Below the pieces are notes generated by a model. It saw only the letters and a program-made list of their open reading frames with translations, was not told the origin of the DNA and did not search any database. Positions 1 through 45,960 of a stretch of 45,960 nt of DNA are shown here, in pieces. The stretch comes from Pelomyxa schiedti (lineage: Eukaryota > Protista > Evosea). The translations under genes were made by a program, and so were the position numbers. Each line of letters begins with the position of its first letter. Positions within the stretch are counted from its first letter, which is position 1. The stretch covers positions 1-45,960 of the forward strand of contig JAHLWZ010000924.1 in assembly GCA_020536535.1 (NCBI GenBank), read 5' to 3'.

Positions 1-894
1 TAAGTGTTGGTATCAGGGACAGTAACACTAGTATTGATATTTCACCCCCCTTCAAAGAAAGAATCACACCTCCGGTGCAGTTACATAACTCCTGGAATGC
101 AATGAATCTTTGTCAGAAATATATAAAGAAAAAGAGAGGGAGGGGAAAAAAAAAAAAAAAGAAAGGAACAAATAATTAAGATAGGATATATAATTAATAG
201 AGACACCAATGGGGGCAAGGGGGGAAGACCTTGCCAGGAAAAAAAAGATAGGAAAAAGAGAGAGGATGAGGAAGAGGAAGAGGAGGAGGAGGAAATACTT
301 GAAGGGATTGAGCTGCCCCCTATCCGAAACCGCTTCACTGACCACCTTCCACATGGCGTGAGGAATCAGCCCCCCGGCGGCAGCTATTGCCTTGGCCGCG
401 CGGAAGTTCCCGGCCACGAGGGCGCAGCACAGCGGGGTGCGGCCCCCCGCGTCGCGGGCGTTGGCGTCCGCGCCCAGCTTGCCCGCCAGCAGGTCGACCA
501 CCAGCGAGCGCGGGCCCTTGGCCCAGGCCGCCGCGACGTGCAGCGCCGTCTGGCCCTCCCCGTTGGGCCGGTCCGCGTTGGCCCCGGCCCCGTGCAGCAG
601 CTCCACCGCGGCGATGTGCCCGCGGCGCGACGCCGCGTGTATGGCCGCGTCGCCCGCCGGGTCCGCGGGGTTCCCTACGTTGATGGCTCGCTTGACCTCC
701 GCAGAGGGAGAGGCAGGGGCAGAGGCAGAGACAGAGGCAGGGGAGGAGGAGGAGGAGGCGAGGCCCAGGAGGGAGGAGAGGGTCTCGACGTCGCCGCGGC
801 TGGCGGCGTCCCACAGGGCGGGGCAGAACGCGGGGGGAGGCTGTCGAGGTGTCGACGGCGGCGGAGGCGGGGCTCTTCGAGGCGTGGTGGACAT
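1..894 (-). CDS. Ankyrin-repeat protein (3' end uncertain; probably continues past the left edge)
   Basis: ATG at 894. GC-rich exon 1 encodes ankyrin motifs (ALWDAASRGDVETL, GDAAIHAASRRGHIAAVELL, GQTALHVAA, GRTPLCCALVAGN). A pyrimidine-rich intron follows, then a small exon at about 70-91 (ttccag|GAG...GAG|gtgtga). The exon-1 donor and downstream frame are ambiguous. Confidence 0.85.
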
Positions 895-1033
895 ACTTTT
901 TCTTTTTACTCTTTTTTTTTTCCCGATTTTCGCGTGAACTGGCTGTTTGTGAGCCGGGAGACTCAGGGCTTCCTCCCCTGTGCAGGCCTTCTCTGCTGTG
1001 GGAACCTAGAGCTGTGCAGTGGAAGAGTGTTTT

Positions 1034-2732
1034 ATGTTCAACATTCATAGAGTGAAGCAGGCGGAGCCCTCACCCAAGTTGGCCACAATTTTCACACCGA
1101 AATTACCAGAGATGGACGTGGAGACTTGCGTGAGGTACTTTCTGTGCGAAAACAATGCGGACAAGTACGAGCCACCAAGGAACCCCAATGTGTTCAGGCT
1201 TAAGAGAGCAGCTACCGAAGTCAACATGCACATCATTAAAAAGCGGTGTGTCTCGTGTCTGCTTTTTAGGGTCTATTCTAAAGTCTTTTCCTTTCCATTT
1301 CTGAAATTCATGACATACAAAGGCTCGAGGCACTTGGCACTTTCAAGTTCTATTTCAAGACGGTGTTGGAAGGTGATGCTCCAGAAAACTTCGTATGGGA
1401 AGAAGTCATTGACGACTACACCACTCCTCTACCAATGCACAACAATTGCATATTCGTGAAAGCTCTGAGGATCGAAGACCGGTTCAAGGGCGGCGCCCGG
1501 CAGCAGCCTGGTTTCTCGGCGTCGTCTTCATCATCGGCACCTTCTTCTTCGTCGTCGTTGGATGGTGTCAAACTTCCTACCTGCTCTGGGGCTACCTCTT
1601 CCTCGCAGGCTCTAAGTTCTTCTTCGAATTCCACTACGCCAAACGCCGGGGCTTCCAGAGATCAGAGACGACATGATGTTAGGTCCAGGAGTTCTTCTGT
1701 CACTTTGAACGGTATGCATGAAACTTGCTGAGAATGGAGTTATACTATAGTCTCAGCCTAATTTAATTCAAAATGGTTTTGCAGAATCGGAAGTTAAGGT
1801 GCTCGAGCAGCTTGAGAAGACGACTCACTGTATTTTCCCTCTCCCTGTGATTTTATTTCTCTTCTCCCTGTTTTCCTCCGATATATTCTCCCTCAGTGTT
1901 TTGTCTCAGTCTCTTCGAAAGAACTCAGGTCTATGTATTCAAAATTTAAAAAGGAAGCTCCAACACTTAGTATGAAGTCGTTCTTTACTCTACTTGATTG
2001 TTATCCAACTTTTGTCTTTCAAAGGTATCGACCGTGGTGGTTTTGCTATTGTCACAGAAGGAATGGGAATTACTGTTTGTAATCCCTTTGTAAAATTCCC
2101 CTCACATTTTCTCAGGAAAAAGTTTTGCAAGAAGCTTTCTTCAATAAGGTATTTCTCTTAATTTTCCAAAATACTCCTCACCCATAAAAATAAGTTTGAT
2201 ACAGATAGAAGGTAATGTGCTCTTCATTTCTCAACTCATAGTGGCCCAGCGGTTTTATCGATTTCCCCGAATTTGTTAACGGTATGAGTATAATGACAAG
2301 AGGTACCCCTGAGGAGAAGCTGGAAGGTTGCAATATTTCCTTTGTTTTTCCCCTCACCATTTTCTTCTATCCAGCTGCCTTCCGACTTTATGACCTTGAT
2401 GGTAACTTCCTCCAAAAACAAATAACAGAACTATGAATGACCAGGCTTCTTGTAAAAGGGAATGGGATCATGACCAGAGAAGCTTTTCTTAAGATTATGG
2501 AGTCATTCAAACAACTCAGGGGTGGAGAAGTTGTTGTTCGAGGAACTACCTACACTGATGTCACTGCCCTGTGTAACCAACTCTTTGACGATGTAATTCA
2601 CTGACTATGTGATTAATTTTTAACACCCTGCTCCAGATTGATGCAGACGGAAGCGGGGGAGTTGATCTCAAAAAGTACACCGCCAATGCATTAAAGCATA
2701 TGGACGTTTTGGCAAGCTTTGGTGTGATTTAA
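1034..2732 (+). CDS. DIX-like domain fused to an NCS-1/frequenin/calcineurin-B-like EF-hand protein (multi-exon; start at ATG 1034 or 1112)
   Basis: Intron 1246-1322 joins ...[11 protein letters not shown]...IIKKR to [17 protein letters not shown]...[25 protein letters not shown] (DIX pattern). After a Ser-rich linker, short GT-AG introns give [28 protein letters not shown]...[58 protein letters not shown]...[14 protein letters not shown]...FGVI, stop TAA 2730-2732. Confidence 0.85.
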
Positions 2733-2811
2733 AATAAAACAAAAACTTTAGTTTGTTATGGCTCGATTGGTTTACAATGCACCCTATTACATTTATGAGT
2801 AATTGATTGCA

Positions 2812-4836
2812 TCAGAAGAGACCCGCTGATACACCAGACTCACAACCACATTCATCAGCACCACGCAGCATTTTAAATAGGCCATTTTCACCCCAGGTGT
2901 CTCCCATACTGTTTGGTATGAATGGAAAAGGAAAACGAGAAAAAGGTTATGGAAAAGGCAAACCTATTGACCATAAGCCAATAGGGCAGGTCATTTTCAA
3001 CTCCCCATCCAACTATCATCACAGCATGACCACCAACATCTTGTGAGGGAGAAAACAAAGAATTACTTACGACTGCTAAGGATTCTATTCACATACATGA
3101 GCCCCAGCGGTGCATGTAAACTCCGGAGCTGTAATAAAACCAATCCATGTAAAGGTTGAAGATTGAAATGACTGGCCCATTTTGCAGTATTTCTTCCTTA
3201 GTTCAGTGTTGGTACAAGAGAAGGACAAGGAATGAATACTTGAATGCTCTCTGGCGATGCATCAACAGCGTACGCAGAAGCAAATTGGTAAAATGGAATG
3301 ACAGAGCCATCCTCACAAGTTGCCTGGCAAGCTGTGGGGAATCCGGATTGTGTTGACGCACTTTTTTTGGTCATTTGATTCTCTGAATTAAGGAAAAGGA
3401 AAACCACATACTCATAGGGTAGGCAGGAGTCGAGTGTGTAACCTCTGTCAACCCCAAAGACTGTAGGGGAGTCAAATGCACCACCCCCACAGCCCCAGTC
3501 ATCTCAAAAATGGTAAGGAAAAAGTACATGCAATCCTTCACTTACAGTAGTCACATGAAACAAGGTGCTGCACAGAAAATCGTGAAGTAAAGCTGGCATT
3601 GCTGGAAATACACTTCCGCGCTTCAGCAACTTCCACTGCGGCGTGTGCCCAACAGTCGCCACAGGATGCCTTAAATCTTGTGAGTGGGGAAAAGATAATT
3701 ATGGAGAAACCTGGTTCCTTATTGACCAATTGCAGTCAGGCCACTCGTCTCTGGCATCAAAAGAGACAGGGATTACTTGGGAAGATTTATGTTGAACTTT
3801 GCCCTTCTGAGGTGCATGATATGGCAAAGGAAACATATTGAAAAGCTCCCCAGGAGACAGCCGAGAATAGTGCTGTGATAAGGGGGAGATAGAGGAACGC
3901 CATGGTGCTAGTTGCTCGGCAATAAGAGAAGGATACAGTGGTGTTCTCTGTGGAGTTGGCGGAAGAGGAAGGATTTTTTGTGCAAGTGGAGAGAGACGGT
4001 GATTGATCCACAAGTTAAGGAATTCTTTGGCATGTTCACTTTCAGCAGGCAAGCAATTACTTGGAGGAGTGAAATATGACGGTGCCACACCTGGTTGACT
4101 GTGAGTGTGCTTGGGATTGGTTGTTTGCGAAGCGGAATCACCATGAACGTAAGAATAACACTCTTCAATAAGATACTCTGAGGAATCAGTAAATGTCAAT
4201 GCCAAGTGGACAGGCGCATATGGGAACGAAATCATGCTGTAAAGGTCCGTGATAGTTGTATCAGTAGTTTCTCTGAAGATGTTGCACGGAACACCTGTAT
4301 ACAAACCGTATTATAAGTACATCTCCCAAAGACAACGTGGAGATATCGCATACCATTATAGACGATATCACCCACATACTTATAGGTGCTGAAGTTTGAT
4401 GGTGGGATTACAATGTCAGCAGAAACTTCCCAGCACAGTTCACTTCCGAAAAACCCAAAGATGAAATAGTATTTCCCCTGAAGAGAGTGGCATTGCCCAA
4501 AACATCACCTCGTTAACCCAAAACAAAAAAAAAAAAGGGGAAGAAACATGTGTTGAATCGGCGATGGTGCGCATCACATCCAGCCCTTTGTACTGGTCCA
4601 CAGTCATTACACCCTCATCCATATCAACAAACATATTCTCTTGTTCCCAATAATCCACGTGGTACCGGGGCTCTCTAGGGGAAGGGTAGTTGATGGTACA
4701 AACGTGGGTTCAGGTACTGCAATGCCGTTGTCAAGTGATACTGAGCTGGGAAAACCGGAGGGGAAGGCTCCGCCCCACATAAACCAACCGCGGCACACAC
4801 GCACACAACCAGAACACCAACCGAGTTCCGTTTCAT
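2812..4836 (-). CDS. Secreted papain-family (C1A) cathepsin B-like cysteine protease with a long N-terminal extension
   Basis: ATG 4836 starts the signal peptide [23 protein letters not shown] 43-nt intron restores the frame into [11 protein letters not shown]. Mature domain: [10 protein letters not shown]...[12 protein letters not shown] (catalytic Cys), [13 protein letters not shown] (His), [16 protein letters not shown] (Asn), [13 protein letters not shown], stop TGA 2814-2812. Confidence 0.9.
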
Positions 4837-4950
4837 GTTTTCGTAAAGAGAGAGAGAAAAAAAAGAACATCTTGTTACATGAGGTATTTAAAACCCAAAT
4901 CGGGAAGATGGGTTGTTGCACACAACCAAAGGGCTGTCCCGAAGAGTGAG

Positions 4951-7900
4951 TTAGCCACAGAGGACCCAGATTGAAAGGTTCTTGACTTTAAGCATGTGAC
5001 CTCCCCCTCCCCCAACCACACCATACAGTTGCAAGCTCCGAGACGCGGCTTGTTGGAATTTCCTTGTGTATGTGAATGTGGCCCATTCGTGATCAAGAAC
5101 TTTCGGGTGGGCCTGAACCATTGTTGTGACGTCGTTGTCGGAGACTAACTTGAGAAGTACACGGCTTTTCTGGTTGCCCCATCCTTGGTCCGTGGCACTG
5201 AAGCGCATAAAGATACTCAGAATGTGCAGTCCTGGCTTTGAAATGGGATCTGAGAGGGGCACAGGTGTGTCGGTCCTTGTATTGTTTTCCAAAGAAGAGA
5301 GATGTAGAACCTGTTGGAGGGTCTCGGCACTGTGTAGTGGATAATCAGCATTGCTGGAACCCTCAGAGTGTAGCCGAAGAATCACTTGGCTTCCGCTCTT
5401 TCCTTTGGCCTTGAATGTAACAAGTACTTTGCCCCCAAAAACATTCAAAGGCCTGGTTACAGATCCAATAATACCTTGGGTGCCTCCACCAAGGTGCACA
5501 GTGGGAACATGGAGAACAAGAGGGATCCAGCACACCCACGCGCAGAGGTCTGATACACACAACTTTCTGGACTTCGCGTCACAAATACCAAAGACCTGAA
5601 TATCACCAGCAAGTCTGGGAAGTGTCAGGCCAAAAGTGCCAGCTTTCGCTTCCCATTTTAACAAGGGGCTGTCACCAACGCGGAGGAGTACCAGACTGTC
5701 ACCCTCTGCGTGAAATTTCAGCAGTACACTAGAAGCAACACACCCTGGTTTGGAGAGAGAGTCAGTGAGTGGCACTGGTTTACCACTTGATGCATCCCCA
5801 ACACTTGGGTGTGTAATTCTGCTGGCAAGGTCCAGAGTTTCTGCTACCAGAGAAAAGTCTTCAACTACCAGTGGGTGGCCACCTCCGGCCCCAAGCAGCT
5901 GCATTGATTTGCCAAAACCGACATCCAGGAAAGCATTGTACACCTGCCATCCGTGTTCCGGAGTTCCACTGGATTCATTTAGCTTGGTGTCAAGGTGCGA
6001 CGATTTCCCAGCATCGCCAGACCAGATGCGCAAGTAAATGCTCCCTTGGCAGCTTGCTGAGGCTTGCTCTTTGATACGGAAGGAAGTGCTAATCCGACCA
6101 CCAAGTAGATGGCCAGGCTTGAAGACAGCTGGAATGCCAGGCGAGTCTCGCAGGTAGTATCCATTGTCAGGGAGCTAACAACAAAGTCTGGGTCCAACCT
6201 CTTGGTTTTGTTAATTCGTGTGGATTCATTAGGTAACACTAGTTCCGGAGCCTGTTTTGCAGGGGTTTCAACATGTTTGGCGGGAGCCTTGGGGGGGCAC
6301 TCTCTCAAAACAAGTAACTGTCGAGGAAGACAAGGAAGGACTTGATGGCAGAGAAGCCTTCATGTAGAATGTTGAAAAGAAGAGAAAACAAGGAATCTTA
6401 CATGAGATACTACAGCAGAAGGGTGCTCTCGCTCTCTCTTGAATATAGCAGTAAAGTTATTCCAGAGGTATTTGAAAAAATCGGCAAAGAACGCTGTGAT
6501 TTCCTGTACTAAGAACGGGAGAAATGACAATGTGAAGACCAAAGAAATGTACTAACAGTTGATCCGAAAGTCAAATTCAAAGTCTTGATGAAAGAGACTT
6601 CCAACTATGTGAGTAGAAAAAGTAGTGTCCTTGAGACTCGAGGAGTTCAGATTAAGATGGAAGCACAGCTTTCTAATTTGTAACCAGTTGCTAGGATTTA
6701 GGGAATCAAAGAAAGTTGCATATTGTTCCAGTCCGTCAAGTGCCCTCTGTGCACGCAGCAGATTTGCACGTGCCAGTAGAAGGTGGTCTGTAAGATCACC
6801 TGAAAGAAGAGCATCGAAAGCAACTATCGCTTGGTTTCGGCTCTTCTCTCTTTCTGCATACAAGACATCAAGAACTGACTTGGCCAGTTCAAGGTGTTCA
6901 CGTGAGAGTTGCACCAAGGTGAGAGCTTCATCATCAGTCACAGTACTGGACGACTGAGCAGCTCCTTGGTGCGGGCCTGCTGCCATTAATGAGGTAAGAG
7001 TTTGTATGGCCTTGGAGAATCCTTCACTTTGTGGCTTTTCAGTAACCAATTCAAAGGGATCCAAGTTCTGCACTAAACCAAGAAGCACATTGAAATTTAA
7101 GTCCCCACTTAAAAAGATTGTCGTCAATTCCTTGACGCCAGGAATGGAGAAGGCACCAGATACTGCCGCATCAATGAAATTAACAACAGAGTAATAAAGA
7201 GGGCCGCAGAGAGACTGAAGCTCTTGTATAAGTGCTGTGGTTTTGCAGGAATTGCAAACCAGACAGTTCAGTGCCTGGCTGAGCTTTGGTACGGAAGCAA
7301 GCTTCGCTAAGAGTGTGCCAACAAGGTTGGTATAACTCTTCGCTAGGGTGATAATTTTCTTAAGGTACTGTGAACTTGAAAGGCGCAGTAGAGTTTCTTT
7401 GAAACGCATCACAACTACCGCAAGGTGAGGTATATTCTTTCTCTGCAAAGAATGAAGAAGCTCTCCTGTTATTCCGAGGAAAGCCTTAACATGAACATCG
7501 TTGAGTACTTGTGAAAAATTATTGAGGGCAGAATCCTTCAACTTAACAACAAACTGGGACAGTATTAAATCAAGGTTCCGTAAGTCTAAGTGAAGGGTGG
7601 AGTAACAATTGCTAAGCTGTTTTCTAACCACATCTTGCAAATTCAATAATGTCTCTTTTGCTGCAGTCAGATTCTCTGTTGCGGACTTCACTGCAAAGTC
7701 ACGTTTCTGCTGAAGGTCATTCATGGCTTCCCTAAGTTTCTAACATAAAAGTTAGGGCAATCTTATACTGTCATTTTTTTTCGAATGCATACAGTATTTT
7801 CAGCTTCTAACGCATACTTTGCCTGTATTTCCTCTTGCTCAGCTTTATTAAGTGCCTCTTGTGCTCGGCTCCTGTACACTCGGTAGGGAATAACAACTGC

Positions 7901-10900
7901 CAGCCCAATGACCAAGCCACCTAGCCAAGCAATATTTGCTAATTTGAAATCGCTTTCTGCCTTTTCTAGGTCCCTTTTGGCAGCACTCACCGAATTTTGT
8001 GATTTCTTTTTTCAGCAATTGGTAAAGAAAATAAAACAATAAAAAAAGGACATTGGGAGCCTCACCTCAAGCTCGTATTGTAGGTTTTTAATGGCACTTT
8101 GTGCCTTCTCAGAAAGATCTTGTATGTTTGCATCCCACTTTGCTTTTATATTCTGCAGAGATTGAGTAGTCATATCAATCCGTTCTGTAACACCAAAGAT
8201 TTCCTGCGAAAGTGTCTCTTTCCCAAGCAATGCCTCTATATACTCACAGTTCTGCTCAAGGGTGTCAATTTCATCAGAACGCTGCTTAACTTGAAGCATA
8301 AATTCCTCTTCTGCTTTGATGAAGGTGTCCCGGCTGACAGCTATACTTGCATTAAACTTCTCCTGTGCTGACCTGAGCATCTCTTCAGCTTGACCAACAT
8401 TCATTAAAGCAGAATGAGCTGCATCTTTGGCAAAAGAGAGTGTCCCTTTCCTGATTTCAGATGTATCCTTAAAAGAGCCGTCAAGGCTAATTGCAATCCC
8501 TGAGGTATCTTTGCAACCTGAAAGATGTCCTGAAAGTTCCAATTCATAAGGTCCCACCTTCAGGGTGCCTTCAAGGTCTACCCCAGAAGCATCGAGCTTG
8601 AGAAATACACCCAAGCTGAAAATTTGGCCAATGTCAATGGCTCCATCAAGTAGAACCTCTGGCGCACTACCTGTCTTTACCGCAAGGCGGAACTGGGGAT
8701 TTGCCTTACATTTTCCATGGACTGAGACTGGGCCAGCTTGAAGTTGTCCACACTACCCTCCACACAACACCCAGTCTTTTGGAGTGTGGCAAGAACCTGT
8801 ACCTTCTTTGAGAGAACGGTTGCTTTGCAGCAGAAAGAGAAGCCAGGGTCAAACTTGCGTGTTCCTATTGTCCCACCAGAGGGCCCTGCGAGGCACAGTG
8901 ATAGCTCCTCAAAGTACAGGACATCGGGTGGAATCCTTACAAGGGCTTCAGGAAGACGAATGCCAGTGAGGCAGCTGATATCGGTAAAGAGATCTGCAAG
9001 AGAAAGGTTTTGTATACTGCCTTGCATAATAACTTCGTCAGGTATTGGGCTGAGCTTGAGTGCCATGCTCCCCTTGAAGTTTCCAAGTTCAAATTCCCCA
9101 GCAATTCCCACTACAGGAAGCTGAGGGGAAGCATATACTACCCCCAACTCAGCAGCAAGACGGCCGACAGAGAGGTTTTCCACACCAAATGGGTTTTTCC
9201 ATTTAGACTCCATCGTTAGAGACCCTTTGAATTCCTTCAAAGATACAGCTATCTGGGCAACGAACTTCAACTCTTGGTAGTTCACACCAGTTCCAACATT
9301 AGCATAAACATCAAAGTTTAGCCTAAGTTCAAACTTAGTGTCAATAACTACATGCAATGATTTGCAGCAAAGCCCACTACCAAGTTTTATGTTGAGATCG
9401 TTGGTTGGTGTGAGCTCAATGACACCAGCAGAAGCAGAATAGGACAATCTGAGGTTTCCCGCTCCATTTTCATTCCCAAGCTTACTGACAGCTGAGTCCA
9501 GGGCATCTATGCGAGAGAGATCCCCAAACATGGAGAGCCCTGGACCAACAAGGTTACAAGGGTAGCCGGTCGGTAGAAGATCGGTATCAGGGACAGGTGC
9601 TGATGCCCACGATGCTCCAAAGTGTTCACATTCCACAGGGAGTATAGGGCACAGCTTCCTTAGTGAGAAGTGTTGCACATCTGCACACACAACATAGGCT
9701 GGCTTCCCACCTGAAACAAAGCGGGCAGCAGTAACATCAAATGTAATTCCATAAAGTTCCGCCGTGCCAGTGATCATACATTGGACGGGTTTACTAGTAT
9801 GGACAGAGAGAACCAAATGAGCCGCTTTTATAACCACTGCCCCATCACCGATGCTGAAATCCCCCTTAAAGCTGCAATCTAAGTCCAGGCCTTCAGGTGT
9901 TAACTTCACAAAGCCTTCGACGATATACTTTGTGTCATACACACAGACAACCCTCAAGCTTGCTCCCTTCTTCACAGGAATACCTCTGCCAATGTTTCCA
10001 TCAGCTGAAGATAGGCTTACGGTGATATCTTTAAATTGCAAGAGTTCTCCATGTGAGGAAGAGTTGGGAAGGTAGGTTTGTTTGAACAGGGCACGGAACA
10101 TGGCTATCACATCTGCCCAAGTGAAGTCTTGCACTGAGGCGACGACCCCTGATATGGAGGAGCTGAGAGTTCCATCAAGCCGCAAGTGGAATTGATTGGC
10201 TTCAGCTCCATGTTCGAAACTTACTGTCGCCCACAGTGAAAGGGTGGCAGTTTTCCAGCCCCCCTCTTGCACTGAGAAGTTTATTCCTGTTGATCCCAGT
10301 GAAAGTCCTGGTATCCCCAGTGCATTGATCCATCTGTCAATTACTGCATTGACTGTGGTACATCTACTGGAGAAGTCAAATGATAAGTAGGCACGCAGCT
10401 TGAGCTCCAAGTCGCCACTAAAATTGATTCTCATTGCTCCACGCAGTTGAATTCCCCAGCTTGTGCCACTGAAGCCAGTTGTCATGTGGTAACAGGGAAT
10501 CAGATAGACATCAACTGCAATCTGGTCCAGTGCCAAACTGAAGTTGGCCCTTGAAACTAGCACTGTACTCTCGCTTGTTCGAGCAGTAAGTACAAGGTAA
10601 TCTAACCTTGATTCCCCTTTGCAAGGGAAGCGGGCTTCGAAGCGCAGCTGTGACCTCAATTCGACTCCAGGTACAAGGGCCATAATGGAGGCTACTGTCG
10701 AACTATCAAGAGTACTTCCAAGGTTAACCACAAACTCGTCACCGACTTGTACAAATGCCAACTTGGATACAACGCTGGACATGAGTATTCCTATCACAGA
10801 GTCTGTAAGACCACTTTTTGCAATGTGGTTAACAACATCTATGTAATTAATGGTTTCAGGTGCAGGACTGTTGTCTGCTACCGAGCTGGGATGAGGCGAG

Positions 10901-12530
10901 CCCCCACGAAGTCCAGTACTTTTTGGTCTTGCCGTTACTCCAAGTTCCTCCAGAGTAAGCCGAGCTATAGTCTCCTTAAGTAGCCCAAGCCCAGCAGAAG
11001 GCTTGTTGCACAACCATAGGTCATAGGTAAATGAACTATTCCCAATCAGAAAGCATAGACTAGAGTGAGAAACACACCCAGAAAAAAAATTGATATCCAT
11101 CTTTCCAAACTCTCCACTCGCAGGTAAGCTTACGGGAAAATTGGTCACACTTAAATCTGGGGTCGTTGAAGATTGGGTCTGCTTTGGTAGAAAAATGTAC
11201 ATCACAACCCTTATAGATGTTGTAAGTGCGAGATGGTGAAGAAACCTCACCTTCTTGTTAAAGAACGAAGAAAGAGCACCCTCATGGACCATCATGAGGG
11301 AATTGGCATGAGCTGTTCCAAGAACTAAGTTGCCTGCGGACTGTGATCCACCCTGTGAGAATGCCTGCCTGTGAAGCCAATCCCAAGTAACCTCATCGTT
11401 GCTATCAAGGAGATCAACAAATTGATCTACTTGCTGAGCCTGTTCTTAGGTGAGCTCCAAAAAATCTCTTTCATTACAGACCTTATATAAAAGCCTAGCA
11501 GTCTGTGTTGCACTGCCATTTCCTCTGATTCCGAATGTGTTCAGCAACCAATCCTTCATGACCTGGTTCTGTGTTGGAGAACGTTTTCCAGATTGCCTCT
11601 TAAGTAAAACAAAAGGTGTTGCTTTTCCTGAGGGTCTTGAATGGGAATTAGAGCAACAGTCTCCATAAGTCCGACATACGAGGGTACATCCGGAGGTACA
11701 TGCATCAAACTATACGCGGAGAGTTCAGGGTTCCCATTAAAGATCTGGAAGCGTGACAGTCCATTGGAAGACACTGAAGGGCATCCAGTCTTGTGAGAAT
11801 CCCAGAATTTCCTTGCCGCTGACTCGGGGCTAAGTTGTGCAATAAAGTTCTCGGTTCCTGAAGTTCGTTAACAATGGCCACAAACTAGGGGGAGCTTTCA
11901 AACCTGTGGAAGGGCACCACAGTACCAGCTTATTAAACCGGCCAAATGGGTTTATAGCGGAGTATTGTCTGTCAACAGGATCCCGCGGATGAAATACCGA
12001 ATATAGCCGGATGAAAAAAATTGGCTGATACTCCGGACTCTTTCTGAGCCACGCTGTGAGGAGTGTCTTGAGGTCGGTGGTTGCATTTTCTGCATGTCCG
12101 ACTTTGGTTACTTCTACTTCAATGTAAGGGAGGGCATTAATTTCTCGTGTCGCGGCCCTGTCACTCATTTCCAATGGAGGTGGTGGTCCCTGCGAGTAAA
12201 GGGGTGGAATTCCAGCAGCACGTCGTTTAGCCGCGGCTGCAGACTCGGCAATGGCTTCCAAAGTTTTCAGTGTCCCACTGAGCTCATCGGTAGAGAGCTT
12301 GATGCGCACAGGAAACTTTCCTGGGTGGGGCTTGGGTTCCCAAGGTACACCGTCATCGTTGTATTCCTTCGGCTGTATTGCTCAACCAACAACAAAAAAG
12401 GAAAAGAAAACAAAGTTCAAACCTGCTTTCCCTTCACGCATGTGGCCTCTGTGAAGCAGTCACAGAAAGTAATTATTACATTTTCTGCCTCTGGCTCTGT
12501 ATCTTGGCCCTCCTCCGCAACCGTGTCCAT
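4951..12530 (-). CDS. Giant multi-domain protein of unknown function (>2000 aa): HNH/His-Me-like motif, long beta-rich region, coiled-coil/helical region, repeated C-terminal modules
   Basis: ORFs 11830-12309, 11556-11774, 8677-11295, 8012-8614, 7763-7990, 6552-7724, 6360-6542, 5979-6308 and 4951-6033 are all on the minus strand. Most of the junctions I traced can be joined by short GT-AG introns (e.g. ACAG|gtttga..cttcag|GA, AAG|gtctgt..aacag|GCT, GAG|gtgagg..aaag|AAA, ACT|gtatgc..ttag|AAA). Probable ATG 12530 (MDTVAEEGQDTEPEAEN|gt). One junction near 8730 needs a frameshift or a 29-nt intron. Confidence 0.75.
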
Positions 12531-12809
12531 CCAGATTACCAATTTCGAAAGTCGAAACGGAAGAGCCCTTGCTTGAAATGGCTGAATTAAAATAATCAAC
12601 GGACCGGAACGCTGTAATTTTCTGCCTCGACAAGGTTCCCTGCAAAAAACCACCACAAGAAAAGTCCCCGCCCAAATAGTTTGTTCTATTGTAAACAAAC
12701 ACTGGTTAAACACCCAATTTTTGATTGTCTCAATTTAAAATAAGTACTTTGTGGTGCTATTCACATGCTCTCGTTTTGTCGTTTTTTTTTTTTTGAACCC
12801 ACAAGTGAC

Positions 12810-14287
12810 CTACAAGAAGTACTCAGGTGGTGACCGTTTTACCGGGATTGAATTGGAATCTGGTGGTGCTGCCTCAAACGTTTTGAAATGCTTGGTCATA
12901 TTGTCATCTACCTCAAGTATAGCGGCAACATTCCCACACCTTAAAAGAAGGTAAAGCAGAATCGAAAGGTAAGGCAGCCAAACCTATAGCAATAATTTGG
13001 AGCAGACCACACAGTCACAAGGGATTCATTGAACATCCACTTATAACCCTCCATTACAAGTTGGTGAGCACGGCAAATCAATTCAAGCTTGTTGGCAGTA
13101 TTAAACTGGGGAAATGTTAAAATGAGTCAAGGAACGATATTAGCAGGATGCCTGATGCACGATATCGGCCCCGAACAGGTATCCTGCGCCACGAGGGCTC
13201 ATACTCCAGCCTTCAATTTCTGGAAGAATGTTAGTCTGGTCATTACTCAGATCGAGATGAGGGTACCTTCAGGATCAGACCACAATAGGTCACACATGGA
13301 ACCATCATGGGGAACTTCCTGCTTTCTATCCATTGTCCTTATCTACTAGTGTTAGTGCCTGGTACAAAGGTGACGGAAAACAACCTGGTCAAGTGTGTGA
13401 ATTGAAGGAGACAAGCCACCGTGAACACAGAAAATTCTGTTGTCAATAACCGCACTCAAACTGTTTCCTGTTAAATCTGAAAGGGGGGAAATTCGACATG
13501 TACCTTAAATAATCAAAAATTTCAGTGCAGTACCTCCACACATTGACACTTCCGAACTTTCTTATGCACTCATCGTAAAAACCATAGACCTTGAAGGGTG
13601 TGTTCACATGTGCAACTCCAGGGTACATGGGGAAGTTACCTGTGTTATTTGACGGCTTTCATGGTTTCCGCGTATCAATGTGATTCGGTCAGGGTAGCGC
13701 ACCTGGTTGACAAACACGTTAAGGGGATTATTCACCCACCGCATTGATGTTGTGCAAAGTGCTGCAACCATTTGCTTGCATATTACAGCTCCCCGTTTTT
13801 TAGTGCAAGCTTATGTGGAATGTGTGTTGAATGTGAGTCTGACAGTAGATTCGACAACCTTAAGTGCTATCAGTAGGAGGAAAGTTTCCACACTGTTGAA
13901 TCCTCTATCAACAAAGTCCCCAAGGAACAAGTAATTTGTACCAGGACATTCACCACCAACTTTGAATAATTCTTTAAGATCAGAAAATTGTCCATGAATA
14001 TCTCCACAAATCTGTCCAGAGCAAATTCATGTTAAAAGGTGGGTTGCTTTTTCTTAGTATTGGCAATACTAGGCATGTTAAGATGCACAGAAAAATATTA
14101 AGAAATGCAACTGCACGTTAAAAGAGGGGAGGATTACAGTCACGGGCAAATCTACACGTTGGACATTCGCTTCCTCAACCAAAATTTCTCTCGCTTTTGT
14201 ACACAACGCTTTCACCTCAGACTCTTTTATCAACTCACAACGCCGCAACTTTTCAATATGCCTATCAAGGTCAGATGTCGATGTCAT
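12810..14287 (-). CDS. PPP4C: Serine/threonine protein phosphatase PP4 catalytic subunit (PP2A family)
   Basis: [46 protein letters not shown] (PP4-type N-terminus). Spliced exons give [26 protein letters not shown] and [22 protein letters not shown]-terminus ...PPEYFL, stop TAG 12812-12810. Confidence 0.92.
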
Positions 14288-14906
14288 TGGTGAAGAAAAA
14301 ACGACAGTGAATGCTGCTGTGGTGGCTGGAGATCCTTTTTTTTCCACAAATTTGTTGTTTTTCACTCCGCCTCGGCTCAATATTCCTATATAGAAGCACC
14401 GATCGCTTTGCAGAAAAAAAAAGGGGAGAGATCGGTGATCGGGCGGTTTGTGGCACACCACCAAATTGTTGATTTTTTCTTGTTTGTTTTCGCTTTCTTG
14501 GTTCTTTTTTTTTCTTTCTCTTCAGACAGTTGCAAATTCAGGGGAAAAGATCGGAGATCTCAGAGTCTCCTCGAGTACCCAGGCATCAGGATCCAAGAGA
14601 GAATATCGTGCCTCGACCTAACACTTGTGTGGGGGTCGAACTGCTCCATCCCAAGAGACCGGGTTCCCTCCTGTTGATTAAGCGAAACAGACAGTGTTTT
14701 CATCATCAAAAAGTAACCAACACTTCAAAGACCGCTGTGAGTAAACCCCGAAAAAAATAACAAAATCTTAAACAAAAAAAAAAGAGGGAAGTGCTGCGGC
14801 AAGGTGAGGTTACGCCACATCCTTGGATCTTGTCGTAGAGAATCTTGCGCATCGGCCATCTACGTAGTGAGTTTTTTATTACGACACCAAGCAAAGCGGG
14901 AAGAAA

Positions 14907-16584
14907 ATGAGCATCGTTTCGCGCGCCAAGTTTTTGATGTGGCTGTTCTGCCTGTGCTTTTCTCTTGCCGGCGTTCAGTTCGTCTACTCCATTCAATTCG
15001 CTCTGGGAACCCCTTTATTCAACGAGCAGCTGAAAGTGAGCCCGGGTGACGTCGCCATCATCTTGTCAACAGCAGGACCTATCAGCGGCTTTGTGGTGCA
15101 ACCAATAGTTGGTGTTTTGAGTGACCGATGCACAAGTAAATGGGGCCGCAGGAAGCCGTTCATTTTCATTGGGACTCTCTGTTGCGGCGTTGGTATGGCC
15201 CTCATTGGCGCAAGTGTTGATTTGGGCAACCTTTGTGGAGATGATCCCAACGGCCCCTCTACCAGTGATCACGTATGACAAGGATAAGGGAGGGCTTGAT
15301 TTTGATGAGTATCCAATCTTTCTTTTAGGTTTGGGGACTTGTATTCGCCATCACTGGGTTGTGGGTGATGAACGTTTTTGTCAACGCAGTGCAAGGGCCA
15401 GCCAGAGCTATCGTATCTGACATTGTCGATGCAGATAGACAACAGGAGGGTAACGCCATGGTGTCAGGTACTTTAACTTATCTCAAGACTCGTTTTAATT
15501 TTTATCGTCAGGTGTCATGGGTGTGGCCGCAATTATTGCTAGCGTTGCCGGTAACAATTGTCGTGATATAACACTTTTATTTATCATATTATTTAAACAG
15601 GTGCCCAGTTCTTTATGACTCCTGATCCCTACCGAAACCTCTTCTTTATTGGAGTCCTGTTCCTTTACTTCAGCTGTGTCCCTACACTTCTTGCAGGCAA
15701 GGAAGAACAACATACCTTGACAGAAAAAGAAAAAGCGGAGGGCAGCAACATTCTGGTTGTATTTTTGAAGATTTATCAGGGGTTCCGCTACATGCCACGC
15801 AAGATGATTATTGTGGTTGTAGTATTTTTCCTCAGCTGGGCAGCCTACAGTCCATACATGATTTACATAACAACGTTCTTCGGTTTTTCAATCAAATTCT
15901 AAAACTAGTAGTGTTCTTACCTGTAAAATAGGTGTGAACATATATGGAGGAAACCAAGATGACAAGAAAGATCTTTATGATCAAGGTGTTCAAATGGGCA
16001 TGTACGGTCTGGCAGTTTTCGCAGCATCACAATGGATCTATTCCTTCATTCTTCCCTACACAATCAAGTTCACCAATGTTACCATTGCGTATGCTGGCTC
16101 CCAGTTATTGGCTACAGGGTGTTACATTGTCTTCTTCTGGTTAACAAAGATTGGTCCCACATATGGAGTGATGGCGTTGATTGCAATCAACTTTGTATGC
16201 ACCCTCCAATTTTCGTTCCAATGTAACACTTCTAATCGAAATACTCAAACACAGACTACTTTGAACTCTATCCCGTTTGGGCTTGTTAAGGGTCTCACAG
16301 CCGGCTCCGACGCTGGTTTGTACATGGGCGTTCTTAATGCAGCCGCTGTGGTGGCACAGACAGTCACAGAATCCATTGCCGGTGCCATTGTTGGTGCCTG
16401 CCCGTACATAGACGGCTCCCAGAACGTCGTGTGGGGCATCATATTCGGGGGTGCATTCAGTGCCATTGCCACCGTCGCCGCATGCTTCCTGCGCGCTGCA
16501 CCAACAGTCACAGAGGAGAAGAAGCCACTACTTGGGATTAACAGCGACGCCTCAGCCAGTCCACCCACCACAGAAACCCCATAG
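14907..16584 (+). CDS. MFS/GPH sugar transporter, sucrose transporter (SUT/SUC)/SLC45-like
   Basis: GVQFVYSIQFALGTP; GPISGFVVQPIVGVLSDRCTSKWGRRKPFI; NAVQGPARAIVSD; GLYMGVLNAAAVVAQ. Multiple TM helices spread over intron-separated ORFs. Confidence 0.9.
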
Positions 16585-16722
16585 AGTGAAGTACTGTAAC
16601 CCACCAATACCGCTAATTCGTGCTAACAATAATAGTCGTTGTTTGACTGGAGAAAAGGAATTTTTTTTTGGTATTTTCAACAACTACCTACAAAACTTCA
16701 TTTTTCGTCTATTAGTTTGTTT

Positions 16723-19700
16723 TCATGACTTGTTTGGCACCAGGGGTGTAGTTTCGGCCTGGTGAGGTGAAGCTGGTGGTGAGGGGGAAGAGGATGAGGA
16801 GTGTTGACTACTACAGGAAGATATACTACCGGTGAGTGTTGTAAGTGTCGCTCCTGGTGATCCGTGGGAGTGATGTACATGCAGTGGTGGTGATTGTGGT
16901 GTGTTGGAGTTGTTGGTGGGTGATGGGGAGTTGGGAATCACTGGTGCTACTAGTTTCAAAGGAACCTCTTCTTTGGGAAGGTGATCAAGGAATTTGTGAA
17001 GCCCCTCAATGTGTACAAGTATGTCACTGAAGGGTGGCCTTTTGAGGAGTGAGAATTTAGAAGGAAGCGTGTGTTAGTTACCTTGACGTGGGTTGTTCAT
17101 CCCAACAAGTCCTAACAAGGTTTGTGTAACACTCAGGACAAGACGCAGGGAATGTTGGGCGGAGGCCCTCGTGACCCACACAGAATATTACCCTGAAGGC
17201 TGGCATTCCTGCAAAGGGGTCCTGCCGTGTGAAACATTCCCACATAACGACTGCAAAGCTTGATGGGAAACCTGTTGGGTTTATTGAAACCACTACTAGT
17301 TAGGTAACCTGTATATATCGGCTTTTTCTGTGTAGTGTGAATGGCGGAGGACTTCAGGGGCAGTCTGTTGTGAGTGTTACAGCATGTACTACTAACAGTA
17401 TTGCCAATACTCACCCAGCAAGGTGTACCACATGCAGTCATAGTTTGAGAGGCCTGCTCGACGATGGTAGACAGACCTTTGGAATTGTAAATGTAAATAT
17501 GAGTCGTATCCAACAACCAAAATCACAGACTTTCACCTTCCAAAATTCGTCGACCTGGGTGATTTATTGGTCTCAGGGGAAAAAAAAAAAAAGTTGCTGT
17601 ACAAGTAAGTTATGGCTCTTGAGATCTCTGTGAACTATAGGCGGCTTACACGAGTGGAGATAAAGGCAACCTCGCGCTGCATCGGCAAGCATATCCAATG
17701 TGAGTTTCCTTTTGCCACGTTGAGTTCGGTTTTGATGTGCTGTAAAAAAGATACCAGTTTATATGAACACTGGGAGAATGTAGAATCCCATATAAGCTAC
17801 CTCTGCACATATACTCAGTGGCAATGCAGATATCTGGTTGTGACATGCAACTACCAAGAAACTGAACAACATTTGGATGCCGCAGTGTCCTACAATTATC
17901 ACTTAAATGGATATTGATGCATGAAGTACTTCATCAAAATAACTTCTTTCTGGAATTCTCGTATGAACACATTTGATGGGTTCTGTTGCGTGGGAAGTTT
18001 TTTTACAGCTATTGTCGCTCCTTTCCAAGTTGCTTTGTAGACCTTTATTGCTTTGAGTGGATGTGAGGAAAAGCATGGTTACCTCCCCAAATCTTCCTCT
18101 GCCTATACGCTCCCCGAGTTTTACATCCTTTATATCGATTTCCTGATTTCCGGCTTTGGGAAAAACGTAAGGGACTAATTAGATGTAAAGGAATCGAACC
18201 TCGTATTAGCTCTTCTCCTTTCATGTTCTTCTTGTGGCATGACCACAAGCATACTAAACACAAAATAAGCACAACGGCAAAGCCGCCGACGGCAATGGCA
18301 ATCCACTCGCTCTCAGTCAAGTGAAAAGGCTCTGAAGATTGAAAGAAAAGTTGAGGTGAAGTCCTCTGACCAAGAAGGGCGAACCTTCTACAAATTTGAA
18401 AGGAAACGAAGCTGAGAAATATTGCCCATTGAGACTGACTGATAAGGCAACAACAGTGGGTGCAGCCCATGGTGGTGTCGTACACATAATGTGTCCGTTG
18501 GAATAGCTAGGAAAGAGTCAAGATAGTTTGAACAATAATTAAACCTACATGGCAGATGCATTTATGATTGTAGTGTTATCATCGAATCTACATATCATAA
18601 ATGGCTCTGTGTCAATGATGTTGATGCCATAGACACTAATCTCAGTGCCACCGACTAGATAGTCTTCTGTTGGATAGACACTAGTAATTTGAACGTCATC
18701 TGCCAAAATGTTAGGCGTTAGACCACTTTTTAATGCGTTTGGTAATAAAGGTTTCGATGCAATACCATAATATTGAAAAGTGATGGGTTCCTCCGGTTCA
18801 ATTAGGAACTAAATTGGTTAGGAGACTTTGATAAGGACAAGCCATACATACAGTAAAACGGTTATCAGACAAGTGAAAGTAAACGAACCCCGCTTCTACT
18901 GGAACCGGTGATTGGCAGATCATTATCTCAGAGGAAACCCAAGTCGTATTAACTAAACAACGCAGTTAGCATTGTTCCATTCTCTGCCGCAAATCAAAAA
19001 CCTATAGTTTCCCCGAAAACACAAGAGAGGGCAGTTGAATTGGTGAAGTCCTGCCCTCGTATTATTACTTCAGTTGGGACAGTTGTGGGACCGCAATAAG
19101 GCTGAATTGATGATACATCGGGGAGATTTACAGTGTAATTAAGCCCGACCTCGATATAACTGAGGCATATTTCATTCAATGTTACAATAACCTTAAGTAC
19201 TGGTTTAAAAAAAAAAAAAAGAAAAAGAAAAAAAGGGCACAAACCTCAACAGAATTTGTTCCAGAGTAGTTATAAGAGGGCCAACCCCCACCCATTTCGC
19301 AATACATCAGTAACTTTGTTTTGAGTCAGTTGTTACAAAAAAAAAACCTATTAAAACACACTGGTGCTACACAGTTTCCACAAAGACAAGATGTTACTTG
19401 TGGAAGATCAAGATCACCAACACGGTAGCCTTGAACCTCTATATAAACCTTTTTGTTTGTTTGTTTAACAACAGAAAACAAGTGTGCACCTGTCCTGGGT
19501 CAGAAAATTGATCACAATTATAAGCACCCATCAAAGCGAGCCCAACAGCAGTGACTGTAGCTCCTTGTGGAGTAGGGTCCCAGAAATACTTGATGTCCTC
19601 CCAATCTCCTCTTTCTCTTTGTTACAATACTCTCAAATGGGCTTTGCACTACCTGTTATTGTAGTTGCATGCAAAGTACGCTGTCATATTTAACCCAGGG

Positions 19701-19921
19701 TCACAAGTGTCACAGAGAGGCGTGCCACCAAACTACCGGAAGAGAGGCGTAAAAATCGATACCCAACACGAAACGGTGCATACCCAAGACACGTTTGTTA
19801 GTACATAGCTATCATAAACCATTTCGGTGTGCGACAACTGAATAAGCCACATAAACACGCCACACATGTGGCACAACAGGTCAATGAGACCTGGGCATCT
19901 ACGGCGCCCGCTGCTGCGCAT
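16723..19921 (-). CDS. Receptor-like TKL protein kinase with extracellular IPT/TIG domains (5' end approximate)
   Basis: IPT-like segments ([35 protein letters not shown]; [21 protein letters not shown]). TM helix [21 protein letters not shown]. Kinase motifs across exons: [58 protein letters not shown]. Ser/Pro-rich tail, stop at 16723. Confidence 0.88.
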
Positions 19922-20234
19922 TGCGGATCTTACCGCTCGCCTGCCAGGTGCCTGGTTTTGTTTTGTTTTTCGTCTGTCTTAGCGTTCCCCAGATCGGGGT
20001 GTCAAGTTTGGCACATTAAATTACCTGCGCCGACAACGAAACGTACATTTCAGTTGGGTATTGATAAAACGCAACAAACAAGAGGCCATAAAGTGGGAGA
20101 GCATTTAGTATGAACCCCAAATTAATGGACATACTCAACTGCACAAATCAGGGTTTGTGTGAGTGAACAAATTTCATTTTTGAGGGTGAAGCTCTCATTC
20201 CATAGCATTGAAGTTGAAGTGCATTAGGCCAGGT

Positions 20235-23200
20235 TCAAGCTCCATTGTGCTTGAATTTGAATAGCTGCACACCGTTTCCTGCCGCTGCTAAAGCCCAAAA
20301 ATCACCCTCACAATTCAGCTTGTGTGTGGTGATGCAAGCCAAGTCCGGTACATCCACAGGAAGAGCACAGGCTTGTACAAAGGAAAGGGTTTCAGTAATA
20401 TGGGGAGTTGAATGTGTCTCGCTGGCGGATTTGGCAGTGCTTGCGTTAATTTCCCATACACAAAGTTTCTGGGACTTGCCCACACTAATGACAAACTTTC
20501 CGCAAACGGAAATGCCTATTTAGATTGTCAAATCACCAAATTAGTGAGCTGTTTGGTACCTGTTATTGCACAAGAGTCCGCACTGGGAAGAGAAACGGTA
20601 TTGTCTACTCTCACTTGTAATTCTGCTACGGGGTGTGCCTCTTTTTAAGGCCATAAGGATGGATCAATTGAGGATTTGGGGAGAACCAAAATTGCTGACA
20701 GTGACATGGAATGCAGATACTGCCTGGTCATCACCGCCGCATGCAAACAAGCAGCATGTATTGCAATTCGGGTGCAGGGGGCAGGTGGAAAAGGGTTCAA
20801 TTGATGCCACCCCCGATTTGTGGCACATTGGTGAAACAACGCAGTGAGGGTGAAATTTTATAGTGGGATGGTGTCTGTCTCAGTGTTACAAGTGGAAAAC
20901 TGTAATGGGGGAAAAACTGTACTCATCAATGAACGGGGTAAATAAGTCCTGTGTGAAAGTCCATAGAGCAATTTGTCCGTCGTTTCCCCCAGAGACAACA
21001 ATGTGACGAGAGTCGCCTAGAACATGAGAAATAAATCTGGCTACAGATTAAATACCAAAAGAGAAATGGGCCATGGAGAGAATAGGAGATGTGTGAAAAT
21101 CGGATGTTCCAATCAGGGTGTATTTATTTGTAATTTCATCAAATGTGAGAACACTAAATCTTGCATCTGAACTGCCACATATAAGGCAGAATATACCTGG
21201 AGAGGCATAAGTAAGATTAAGGAAAAAGAAATCTTGAAGGGGCACTTTTAACCACGTGAAAGCATATCATTGATGTAATTTTGCATTCTGTTATATCTTC
21301 CTCCTCGATATTCTTTTCTGAAGATACAGTCTCCGTACTATGTGCATTATCAGCTGCAGTTGGTAGGGGACTTGGTTCTGGAAGTTTTGTTGTGTCTTCC
21401 CCTTGAACAGCTGGGGGCAGTGTTGACATTTCCTGTTGTTGTACGAGCATTTCCGACGGGGGAGGAGGTAGTGGCCACAGCCAGCCACCTTTGAGTCGAT
21501 GCAGTCTAACACGAGACTGTCCACCGCCACTAAAAACGAGTATGGAATCACTGAATGCATAAGCTGAAGTAAATTAAGTCATACATTCACAATTGTATCA
21601 AAACTTACAAGGCGCCATTGCAAAAGATCTCACAGTTCCTACGTGCCCCTCAACACGTTGGACAAAACTAGTACTTAGTTCTTGATCACCTATCGTCATT
21701 TAGAAAAGAAATGAGTTTCACATTTTCACATACATGCAGATAAAACTATGCAAGTGTCCCTGCTCCCAGTAATAAGAAAAAGTTTGTTTTGGTGGTTGAC
21801 TAGAAGAGAGCAATTTATTTCAAGCCCATGGAGGGGAGAGCAAAGAGCCTTAAGAGAAGTCATACTACTAAATCCTCTTCAGTTCTGTATAGAAATTGGG
21901 GTACACAGAACTCACAGTAATGGTGAAGGAGAAATCCAACTGGAAATAAGGAAGTCCTTAGAATGTGCAATTGTGCAGTCTGTTATATCTTTACCAAAGT
22001 GCACAGCAAATGCTCTGCGGTTTTTGGGACACTTTCGGGCAAGGACCTTAATCAATATTGAGCAATATTGGGAGCAAATGTCATGATAAGAGAAAGACCA
22101 TTGATGTATCAGAAATGTTTTGTATGACAAGAAAGTTATTCCAAAGACCCCAAACGTGTATATTTTCTGAGTGTCCATTTGAAATGATGCCTTCAACATT
22201 TCCCATGTTACTGAATGCTTGTTTTTCTTCCATCAGTGACAATTTGAAGTTCTCCTGAATGAAATGTTTGTATTTTAGTGGATTGGAAGATAGCAGGCAC
22301 CTGTGTATTGACTGCAAATCTTCGGAACACGCCATCACGCCCACAACACACAAGTTGCAAGTCTCCTAAACCTGTCTGCAGTATTTTCATATCACTTATG
22401 CGATACCTAATATCTTCGAAGTTTCCACAAACAGAGACTGACCACAGAGGGAGGTTCTTGCCCTGTGGTGCCTCTTTCCAAAAAAAAATGTGAGTAGGAG
22501 ATTTAAAGACTAGTCCATTACCAGTGTCAAACTTGAAGCAATGAACAGTATTACACTCATCAGAGACAAGTAAGAATGAACTCGAGGGGTCACACACAGC
22601 ACAACTTGCTACGCGATGCAGAGCACGCTGCTGTGAGTTGACTATATGCCTGTCTGGGAGTCTATAGGTCTGCTTATGTATGGCCTATATTTTTGCATTA
22701 AATTATTTGTGGGTTACTCCACAAAAACCTGGAAAGGTTCAGACTTTAGGCCCCACAATTTTAAAGACCCAGTCCACTTGCAACTCAGGACCAACAGTAT
22801 ATTGCGAGGCAACGTCAGGCAAAAAATTCGAACTATTTGTCCCTTGTGTGCTGGCCATATCTGTTAAATAATGAATTGGAATAATCACAAATGTTTCTCC
22901 CATACAAGAGGTTCACTGTTCTGTGTGAATAGCCCCATGGAACCATCCTTCCCGCCAACAAATGCCTCGGAACTGCTTGGGGAGACGCCCACACAGTGCA
23001 CTTTAAAGGGGGCAGTTCCCCACATGATTGGCTTCATTGTAGACTGGGTTAGGTTGTAATTGAACACATTGCTAGAGTAAAGTTAAGCAATGAAGAGAAC
23101 GAATAAAAGTACTTTAAGTTTGACACTACAAATAGAATCGGTATGGGAGAGCCACCAAATTGCATGCACACGGGATACTCATGCGGTTTTATCCTTCTGG

Positions 23201-24802
23201 ACTTAGGTTTCGGTGATGCAGAAGAGGGCTCAGAGCTTAGTTGCAGGTCAACCTTGATTCCTACAGCAGCTCACCAATAGTAAACATTTGGTGCTATACT
23301 TACCACCTTTTATGGAATCCAACAATGTGGTTATTTCGTATACTCGTACTCCTCCATCCCCAGCACCACTCGCCTAGAAAGAGCCTCAAAAATTAACTCA
23401 AATAATCACTGCTGTACATACCACCAAAGTGCCAGTGCTATCACTTGCAACACTCCAGACGTTTTTACCAAGTGGCCCTTGGGGTTTGGTCAGGAAATAC
23501 ACATTTTAGTAACATGGCAGATACCATAGACTGCCCCAAGAAAAGCACCTGTCTGACGATTTATGAACCGCAATGTAGTATCCTGCCAAAAAATGAGACC
23601 AAGAATGGACAATATAGTAAACCTCTCCACAAGATATAATAAAATCTCTTGTTACAGCAACACTCCACACACGTGCTATATGCCCATACACAACGAGTTT
23701 TGGTTCCCACTGTCCACTGTCGAATGTGAAAGGAAAATCAGTTGTGCCCAAAAATTACTCAGAAGTCTGTATCCAGGAACGGCAGCTGCGATCGTCAGAT
23801 ACAGAAATAACCGTTGCTTCGAGGTTACTGGTTGGCTTTGTGTATATCAGAGAATAGATGACTCCCTTGAGTGATGAGTACTTGGTTTCCTTTTTTTTTC
23901 TTTTTTACAAAAGAGTTCCACATACAGAGTGACCAGTAAGGCCAATGGAAGACTCTGGGTGGAAGGGGTTCCACAATAGAATATCACTAAATGCAGTGCC
24001 CGAGGCTACAATAATGTCCCCAGAGTACTCTTGTTCAATTGCCATAGAATACCTTAATTTTAAAACTTCACTTTGGCCAAATACTGCGGAATAAAGTCAT
24101 ACACAAGGCAGTGATGATGACACATTGATCTCATTAAGTGTCGAGGTGGAAATAAACCCATGTCCCAGAAATCAACATAATTATGGGTGAATCCAATGGC
24201 AACCACAAGGGAAGAATCATTTGTAGGGAGGTCTTTAATACTTGTAGGGGTCGTGGGCGATGTCGCAGTTGTGGGAATTCCTGCTCCATGTGACACGATG
24301 TTGGCATTTAGTACCCAGTCACTGAAATGCATTGTGTTGCTGTGTGCCACCCAATGGCAAAAGTTATTATGGGTGGAGCCTGCCTCATGCGGAGAAAATT
24401 GAGGAGAAAGAACGAAGTCATGCAAGTCGGGGCTAATTTTGAGGCTGAGAATTCGAGTGTTCCTTTGGCCAAAAACCAGCAATGTAATAATTGAGTCCTT
24501 CAACCAGGCTAATTGGTGTTGTTGTTTGTCAGCCCGTAAATATATTGCAAAGGAGGGATCTGTGTACCTCTGACACCATGAATTACGTGCGAATTCGGCA
24601 GTATTAGAGATCTAGGCAAAACTTGCGTGCGAGCACAGGCGTCCCATCCACACAAATACGGGCCACTCCCTGCACGAAGTGGGATTGTGGCTGGGGAAAA
24701 AACCTACCAACCTACAAAAAGTAGCTTCAATGTTGGATTCACGTCAAGAAAGCAAAGAGCCGTCACGTAGTCGCCTGTGACACCACACGGCACTACCTCC
24801 AT
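20235..24802 (-). CDS. WDR6: WD40-repeat protein WDR6/Trm734-like (partner of the tRNA 2'-O-methyltransferase Trm7/FTSJ1)
   Basis: N-terminal MEVVPCGVTGDYVTALCFL; KLVVYGHIARVWSVAV; CCGRDGVFRRF; CGSSDARFSV..DFHTSPILSM; C-terminal LAAAGNGVQLF. Many short introns, WD-like segments throughout. Confidence 0.75.
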
Positions 24803-25122
24803 TTCGGTGAAGAGTGATGCACTCGTGTTGATCACAATACGAAATTGTGGGCAAGTTAGTACTTCTACCGCCTGTGAGAGCAGCACCCCAGCTAAAACTG
24901 CTTGCCTCTAGCTAGAGGTTCAGCTGAAACTAAATCTCTTCCCTGCTGGTGGCATCTCAAACACCCATCTTCACCATAAGAATCCTGTAAAATCCTATGA
25001 GCAAACATTATGTGCTTTTTTCTTCCTTTCACTGTGTTCTTGGGGTTACTCTCGGCATAACGTGGTAATCCGCGAGAGCGAACCAGATCATCCCAACTTG
25101 CAACCAAATAGTGGGGACAAAA

Positions 25123-27539
25123 ATGTTTTTGTGGCTAGGCAGGAGGCAGGGCCCTGAGGAAGGCAAGACCAAAACCACAACGACAGACAATGAACCCAAA
25201 AAATCAGATGGAGGTGCAGAGGTTGGCAGAGCCGCGGCGCCAAAAACAGCCACAGCCGCCGACGGAACCAACGAACCCCCGCGTGTGGTTGTCCACTGCT
25301 CAGTGGACCCAAGCCAAGCCGACGAAGACTACGTAATCGTGGAGGACCCGGACGGCGACGGCGACGGCAAGTCCCACGAGCAAAGCCTCGCGACGGCAAC
25401 GACGGCGGCGGCGGACACGTGCTCGAGCCCGCCGTCATCGGCCCCGAGCGGACCTGGAACAAGCACAGTATCCACGGACCTCCGATATTCAGTCGTGCCC
25501 CCCCACTCTCGCATCATCGGGAGCAGCTTGATCCCCGGCGCGCCTGTTTCGTTGCCAAGTTCTGCCACCGTGGCGCCGCAGCTATTTGCGTCCCTTCATT
25601 CCGTGCAATTGAAACCGCTGAGCATGGCGGCGCACGAGCAAAAGCCTTGCGGGTCTGTGGCTACAGAACACACCACCTCCGGAATTCACTCGCCTGCTTT
25701 TACGGCAGCACTTGCCGCTTCGGAACCGCCAAAGCCCACTTGTGGGATCCCGGCGAAACCAGAGTGGCTGGAGGGATTGGAACAGAATCAAATTCAACTC
25801 CTAGAGAAGGAGGGTATTTCAACAGGTGCATCCTTGCTCAGTAATGTTTTCAATCATTTGAGACACCCACCAAATACATAGCGCAGGAGCTTGCACTCTT
25901 ATTGTGTAACAAGCCCAAGTACGATCAACTACTCCACTCAATTCCAAATTTGTCTGTACTCGCTAAACGGGCAGCTGTGATTTTAGCAACTGAGAAAAAG
26001 CGAGACGACTTTTTCTTGCACTTCCGCAAGCAGGTACTAATGTTTCCAAACAACCTCTCTGATGACTACCTCCAGCATGAAAAAGAGGTCATTGCTGAAC
26101 AAATTCTTGAAGTGGAGAAACGGCTTAAAATTGTTGAAGAGAAGAGAAAACGTGCTGAACTCACAGCTTCACAAATTACCTCACAAGGTACACACCCCTC
26201 CCAAGGAACCAAACTTATTCGATTCAGCATTTGTACATAGACCACTGCTAGAGAGTGACCAATCTGTATTACATAGCATTATAAAAAAGGGTACAGATAT
26301 TGACCATCTGACAGCTGCATCACCGCTTACTGTACTTGATGGTATCTCTGAGGACTTGGCCTCCTTTTTAGAGCATCGTGCAATTCCCCCAATAGTAACG
26401 GTCAGTTTTTCTCTGCAGGCTTTCTAGTTACTAAGTGAAACTGAAGATAAAAGATTTTGCTTCTGTAGAAACCCACTCAATTTTTAGTTTCCTGGAACCC
26501 ATTGTTCCAAATTTGTACGACCTCGTTTGTAAAGCTTCAACACTTCTTGGGTACAAAATTCCCTATTTCAAGTTTTTCTAATAGTATCTCAAGGATTCTT
26601 TATCCTGTGGCTCCTGTAATACCGCCAGTTACCGTCAATTGTCCACAGCCTGAAGTCACTCAAATATCTGCTGAAGATACCTCCTCAACCTCTACATCAA
26701 TTTCGCTTTTCGTCCAGCCTCAAGTATCTCAACTAGATTCCTTAATGCAGTCACAATTACCACAACTGCAAACACCTCAGCAAGTAAAACTACCCCCATG
26801 TCTCCTTCTCCATAGTAAGTTATCCATGGCCCAAATTTTGAAACAGCAACTGCACACCCTCCCAAACACAAGCGATACGCCACAACTCACCCTCAAGCCC
26901 GAAATGGCCGTCACGCCAGCGCAAGCAGCACCGCCCCAAATACCCAAAAACCTAAAGCAAGTACAACAGCAAGCGCCAAACCCCACCCAACAACAAACAC
27001 CACAACCACGCACAGAACCCGAACCGCAACATCATCACCAGCCGCAACCTACACCGCAATCCGACCTGCTCCACAACACGGCACCAATAGTGCCAACACC
27101 AACACCAGCACCAGCACCAGCACCAGCACCAGCAGCATCGCCATCATCACTTACAGCACCTCCGCAGCAGACACAACCGCAACCACAGCACACGGTGCAC
27201 GTACCCCCGAAGCCAGCCTCTCCTCCACACCGGTCCGCGGCCGAATCTTCCAACCCAAAAGTACCCACCGCCTCCTCTCGGGCGCCACTGCGACTACCGC
27301 CACAACCTCAAAAACCACAACAACAACAACAACAACAACTGCAACCAGAAAGCCCAATCACTGCACTTGGCATTGACCCATCAGTGTGTGGTGCTCTGTG
27401 GCAGTCTGCCTACATTTCGACCCTGGAGCAACTCTCACAAATGGGCACCACGTACCCAGGCCTTGTGTGTGTGCTGGAAGAGGCTGGCGTGCCGGTCTCT
27501 GCCTTGATCGAAAAGGCTGTAAATGCTATGCACATGTAA
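25123..27539 (+). CDS. Hypothetical protein with low-complexity Pro/Gln/Ala-rich regions and a central coiled coil
   Basis: Consecutive plus-strand ORFs (25111-25881, 25902-26240, 26062-26427, 26502-27539). GC-rich first exon, coiled coil EQILEVEKRLKIVEEKRKRAE, PAPAP and polyQ tracts, helical C-terminus, stop 27539. No family recognised. Confidence 0.65.
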
Positions 27540-27682
27540 TATCTGTTATCTCAAAGTCGGTTTCTGTTTTTGTCAGTTTTGGCATCATCAACCGGCGCAG
27601 GTGCCAAGGAGAAAATGAAAAAAACAAAGGGAAAGAGAAAAAGAAAAATCTCAAATAAACAAAACCGATAGGTGGCAGTGGC

Positions 27683-28896
27683 ATGGCGCTCTCGTTGTCG
27701 TCGTCATCTGGTGCAGAGGAACGAGATTGGCTGTTGGTGTCAATGCACGTCACACTGTCAGTTTTTTATGCCACATTGAGCGCCATTTCTTGTTGGTCAA
27801 TGGTAAAGAGATGCCGGAGGAGGCACGCCACTTCCTCTATGAAAAACAAGTGGCAGGTGCGCATGCTTGGACTGTTCGGCATTTTAACTCATTAAAAAAA
27901 GATATGGTTTCATGTAATCTTCATTCTTGGGTGCTGGAGTAGGTCGCCTTTCCTTAGTGTATTTATTTGTAATGTTGCTCTCAGCCAGATCTATTTACTT
28001 TGCACTTGTTTGTGCAAAAACGGACATAATACCAAAAGCAGTAGATTCTTTTTTGAACTATTTCCCAAGTTACCTCTACTTTTCTTGCTATTTTATTGTG
28101 ATTATATGCTGGTAACATTGTTTTGCCTTATTGTCCCCTAACACAGATGAAGGGCAGAAATATATCACTCCAAACTTTCTTCTAGCTCCCGCCTAACCTT
28201 TAGAGTTCTTCAGATTATTTTAATTGTGTGCTGAATCTTTTTTTTCCCTTTATAATGAAGAAAAAAACCCTGCAGACAGTCAATTGTTGCCTCTATCTAT
28301 TTCTCGTTTCAATTGCTTTTGCGTACATTGGAGAATATTTAAGTGATGGAGTCATCAGTGGGACTCTTAATTTTGTCTTGATTTTGGTCCATTTCTTCCT
28401 GCACAAAACACAGTCTTACACCTACAGGTGACTATATCAGTATATTTCCTTCTAGCCTTTGGGTTCCTATTGTATGGGTGCCTCATCTTGCATAAACTAG
28501 TTTCGCAGCACAACATTGGAGTCAGTCCAACCGCTCGAGCAGTGTTACCTAGGGTTATAGGGCTTACCCTCATGTGCACCTGCTGTTTTGTGACAAGAGC
28601 CATACTTATGGTGTATTGTTTCATTGTCAAGTATACCACTAATCGATTTGTCAGATAGTGACGATAAACATTACTGTATCTGAGAGTTACTGGTGGGCAG
28701 ACATTACCTACTATTTGGGTCTTGAAATTTTACCCCTCATCTTAATGCTTGTTTTGTTGCGGGTCCAGTCAACTCAAAGTTCTTCCATTCTTCACCCAAC
28801 AGCTTTACTAATGCAAATACAGAGCAGAAAAAACCCCCCATAGAAATAGATGACACCCTGAAACAACCATTGATGAATCCTGATAACATTCAGTGA
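27683..28896 (+). CDS. Multi-pass membrane protein, THH1/TOM1/TOM3 (GPR137-like) family
   Basis: About 7 hydrophobic segments across exons; FPSYLYFSCYFIVIICW|AEIYH and YYLGLEILPLILMLVLLR match my recollection of the TOM1/GPR137 consensus. Stop TGA 28894-28896. Confidence 0.75.
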
Positions 28897-29144
28897 ACCT
28901 TTGTGTACCATGTATTTTAGAGTGTTATGTACTATTGGCTATTCGTTTTCTGACATTGCTCACATGTTGTGTTCCAAAACGCGGTCTTAGCGCTTGCCCC
29001 TCGAATCTCAGAATCCCAATTTCGGTTGCACAAGAGCCAAGTGCGGGGTATTTCAAGGAAACAAATCCCCGGACCGGAAAGAAAAAAACCCAGAAAATAA
29101 AGAACAAATAAAAAAACCTACAATACGTAGATCTAAGCAGTACC

Positions 29145-30244
29145 ATGGCCGCGGACTACGACTACCAATTGAAGTTGTTGTTGACGGGAGATGCTGCGGT
29201 GGGCAAGACAAGTTTAATGTTGCGATTCGTGGTGCGTCTCTTTTTACGCTCCTTTTTACGTTGAGAGATCCATTCCCAACCAAAGTAAAAAAAGGATGAC
29301 ACATTTAGTGATAAGCCGGCGTCACCTGCGGGGTACGATTTTGTATGTTTGGGTGTAATTTCGGCTTTAATGACTAAGTTGCCACATTAGCGAAAGAAAA
29401 ATGTACAAATTGAAGGAAAAAGAGTGGCTCTGTTTGGTATGAGACATTTTCGCGCTTTTTGTCTTTAACATTTTCTTTCAGTTGTATGTCCCCTCTCTTT
29501 CCCCTCTCTTCCATCGTATCTTACGCTTTGGCAATAGTGGGACACAAACGGCCAAGAGCGGTACAGCCAGTATCTTTTGTTTCTTTCATTGATCACCTGT
29601 TAGATTCCGCACTGTAACAGCATCCTATTATAGAAATGCCCAGGGTGTACTCTTGTGCTATGATGTAACAAGTAATTCCGGGTCTCCCTCTTCCAGAGTA
29701 ACGGTTTTTTTCCCCGAAGATTTGGAATCATTTCTATCGCTCAAAGAATGGTTACAACAAGTTGATAGATATGCGGGGGCAGAATCTGTCAAACTTGTCC
29801 TGGTTGGGTGCAAAGATGACTTGGGAACACCTCAAGTTTCAGAGGAAATGGAGCAAGTATAGCTTATGGTAAAATTTCCTCCAGTTAACCGCGCTAGGAA
29901 TTTGCCAAAGCTCATTCCATGAGTGCCTTCAGGTGCTCATCAAAGGTTTACCTTCTTATTTTTTGCACTTTGTCGTTCATAGTCATTGCAGGTTGGAACC
30001 AATGTAAAGGAGGTTTTCAATGCACTGGGAGAAGCAGTTTTGTCAGGGTATGTAGTTACATATGTATGATAACTTAAACGCACCCAGACTCATGGATTTC
30101 GAAAAAGACAAGGGTCACAAAAAGACCAAAGACCCAGTATTCTCTCTGGATGGCGACGATGGTGGGAAAAAGGACAAAGGCAAGAAAGCAAAGAAAGGAA
30201 AAACCAAAAAGGACAAATCCTCCAAAGGAGGTTGTCTTGTATAA
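29145..30244 (+). CDS. Divergent Rab1-like small GTPase (includes a 2-nt microexon)
   Basis: MAADYDYQLKLLLTGDAAVGKTSLMLRFV|DDTFSDKPASPAGYDF|RKKNVQIEGKRVALF(V)|WDTNGQER|FRTVTASYYRNAQGVLLCYDVT|...EWLQQVDRYAG..LVLVGCKDDL; basic tail ending GGCLV, stop 30242-30244. Confidence 0.9.
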
Positions 30245-30710
30245 ACAGGTCACACACCTCTAAAAACCTAGGAATGCATAAACACCTATAACACCATAAC
30301 ACCACCCATGTGACACTAATACTGTTTTAAATCACAATTCATGTTTCTATTGAATATCAAAAACAAAAATCAACAAAAGCACTTTTGCACTCTCATAGTT
30401 CGGTATGTGAGAGCTCGCTTGCGATTCTGGCCAGGAAGGGAAACAAGAAAAAAGTATCAGTAGACCATCGTGATTCAAGATCACCCACCATGGTAAATCT
30501 GGTGTTCAGTTATTGTTTCATCAGCCGGGTGTTGTGGTTAAACTCTGGGGTGCTCTCTCGCACAGAGCAGTATCCCTGCCCTTCGGGTGTTCGTTTCGCC
30601 CTTATGGGAGCCCCTGGACGAGAAAATTACTTTAGAAAAAAACCCCAGCGATCTAAGTACTGGATAGAACTAATTAATAATATCGGCCTAAGTCAGGCGC
30701 GGCGTAGGGA

Positions 30711-31410
30711 ATGAGTGCCAGCGACGTTCACAAAAGGACACTGTATGTGGGTGGCCTGGACGAGCACGTGAACGAGGCAATTTTGCACGCTGCATTCTTG
30801 GCCTTTGGTGACATTGTTGATGTCCAGATTCCAATTGACTTGCAAAACAGTGGGTAGTGCGTGTCACTTGTTTGTTGGTTGTTGCTGGTGTTGCTTTTTT
30901 TTTTTTTTTGTTTTGTTTTTTGGCGTTTTGCTTTTTTTGCTTTTTCCTCCTCTTCAAATTTGTGAACGTGATTGTAGATAAGCACAGAGGATTTGGCTTT
31001 GTTACATTCGAACTGGAGGAAGATGCACGAGCAGCTATGGAAAACATGCATCACTCTGAAATTTTTGGACGTGTATTAAAGGTTTTCTCGTCTTTCCTTC
31101 ACGAAAAACTATATGTCGTTATACAATAATGTGTTGTTATGTATGTGGCTTTATTACTCCCGCACAATCAAACCAAAACCAATATCTTCCCCAGGTCAAC
31201 ATTGCCAAGCCACAGGCTGTTACCAATAGGCACAAGGCTGTGTGGGAGGAGGCTGGCTACTTCGAGAAGATAAAAGAAAGGGACATAGAGAAGCAAAAGG
31301 AAAAGGAAGCTGCAGCTGCAGCCGCAGCCGCGGCCTCGGCCTCATCTTCATCAGCACCCTCCACAACACCACCATCATCTGACACTGCCTCAGCTTCCCA
31401 CGATTCATGA
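30711..31410 (+). CDS. RRM protein homologous to the RRM of cyclophilin E (PPIE/Cyp33), lacking the PPIase domain
   Basis: [43 protein letters not shown]|..[34 protein letters not shown]|VNIAKP..KAVW. Two GT-AG introns; not captured whole by the ORF track. Confidence 0.88.
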
Positions 31411-31477
31411 CAAATAGAATTGAGCCGAACAAAGGCTTCTTGTTGAGCCACTTTTTTTTTTTTTTATTTATTTTGAG

Positions 31478-33748
<2,271 letters not shown>

Positions 33749-34079
33749 CCCACGCAATCAAATCAGTCTAAGAACCACTGAAAGAAACCCGTGAGGTTTT
33801 CTTCCAGCTCCCAGTCTATCCAGCCGCCTTTCTCTGCGATATGGTTACAATGCTGATCCCATGTCTACCCTGGTGTGTCACTTGCCCTTGGCACTGGGGA
33901 ATGCCTGTTGGAAGAGAGTCTGTTTGCCCACTTTTGCGTGGGGAAGAGAAAGTAAAGCTGAGATTTGAGGGATGAAGGAGGACATAGCTGCTTTGCACGG
34001 GGCAGCCCCCTTTTTTTATCGCTTTTGTTGCTTTCAATTTCGGAGTTTTCACAAGTGAAGAAACAAGTAAACCTGATTC

Positions 34080-34292
34080 ATGTGCTACGCAGTGAAGTGC
34101 GGCAAGTGCGGCAAAACCACGTGGGCAGGATGCGGAAAGCACGTTGAGTCGGTGATGGCCTCCGTGTGTCTCCAAATGACAAATCGAAACAGACCTAACA
34201 ATCGACTGACACTCGGGCGCTAGGTACCCCCAGAACAACAATGCAAATGTGAGCACCCTGATCCTCAACCTGGTTGGTGCTCCGTCCTTTGA
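34080..34292 (+). CDS. 50-aa Cys/His-rich microprotein (CxxCGKxTWxGCGxH type) with a C-terminal CaaX
   Basis: Exon 1 (34080-34163) MCYAVKCGKCGKTTWAGCGKHVESVMAS; intron gtgtgt..cgctag (34164-34223); exon 2 (34224-34292) VPPEQQCKCEHPDPQPGWCSVL*. Too short for the ORF track. Confidence 0.85.
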
Positions 34293-34395
34293 GCCCAAGA
34301 AAAAAACAAAAGTGTTGTTTTCACTTGTTGTTGGACTCAATAAAATGAAGCCTCAACATGAGGTGGCGCATTTCTTTGTTTCTGTACTCTGTTGT

Positions 34396-37255
34396 TTACA
34401 ATCTATGCTGCAGTTCACTGGTCAGCCAGGATAATCCTTCAAAGAGTCCATCACCTGTAAAGCAACTACAGATTTGACAATACCAAAGTATATGTGATGT
34501 GAGAGCAAGGCGGGAAAGTTGCATGCTTTGAACTAATTTGGGGGCTGGTGTGAAGTGAGGGCGGTCACATTTATTGCCTAACGAGAGATAATTAGCTACA
34601 GTTCCCAACTTATCAACTGGCTTACCAAGAATCAATAGAGGAATTCCACAAATAGATGGCTCCGCCGCTATCTGGAGGGAACCGGAGTTAAATGGAGGAT
34701 ATTGGGGAATTGCACACCCCAAAAAGGGCTTCTTTTGACTCTAGAAATCGTTCAGGGTCAGTGCAGTCAACAACCCAAATAAAGGCATCAGCATTTATAC
34801 AATCTACACAGATTGTAAGAAGAGCGATTTTTTAGTTGGTTTCCTACAGGGTCTCCATAACGGACTTCTCATTCTATTATCTGCTCTCCAGTCAATGGGT
34901 AATTGTGTTGAAGAGAAAATACCTCCACCCACATCCTGGTAGAGTTTAAGAAAGATTTAGAGGCCTAAATTTTTCCATACCCAAACAGTGAAGTTCACAT
35001 TCCTGATGTCTATTATGTCCAAGTCTGTTGTACATCAAAATACAGAACTTCAATTGGCGAGACAGTACTGAAACCGACTGATGGAATAGTGGTACTCATC
35101 TTCTGGAGGCTGATGCAGGATGACAAGGTTGTCTTGCCTGTATGGCATTAACAGCTACAAGGAGGTACAAAATTCTGCCTGCGGCTTCTAAACCACTGAT
35201 GATTATTCTAGTAGGCTTCGAAAACTTGAAGAGGGAAAGTAGGGAAGAGAATGATCTCAAGATCCAATTGAGGAGAGGTGTTGAATCGTCTGTTTTCCTT
35301 GTTCTATTTGCCTCTCTAGAGACTCTATAAGGCCCAAGATTGGAAATTAAGTGCTACCGAGAACAACATGCCTTCTCGGATAGTGTGACTGCATCATCCT
35401 TTTCCAAAGAAAATAGTTTTTTCCAATTGCCTTTGCAGCTGACATCCGAATTAACAAAAACTATCAAGGAAAAAGGAAGATGATACTATGCAGTTAGAGT
35501 AAGATTTGCAAGTTCCAACAAAGATTTCGTTGCTGGATCTCTTTCATATCTATTGAATGCCTCTTTCCACACATCATTGCTGGAGCAAAGAGATTGGAGT
35601 GCACGACAGGTTGCAGTAAACTGGGCAAGTGTTCTGGCATCAAGATAGCCCATTATCTGACTGGGTATTTTGGAAATTTGGGAAGACAGGACGAAGAACG
35701 CACAGGATAAGTTCAAATGGAAGAAGATTGAAGTCTCCTGTATGAAGTGAGTGGTAAAATGGATTTTGCTAATTCACACCAAGAACACCACACTTATTCA
35801 CAGGCAGTATTTTGGGTCTTTGGGAAGCCACAAGACAAGCAGAAGAAGTCCAACCACAAGCAATTTTAAATATTCTCCTCTTATCCAATGCTGGAATAAT
35901 TGTTGGTGTGTTCCTGTTCACAAGGTCGCCAAGGCCTACAATCATTGAGATACCAAATCATATCAACTCTTATCACTGACCAAGTTGACCCTCAGAATTT
36001 GAACCCCAACTGTAAATCGAACCAGATTCTACAACAGCAATAGTGTGTCCTTGTCCGTGAGCCCCTCCGGCAGCAATTTGAATCACACGAGTATCGGCAC
36101 TGAAATTAACCAGAGATGGGGTATTTCTCTGTGTATTGTCACCTGTTCCAAGTTGCCCCGTTTTGTTGTCTCCAAAAGTGTACAATCTCCCTTCCTCAGT
36201 GATCACTGCTGTATGGTTTTCCCCACATGTAACTTTGCAGACTTTCACTTCTGGGGGACAGAAAGACACAAGAACTGGCGTGAGCGATGCCATCTAAGTG
36301 TGTGTCACCCAACCTCAGTGATGAAGGAAATTCAAACCAAATCACCAAGTCCTTGTTGAGAATGACTGGTGCGTCACAAACAAAAGAAAAACACACCGAG
36401 TTGACCAAGACTTCCTGATCCCCAGGTAAATAAATTGCCGGATTTGGAGATCGCTGCACTATGCTTTCCTCCTCCAGAAACTGAAACAATTGCAGATTCA
36501 CCAAACTGGCAGGGTGTAAGTATATCTCTGAAGCAGTAAATAAGAGACAAATTAAGCCATAAAAATAGACCTATCCTCTGTATCATTAACACCCAGTTGG
36601 CCTTCATCATTGGATCCCATTGCATAGGCCCTTCCGGAAAATAAAGCCAATGTATGAAGAGGTCCACATGAACACATATCATACTCTCCATCTATACTAC
36701 TAGTTATTTTTTTGTCAGGATAAGTTGAACAACCCCAAAATGGTGGGCTAACAACTTTTGGACAGATTACTGTAGGTTTTGATGCCGAAATGGCGCCTAA
36801 CTCATTCTGCAAGTTCCAGTATCCCATGAAGCTGGATGAAGCCTCCCAAGTGGTGAGAGCTCCACAACTAATTCTGATAGTTGTAAGAAGCAGTTATACA
36901 GCCCACATTAATCACAGTTTCGATTCTGTGCGTGCAAACGGAAGCCACTGTGGTTGAGTGGTCGAGTGTGTTCCACCCCACACTAATAACTCTCCACTGC
37001 AAACAACGGCCATATGCCTGTAGTGCCATTAATATCGGTGAGAAGGCAAAAACAAAAAAAAAATAGATACATGCCACCACATGCAACATCATCAGGGGTG
37101 AAAGGTAACAAGTAAGGCACAACTTTTGGAACACTTTGTATCCCCTGCATGCAATTAGGAGTAAACATGAATTTCATTTGAATGAAACTGCACAAAAAAG
37201 AAAAACCTCGATGCCTCTTCCCAGTTGACCATTGCTACCACAACCCCATGTCATC
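34396..37255 (-). CDS. RCC1-repeat / F-box / Arf-like GTPase fusion protein (5' end approximate)
   Basis: RCC1 repeats (TWGCGSNGQLG, GSNDEGQLG, SVSGGGKHSAAISKSGNLFTWGSGSLGQLG, VTCGENHTAVITEEGRLYTFGDNKTGQLG). F-box: DFNLLPFELILQIMGYLDARTLAQFTATCRALQSLCSSNDVW. Arf domain: RIIISGLEAAGKTT, IPSVGF, NFTVWDVGG, FIWVVDCTDPERF, LLILGNKCD, TGDGLFEGLSWL. All joined in frame by short introns; stop 34396. Confidence 0.85.
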
Positions 37256-37492
37256 ACCTCCCTGGGTCCGCAACACCCTTGCATCAATCACTCAACTATG
37301 AAAACAAACTCAATGAGCCCTCACACAGTAGACGCGGTTTTTTTGCTGTTTTTTTAATAACTATTGTCACAACGAAACGCCAAAAGGGGAAATTTGATGG
37401 TGTGACCCACCCAAACAACTTTATTCAGTTGCCTCATTTCAGTAGAGGAAGGGGTTATTCACTAGCCCTGTTACATCAAGCCCATTGGATTT

Positions 37493-39235
37493 TCAAGGTT
37501 TGCTGTGGTTGGTGATGGTGTTGTTATTGTTGACATTTTCATTTGTGCTGTTGGTGCTGGTTGTTGCTGGTGTTTGGGGACATACCCTTCGTTTCTTCCT
37601 TTTGGATTTGTTGGTGCACTGGTATATGGGCAAGTGGGTGTGTGTTCCATTGTAGGCAACAACGACTTCATTGCCCCGCCTTTCCACATGCTTCTTTGCA
37701 GTGCACCCACGTGTTGTGCAGCGGTAGTAGCTCCGGGACACCGGTGTGAGAGAGGGTGATTGCTGAGATGTCTTTTTGATTGCCTTTTGACCGTACTTCC
37801 TCCAGCAGTATCCATCATTGGAAGGATTGTAGTTTTCCCATGACAGGTGCCCGTCACTTTCCTCGCCATCTCCTGGTGCTTCAGTCCTGGGAGGCATCAT
37901 AGCTTCTGTGTTTGGTGTAACCTGCCAAACCGGGTCCGCAACCATATTCAGCCCGCCAGTATTTGTAACTGTGCTATTTGTGCAGCTTGGCATGGGGGTG
38001 GGAAGGTATTCAGTATTCTGAGGCACATTACCAGGCACTGGAAAGCCAGAGCAAACACTTTGTAGAACACACGCTGCCATACACGCAGGGGATGCCTCAG
38101 TGCAGAACTGTGGGACATTAGGCGTGGGTATGATTTTTCTGGCTACAAGTTGTGTGTCACTTTCATCGTCACTTTGAACAGATGGTACGGTAGTGTAATT
38201 ATAAAGGTATTCACAGGGTTGAGTTTGGAAGTTGAATGGAGTGTCTGGAGGAACTGACTGTGGTTGCTGGAATTGAACTTGTTCCTGTCGCGGGGCATCA
38301 AGTTCCATCTTTGGGTAAGTCGGCAGGGCAGTTGTTGTGTTGCTGGTATCCTCTGCCATAATCTGCTGTGGCTCTATTTGGTGTGGTTGGTGCCGCTTGT
38401 GTGCCTGGTGTGACTTTGTATGTGGGAATTCCTGTTTCACGTGAGTTTTTTTGCTGTTCCCAACTTGCCGTGGTTTCTCACACGCGACGTTACTGGGTTT
38501 CTGTTGTTGTTGTTGCTGCTGCTGTTGTTGTGGTTGTTGTTGTTGTGGCTGTTGATGGTGATGGTGATGATGTCGATTGTTTCCGCTATTATTAGAATTA
38601 CTATTACTATTAGTGTCAGTTCCGCCGGTCGTGATTGCGGTGTGCCGTGAATATGGAGAAGTTGCAGCTGGATCGTTCGTCGTAGTATTGGTACTAGCAG
38701 CATCAGATGGATTTTGGATATTTCCACTCTGGTTGTAGTCCTCCTCCTCGTCTTCGTCCTCCTCATGAGGAAAAGGCATTCTCTCCACGCCAGTGTGCAT
38801 TTCCTCGGCCCCTTGGTCGCGGGTACCTGCGGCGGTACTAGCAGTCGTAGGCTGGACCGCCGCCGCAGCCGGGGAAACGTAAGGCCCCATGCACGCGGCC
38901 CCGGCCCCGGCCCCGGTCTCGTGGGTGATGGCAGAGAGCACCTTGCCGCGGTCCGGGGGCTGCTGCTGCAGTTGCGGGCCATGGTGGGGGGCAACCGGGG
39001 AGCCGGGGGGCGCGGCATGGACCGGGGCAGGGGGGCCGTGGAGGATCCCGCAGCGGCAGCAACAGGCGCACCCGGTGCACTGCGGGGGGGCCCCGTCGGC
39101 AGGGGGCGGCGCCGCGGGAGGGGCGGACGCGGAGGTGGCCGTGGTCGTAGCCGTGGCCGGGGGGGCGCTGGGGGGTCCGAAGTTCAGTAGACGCGACGCT
39201 ACAGGGCCGGTGCGCCGCTGCTGTGCGTTACCCAT
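37493..39235 (-). CDS. WRKY transcription factor (single C-terminal WRKY domain; long uninterrupted ORF)
   Basis: NDGYCWRKYGQKAIK...RSYYRCTTRGCTAKKHVERRGNEVVVAYNGTHTH (C2H2-type finger). Long low-complexity N-terminus, basic NLS-like KSKRKKRR. Confidence 0.93.
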   Translation of the reverse strand: MGNAQQRRTGPVASRLLNFGPPSAPPATATTTATSASAPPAAPPPADGAPPQCTGCACCCRCGILHGPPAPVHAAPPGSPVAPHHGPQLQQQPPDRGKVLSAITHETGAGAGAACMGPYVSPAAAAVQPTTASTAAGTRDQGAEEMHTGVERMPFPHEEDEDEEEDYNQSGNIQNPSDAASTNTTTNDPAATSPYSRHTAITTGGTDTNSNSNSNNSGNNRHHHHHHQQPQQQQPQQQQQQQQQQKPSNVACEKPRQVGNSKKTHVKQEFPHTKSHQAHKRHQPHQIEPQQIMAEDTSNTTTALPTYPKMELDAPRQEQVQFQQPQSVPPDTPFNFQTQPCEYLYNYTTVPSVQSDDESDTQLVARKIIPTPNVPQFCTEASPACMAACVLQSVCSGFPVPGNVPQNTEYLPTPMPSCTNSTVTNTGGLNMVADPVWQVTPNTEAMMPPRTEAPGDGEESDGHLSWENYNPSNDGYCWRKYGQKAIKKTSQQSPSLTPVSRSYYRCTTRGCTAKKHVERRGNEVVVAYNGTHTHLPIYQCTNKSKRKKRRVCPQTPATTSTNSTNENVNNNNTITNHSKP

Positions 39236-39427
39236 GATCACAAACCCAAAAAAAAAAAAAAACTAAAGTTCAGCTTGGGGAGCCTTTGTTCGCGCCCACT
39301 ACTCATTTCCCGTTGGGAGAAAGGAGACACGGGCCAAAGTGAGAAGAAATGTGGGAGCGGTATTTTTTTTTAACCAGGCTTGGGTATCCCCTTTATACAC
39401 TTACATATACCGCTCCACAACAATAAG

Positions 39428-39736
39428 TTAGTCGATTGGCCCCACAGTGTTACATATCAACAACCCGAGGGAAAGTAAGCAGAACGCCGAGGATTGTATG
39501 TCTGAGGATACATAAGGCTTGGTAACAAAAAACAAAAAAAAAAAAAAACGGCAGGGACGAACAGGATCGTAATCAGAGGGGAATAGCTCATGACAGTTCT
39601 TCCAGCGGCCATCTTTGGCCCCATAGCACCCCGTGGCAGGGAGGGTGGTCTCAACCCCGCTGTTGTCGCAGGGCGCATGTATGTTACGTCCAAGTTCGGG
39701 GTGTGCCAAGACAAATTCGGTTGTAGTTGACGACAT
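39428..39736 (-). CDS. Possible small hypothetical protein (splice pattern unresolved)
   Basis: GC-richer island with ATG 39736 (MSSTTTEFVLAHPELGRN...DYDPVRP), followed by an intron-like T-rich tract and a possible second exon. No recognised motif. Confidence 0.3.
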   Translation of the reverse strand: MSSTTTEFVLAHPELGRNIHAPCDNSGVETTLPATGCYGAKDGRWKNCHELFPSDYDPVRPCRFFFFLFFVTKPYVSSDIQSSAFCLLSLGLLICNTVGPID

Positions 39737-39963
39737 AGGGGCGTACTGCGGCAGAGGTCATCATAGAGATGCGAACAAAAATAACCAATAAAATAAATTC
39801 GAACTACGTACGACAACGCGTAGCACCTTGCTGTTTCAAAAAACCGGTTTTTTTTGTTTTTCTTTTTGTTTTTGTTTTCGAGCGTTTACCGTACACCAAA
39901 CTAATTTGGTGTCCGACAGTCGAAGGGTATTTTTGGATTCACTGAAGTAGAGTACACAAAAGA

Positions 39964-41514
39964 TCACAGTAGCAAGCCAGGCAGAGTACGGACACTTAAG
40001 TCGTTCAAACCTGAGGTGCAGGCAATGACACTGCGGGTTGGGTTGATGTCAAAGTCCGTTATTTGTTGCCAATAGTGCGTGGTATCGTAGAGTGTGTGCG
40101 CGGAAGATCTTCCGTTATCCAGTGTGACTAGACACATTAGAATTAACTGTCAGCAAGTGCAAGAGCGTACCATTTGAGGGGAGGTTCCACCACGAAAGGG
40201 TCGAGTCACCACATGAGGCCATGTACTGGGAATCGAATTTACAGAACTGGACTCTCCAAACTATTTGTATTTCAGATCCCAAGTGTGTATGAGAAGAGCA
40301 GACCATTTGATTTATGTGCTTGGCAGGTTTGGAGAGGAGTCCGCGTCTGCCGTTTGTCCCAATAATCTACTTGTCCAGTACTCCTTCCCACTGCTAACAT
40401 CTACTTAACAACAGGAGATGAATGGCATTATCTGAAAAGATAAAGGAAACGTACATATTCGACACCAGATCTTGGGGAAACCGAGTGAATAATGTCTGGT
40501 AAAGTTGCTGAGGAGACTGTGCTAAGTGGTAATGAGAAGGGAAAAAGGTTCGCTGGTAAACACAGACTGTTTCAAGGTTACGGATGGGGTTGTGGGGTGC
40601 CGTAGGTCCCAAAATTTGACACATGAGCCTGCGCTGATGAGGTCATTGTTCGTGAACACAAGATTTTGAATAGTAAAACTTTCAGCATAATCTTCCATTC
40701 AGGTTAGAAAGCTTTTTTGAACAGAGGTACAGACCAATTTTGTGGATGACTTGGAGAGTGCCAATTTTCAAGAAAGAAATAGACCCATCTGCACAACCAG
40801 TGGCTATTTCACCATTACTGTCATTTGATGCCACACTTGTACACTGCCCATTGTGCACCTGTGCTTCTCCAGATACCTCAAGCCTAGTTCCTGTGGACAA
40901 ATATCAGATCGGAAGGGTTCACATTAAAAAAAGAAACCCGTCAAGTCTGTCTGGGTGCGATAACACAAAAGTCTACCAGCTGTAGTTGTAACGCATATCA
41001 GTGATGACAGATGGTCCAGTGTTGCAATCTGAAAGCAAAAGGGAGAACTTTCTTTGAAACATAAAGGAATTTCATACATGAAGGTCAACACCGGTTCCCA
41101 CAAAGGATTGTGTTACTCTCTTTTGTAGCATGTGCTCAGAGTTTGGGCAGTATTCCCACAGAGACACCTCGGAACTCTGTAATAAGGATACCTCATTATT
41201 AAGTAGCCAACAAAGTAAATATAAATAAATAAATAAAATAAATAAATAAAAAAGAACAAGAAGATGAGGATTAGAAATGGGCGTACGAAACGTTCTCTGG
41301 AGACACAAGTCAACTTTGTCGACGGCAGCCCCGACTGGGGGTGCCACCTCACGCGAGCCACCGGCACGCCCACAAACACCCTCGCCCCCGCGCTCGCCGC
41401 CGCCCCGTCGTCCGCCATCTCCCCGCCGCTGTCCTCGCTGCACCCCTCCCCCATCGCCGAGGAGGGGGTCGTGGTTGCTGCTTTTTCTGGCGTGGCGCCG
41501 CTGTAGTCGCTCAT
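39964..41514 (-). CDS. WD40 protein, Nup43-like (start codon uncertain)
   Basis: RVFVGVPVARVRWHP, VSLWEY, HNGQCTSVASNDSNGEIATGCADGSISF, CVKIWDLRHP, TGQVDYWDKRQTRTPLQTCQAHKSN, VWRVQF follow the motif order I recall for Nup43. Stop TGA 39966-39964. Confidence 0.6.
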
Positions 41515-41811
41515 CTGAGGCGGGAGGCCTCCCACCGTTGTCGCCGACAATGGCAGCGTGGCCGTGCGTGTCAGCTGCATCGGCCGTAATATCGGCCCAG
41601 ATCTACTGGCGCTGTCGCCCGCTGCTCTCAGCATCTCGAAGAAAAAAGGCAACAACCCTGGATTTAATTGTGATACGAACTAGCGAAAAAAAATTGATTG
41701 AATCTCTTCTCTGAATCTTATTTGTCCGCGGATAAGGATTTCCAAAGGGAAAGAGAAAGTCTATGTGCAAACAGGCCAAGACCTGTTGATAGGATGCATG
41801 CGATATTTTGT

Positions 41812-44100
41812 TTACCAGTACTGTCTATAGAAGTCGGTGTTGAAGTCGTAAGGTTTTTCATCACTCTGGGGTTTTTTGCTGCTCTGTCTGCCCTTTTTGG
41901 CTTGCTTCTTCATCTGCAGCTTTCTTTGCTTGTTGAGTTGTTGTGCGCCACCGCCGGCTTCGTACTGTACAGGTGCTTTGCTGCTTTGATTTGCGCGGGT
42001 TCTTGTGGATGTGGTTGCAGTTGTCGTGGTTGTTGATGTTGTGCTTGTTGATTTCGTTCTTGATTTCGATCTGGTGGATGGTGTTACTTCACTGACTTCG
42101 TCTTCATCGTCGTCTTCACCTTCCTCTTCCGCTTCATCTTCTTCATAATCCTCTCCTTCCTCTTCTTCTTCATCTCCATCTTCATCTCCTTCTCCTTCTC
42201 CTTCCTCTTCACCTCTATCGTCTTCACTACCCGAGGCTTCATCACTCTCCATGTCAGAATCTACATAGCAAACCCCTTTCTCACCTTCAACCTTAGCTCC
42301 CTCGATCTCGTCTATTCTCTCGCCAATGACCTCTCTATCATCTTCAGGTTCCGGCTCCGGCATGGGTTCAAGTGCTAATTCATCAAGTTTGGCCCAGTCC
42401 AGTCCAGGTGCCAGTTCACTCACGATGGAGGCACTCACATGCACTCCTTCCCTCCTCTCAGGTGCCTCACACCAGTATTTAATTTTCCCTGATGTCCATG
42501 ATTTGATAATCTCTCTGGCTGCCTTAACTATGTCTGGCACTCCCCCACGCATCAGCATGTTGCGTCTCTTAGCTACATCGAAGAGTAGTTGTCTTATTGC
42601 GTCGCCGTCAAAACCGGCTGAAGCTGCGGGATTTGGAGGGAGAGAGTATCTCTCTCGTATCGGCTGGTCATTACCGCACCTCTCGATCATCAGTTTTACA
42701 GCTTCTTGGGGATCATCCACCTGTGTCTCACTGAGCACACCACACAAAGCCATCTCTGCTTGTGTGGGAGGTGTTCCTCCCTCCTTTCCAACACCAAAGA
42801 CTATACCAGGGGAGTCCAATAAGCTTATGTCTTTGTCCAATTTGATTTCACTGATCTCTTTTGTGTAACCAGGCATGGCTGAAACACCAACAGCGCGTGC
42901 TCGCTTCAAACTGTTGATGAGAGAGCTTTTACCAACGTTGGGGAACCCAATAACACCGACCTAGGTGTGAAGTCAGCTTTCAAATTTAAATCGAATTGTG
43001 GGTTGAACATACAGTTATTCCAAGTTTTGGCCCTTTTTTCCCAGCAGGCTTTATAGCAGAATCGGCATCTGGGGCTGCGGCAGTTTCGCCTGGAGTAGGG
43101 TTTTGTAACGCTCTCCCGCCACTTCGGCAGTAGTTTTTTAGAAGATGGAGCAATGCTGCTCCACCAACACATTCTATAACTCCTTTACTCTTTGAGTCGG
43201 GAGTTGCAGCATGGCCTTTGGGGCGAGGACCTCCACCTCCACCTGCATGCTCAGTCGCACACCGGAATGCAATGGTGGGGAACTCATCGCGGAGATGTTT
43301 CACCCATTTTGATACAACCTAAAAAACCGTGAGTGAGGTGTTAATACTGAGGTGCATAGTGTACTTCTTTAGGAACGAGATCTATCTTATTTAGAATTAA
43401 CACGAGCCGTTTTTTTGGGTCAGCAACAACTACTTTCTCCGCTTCATAACAACGGCACCCTAGAGGGTCTCTGTATGATGATTACTGTGGAAAATATAGT
43501 AGCCACAATCATACCGTGCATCTAAAATCTCAAGCACAACATCAGCAGATTGCACTACATTGCTAAATAATTTGTGATACTGCCTCATTGACAAATCACG
43601 TCTGTCTCGGGACGCAGCCACGTCCCCAGATTCCTTGCTCGCCTCATAGTCTCGTTCACGCTATTCCGTGAAATTAAGAAAAGGTGAAATTTTCTAAGAG
43701 AAGGTTGATACCTGCGCAGCGGCAGCTAATACAGAACCCATATTTCGAGCCTCGTTGATTTTCTGGTTCCTTGCATCTTTTTTACGCTGGCGTTCCTCGG
43801 CAAGCCTTACATTGTGTGCTTCAATTTTCTCAAGTAGTTCCTATTTACAATGCAAAAATGAACAAGGGAGTACGAGGTACAAGAGTTGTTTTTTTTTTTT
43901 AAACAAGGGGGAATGTGGAGAACCTCTTTGAAGGGGTACAAGTTTGGTATTCCCGGCTCCTTTTTGAGCTTCTTCCTCCCCTGAGGGTTTTTTTTGGCGT
44001 CACGACGTTTTTGAGTGCGAAGCTTGGCGATGCGCTTCGCCATTTTTTTTTGCCTCGCGAGGGGTATCCTCTTCGACATACGCGGTTTCTTCAGCGGCAT
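41812..44100 (-). CDS. GNL3: Nucleolar circularly permuted GTPase GNL3/nucleostemin/Nug1
   Basis: Basic N-terminus [11 protein letters not shown]...[14 protein letters not shown]; [11 protein letters not shown]; LNKID; [34 protein letters not shown]; LLDSPGIVF; GGVPD; acidic then basic tail. Confidence 0.92.
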
Positions 44101-44468
44101 GATGGTGACGTTGCTGTTGTTGTTGTTGTTATCGCAATACAACAGTGATGAGAGGAAGATGACAGCGAGCTCGGCCGGGTGGTGGTCCAAGGGGCTCTAT
44201 TAAGAATAATAACTTAATTAATCGGGTGCAACTGCGATCACTCTGGGTGATCCAGATCTCAGCCTCTGAGGAAGTGATGATCTGTCCATCAAATCTCCAC
44301 TCTGGGGCACCCCGCTTGCGTGTGTTTGTGTTTGACAACGAAAAATTTGCTGGCACTGCCTGACAGATGTTCCAGATTTCGTCTCATAAACCCGTCGCAT
44401 CCGAATCATTTTTTGTTTTCAAACAAAACCAAACAAACACACTTCGTTTCCCAAATAACACCCACGAG

Positions 44469-45572
44469 ATGGCCTCTACACCTGCTCGAAAAATTCTCGG
44501 GACCCTCGTTCTTAATGAGTCCGCGTGCGTCAAGTGCGGCAGTTGTGCTCGAGAATGTCCCATGGGCCGTAATTACCCACTCCCTTTTTTGTTTTTTTTT
44601 TTTAATATTTGAAAAACCTAACTCATTATGTCAAGTTATTAAAATGAATCCTGGGGAGCACCCTGTTATGCCTGCTCAATGCATTAAGGCATGTTCTCGC
44701 TATGTTGATGTTCTTGTTCTCAGTTTCTCTTTTTTTTTTTTTAGTGTGGGCACTGTGGGGCTGCATGTCCTGTCAGAGCCATAGGATATGATAACACCAC
44801 CGTGGAGGAATTCCCACCAATCGTTCCAGAGCTACGCTGTTCACCTCAACAGGTTCGATACTTGCTTGTCACATGACAGAAAAAGCTTACATTTCCGCAG
44901 ATAGAACAACTTGTGAGGAGCCGCAGGTCAATTCGCCGCTTCAAGCCGACTCTGGAAAGAGCAAAACTTGACAAGTTACTCGACCTGATTCATTATGCCC
45001 AAACCGGTGGAAACACCCAGTCGGTTGAGTACCTAGTGTTACTCAATCCGGAACAGGTCTCGTGCATTACTCGCAACTACCAAAACCTTACAGGAAAAAA
45101 CTTAGAAACACAGATTCGCCCAAATGGTAATAGACTGGGCCCAGGAGCACTCCAGCACATTCCCATATATCAAGATGATGATTGACGGATGGAACAAGGG
45201 CGTCGATGTTGTGTTCAGAGGCGCACCTTGTGTCATAATCGCTCTTTGCCAAAAGCCTGGCACAGACATGAGTGCCGCAGACGGGGCCATTGCAATGGCA
45301 ACAGCCGAGCTGATTGCCCCTACCCTTGGACTCGGTACATGCTGGGCTGGATTCCTTCAAATGGCTGCCAAGACATCCACCGCGCTGCAGGCTGAGTTTG
45401 GTGATAGGATGCTTACTGCGGCAGTAAGTATTCCATACCTTGCCATTACAATAACATTTTATATTGCATTTACATCACTAAACCCGTTAAATAGATCATG
45501 GTTGGTGAGCCAGTGGCCTCATACCATTCATGTGTTCCAAGAAACAGTCCTAAAATTGATTTCCTCCTCTAA
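44469..45572 (+). CDS. Ferredoxin (2x[4Fe-4S])-nitroreductase fusion
   Basis: CVKCGSCARECPMG and, after a GC-AG intron, CIK|CGHCGAACP. Nitroreductase motifs RSRRSIRRFK, AQTGGNTQ, VFRGAPCVII, LGLGTCWAGF, IMVGEP. Stop TAA 45570-45572. Confidence 0.92.
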
Positions 45573-45616
45573 AAAGAACATCTTCATTTTCTGGAAGTTA
45601 AATTGGCGGGATTAGA

Positions 45617-45960
45617 CTATAGATAAAAAAACGAGTCCTTGATACAACATGGATCTTTACCAGATATGTGGCTGAATAAAAAACACCAGACCACCAGCTG
45701 AGCAGTTGGGACACCCCCTGCTGACACAGTTTTTGTTTCCTCTTTCAAAGTGACGCTACCCAGGTGTTTGTAACAACGAAAATCCACTGCACTCACTACA
45801 TCTTTTCCTCCTTTTGCACACAAAGGAAAATAATACGGTTTTTTTATTTCCTTTAAACAAAGCATTCACAAAATCTGGAAAATGATGTCTGCAATCCATC
45901 ATTCTTTGGTGTACAATACAATCCACAATAATAGATAGCACAATCTGCGGTCAAAACAGT
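45617..45960 (-). CDS. 3' end of an unidentified gene entering from the right edge
   Basis: Terminal ORF 45617-45865 and an upstream exon-like segment after ttgaccgcag. No family recognised. Confidence 0.4.

Follow-up and report, generated by a model that had tools for sequence, protein, structure and literature searches.

A DIX domain and an NCS-1-like EF-hand module encoded by one spliced gene of the amoeba Pelomyxa schiedti

Introduction

DIX domains were thought to be confined to Wnt signalling before they were found in SOSEKI, the polarity proteins of plants, and in protists of the SAR group. The SAR proteins known as 'Musketeers' comprise ATHOS, PORTHOS, ARAMIS and DARTAGNAN/TgDDP (Kostareli et al., 2025, PMC12077222; PMC13753751). 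They possess an N-terminal DIX domain followed by a disordered region and, optionally, a C-terminal kinase, ELMO or DnaJ domain (PMC12077222). Polymerisation of SAR DIX domains was observed in vitro (PMC12077222; PMC7042713), and hetero-complexes are formed by ATHOS with DARTAGNAN and by TgDDP with TgDCP (PMC12077222; PMC13753751). In the literature that we found, DIX proteins belong to animals, plants and SAR, and their partner domains are PDZ/DEP, RGS, CH, kinase, ELMO and DnaJ. Neither an EF-hand partner of DIX nor an amoebozoan DIX protein is described in these papers.

NCS proteins are Ca2+ sensors that are myristoylated at their N-terminus, where the consensus is Met-Gly-x-x-x-Ser/Thr. 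The family includes NCS-1/frequenin, hippocalcin, KChIP, GCAP and recoverin. Here, we describe a gene of the anaerobic archamoeba Pelomyxa schiedti that joins a DIX domain to a module of this type. The window, i.e. the whole stretch of 45,960 nucleotides that was analysed (contig JAHLWZ010000924.1, forward strand), harbors this gene close to its first letter. A first-pass annotation of the window, made from the sequence alone, had proposed the fusion as an architecture for which no described protein was known, and we likewise found no paper on a DIX-NCS protein.

Results

Gene structure and transcription of the fusion

The model built from the sequence places a single gene of 11 exons and 379 aa at 1034-2732 on the + strand (Table 1). 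The coding sequence of 1140 nt corresponds to these 379 aa and a TAA stop codon. All 10 introns are of the GT..AG type and measure 38-80 nt each. Every splice joint (10/10) was observed in RNA contigs, which are short and were assembled from two single-cell RNA-seq libraries (runs X1 and X2) of the same study, and the reading frame is kept through all joints. An in-frame stop is located at 1007, upstream of the ATG at 1034. Translation may start at this ATG or at the ATG at 1112, since RNA coverage begins at 1184 and 1034-1183 lie outside it. A contig over 1184-1244 is spliced to 1322, and contigs over exon 10 (2458-2592) match with zero mismatches. Intron 1 is present at the matching position of the genomic orthologue L001. 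The fusion is also carried by GenBank, where an independent gene prediction (P0001) is named "calcium-binding protein".

Table 1. Positions of the exons and encoded features of the DIX-EF-hand gene in the window.
Feature	Position	Strand	Evidence
Exons 1-6	1034-1245, 1323-1711, 1785-1829, 1910-1969, 2025-2074, 2116-2148	+	Sequence-built model
Exons 7-11	2195-2211, 2250-2326, 2375-2401, 2459-2592, 2637-2732	+	Sequence-built model
Exon 1: start codon and N-terminal DIX half (b1, b2, helix)	1034-1245	+	Pfam match, RNA
Intron 1: 77 nt, GT..AG, within the DIX domain	1246-1322	+	RNA joint 1244>1322 (cut +1), X1
Exon 2, first part: C-terminal DIX half (b3, b4 with VWEE, b5)	1323-1470	+	Pfam, AlphaFold strands
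Exon 2, later part: linker of low complexity and rich in Ser, ~aa 125-200	1483-1711	+	ORF continuous with DIX half
Exons 3-6: NCS-like domain, N-terminal helix plus degenerate EF1	1785-2148	+	RNA (joints 1711>1785, 1829>1910, 1969>2025, 2074>2116), NCS-1 alignment
Microexon: 17 nt, F-D-T-D-R-(S), first half of the EF2 Ca2+-binding loop	2195-2211	+	RNA, orthologues
Exons 8-9: remainder of EF2 (canonical loop) and beginning of EF3	2250-2401	+	RNA (joints 2326>2375, 2401>2459)
Exon 10: EF3 loop (Ala at position 12) and subsequent helices	2459-2592	+	Pfam, RNA
Exon 11: EF4 loop (Lys at position 12), C-terminal helix, TAA at 2730-2732	2637-2732	+	RNA (joint 2592>2637)

Joint 1711>1785 connects the exon for DIX and linker with those for the EF-hands. 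It is spanned by one RNA contig alone (163 nt, X1), and coverage of the linker is low, as might be seen if two adjacent genes had been wrongly joined in the model. However, this contig has 35 nt in exon 2 and runs through exons 3 and 4 to exon 5, thereby crossing three further canonical joints. The C-terminal DIX half and the linker share a single ORF in exon 2, no joint disturbs the frame, and neither a stop nor a start signal lies between DIX and EF-hands. Moreover, a single ORF without interruption encodes both DIX and EF-hands on the orthologue contig L004, and a transcript of Mastigella covers the last DIX strand, the linker and the EF-hands. An artefact of this kind is thus most improbable. 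It was confirmed that the DIX-EF-hand fusion resides in one P. schiedti gene and is transcribed as one spliced mRNA, as the first-pass annotation had predicted from in-frame splicing. The junctions at 1711/1785 and 1829 that it had derived from the sequence are exact in the RNA contigs. The DIX range it had given (1112-1467) was correct as well and includes intron 1, which is itself supported by RNA.

Profile and fold identify the N-terminal domain as DIX

On the basis of sequence profiles and the modelled fold, the N-terminal domain (approximately aa 27-122 of 379) is a DIX domain, and the language-model features agree with this assignment, which the first-pass annotation had also made. Positions 2-76 of the 77 in the Pfam DIX profile (PF00778, gathering score 22.2) matched P0001 with 34.2 bits, starting at residue 31 (nt 1124). 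For the other members P0007, P0004 and P0005 the scores were 28.7, 51.4 and 48.0 bits, respectively. The C-terminal half of the domain, encoded by exon 2, reached 24.4 bits by itself. Exon 1 by itself gave no Pfam match; the N-terminal half is detected only when the C-terminal half is included. The AlphaFold model of the domain (pLDDT 81) shows the order b-b-a-b-b-b, i.e. five strands and one helix. Its neighbours in AFDB and the ESM Atlas are DIX proteins, and its nearest solved structures are those of the animal DIX proteins and SOSEKI.

The identity to solved DIX domains amounts to 19-26%, and a single-sequence phmmer search against the PDB yielded just E 0.04. Judged by these values, the domain might be a generic ubiquitin-like or PB1-type beta-grasp fold and not a true DIX domain, a reading to which we give very little credence. 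All family members with the whole domain exceed the curated Pfam cut-off, and a profile of four family sequences was significant in the PDB for DIX chains only (Axin with E 5e-7, next Dixin, DVL1 and DVL2), its sole non-DIX match being non-significant (E 0.5). In addition, a clear gap was seen with Foldseek. The best 24 matches in the PDB were DIX domains (24/24, target TM 0.70-0.81) with E <= 2e-3, whereas other beta-grasp folds had E >= 2e-2; the query TM was 0.56-0.67 for DIX versus mostly <=0.5 for the others.

Strands b2 and b4 are the most conserved ones, and their 'PxNPN' (b2) and 'VWEE' (b4) segments are invariant across the family. The b4 tail aligns to 'VVFEEV' of Axin and 'VVKEEI' of DVL, so that VWEE in this protein corresponds to VFEE and VKEE, respectively. 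The b2 segment aligns to the head position occupied by Y17 in DVL1 and Y27 in DVL2, which is an invariant Asn in this family. Therefore, the chemistry of the head interface is not identical to that of DVL2. The protein shares the DIX fold with Dishevelled, Axin, Dixin/Ccd1 and SOSEKI, but it differs from the animal proteins in this Asn and in having no Wnt pathway context. The amoebozoan host is not known to have Wnt or Dishevelled. With Pfam, no PDZ, DEP, RGS, CH or SOSEKI-specific regions were detected in P0001, and no PDZ, DEP, RGS or CH domains in P0007.

A Ser-rich linker of variable length

DIX domain and EF-hand module (aa 201-379) are separated by a Ser-rich linker of ~75 aa. It has no family match in Pfam, is unconserved and varies from ~25 to ~75 aa among orthologues, and in the AlphaFold model of the orthologue P0007 the equivalent stretch has a pLDDT below 50. 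For these reasons the linker is read as disordered. The full-length AlphaFold model, for which an alignment of three sequences was used, has pLDDT <50 for DIX and linker, and its interdomain contacts are uninformative.

The C-terminal module resembles NCS-1, and a microexon completes EF2

The C-terminal part with its four EF-hands is closest to NCS-1/frequenin as judged from sequence comparison and the predicted fold, which agrees with the first-pass reading. The single-domain best match in a phmmer search against the PDB was NCS-1 with 92.8 bits (residues 13-182 of 190), followed by hippocalcin (86.9), KChIP (80), CBL2 (70), calcineurin B (62) and calmodulin (57 bits); frequenin, GCAP and calaxin also ranked after NCS-1. 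NCS-1/frequenin was likewise the best Foldseek match of the full-length orthologue model (target TM 0.74-0.80). In Pfam, EF-hand_1 scored 36 bits at P0001 290-316, and only EF-hand families matched C-terminally in P0001 and P0007. The module possesses ~180 aa and four EF-hands, as compared with ~190 aa and four EF-hands in the NCS family. Its EF1 loop is non-canonical and would be disabled, and a Pro in this loop aligns with that of NCS-1. EF2 is canonical, and so are EF3 and EF4 in the orthologues. In contrast to NCS proteins, the residue before the Pro is Ala (Ala-Pro instead of Cys-Pro), and the module is internal, beginning at approximately residue 201 behind DIX and linker. A Gly2/myristoylation signal is thus absent from it. 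The N-termini of the whole proteins also show no Gly2 (MFNI or MDVE for the two candidate starts of P. schiedti, MASS for P0007), which fits the first-pass proposal that DIX occupies the position of the NCS myristoyl switch.

RNA contigs from both X1 and X2 contain 15 letters between the joints 2148 and 2248, which correspond to a microexon (Table 1). It is absent from the GenBank model and from a simple reading of the ORFs. Consequently, P0001 reads WPSG where the orthologues P0006 and P0007 read FDTDRSG, and by skipping the microexon the GenBank model destroys the EF2 loop, the sole fully canonical EF-hand loop of the protein. The GenBank model of the gene needs to be corrected by adding this exon.

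Position 12 of the EF-hand loop provides a bidentate ligand. In P. schiedti the acidic residue at this position is lost in EF3 (Ala) and in EF4 (Lys), while the orthologues have Glu in EF3 and Glu or Asp in EF4. The loops of EF2-EF4 are all canonical in P0007, P0006 and the L005 model, and P. schiedti is alone within the family in having both EF3 and EF4 degenerate. Accordingly, the P. schiedti protein has at most one fully canonical site. Since two of its three potentially active EF-hands are degenerate, the term 'Ca2+-regulated' is weaker for this protein than for its orthologues.

The architecture is present in further protists

A search for the same architecture in other protists had been suggested in the first-pass annotation and was successful. 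Sequence comparison shows it in two or more additional amoebae of the pelomyxid type. The orthologue P0007 is encoded by an uninterrupted ORF of 329 aa on a 1.5-kb Logan contig (L004). This contig is without the introns of the genomic copy L001, which lie at corresponding places within the resolution of the tblastn alignment. The Mastigella eilhardi transcript (P0006) begins in the last DIX strand and runs through the linker and the EF-hands. A fourth, more distant organism probably has the architecture as well: on contig L005, NCS-like exons come after a DIX ORF, have its orientation and can be spliced in frame through GT..AG introns. This assignment is by colinear exons only.

A word-index homologue search with the whole of P0001 returned itself and the Mastigella fragment alone, the 8000 scored candidates probably being swamped by Ser-rich words. 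With residues 1-110 of P0007 nothing was retrieved and even P0001 was missed, so this search is uninformative on distribution. At E <= 1e-10, the word-index search with the EF-hand region of P0001 (200-376) gave just P0001 and the Mastigella fragment, so that no further long protein (207-658 aa) was seen to contain a closely similar EF module. An exhaustive phmmer search that started from the 59-aa DIX half produced 5 matches. A repetitive protein of 1282 aa with five short matching stretches (P0003) was discarded as apparently unrelated, judged from its sequence. A scan of JGI metagenomes with the DIX family alignment gave 185 pattern matches, of which 0 were confirmed. The neighbour clusters in the ESM Atlas were DIX-only or EF-hand-only and none was combined, and the AFDB cluster search gave ordinary DIX proteins only.

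Discussion

In this study, we observed a DIX domain and an NCS-like module in one transcript of an amoeba. This fusion is less isolated than the first-pass annotation had implied. An EF-hand partner is undescribed in the papers found, but the overall plan matches the DIX, disordered linker and effector of SAR proteins (PMC12077222). In the P. schiedti protein, as in the Musketeers, a DIX domain at the N-terminus is followed by a linker whose length varies and by one C-terminal effector, and the hosts are unicellular and not known to have Wnt signalling. Unlike in the Musketeers, the effector is an NCS-like four-EF-hand module instead of a kinase, ELMO or DnaJ domain, and the host belongs to the Amoebozoa (Archamoebae) and not to SAR. 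The supplementary files of PMC12077222 that were examined make no mention of Amoebozoa, Pelomyxa, Mastigamoeba, Dictyostelium, Acanthamoeba or EF-hand.

We consider it fairly probable that the fusion of DIX, Ser-rich linker and NCS-like module acts as a Ca2+-sensing polymerising scaffold. The DIX domain would self-associate head-to-tail via b2 and b4, as in Dishevelled, Axin, SOSEKI and SAR DIX proteins, and the polymer would gather numerous copies of the Ca2+ sensor in one place. Binding of Ca2+ (by EF2 in P. schiedti and by EF2-EF4 in the orthologues) might open the NCS-like hydrophobic groove, which could then capture target helices. Through polymerisation, binding that is weak at each single site could become a switch-like recruitment of high avidity. 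The DIX domain may thereby substitute for the N-myristoyl membrane anchor as a localising and clustering device. Such a logic would be that of the SAR Musketeers, the effector in this case being a Ca2+ sensor.

The fusion may also be real and yet work differently, with an EF-hand module that in P. schiedti is largely Ca2+-insensitive and binds constitutively, and with a DIX domain that serves mainly as a heterotypic adaptor and not as a homopolymer. We regard this as unlikely. The degenerate position 12 of EF3 and EF4, which is found in P. schiedti only, would be in line with a Ca2+-insensitive module. However, the model supported by RNA has a fully canonical EF2 loop. Moreover, the orthologues retain three canonical loops, and therefore the ancestral protein is taken to have been a sensor. 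An adaptor role could be seen in the exchange of the DVL2 head Tyr for Asn and in the SAR hetero-complexes ATHOS-DARTAGNAN and TgDDP-TgDCP (PMC12077222; PMC13753751). However, conservation within the domain is highest in the strands b2 and b4, and no second DIX gene was seen within the 46-kb window. We favour the polymerising Ca2+ sensor. The partner of the DIX domain is new: it is a second-messenger sensor, compared with the adaptor, enzyme or chaperone modules in the papers found. This suggests that a multivalent polymer of sensors is a simple route to a cooperative and spatially confined Ca2+ response.

Pelomyxa and Mastigella carry flagella or cilia. This fits the association of DIX proteins with flagellated or motile cells (PMC12077222). 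Whether the domain is ancestral or was spread horizontally from SAR was left undecided by van Dop et al. (2020). A conserved and expressed DIX protein in Archamoebae represents a fourth major lineage, one that lies in Amorphea and outside animals, and it favours an old origin. It is tempting to speculate that the DIX-NCS proteins are an ancient and unrecognised class of Ca2+-gated polymerising scaffolds, in which Ca2+ controls condensates or is read through them, and that DIX predates the split of Amorphea and Diaphoretickes. We hold this wider proposal to be possible, if doubtful. If it is true, DIX-driven condensates may occur, for example, at the flagellar base or the microtubular cone of pelobionts, and the presence of DIX in Amoebozoa would argue against an acquisition of the animal and plant DIX domains from SAR by horizontal transfer.

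Results

Reading of the three translated forward frames of positions 700-3300, with exons joined by hand and the model checked by script, gave a short-intron eukaryotic gene, DIX-NCS, with 11 exons. Its coding sequence of 1140 nt specifies 379 aa and ends in TAA; the ten introns, each GT..AG, measure 38-80 nt.

Exons of the P. schiedti DIX-NCS gene
Feature	Position	Strand	Evidence
Exon 1	1034-1245	+	translation and splice sites
Exon 2	1323-1711	+	translation and splice sites
Exon 3	1785-1829	+	translation and splice sites
Exon 4	1910-1969	+	translation and splice sites
Exon 5	2025-2074	+	translation and splice sites
Exon 6	2116-2148	+	translation and splice sites
Exon 7 (microexon, 17 nt)	2195-2211	+	RNA contigs of both runs
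Exon 8	2250-2326	+	translation and splice sites
Exon 9	2375-2401	+	translation and splice sites
Exon 10	2459-2592	+	translation and splice sites
Exon 11	2637-2732	+	translation and splice sites

ATG 1034 and ATG 1112 are both possible start codons. Because the reading frame is closed by a stop at 1007 and the closest gene upstream begins at 894 on the opposite strand, DIX forms the protein N-terminus. Gly2 was looked for at the N-termini of the DIX-NCS proteins and found in none, so that no myristoyl switch is possible. The N-terminal position of DIX is the one that the first-pass annotation had given to it.

Four public runs contain this stretch. Two are single-cell RNA-seq labelled 'protist metagenome' (X1 and X2); the other two, from the same study, are labelled 'organism A' (library type not on record) and carry the whole stretch at 100% of sampled words, with the locus unspliced and in one piece. 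The 'organism A' runs are possibly the source of this DNA and therefore give no independent support. Judged by species, method and years, the P. schiedti genome and transcriptomes most likely derive from the single-cell studies PMC8887013 and PMC10579272. With run contigs placed on positions 850-2950, all splice joints (10/10) were found: that of intron 1 inside DIX (1244>1322) in one 151-nt contig, 1711>1785, 1829>1910 and 1969>2025 together in a single contig of 163 nt, of which 35 nt belong to exon 2, and the remainder in contigs of 404 and 437 nt present in both RNA runs. The junctions proposed earlier to link DIX to the calcium sensor (1711/1785 and 1829) are thus spliced as claimed, both in the 163-nt contig. 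As this contig leaves exon 2, a single ORF with the C-terminal DIX half and the linker, the DIX and EF-hand halves are tied in one protein. A gene-model artefact, in which two separate genes were joined wrongly, is contradicted by the spliced contig and by the uninterrupted orthologous ORF on L004 (a 1542-nt Logan contig). The RNA support consists of short assembled contigs from one study, and leaves the initial 150 nt of the CDS uncovered; the loose ends of contigs at 1184 and 1436 resemble template-switch oligo and would mark cDNA 5' ends. At 2292, in the codon of Ile 283 of the 379-aa model, the X2 contig alone has A>C, which X1 and both unspliced-locus runs lack; an allele, an error and editing are all possible sources.

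Both RNA runs contain 15 additional letters between joints 2148 and 2248, which constitute the microexon; its final AG could equally be assigned to the next acceptor. The GenBank protein P0001 (376 aa), found by exhaustive phmmer as a 100% identical match to the 59-aa DIX half and named 'calcium-binding protein [Pelomyxa schiedti]' in a word-index search, equals the 379-aa model except that it omits this microexon and uses an acceptor near 2242. RNA contigs and all orthologues read FFNK-FDTDRSG-FIDF at EF2, whereas P0001 has WPSG in place of FDTDRSG and, through the omission, lacks the first EF2-loop ligands.

The gene is flanked by an ankyrin-repeat ORF (Pfam Ank_2, 70 bits) at 64-894 (-), divergent, with its start 139 nt upstream of ATG 1034. 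G+C is 60% in the block around this ORF and falls sharply to about 46% at the DIX-NCS gene; the last part of the ORF resembles read-through into sequence of low complexity or of an intron. On the other side, the C-terminal exons of a convergent cysteine protease gene lie at 2815-3058 (-). The protease belongs to the papain family (Peptidase_C1) and resembles cathepsin B; the 3' end of its gene is at most about 50 nt from the DIX-NCS stop codon. RNA contigs cover 2782-2910 and beyond 2910 are unlike the genomic sequence, probably owing to a splice.

The N-terminal domain is identified as DIX by profile and by predicted fold. The Pfam search that the first-pass annotation had proposed gave 34.2 bits for P0001 on PF00778 (profile positions 2-76 of 77; cut-off 22.2), and exon 2 by itself reached 24.4 bits against that cut-off; the orthologue P0007, the DIX ORF P0004 and the further family member P0005 scored 28.7, 51.4 and 48.0 bits. 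A profile of the four-sequence family alignment matched Axin in the whole PDB at 5e-7, followed by Dixin, DVL1 and DVL2, the sole non-DIX match being non-significant (E 0.5). AlphaFold on this alignment gave pLDDT 81 and pTM 0.73 with the order b-b-a-b-b-b, for which the first 24 Foldseek matches were DIX structures (Dvl1, Ccd1, Dvl2, Axin, SOK4; target TM 0.70-0.81, E 2e-6 to 2e-3). Non-DIX beta-grasp folds followed behind these at E of at least 0.02, and this ranking, with the PDB profile matches, contradicts a non-DIX reading. AFDB clusters and ESM-Atlas features were concordant with DIX identity. Invariant in the family are 'V.YF' in b1, 'P.NPN..R' in b2, 'G.F..YFK' in b3 and 'VWE' in b4. 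In HMMER alignments 'VWEE' matches DVL 'VKEE' and Axin 'VFEE', the tail positions at which the classic DVL2 polymerisation mutants are altered, and the Asn of 'NPN' falls on the head residue of DVL1 Y17D; thus, the tail is conserved, and the head is chemically different yet family-invariant.

In phmmer against PDB sequences, NCS-1 was the best single-domain match of P0007:150-329 (92.8 bits, E 2e-25, residues 13-182 of 190); the slightly higher overall score of a calmodulin-calcineurin fusion chain came only from summed separate matches. Hippocalcin, frequenin, calsenilin/KChIP, neurocalcin, GCAP, CBL2, calaxin, recoverin, calcineurin B and calmodulin followed. The AlphaFold model of the full-length orthologue was confident in the EF module only (pLDDT 70-88), and NCS-1/frequenin led its Foldseek matches (target TM 0.74-0.80). 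By these matches and this model the C-terminal part is NCS-like, which bears out the NCS-1/frequenin-like identity first assigned to it. The EF1 loop is non-canonical, its Pro aligning with that of NCS-1 EF1. EF2 is canonical in P. schiedti, provided that the microexon is included; EF3 and EF4 carry Ala and Lys at position 12. In P0007, P0006 (Mastigella eilhardi) and the L005 model, EF2, EF3 (Glu) and EF4 (Glu or Asp) are canonical. Position 12 is the bidentate ligand of an EF-hand, and its replacement is the standard way to kill one. Because this ligand is altered in EF3 and EF4, the P. schiedti protein probably binds Ca2+ at EF2 only.

The architecture was sought in other protists and recovered. 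P0007 (329 aa) is an uninterrupted ORF on L004; since the introns of the genomic copy are absent, we read L004 as spliced mRNA (library type not on record). That copy, on the 497-kb ENA contig L001, is interrupted at corresponding places at tblastn resolution, with one intron inside DIX and 'FDTDR' as a separate microexon. The EukProt transcript P0006 begins in the last DIX strand and covers a linker rich in Ser, Thr and Pro as well as the EF module, with 68% identity to P0001 across 98% of the EF-hand region. On L005 (a 7.8-kb Logan contig, 37% GC), NCS-like exons lie downstream of the intron-less DIX ORF P0004, in its orientation; these colinear exons, joined in frame by prediction from DNA alone across GT..AG introns of 121, 29, 34 and 29 nt, give a putative protein of 294 aa with a short linker. 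This putative gene of an AT-rich organism (L005:1559-2656, +) has introns as small as 29-34 nt and none in DIX; directly downstream, on the opposite strand, lies an intron-free ORF for a PfkB-family kinase. Over the whole protein, P. schiedti is 61% and the Mastigella fragment 70% identical to P0007, and DIX identity between P. schiedti and P0007 is 63%. Linkers (about 25 to about 75 aa) are not alignable between orthologues. The family so far comprises four or five members; the one exhaustive homologue search was made with the 59-aa DIX-half query.

Discussion

A DIX fold and an NCS-like fold, joined by an unconserved low-complexity linker that we read as disordered, occur in one polypeptide conserved across species. 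By analogy with both families, DIX would polymerise head-to-tail and concentrate the attached sensor, Ca2+ would open the NCS groove for target binding, and polymer avidity might make recruitment switch-like and local, with DIX in place of the myristoyl anchor. Alternatively, with EF2 as its probable single Ca2+ site, the P. schiedti protein could be a mostly Ca2+-independent adaptor that co-assembles with other DIX proteins.

DIX was traced to SAR protists, with none in fungi or green algae, Amoebozoa not reported, and a vertical or horizontal origin left undecided (van Dop et al., 2020; PMC7042713). A eukaryotic genome screen distinguished 11 DIX subclades, of which seven are animal/plant and four SAR; in the SAR proteins, DIX and a disordered region are combined with nothing, a kinase, ELMO or DnaJ (Kostareli et al., 2025; PMC12077222); a 2026 Toxoplasma paper repeats these four architectures. 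'Calcium' and 'EF-hand' do not occur in the main text of PMC12077222, nor EF-hand or amoebozoan names in the accessible part of its supplements. In the literature searched, we found no description of DIX with an EF-hand or neuronal calcium sensor, or of DIX in archamoebids, consistent with the earlier view that this architecture was undescribed. In contrast to the SAR proteins, the effector here is an NCS-like module, not a kinase, ELMO or DnaJ. As the DIX plans in the papers found are without EF-hands and none of these papers describes one in Amoebozoa, the DIX-NCS protein brings both a new effector domain and a new supergroup to the DIX-domain proteins.

Follow-up and report, generated by a model that had tools for sequence, protein, structure and literature searches.

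A giant Pelomyxa schiedti protein of an undescribed family carries a predicted nuclease domain and a conserved beta-sheet core

The Pelo_14230 locus and its family

The window analysed in this study was a whole stretch of 45,960 nucleotides from Pelomyxa schiedti (assembly GCA_020536535.1, contig JAHLWZ010000924.1, positions 1 to 45,960). Pelo_14230 (KAH3744362.1, hypothetical protein, 2247 aa) was identified by exact cluster look-up at 4951-12530 on the minus strand, on which all of the features described below are located. The NCBI annotation presents a single protein encoded by 14 exons, with the stop codon at 4951-4953, and the exon map was obtained by matching the annotated protein against the three minus-strand frames. 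An N-terminal nuclease-like domain, a beta core, a coil that contains a hydrophobic segment, a conserved block and lineage-specific end modules are arranged in this order. A first-pass annotation, made from the sequence alone, had described the same succession of an enzyme, a beta-rich middle part, a hydrophobic element and repeated modules at the end. It had also noted unusually long central exons, and a 922-codon open frame in Pelo_14230 is by far the longest of the window.

The proposal of a single spliced gene of more than 2000 aa agrees with the multi-exon, minus-strand 2247-aa model of NCBI; support from spliced transcripts was not obtained. Contigs from two RNA libraries were compared with positions 4800-10799 and mapped to 4868-6895 only. 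These contigs were colinear with the genome across three annotated introns, i.e. unspliced, and no spliced joint was detected in the compared region; one of them (5771-6676) was unspliced over the short exons at 6319-6509. The RNA-library contigs neither confirm nor refute a single spliced transcript.

A reading-frame break was located within conserved coding sequence at 8734-8746, where two frames overlap and align serially to the Pelomyxa paralog of the gene. The annotation spans this break via a 98-nt GT..AG 'intron' (8705-8802), which deletes conserved coding sequence. Errors in the public gene model are flagged by our analysis. The break was left uncorrected, and the pieces flanking it were searched and folded separately. 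Pelo_14230 may not yield the full protein because of the frame break and the lack of spliced-transcript evidence. The gene could be a decaying copy, in which the break is real, the bridging intron is an artefact and the full-length protein is no longer made. The frame shifts inside sequence that aligns without gaps to a single open frame in the paralog, the letters of the window at the break recur in an independent contig of DNA run X3, and the RNA-library contigs are unspliced, all of which are consistent with decay. However, the remaining exons all retain long open frames and conserved residues, the nuclease motif included, and the RNA contigs cover the 3' 2 kb only, as 3'-biased cDNA of a transcribed gene would give. 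The genome was derived from amplified single cells, as the title of the genome paper indicates, so a one-base error is possible. Decay of the gene is considered distinctly unlikely.

Profile searching retrieved 396 relatives, comprising bacterial and fungal proteins and one Pelomyxa paralog, and all of the named relatives are labelled 'hypothetical'. Bacterial and fungal homologs, about which the first-pass annotation had asked, exist, and the paralog count in the Pelomyxa genome is only one. Pelo_14230 is a member of an undescribed and unnamed family of giant proteins in bacteria, fungi and Pelomyxa. No sequence-family match to Pfam, NCBIfam, PADLOC or PDB was found for Pelo_14230 in searches that covered every piece of the protein and nine or more relatives. 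Only coiled-coil noise (LmuB, JetC, Rad50, SMC, Filament, HrpB7 and ApoLp-III) was returned from these databases, and the hits to ThrE, EAD6, FapA, DUF6987, DUF6779 and DUF7587 were weak, below the cut-off and not recurrent in relatives. DUF6603, a lead from the Atlas features, was confirmed by Pfam on no member. A word-index search with an 872-aa open frame gave zero matches because the relatives are too distant to share words. Fungal genomes (Dikarya) carry several family copies, and bacterial members occur both in monoderms (Bacillota) and in diderms.

The N-terminal nuclease-like domain

Exons 1-4 (11482-12530) encode the N-terminal ~300 residues, which have an acidic start and no recognisable domain; a second genome copy of this region was not found. 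No signal peptide or hydrophobic N-terminus is present in Pelo_14230, as had been noted earlier. The His-Me finger (Endonuclea_NS_2-like) nuclease-like domain, interrupted by annotated introns, was assigned to 10993-11634 (residues ~253-400). Its active-site-like motif at 11281-11379 comprises W324-L-H326, N340-L-V-L-G-T, N349, M352 and E356 in the translation, and the corresponding family pattern WLH…NLxxGT…N..M…E is predicted to fold as beta-beta-alpha. Across 28 homologs, the H, N, N, M and E of the motif show conservation of at least 90% or are invariant; N349 reaches at least 90%, and E356 is invariant.

The AF2 model of residues 236-440, built with the 28 homologs, shows a strand-strand-helix arrangement with pLDDT of about 80 in the motif part. 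A strand (322-326) terminates in W-L-H326 and is followed by a second strand (341-345) and a helix (346-365). In this model His326 closes the first strand, Asn340 lies at the second, and Asn349 and Glu356 are carried by the helix. Endonuclea_NS_2/Endonuclease_NS His-Me finger nucleases constitute group 5 of Jablonska et al. 2017 (PMC5714182), and Pelo_14230 shares with them the beta-beta-alpha fold, the His ending strand 1, an Asn 23 residues further on, where the helix begins, and an acidic residue one or two turns past this Asn. This H-to-N distance of 23 is the same as that between His188 and Asn211 of Sda1, which are the general base and the metal ligand, respectively.

Three independent structural searches (Foldseek, VIA and Atlas) all ranked these nucleases at the top, with modest scores throughout (Z < 5, Foldseek E > 0.4). 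The best Foldseek matches were Sda1, EsaD, NucA and EndA (E 0.5-4). The top 10 VIA matches were all non-specific nucleases (Z 4.9-3.2), and just 26 chains reached Z ≥ 2. Of the 10 Atlas rows, seven were Endonuclea_NS_2 clusters, among them LXG and CdiA-type toxins, and one more was named EssD-like; TM ranged by row from 0.55 to 0.67 (0.67 on short single-domain clusters), with rmsd of 3.0-3.4. The His-Me group (PF01223/PF13930) contains Sda1, NucA, EndA and EndoG, as well as the toxin heads EsaD/EssD-LXG, CdiA, Rhs and YxiD.

The domain differs from the known NS nucleases in several respects. The DRGH motif is characteristic of EndA, Spd1/Sda1 and NucA, well-studied members of the group (PMC5714182), whereas EWLH (family consensus E-W-L-H) stands where DRGH is expected. 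None of the sequence profiles (Pfam, NCBIfam, PDB) recognises the domain: residues 1-420 gave no Pfam match at a threshold as loose as E ≤ 10, and no PDB chain matched the profile of the 28 nuclease-domain homologs at E ≤ 10. Unlike a small secreted nuclease or a toxin tip at a C-terminus, the domain is placed close to the N-terminal end of a giant polypeptide; an inhibitor or immunity partner was not found for the family. As modelled, the N-terminal domain adopts a beta-beta-alpha-metal fold that keeps the His/Asn/Asn/Glu of DNA/RNA non-specific endonucleases, and it is a predicted nuclease. The His-Me/HNH-like motif recognised in the first reading was upheld by its conservation in 28 relatives, by the predicted His-Me finger fold and by the toxin-type non-specific nucleases as nearest structural neighbours.

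The nuclease domain occurs in 28 of 117 tree rows and is absent from most, with at least 16 presence/absence changes on the tree. The domain swapping that was asked about for polymorphic toxins was not observed; the domain is either present or absent, with no exchange for other known toxins. Given that most members do not have the nuclease domain, the core must have its own function.

The beta-sheet core and the C-terminal half

The antiparallel beta-sheet core (708 aa) is encoded by an unbroken open frame at 8731-10854. Its AF2 model (pLDDT 84.6) consists of ~45 long strands that form an almost entirely antiparallel sheet. The final strands are encoded in the post-break frame at 8432-8746, which is 38% identical to residues 714-954 of the paralog; the core thus comprises ~700 folded residues, or roughly 800 counting the strands past the break. 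The core is 47% identical to the Pelomyxa paralog. About 750 aa of strand-rich sequence with W..[AP][LF]G motifs had been described in the first-pass annotation, and this matches the 708 aa predicted as long antiparallel strands. The motif was found twice in the core stretch (model residues 175 and 552) versus 0.013 expected by shuffling, and its second copy (W.NPFG) is the most conserved motif of the family. Core conservation is unusually strong (mean column identity of 58% across 230 aa). The beta-sheet core forms the conserved centre of the family.

An amphipathic coiled-coil stretch follows at 7793-8431 and is encoded by two exons (8431-8066 and 8005-7793). Only weak matches to coiled-coil families were obtained for this stretch, and the family profile matches ApoA-I-type helices there. 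A hydrophobic segment of ~20 residues with basic flanks lies at 7877-7948; it is present in both Pelomyxa paralogs and in almost no bacterial relative. The first reading of a coil with a hydrophobic hairpin holds for the long helical/coiled-coil stretch with one hydrophobic segment, but the segment has single-membrane-span length in Pelo_14230, and hairpin length is found in the paralog. Exon 11 (6558-7739, residues 1398-1791) is conserved in the paralog and was read as helical from its sequence, and bacterial relatives show weak similarity to its end in their C-termini. Two short annotated exons (6319-6509), the first of which is conserved in the paralog, separate this block from the C-terminal modules.

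At least three copies of a repeated module were detected at 4954-6174, each with PVPL.D..SKPG near its start and GGGGH.L.V near its end. The C-terminal repetition seen in the first pass was substantiated by internal repeats of z 7.5-8.8, with none of 300 shuffles scoring as high (Smith-Waterman with shuffles); a blastp self-comparison of the C-terminus found no repeat. These modules are restricted to Pelo_14230 within the family and have no counterpart in other members. Another Pelomyxa gene, Pelo_10848, carries two copies, and no relatives outside Pelomyxa were found in a length-limited word search. Resemblance to CBM_4_9-like sandwiches was suggested by a language model and is only a lead.

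The best global matches of the core in Atlas were AsmA, TamB, YdbH and YhdP clusters (TM 0.33-0.42). In the YdbH, TamB, AsmA and YhdP rows at TM 0.35-0.42, 383-436 residues were aligned, which is nearly the whole core model. PDB structure searches with the core returned porins and TonB receptors at rmsd of 12-40. Similar to the AsmA-like proteins and to VPS13, ATG2 and BLTP1-3, the core is a meander of hundreds of residues of antiparallel beta structure with occasional short helices. The family also resembles apolipoprotein B100 in the succession of a long amphipathic beta sheet and amphipathic helices of ApoA-I type. The ApoB100 beta-belt matched the core with prob 0.96 and TM 0.20, a local 3Di and compositional similarity only; unlike ApoB100, Pelo_14230 has no lipovitellin-type N-terminal domain.

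These shape matches could point to a groove-type protein for lipid handling or membrane tethering from an unrecognised AsmA/RBG-like family. In such a protein, the sheet would provide the hydrophobic groove, one end would be anchored by the coil with its hydrophobic segment, the C-terminal modules would serve as adaptors and the nuclease-like domain would be accessory or non-catalytic. The amphipathic helices after the sheet are in keeping with this reading, as is the restriction of most members to the core, with no nuclease domain. However, TM values remain below 0.5, and no Pfam or NCBIfam match to AsmA, TamB, YhdP, Chorein_N, VPS13 or ATG2 was found in Pelo_14230 and nine relatives. In contrast to the AsmA and bridge-like proteins, Pelo_14230 has no N-terminal anchor or chorein-type start, and a membrane anchor or signal is likewise absent from the N-terminus of most members. 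The monoderm Bacillota members have no second membrane to bridge, core conservation is far stronger than in those proteins, and the family includes fusions to a nuclease-like domain whose catalytic-type residues are conserved. The repeating-beta-groove rod, offered earlier as an alternative, thus retains the best global match to the core, but the match is weak, and we consider a groove-type function unlikely.

Distribution, possible function and implications

The groupings of Pelomyxa with fungi and of Pelomyxa with bacteria fitted equally well (p-AU 0.485, 34-row set), and lateral acquisition of Pelo_14230 is plausible. Across 18 bacterial neighbourhoods, no conserved neighbour or immunity gene was found. 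Some bacterial members adjoin RM/Abi/TIR, Schlafen/UvrD/Fic or helicase-nuclease genes; defence-like genes occurred in 4 of the 18 neighbourhoods, which is not clearly above chance. Eleven genome neighbourhoods were housekeeping in content and showed neither an enrichment of defence genes nor an immunity gene.

The first-pass annotation had favoured an AB-type or polymorphic toxin. If secreted, such a protein would bind a receptor through its C-terminal modules, and the beta and hydrophobic parts would then deliver the nuclease across the target membrane. Pelo_14230 is similar to polymorphic and large AB toxins in being giant and modular, in carrying a nuclease of toxin-associated type and in the patchy spread of its family; the succession of enzyme, beta-rich and hydrophobic middle, and repeated binding-like modules is also compatible, and signal peptides were found in one Spirochaetales member and in two members from Dependentiae, a group whose relatives live inside amoebae. 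However, signal peptides are missing from the amoeba protein and from most bacterial members. LXG, PAAR, RHS, FHA, MIX and other trafficking domains were not found by Pfam and NCBIfam in the protein and nine or more relatives, and immunity or secretion genes were absent from the 18 bacterial neighbourhoods. None of the 50 best rows of either Foldseek or VIA matched the core to a known translocation domain or to a large clostridial, Tc or RHS toxin. Polymorphic toxins carry swapped tips at the C-terminus, whereas the toxin head of this family is optional and lies at the N-terminus. The proposed toxin mechanism is not borne out by these results and is judged highly improbable.

The best explanation of the evidence is that Pelo_14230 is a genuine gene of an undescribed family, the product of which we infer, tentatively and at somewhat less than even chances, to be a membrane-associated nuclease effector in biological conflict. 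The sheet, the amphipathic helices and the hydrophobic segment would hold the protein on a membrane or act on it, the C-terminal modules may bind a ligand, and the nuclease would inflict harm after triggering or positioning of the protein. The nuclease-type fold with its conserved residues, the parts that could engage a membrane, the defence-like genes beside some bacterial members and the several copies in fungal genomes favour this reading; the modest structural scores, the missing profile match and DRGH motif, the absence of the nuclease domain from most members, the housekeeping neighbourhoods and the frame break count against it. Its targets may be ingested or resident bacteria, or viruses; alternatively, it may act as a self-destruct effector. 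Under a wider reading, which is possible but doubtful, the family would constitute an unrecognised class of groove or belt beta sheets of the bridge-like/AsmA-like lineage, often with a His-Me nuclease, and would represent a new membrane-engaging nuclease machine. If true, it would be either an effector of immunity or suicide or a device for passing a nuclease across a membrane, without a described counterpart.

If the domain assignments hold, this study would provide the first description of a widespread unnamed family that combines a toxin-type nuclease with a giant amphipathic beta sheet. For the study of the conflict and immunity proteins that bacteria have in common with eukaryotes, a new candidate effector found in fungi and in an amoeba would be available, and the field of bridge-like lipid transfer may gain an additional lineage beyond the diderm bacterial envelope. 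For the biology of Pelomyxa, Pelo_14230 is a candidate factor at the interface with prey or resident prokaryotes.

Gene model and transcripts

The giant gene runs from 12530 to 4951 on the minus strand and corresponds exactly to Pelo_14230 (KAH3744362.1) in the protein collection, a hypothetical protein of 2247 aa. Matching the annotated protein back onto the DNA gave 14 exons. Its open frames, all on the minus strand, include 11445-8680 (922 codons, by far the longest in the window), 8752-8015, 7739-6555 and the C-terminal frame 6174-4954. The start at 12530 is plausible because a PPP-type phosphatase gene terminates approximately 280 bases upstream. This PPP-family Ser/Thr phosphatase gene lies on the same strand, with its 3' end at 12810-13200 (minus) and a SAPNYCYR-type motif. 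The first-pass annotation had described a modular giant protein with an AB-toxin-like layout, and its observation of the gene was largely right: a nuclease-like domain is followed by a beta core, a coil, the exon 11 block and repeated end modules.

Comparison with the paralog Pelo_9192 revealed a frame shift between 8734 and 8746, across which the amino-acid homology is ungapped; the possibility that the gene is a decaying copy is considered rather improbable. The public annotation spans the break by a 98-nt GT..AG 'intron' (8802-8705), thereby losing approximately 33 conserved residues. A second annotated intron (~9558-9507) is in-frame and drops 18 residues kept in the paralog; it is probably a prediction error. 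A contig from a DNA run, independent of the window, has the same letters at the break, which is therefore either real or an error common to the source data. It was left as is, and the flanking pieces were each analysed on their own.

RNA-library contigs, obtained from two single-cell libraries, were confined to 4868-6895. One 906-base contig (5771-6676) was colinear with the genome across three annotated introns (6557-6510, 6401-6358 and 6318-6175) and stems either from RNA that had not been spliced or from DNA that entered the library. Splice joints were not seen in the RNA-library contigs over the giant gene. Coverage at the 3' end alone looks like cDNA, but a single spliced transcript of the gene is putative. 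Since no plausible start of its own is present in the C-terminal open frame, we infer that this frame is probably joined to the exons before it, as in the annotation.

The nuclease-like domain

The stretch from residue 304 to 370 has counterparts in 28 of the longer relatives, bacterial as well as fungal, with the consensus EWLH, approximately 19 residues, then Q...NLvfGT.eaN..M...E. The H, both N, M and E of this consensus are invariant or nearly so among the 28 relatives, and the window protein keeps them as H326, N340, N349, M352 and E356, encoded at 11281-11379. An AlphaFold2 model built with the 28 relatives (pLDDT approximately 80 over the beta-beta-alpha part and 63.5 overall) predicted one strand that closes with WLH, another with NLVLG and a 20-residue helix, which is the beta-beta-alpha-metal topology.

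Three mutually independent shape searches agreed on this domain. The top Foldseek matches on PDB were Sda1, EsaD, NucA, Anabaena NucA and EndA (E 0.5-4). Among 48,161 chains searched with VIA, only 26 reached Z>=2, and the top ten were all DNA/RNA non-specific nucleases: Sda1 twice (Z 4.9 and 4.7), S. agalactiae NucA, EndA, the 2xh3 extracellular nuclease, EXOG, Anabaena NucA, Serratia nuclease, EsaD and EndoG. The ESM Atlas matches listed were nearly all Endonuclea_NS_2 clusters, including LXG/T7SS and CdiA-type toxins, with TM by row of 0.55-0.67 and rmsd of 3.0-3.4. In Sda1, the general base His188 and the metal ligand Asn211 are 23 residues apart, the same His-to-Asn spacing as in the window domain. 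Well-studied members of the DNA/RNA non-specific nuclease group typically carry a DRGH motif (PMC5714182), whereas the window domain has EWLH at the same place. The domain was recognised by no sequence profile (Pfam, NCBIfam or PDB), and both points speak against membership of the group. The conserved motif, the model and the three structure searches support the nuclease head proposed earlier; the first-pass interpretation is right on this point, as on the modular build of the giant protein. The predicted His-Me fold is supported, and we read the domain as a divergent representative of the non-specific His-Me endonucleases, with probable nuclease activity.

The beta core, its paralog and the C-terminal parts

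The 708-aa uninterrupted piece (8731-10854), folded with 48 relatives, reached pLDDT 84.6, with approximately 45 long antiparallel strands and few short helices predicted. Only generic beta meanders were found among the PDB structure matches listed: TonB receptors, LptD and porins differed from the core by rmsd 12-40 Å, and the ApoB100 belt matched with prob 0.96 but TM 0.20. The best global matches were predicted YdbH, TamB, AsmA and YhdP clusters, whose alignments of 383-436 residues run over almost all of the model (TM 0.35-0.42). The groove-like rod suggested as an alternative in the first-pass annotation is therefore the best available description of the core, but the TM is too low to show a shared fold, and a number of traits that define AsmA/RBG proteins are missing. 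These matches favour a bridge-like lipid or membrane protein, which we consider unlikely in view of the missing features and of the conservation of the core. The motif W..[AP][LF]G occurs twice against 0.013 expected, and the blocks around the two copies align weakly in register (z 2.4). The second copy, W.NPFG, starts the family's most conserved 230 residues, whose 58% mean column identity among bacteria is well above what a lipid groove alone would usually show.

The count of paralogs proposed earlier gave one in the genome, Pelo_9192 (1519 aa as annotated; contig C721 of the P. schiedti genome, G000:C721:53236-58001). It shares 47% identity with the window protein over the beta-rich core and is colinear with the giant gene from 10836 down to ~6426. 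Its core lies in a single 963-codon open frame and therefore has fewer introns. Neither a nuclease domain nor C-terminal modules were detected in Pelo_9192.

The core is followed by a helical stretch (8431-7793, minus) with coiled-coil and apolipoprotein-type matches only, inside which lies a hydrophobic segment of ~20 residues (7877-7948, minus). Almost no bacterial relative carries such a segment; the coil of Pelo_9192 has a hairpin-length hydrophobic stretch at the same place. The paralog also conserves the 390-residue block of exon 11, the end of which faintly resembles bacterial C-termini. The C-terminal ~400 residues hold at least three copies of one module (z 7.5-8.8), for which a language-model prediction offers CBM_4_9-like sandwiches as a lead to a candidate fold. 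Beyond the giant protein, the searches found this module only in Pelo_10848, likewise from Pelomyxa, and a length-limited word search brought up no relatives outside Pelomyxa. Pelo_10848 (290 aa, G000:C804:15344-16048; positions 1126-1815 of DNA stretch L037) is made up of two copies of the module (KDQGWGN ... VGGGGGH.L.V), and a serine-rich low-complexity open frame of 239 codons (L037 2350-3069, minus) adjoins it.

Family distribution and evolution

Pfam, NCBIfam, PADLOC, PDB sequence and word-index searches returned nothing beyond coiled-coil noise. Searching 1.84 billion representatives with a profile built on both Pelomyxa cores recovered 396 proteins at E<=1e-3, of which 26 reached E<=1e-30; the closest non-self match was Cohnella thailandensis WP_185120243 (3e-53). 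Every named member, whether bacterial (3) or fungal (14, Basidiomycota and Ascomycota), is 'hypothetical', and a genome scan added 25 bacterial loci in Bacteroidota, Pseudomonadota, Spirochaetota, Bacillota and two Candidatus Dependentiae. Candidatus Dependentiae are intracellular associates of amoebae. Two Calocera cornea proteins, KZT52898 and KZT52893 (P0054/P0163), fall in one sequence cluster and lie on one 89-kb contig, an arrangement that points to local duplication in fungi.

In a typical bacterial member (1200-1320 aa), the beta core is combined with an amphipathic helical region and ~290 aa at the C-terminus, and longer members (1500-2500 aa) carry N-terminal extensions. What the window protein has in common with the wider family is limited to the core plus ~70 residues in the N-terminal region; its coil and predicted helical block are common mainly to the paralog, and its C-terminal 390 residues have no counterpart in any family member. 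The homolog search proposed earlier recovered bacterial and fungal homologs. On a tree of the core, the nuclease domain, present in 28 of 117 rows, requires at least 16 gains or losses, a figure inflated by truncated gene models.

The two Pelomyxa genes formed one long branch, which grouped with the fungal clade, though weakly supported (SH-aLRT 84 and 81), and forcing them with the bacterial clade cost just 0.68 log-likelihood units (p-AU 0.485). The signal-peptide-bearing Candidatus Dependentiae members (DNA stretches L034 and L035) branch apart from the Pelomyxa genes. A putative lateral origin is plausible because of the patchy spread, the long exons and the lack of other amoebozoan matches among the best 150.

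Bacterial members are stand-alone genes, and no conserved neighbour was found in 18 neighbourhoods. Defence-like genes were present in four of these (RM/Abi; AbiE/TIR; Schlafen/UvrD/Fic; helicase-nuclease), and the others were housekeeping. Pelo_14230 has an acidic N-terminus with no hydrophobic stretch before residue 465, and most members lack a signal peptide, one being present in two Dependentiae members and one Spirochaetales member; a secreted toxin is considered improbable, and the AB-toxin delivery once proposed is unsupported. The reading that we tentatively prefer is that the window protein acts as a nuclease effector associated with a membrane and belongs to a conflict-type family not described before.

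What the first reader, a model, noticed from the sequence alone, without database searches (positions are those of the whole stretch)
34396..37255. RCC1 propeller + F-box + Arf GTPase in a single polypeptide
Seen: manual splicing runs in frame from the last RCC1 repeat (KIACGWTSSACLV) into an F-box (LLPFELILQIMGYLD) and then into a complete Arf-like domain that keeps an internal amphipathic helix (LLNWILRSFSSLLSLF). Established: F-boxes recruit substrates to SCF ligases through Skp1; RCC1-like domains act as GEFs or substrate and membrane binders; TRIM23/ARD1 is the known animal E3-Arf fusion. Inference: an SCF adaptor with a built-in GTPase switch, perhaps with an intramolecular GEF-like propeller, linking ubiquitination to membrane traffic. 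The F-box lying C-terminal to the propeller is also atypical.
Basis: partly seen in the sequence, partly recalled or inferred. Interest (0 to 1): 0.8.

Follow-up and report, generated by a model that had tools for sequence, protein, structure and literature searches.

The report
RCC1–F-box–Arf fusion gene, known family
The window really does encode one 685-residue amoeba protein that joins an RCC1 propeller, an F-box and an Arf GTPase, but this fusion is already catalogued in related amoebae and has at least 13 annotated sister copies in the same genome, so it is a mis-annotated member of a known but unstudied family.

Summary
Observation confirmed. The window is a whole contig of Pelomyxa schiedti (Archamoebae). 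On its minus strand, 37284..34396, I rebuilt an 18-exon gene of 685 aa with 17 short introns, 16 of 41-62 nt and one of 101 nt. It encodes RCC1-like blades, then an F-box, a conserved linker, an internal amphipathic helix, and a complete Arf domain.

Both apparent stops between the F-box and Arf lie in canonical introns. One TAG is a Tyr codon split as TA|G...C. The Arf exons hold no usable ATG. GenBank splits this locus into three models.

At least 13 paralogs in the same genome are annotated as single RCC1+F-box+Arf proteins. The closest is 54% identical over about 650 aa and has introns at the same positions. The scan's first readers had already noted four other such loci on other pieces of this genome.

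The architecture is listed by Vargova et al. 2021 (supplement) for Mastigamoeba, Acanthamoeba, Thecamonas and Euglena.

RNA confirms six Arf-part introns but does not reach the F-box, and it retains one intron.

New here: every member examined has lost the catalytic Gln (Asp in this copy).

The SCF-adaptor and GTP-switch reading is plausible but untested. Verdict: new member of a known kind, modest interest.

The parts
34396..37284 (-). Whole coding region of the rebuilt gene: 18 exons, 685 aa, 17 introns (16 GT-AG, 1 GC-AG).
   Evidence: Model built. It aligns end to end with paralogs P0002 and P0070 at 53-54% identity over 644-665 positions.
35780..37284 (-). Exons 1-7, the RCC1-like beta-propeller (residues about 10-372). 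Six clear GQLG-type blades and one degenerate blade.
   Evidence: Pfam RCC1, RCC1_2 and WD40_RLD hits on exons 1, 4, 5, 6 and 7. The paralog propeller folds with pLDDT above 90.
35555..35737 (-). F-box (residues about 389-433), split by the 43-nt intron 35703-35661.
   Evidence: Exon 9 alone gives PF12937 F-box-like at 31.9 bits (cut-off 24.3), covering profile positions 11-46 of 47. The leading L-P-x-E-L-I-L is in exon 8.
35439..35486 (-). 48-nt GT-AG intron (i9). Its first G completes the apparent TAG stop at 35488-35486. The spliced codon is TA|C, which encodes Tyr456.
   Evidence: The spliced product '...LTLTAYCKGNWKKLF' aligns without gaps to P0002 '...VASISYCKGNWKKLF'. Paralog locus L001 has the same TA|GTA... 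split at the same place.
35358..35438 (-). Linker exon 10 (CKGNWKKLFSL...ACCS), a family-specific conserved segment between the F-box and Arf.
   Evidence: No Pfam hit, but the GNWK and ACCS motifs are conserved in the paralogs.
35316..35357 (-). 42-nt GT-AG intron (i10), which contains the second apparent stop (TAG 35356-35354).
   Evidence: The spliced 'ACCSREANRTRKT' matches P0002 'ACCSVEARNTVKT'. L001 has an intron at the same position.
35228..35275 (-). Internal amphipathic helix LLNWILRSFSSLLSLF (residues 497-512). It is the counterpart of the Arf N-terminal helix, but it is not at a protein N-terminus.
   Evidence: Hydrophobic moment 0.59, 99.9th percentile within the protein. An equivalent segment is present in all paralogs.
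34396..35250 (-). Arf G domain (residues about 505-685), exons 11-18. Motifs: GLEAAGKT, TTIPSVGF, WDVGGD, NKCD, CSC.
   Evidence: P0001 (the GenBank model of this part) scores PF00025 at 144.3 bits over profile 5-173 of 174. Motifs read.
35138..35178 (-). 41-nt GC-AG intron (i11) that splits the P-loop as GLEAAG|KTT.
   Evidence: The loose end of the RNA contig at 35140 continues at 35182-35196. Acanthamoeba and paralog L001 have an intron at the same position.
35025..35068 (-). 44-nt GT-AG intron (i12) after VGF. It must be removed to keep the frame, but the one RNA contig available retains it.
   Evidence: The RNA piece 35140-34980 is unbroken. The spliced form NLDIIDIRNVNFTVW matches paralog NVEVVEYKNVAWTVW.
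34923..34935 (-). 13-nt micro-exon that encodes DVGG and the first base of Asp571, the residue in place of the catalytic Gln.
   Evidence: The RNA joint 34882/34980 carries 10 letters between its sides. Paralog L001 has an equivalent micro-exon.
34378..35196 (-). Extent of the only RNA evidence, a 553-nt single-cell RNA contig. It is spliced at introns i11 and i13-i17.
   Evidence: tables 5, 7 and 8.

Best explanation
This is one protein-coding gene of Pelomyxa schiedti. It belongs to the amoebozoan family of Arf1-derived multidomain proteins with the order RCC1-like propeller, F-box, conserved linker, amphipathic helix, Arf G domain. The points in this paragraph are shown. GenBank wrongly splits the locus into three models. 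The Arf module keeps every nucleotide-binding motif. It has lost the catalytic glutamine (Asp571 here), and so has every family member examined.

The following is inferred. The F-box docks the protein to Skp1 in an SCF ubiquitin ligase. The propeller is the substrate- or ligand-binding face. The Arf module is a slow-hydrolysing GTP-binding device. Its interswitch toggle would expose the internal amphipathic helix and place or re-orient the ligase on an endomembrane. The protein would thereby couple ubiquitination to membrane traffic.
For: Gene model: the ORF is continuous over 18 exons, with 16 GT-AG and 1 GC-AG introns, 16 of 41-62 nt and one of 101 nt. This matches the species' published intron-rich genome and its 1.59% GC-AG rate (PMC8887013). 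RNA confirms six introns. Exons 10-11 contain no Met before the P-loop. The model is 54% identical to paralogs P0002 and P0070 over the full length. Paralog locus L001 has introns at identical positions.

Family: 13 P. schiedti proteins carry RCC1 + F-box-like + Arf as single annotated genes. Mastigamoeba P0291, Acanthamoeba XP_004334879.1 and a complete Trinity ORF of Luapeleamoeba hula have the same three domains. Vargova et al. [quoted passage not shown]

Domains: Pfam scores are. The catalytic Gln is absent in 18 of 18 members whose G3 motif could be read, replaced by E, P, A, D or G. It is Arg in Euglena EgrArf1h and Glu in MbaArf1e. The helix is amphipathic.
Against: No RNA covers the RCC1 or F-box exons or the F-box-to-Arf junctions at this locus; coverage stops at 35196. 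The one RNA contig retains intron i12, which would truncate the protein after switch I. This copy has the longest branch in its clade (1.01 against 0.19-0.66), a one-residue insertion in switch II, and GLE in place of GLD. Intron i5 (101 nt) is uncertain, and the product there is 4 residues shorter than in the paralogs. Skp1 binding, nucleotide binding and membrane binding are all untested. The AlphaFold model of a paralog gives low confidence for the F-box and linker, and pTM is 0.55.
Confidence: 0.75

Rival explanations
1. The locus holds separate genes, as GenBank annotates it: an RCC1/F-box-fragment gene that ends at a stop, and an independent 211-aa Arf (KAH3744372.1) with its own ATG.
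For: The deposited annotation has three models. The RNA contig covers only the Arf part.
Against: The annotated Arf start (MMQSHYPRR) uses an ATG in another frame plus an ad hoc 56-nt GC-AG intron, and no paralog conserves it. The annotated 188-aa model ends in a retained intron inside the F-box (mapped). The linker exon between them is conserved as coding sequence in paralogs that are annotated as single genes. There is no in-frame Met before the P-loop.
Confidence: 0.04
2. The copy is a decaying or non-productive paralog. It is transcribed, but no full-length functional protein is made.
For: Intron i12 is retained in the only RNA contig, at low depth of about 5. The copy has the longest branch among its close paralogs. 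Several motifs deviate: GLE, NKCD, CSC and a switch II insertion.
Against: All 18 exons are open and all 34 splice sites are canonical. No frameshift or stop is present, and the nucleotide-contact residues are intact. Intron retention is common in SmartSeq2 single-cell data.
Confidence: 0.12
3. This is a functional rival within the fusion reading. The RCC1-like propeller is not a substrate receptor but a built-in nucleotide-release or exchange factor for the Arf module in cis. It would act as HERC1 RLD1 does on ARF proteins, and the F-box would serve to degrade or ubiquitinate the module's partners.
For: RCC1 is the Ran GEF. HERC1 RLD1 is reported to release GDP from ARF proteins, and its RLD2 binds ARF1 (PMC6692442). 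Within the family the RLD and the Arf domain always occur together.
Against: No confident RCC1-Arf interface appears in the paralog model (pTM 0.55, linker pLDDT 31-43). Other F-box-Arf proteins lack any RLD, namely Bodo, Physarum and Acanthamoeba Arf1i/l, so the RLD is not needed for the F-box-Arf pairing.
Confidence: 0.2

Closest known systems
Mastigamoeba balamuthi MbaArf1e/MbaArf1f and Acanthamoeba castellanii AcaArf1g (XP_004334879.1): 'RCC, F-box-like' Arf1 paralogs in Supplementary Table 1 of Vargova et al. 2021, GBE 13:evab157
   Same: The domain order is the same: RCC1 blades, F-box-like, linker, helix, Arf1-type G domain. Homology runs the full length (about 30% identity to the Acanthamoeba-type member P0147; the family profile recovers Mastigamoeba P0291 and Acanthamoeba P0196). 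The catalytic Gln is lost in all. Intron positions are shared with Acanthamoeba at GLDAAG|KTT and W|DVGG.
   Different: Acanthamoeba adds an N-terminal Kelch propeller. Pelomyxa has expanded the family to at least 14 copies. This copy has Asp where Mastigamoeba has Glu and Acanthamoeba has Pro. No member has been studied experimentally.
Euglena gracilis EgrArf1h (TSA GDJR01058384.1) and Thecamonas trahens 'Kelch repeats, RCC, F-box' ARF
   Same: RCC1 repeats are followed by an F-box-like segment and an Arf1 domain in one transcript. The Euglena G3 motif is WDVGGR, so the Gln is lost there too.
   Different: These belong to other eukaryotic supergroups. Common descent versus convergence is unresolved, because the Arf tree has no basal resolution. 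The paper annotates only 'RCC1' for the Euglena protein.
TRIM23/ARD1 (animal RING-B-box-coiled-coil-Arf E3)
   Same: An E3-ligase element and a C-terminal, non-myristoylated Arf domain sit in one chain.
   Different: TRIM23 is itself a RING E3 with a B-box and a coiled coil. Here no exon scanned gave a RING or B-box Pfam hit, and ligase activity would come from SCF through an F-box. TRIM23 has no RCC1 domain. That TRIM23 keeps a working GTPase is from my own knowledge.
HERC1 (HECT E3 with two RCC1-like domains that bind and act on ARF1)
   Same: The same three functions meet: an RLD, an E3 ligase and Arf. HERC1 RLD1 is a GDP-releasing factor for ARFs and RLD2 binds ARF1 (PMC6692442).
   Different: In HERC1 the Arf is a separate protein and the ligase is HECT type. 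Here all three are covalently joined and the ligase link is an F-box.
FBXO24 / yeast Saf1 (F-box proteins with RCC1 repeats) and RhoBTB (GTPase plus Cul3 adaptor)
   Same: These show an F-box combined with RCC1 repeats, or a small GTPase fused to a cullin-adaptor domain. This comparison rests on my own knowledge.
   Different: In FBXO24 and Saf1 the F-box is N-terminal to the repeats and there is no GTPase. RhoBTB uses Rho and BTB rather than Arf and an F-box.

Membership tests
ARF family GTPase (Pfam PF00025) | Match to the Arf profile above the curated cut-off over the whole domain | tested here: met
   P0001, identical to model residues 484-685, scores 144.3 bits against a cut-off of 22.3, over profile 5-173 of 174.
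ARF family GTPase (Pfam PF00025) | Nucleotide-binding motifs G1 GxxxxGK[ST], switch I Thr, G3 DxxG, G4 NKxD | tested here: met
   GLEAAGKT, TTIPSVGF, WDVGG and NKCD are all present. The P-loop splice is confirmed by RNA.
ARF family GTPase (Pfam PF00025) | Catalytic Gln after DVGG (Q71 of Arf1) | tested here: not met
   It is Asp571 here. It is E, P, A, G or R in every family member read. This departs from a catalytic residue, not from the fold.
ARF family GTPase (Pfam PF00025) | N-terminal amphipathic helix, usually myristoylated at Gly2 | tested here: inconclusive
   The helix is present and strongly amphipathic. It is internal, at residues 497-512, so it cannot be N-myristoylated.
F-box protein (SCF substrate receptor) | F-box motif above the Pfam cut-off, with the leading Leu-Pro | tested here: met
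   PF12937 scores 31.9 bits against 24.3 on exon 9 alone, and LPFELIL is supplied by exon 8. Paralog P0100 scores 40.4 bits over profile 2-45 of 47.
F-box protein (SCF substrate receptor) | Binding to Skp1 and assembly into SCF | not testable with these tools
   This needs a pull-down or a co-fold with P. schiedti Skp1.
RCC1-like domain (seven-bladed propeller) | Tandem RCC1 repeats that form a closed propeller | tested here: met
   RCC1 and RCC1_2 hits fall on five exons. Six clear blades and one degenerate blade are seen. Paralog P0100 matches PF25390 at 223 bits and folds as a propeller with pLDDT above 90.
RCC1-like domain (seven-bladed propeller) | Guanine-nucleotide exchange activity | not testable with these tools
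   No assay is available, and the AlphaFold model gave no confident interface.
RCC-F-box-like-Arf1 proteins of Amoebozoa (Vargova et al. 2021, Suppl. Table 1) | Domain order RCC1, F-box, Arf1-type domain in one protein, homologous over the full length | tested here: met
   Alignment with 13 Pelomyxa members and with Mastigamoeba, Acanthamoeba and Luapeleamoeba members. Intron positions are shared.
TRIM23/ARD1 | RING finger, B-boxes and a coiled coil N-terminal to the Arf domain | tested here: not met
   None of the ten exons scanned with Pfam gave a RING or B-box hit, and none appears in the paralogs.
HERC family | C-terminal HECT domain | tested here: not met
   There is no HECT hit. The C-terminus is the Arf domain.

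The most novel reading that the evidence does not exclude
The RCC1-F-box-Arf proteins of Amoebozoa, apusomonads and euglenozoans may descend from one ancient gene. Its Arf module lost the catalytic Gln early and would work as a GAP-insensitive, exchange-controlled membrane latch for an SCF ligase. The attached RCC1-like domain would act as its own nucleotide-release factor. On this reading the family is a covalent 'Rosetta stone' for the RLD-ARF-E3 partnership seen in trans in animal HERC1.
Probability: 0.12. Interest if true: 0.6.

Novelty: new member of a known kind. Interest (0 to 1): 0.3.

Why it matters
The result corrects a GenBank annotation: three models, one of them a spurious 211-aa 'ADP-ribosylation factor 1', are really one 685-aa gene. 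It also shows that Pelomyxa carries a large expansion, at least 14 copies, of a multidomain Arf family that has so far been recorded only in a supplementary table.

Two family-wide traits seen here give concrete handles for a first biochemical study of how a small GTPase can be wired into a cullin-RING ligase. One is the universal loss of the catalytic glutamine. The other is a conserved linker with an internal amphipathic helix. Mastigamoeba balamuthi or Acanthamoeba would be the practical systems.

Tried and rejected
1. My first junction models were wrong: a 48-nt GC-AG intron directly after 'RDP', and a 41-nt intron giving 'SPIEVL|NVNFTVW'. I replaced them after aligning to paralogs.
2. A word-index search with the F-box ORF found nothing. 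An exact look-up of the 106-aa RCC1 ORF also found nothing. This genome's proteins are stored as spliced gene models, not as ORFs.
3. I searched for a mini-exon encoding 'LGDTHLDG' inside the 101-nt intron i5. The frames do not connect, so i5 stays as the least certain intron.
4. The Arf-domain tree does not resolve whether the family is one clade. One origin is neither forced nor excluded. The tree only places this copy firmly inside a Pelomyxa clade (support 98/90).
5. The AlphaFold2 model of paralog P0100 used a 10-sequence alignment. The propeller is confident, but the F-box and linker are poor and pTM is 0.55. Nothing can be said about RCC1-Arf contacts, so I ran no fold search.
6. I looked for a relative in which the F-box and Arf share one exon. 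Acanthamoeba is just as intron-rich.
7. The spliced 685-aa protein itself could not be given to the Pfam, structure or database tools, because it has no reference. I used exon references, P0001 and the paralogs instead.
Full report
**What is there**

The window is the whole contig JAHLWZ010000924.1 of the Pelomyxa schiedti assembly GCA_020536535.1. P. schiedti is a free-living anaerobic archamoeba. Its published genome has 7.43 introns per gene, 98.4% GT-AG and 1.59% GC-AG (PMC8887013).

A three-frame reading of the minus strand between 37300 and 34396 shows coding blocks in a fixed order. RCC1 repeats come first, then an F-box, then an Arf domain. The blocks are separated by very short non-coding stretches.

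**Gene model**

I rebuilt the gene as 18 exons, 37284..34396 on the minus strand, encoding 685 aa. It has 17 introns. Sixteen are 41-62 nt long and one is 101 nt. Sixteen are GT-AG and one is GC-AG.

The first ATG, at 37284, is preceded by an in-frame TGA two codons upstream. About 200 nt separate it from the stop of the upstream WRKY-type ORF. The intergenic distance at paralog locus L001 is the same.

**RNA evidence**

One search for sequencing runs and one read-laying run were available. Three runs hold the stretch completely and without splicing. Their kind is not on record, and they are probably the genomic source.

One single-cell RNA run yields a 553-nt contig covering 35196..34378. It is spliced exactly at six of my introns:
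- 34625-34578
- 34717-34672
- 34847-34804
- 34922-34881
- 34980-34936
- 35178-35138

The fourth and fifth flank a 13-nt micro-exon that encodes DVGG. The last is a GC-AG intron that joins the P-loop as GLEAAG|KTT.

The same contig retains the 44-nt intron 35068-35025, and it does not extend upstream of 35196. So transcription and splicing of the Arf part are shown. The junction to the F-box is not covered by RNA at this locus.

**The F-box to Arf junction**

Two in-frame TAGs appear to separate the F-box from the Arf domain. An HMMER search of 1.84 billion representatives with the last Arf exons returned this locus's own annotated product and two full-length relatives from the same genome:
- P0001 (KAH3744372.1, 211 aa), the annotated product of this locus
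- P0002 (KAH3761505.1, 688 aa)
- P0018 (KAH3744576.1, 738 aa)

P0002 and P0018 carry RCC1, F-box-like and Arf domains in one annotated gene.

Aligning P0002 to my locus fixed both junctions. The first TAG (35488-35486) is TA plus the G of a GTATCA... donor. The 48-nt intron ends at ...GTCAG, and the spliced codon TA|C gives Tyr. The result, '...LTLTAYCKGNWKKLF', matches P0002 '...VASISYCKGNWKKLF' with no gap. The second TAG lies inside a 42-nt GT-AG intron, and the spliced 'ACCSREANRTRKT' matches P0002 'ACCSVEARNTVKT'.

Mapping P0002 back onto its own DNA shows introns at the same positions. These include the same TA|G split, the P-loop intron and the DVGG micro-exon. Acanthamoeba shares the GLDAAG|KTT and W|DVGG intron positions.

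Exons 10 and 11 contain no Met before the P-loop, so a functional Arf cannot be translated on its own.

The GenBank models for this locus are therefore artefacts:
- A 532-aa model merges the upstream ORF with blades 1-4.
- A 188-aa model ends in a retained intron inside the F-box.
- The 211-aa 'Arf1' starts at an out-of-frame ATG joined by an ad hoc 56-nt GC-AG intron.

**Domains**

Pfam on single exons gives:

| Exon | Family | E-value | Notes |
|---|---|---|---|
| 1 | RCC1 | 5e-4 | |
| 4 | RCC1 | 3.7e-6 | |
| 5 | RCC1_2 | 7e-9 | |
| 6 | RCC1 | 2.7e-24 | |
| 7 | RCC1 | 3.5e-5 | |
| 9 | F-box-like | 1.1e-7 | 31.9 bits, cut-off 24.3, profile 11-46 of 47 |

The first ten F-box profile positions are the LLPFELIL of exon 8.

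The whole Arf part (P0001) scores 144 bits over profile 5-173 of 174. Its motifs are GLEAAGKT, TTIPSVGF, WDVGGD, NKCD and CSC.

The segment LLNWILRSFSSLLSLF has a hydrophobic moment of 0.59. That is the 99.9th percentile of all 16-mers in the protein, and 1 of 2000 shuffles reaches it. It sits exactly where Arf1 has its N-terminal helix. It lies at residues 497-512, so it cannot be myristoylated.

**The family**

Searches with the F-box-to-Arf half of P0002 and with a family profile list 13 P. schiedti proteins annotated as single genes with RCC1 + F-box(-like) + Arf: P0002, P0070, P0100, P0103, P0107, P0018, P0115, P0116, P0215, P0227, P0264, P0287 and P0294.

They also list members from other amoebae:
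- Mastigamoeba balamuthi m51a1_g9136 (P0291)
- Acanthamoeba castellanii XP_004334879.1 (P0196, with an added Kelch propeller)
- a complete Trinity ORF of Luapeleamoeba hula (P0117), which shows the three domains on one mRNA in a relative

My model is 54% identical to P0002 and P0070, 48-49% to P0100 and P0103, and 28-30% to the Luapeleamoeba and Acanthamoeba-type members (P0117, P0147, P0181). In an Arf-domain tree it sits inside a supported Pelomyxa clade (98/90), but on the longest branch.

First-stage readers of this scan had already flagged four other loci of this kind on other pieces of the same genome.

**What is known**

Vargova et al. 2021 (GBE 13:evab157, PMC8358228) state that some multidomain ARF family proteins carry BTB or F-box domains. 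[quoted passage not shown] Their Supplementary Table 1 lists:
- 'RCC, F-box-like' for MbaArf1e and MbaArf1f
- 'Kelch repeats, RCC, F-box' for a Thecamonas protein
- 'RCC1' for Euglena EgrArf1h, whose sequence also shows an F-box-like stretch before the Arf domain

The architecture is therefore catalogued, including in the sister genus of Pelomyxa. The main text does not discuss these proteins individually, and it does not mention the catalytic residue.

**A family-wide trait seen here**

None of the members whose G3 motif could be read keeps the catalytic Gln after DVGG. There are 18 such members in the database set, and the published Euglena and Mastigamoeba sequences agree. The replacements are:
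- Glu in most Pelomyxa copies and in Mastigamoeba
- Pro in Acanthamoeba, Luapeleamoeba and the F-box-Arf of Bodo saltans
- Ala or Gly in single copies
- Arg in Euglena
- Asp in this copy

By contrast, most non-family Arf domains in the comparison set have Gln (14 of 22 whose G3 motif was read), including a P. schiedti non-family Arf, P0110. The linker motif GNWK and the helix are also conserved within the family.

**How it most likely works**

This section is inference. The F-box would bind Skp1 and bring the protein into an SCF ligase. The propeller is the obvious substrate or ligand face. The Arf module can bind nucleotide but probably hydrolyses GTP poorly. Its GTP state would release the helix to bind membrane, or would change the geometry between the ligase and the propeller.

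An alternative, suggested by HERC1, is that the propeller acts on the Arf module in cis. In HERC1, RLD1 releases GDP from ARFs and RLD2 binds ARF1 (PMC6692442).

The AlphaFold2 model of paralog P0100 gives a confident propeller. The F-box has pLDDT 50-64, the linker 31-43, and pTM is 0.55. It therefore neither supports nor excludes a fixed RCC1-Arf interface.

**Verdict**

Direct RNA proof across the junction at this locus is still missing.

It is not a new kind of protein. It is a mis-annotated, somewhat divergent member of a family already recorded in Archamoebae and beyond. The modest interest lies in the size of the Pelomyxa expansion and in the universal loss of the catalytic glutamine.

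Noticed in passing
window 37493-39241 (-): A 582-aa ORF with a WRKYGQK motif (WRKY-type DNA-binding domain) and long Gln, His and Asn runs lies directly upstream. The GenBank 532-aa model (window about 39235-36332) appears to fuse it to the first RCC1 blades of the gene studied here.
   Followed up: partly
window 35025-35068 (-): A 44-nt intron is retained in the only RNA contig, while six other introns of the same contig are spliced. Retention would end the frame after switch I. It may be an unprocessed or regulated isoform.
   Followed up: partly
window 34923-34935 (-) and L001 about 5516-5632: A 13-nt micro-exon encodes DVGG, the G3 motif. It is confirmed by RNA here, and an equivalent one is present in the paralog locus.
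   Followed up: yes
L001 4001-4163 (paralog P0002 = KAH3761505.1): The annotated paralog replaces the expected blade segment (SG.LYTWGSGNLGQLG in P0070 and in my model) with 'RLEDL' across a 163-nt gap. An exon was probably missed in that GenBank model too.
   Followed up: partly
window about 33400-33560: A long CAA/poly-Gln trinucleotide repeat reads as poly-Q, poly-N or poly-K in several frames. It lies inside the region of the annotated PIG-S-like gene (window about 31478-33664, minus strand).
   Followed up: no
It is a 207-aa model that runs off the fetched stretch, with Pfam Arf and Ras hits.
   Followed up: no
P0070 (P. schiedti, 1083 aa): This closest paralog carries a roughly 400-aa N-terminal extension before the first RCC1 blade, which the other paralogs lack. 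It may be a real extra domain or another merged gene model.
   Followed up: no
window 34080-34223 (+): A small Cys-rich ORF (CxxC-type spacing, MCYAVKCGKCGKTTWAGCGKH...) lies just downstream of the gene on the opposite strand. It has an obvious intron-like break.
   Followed up: no
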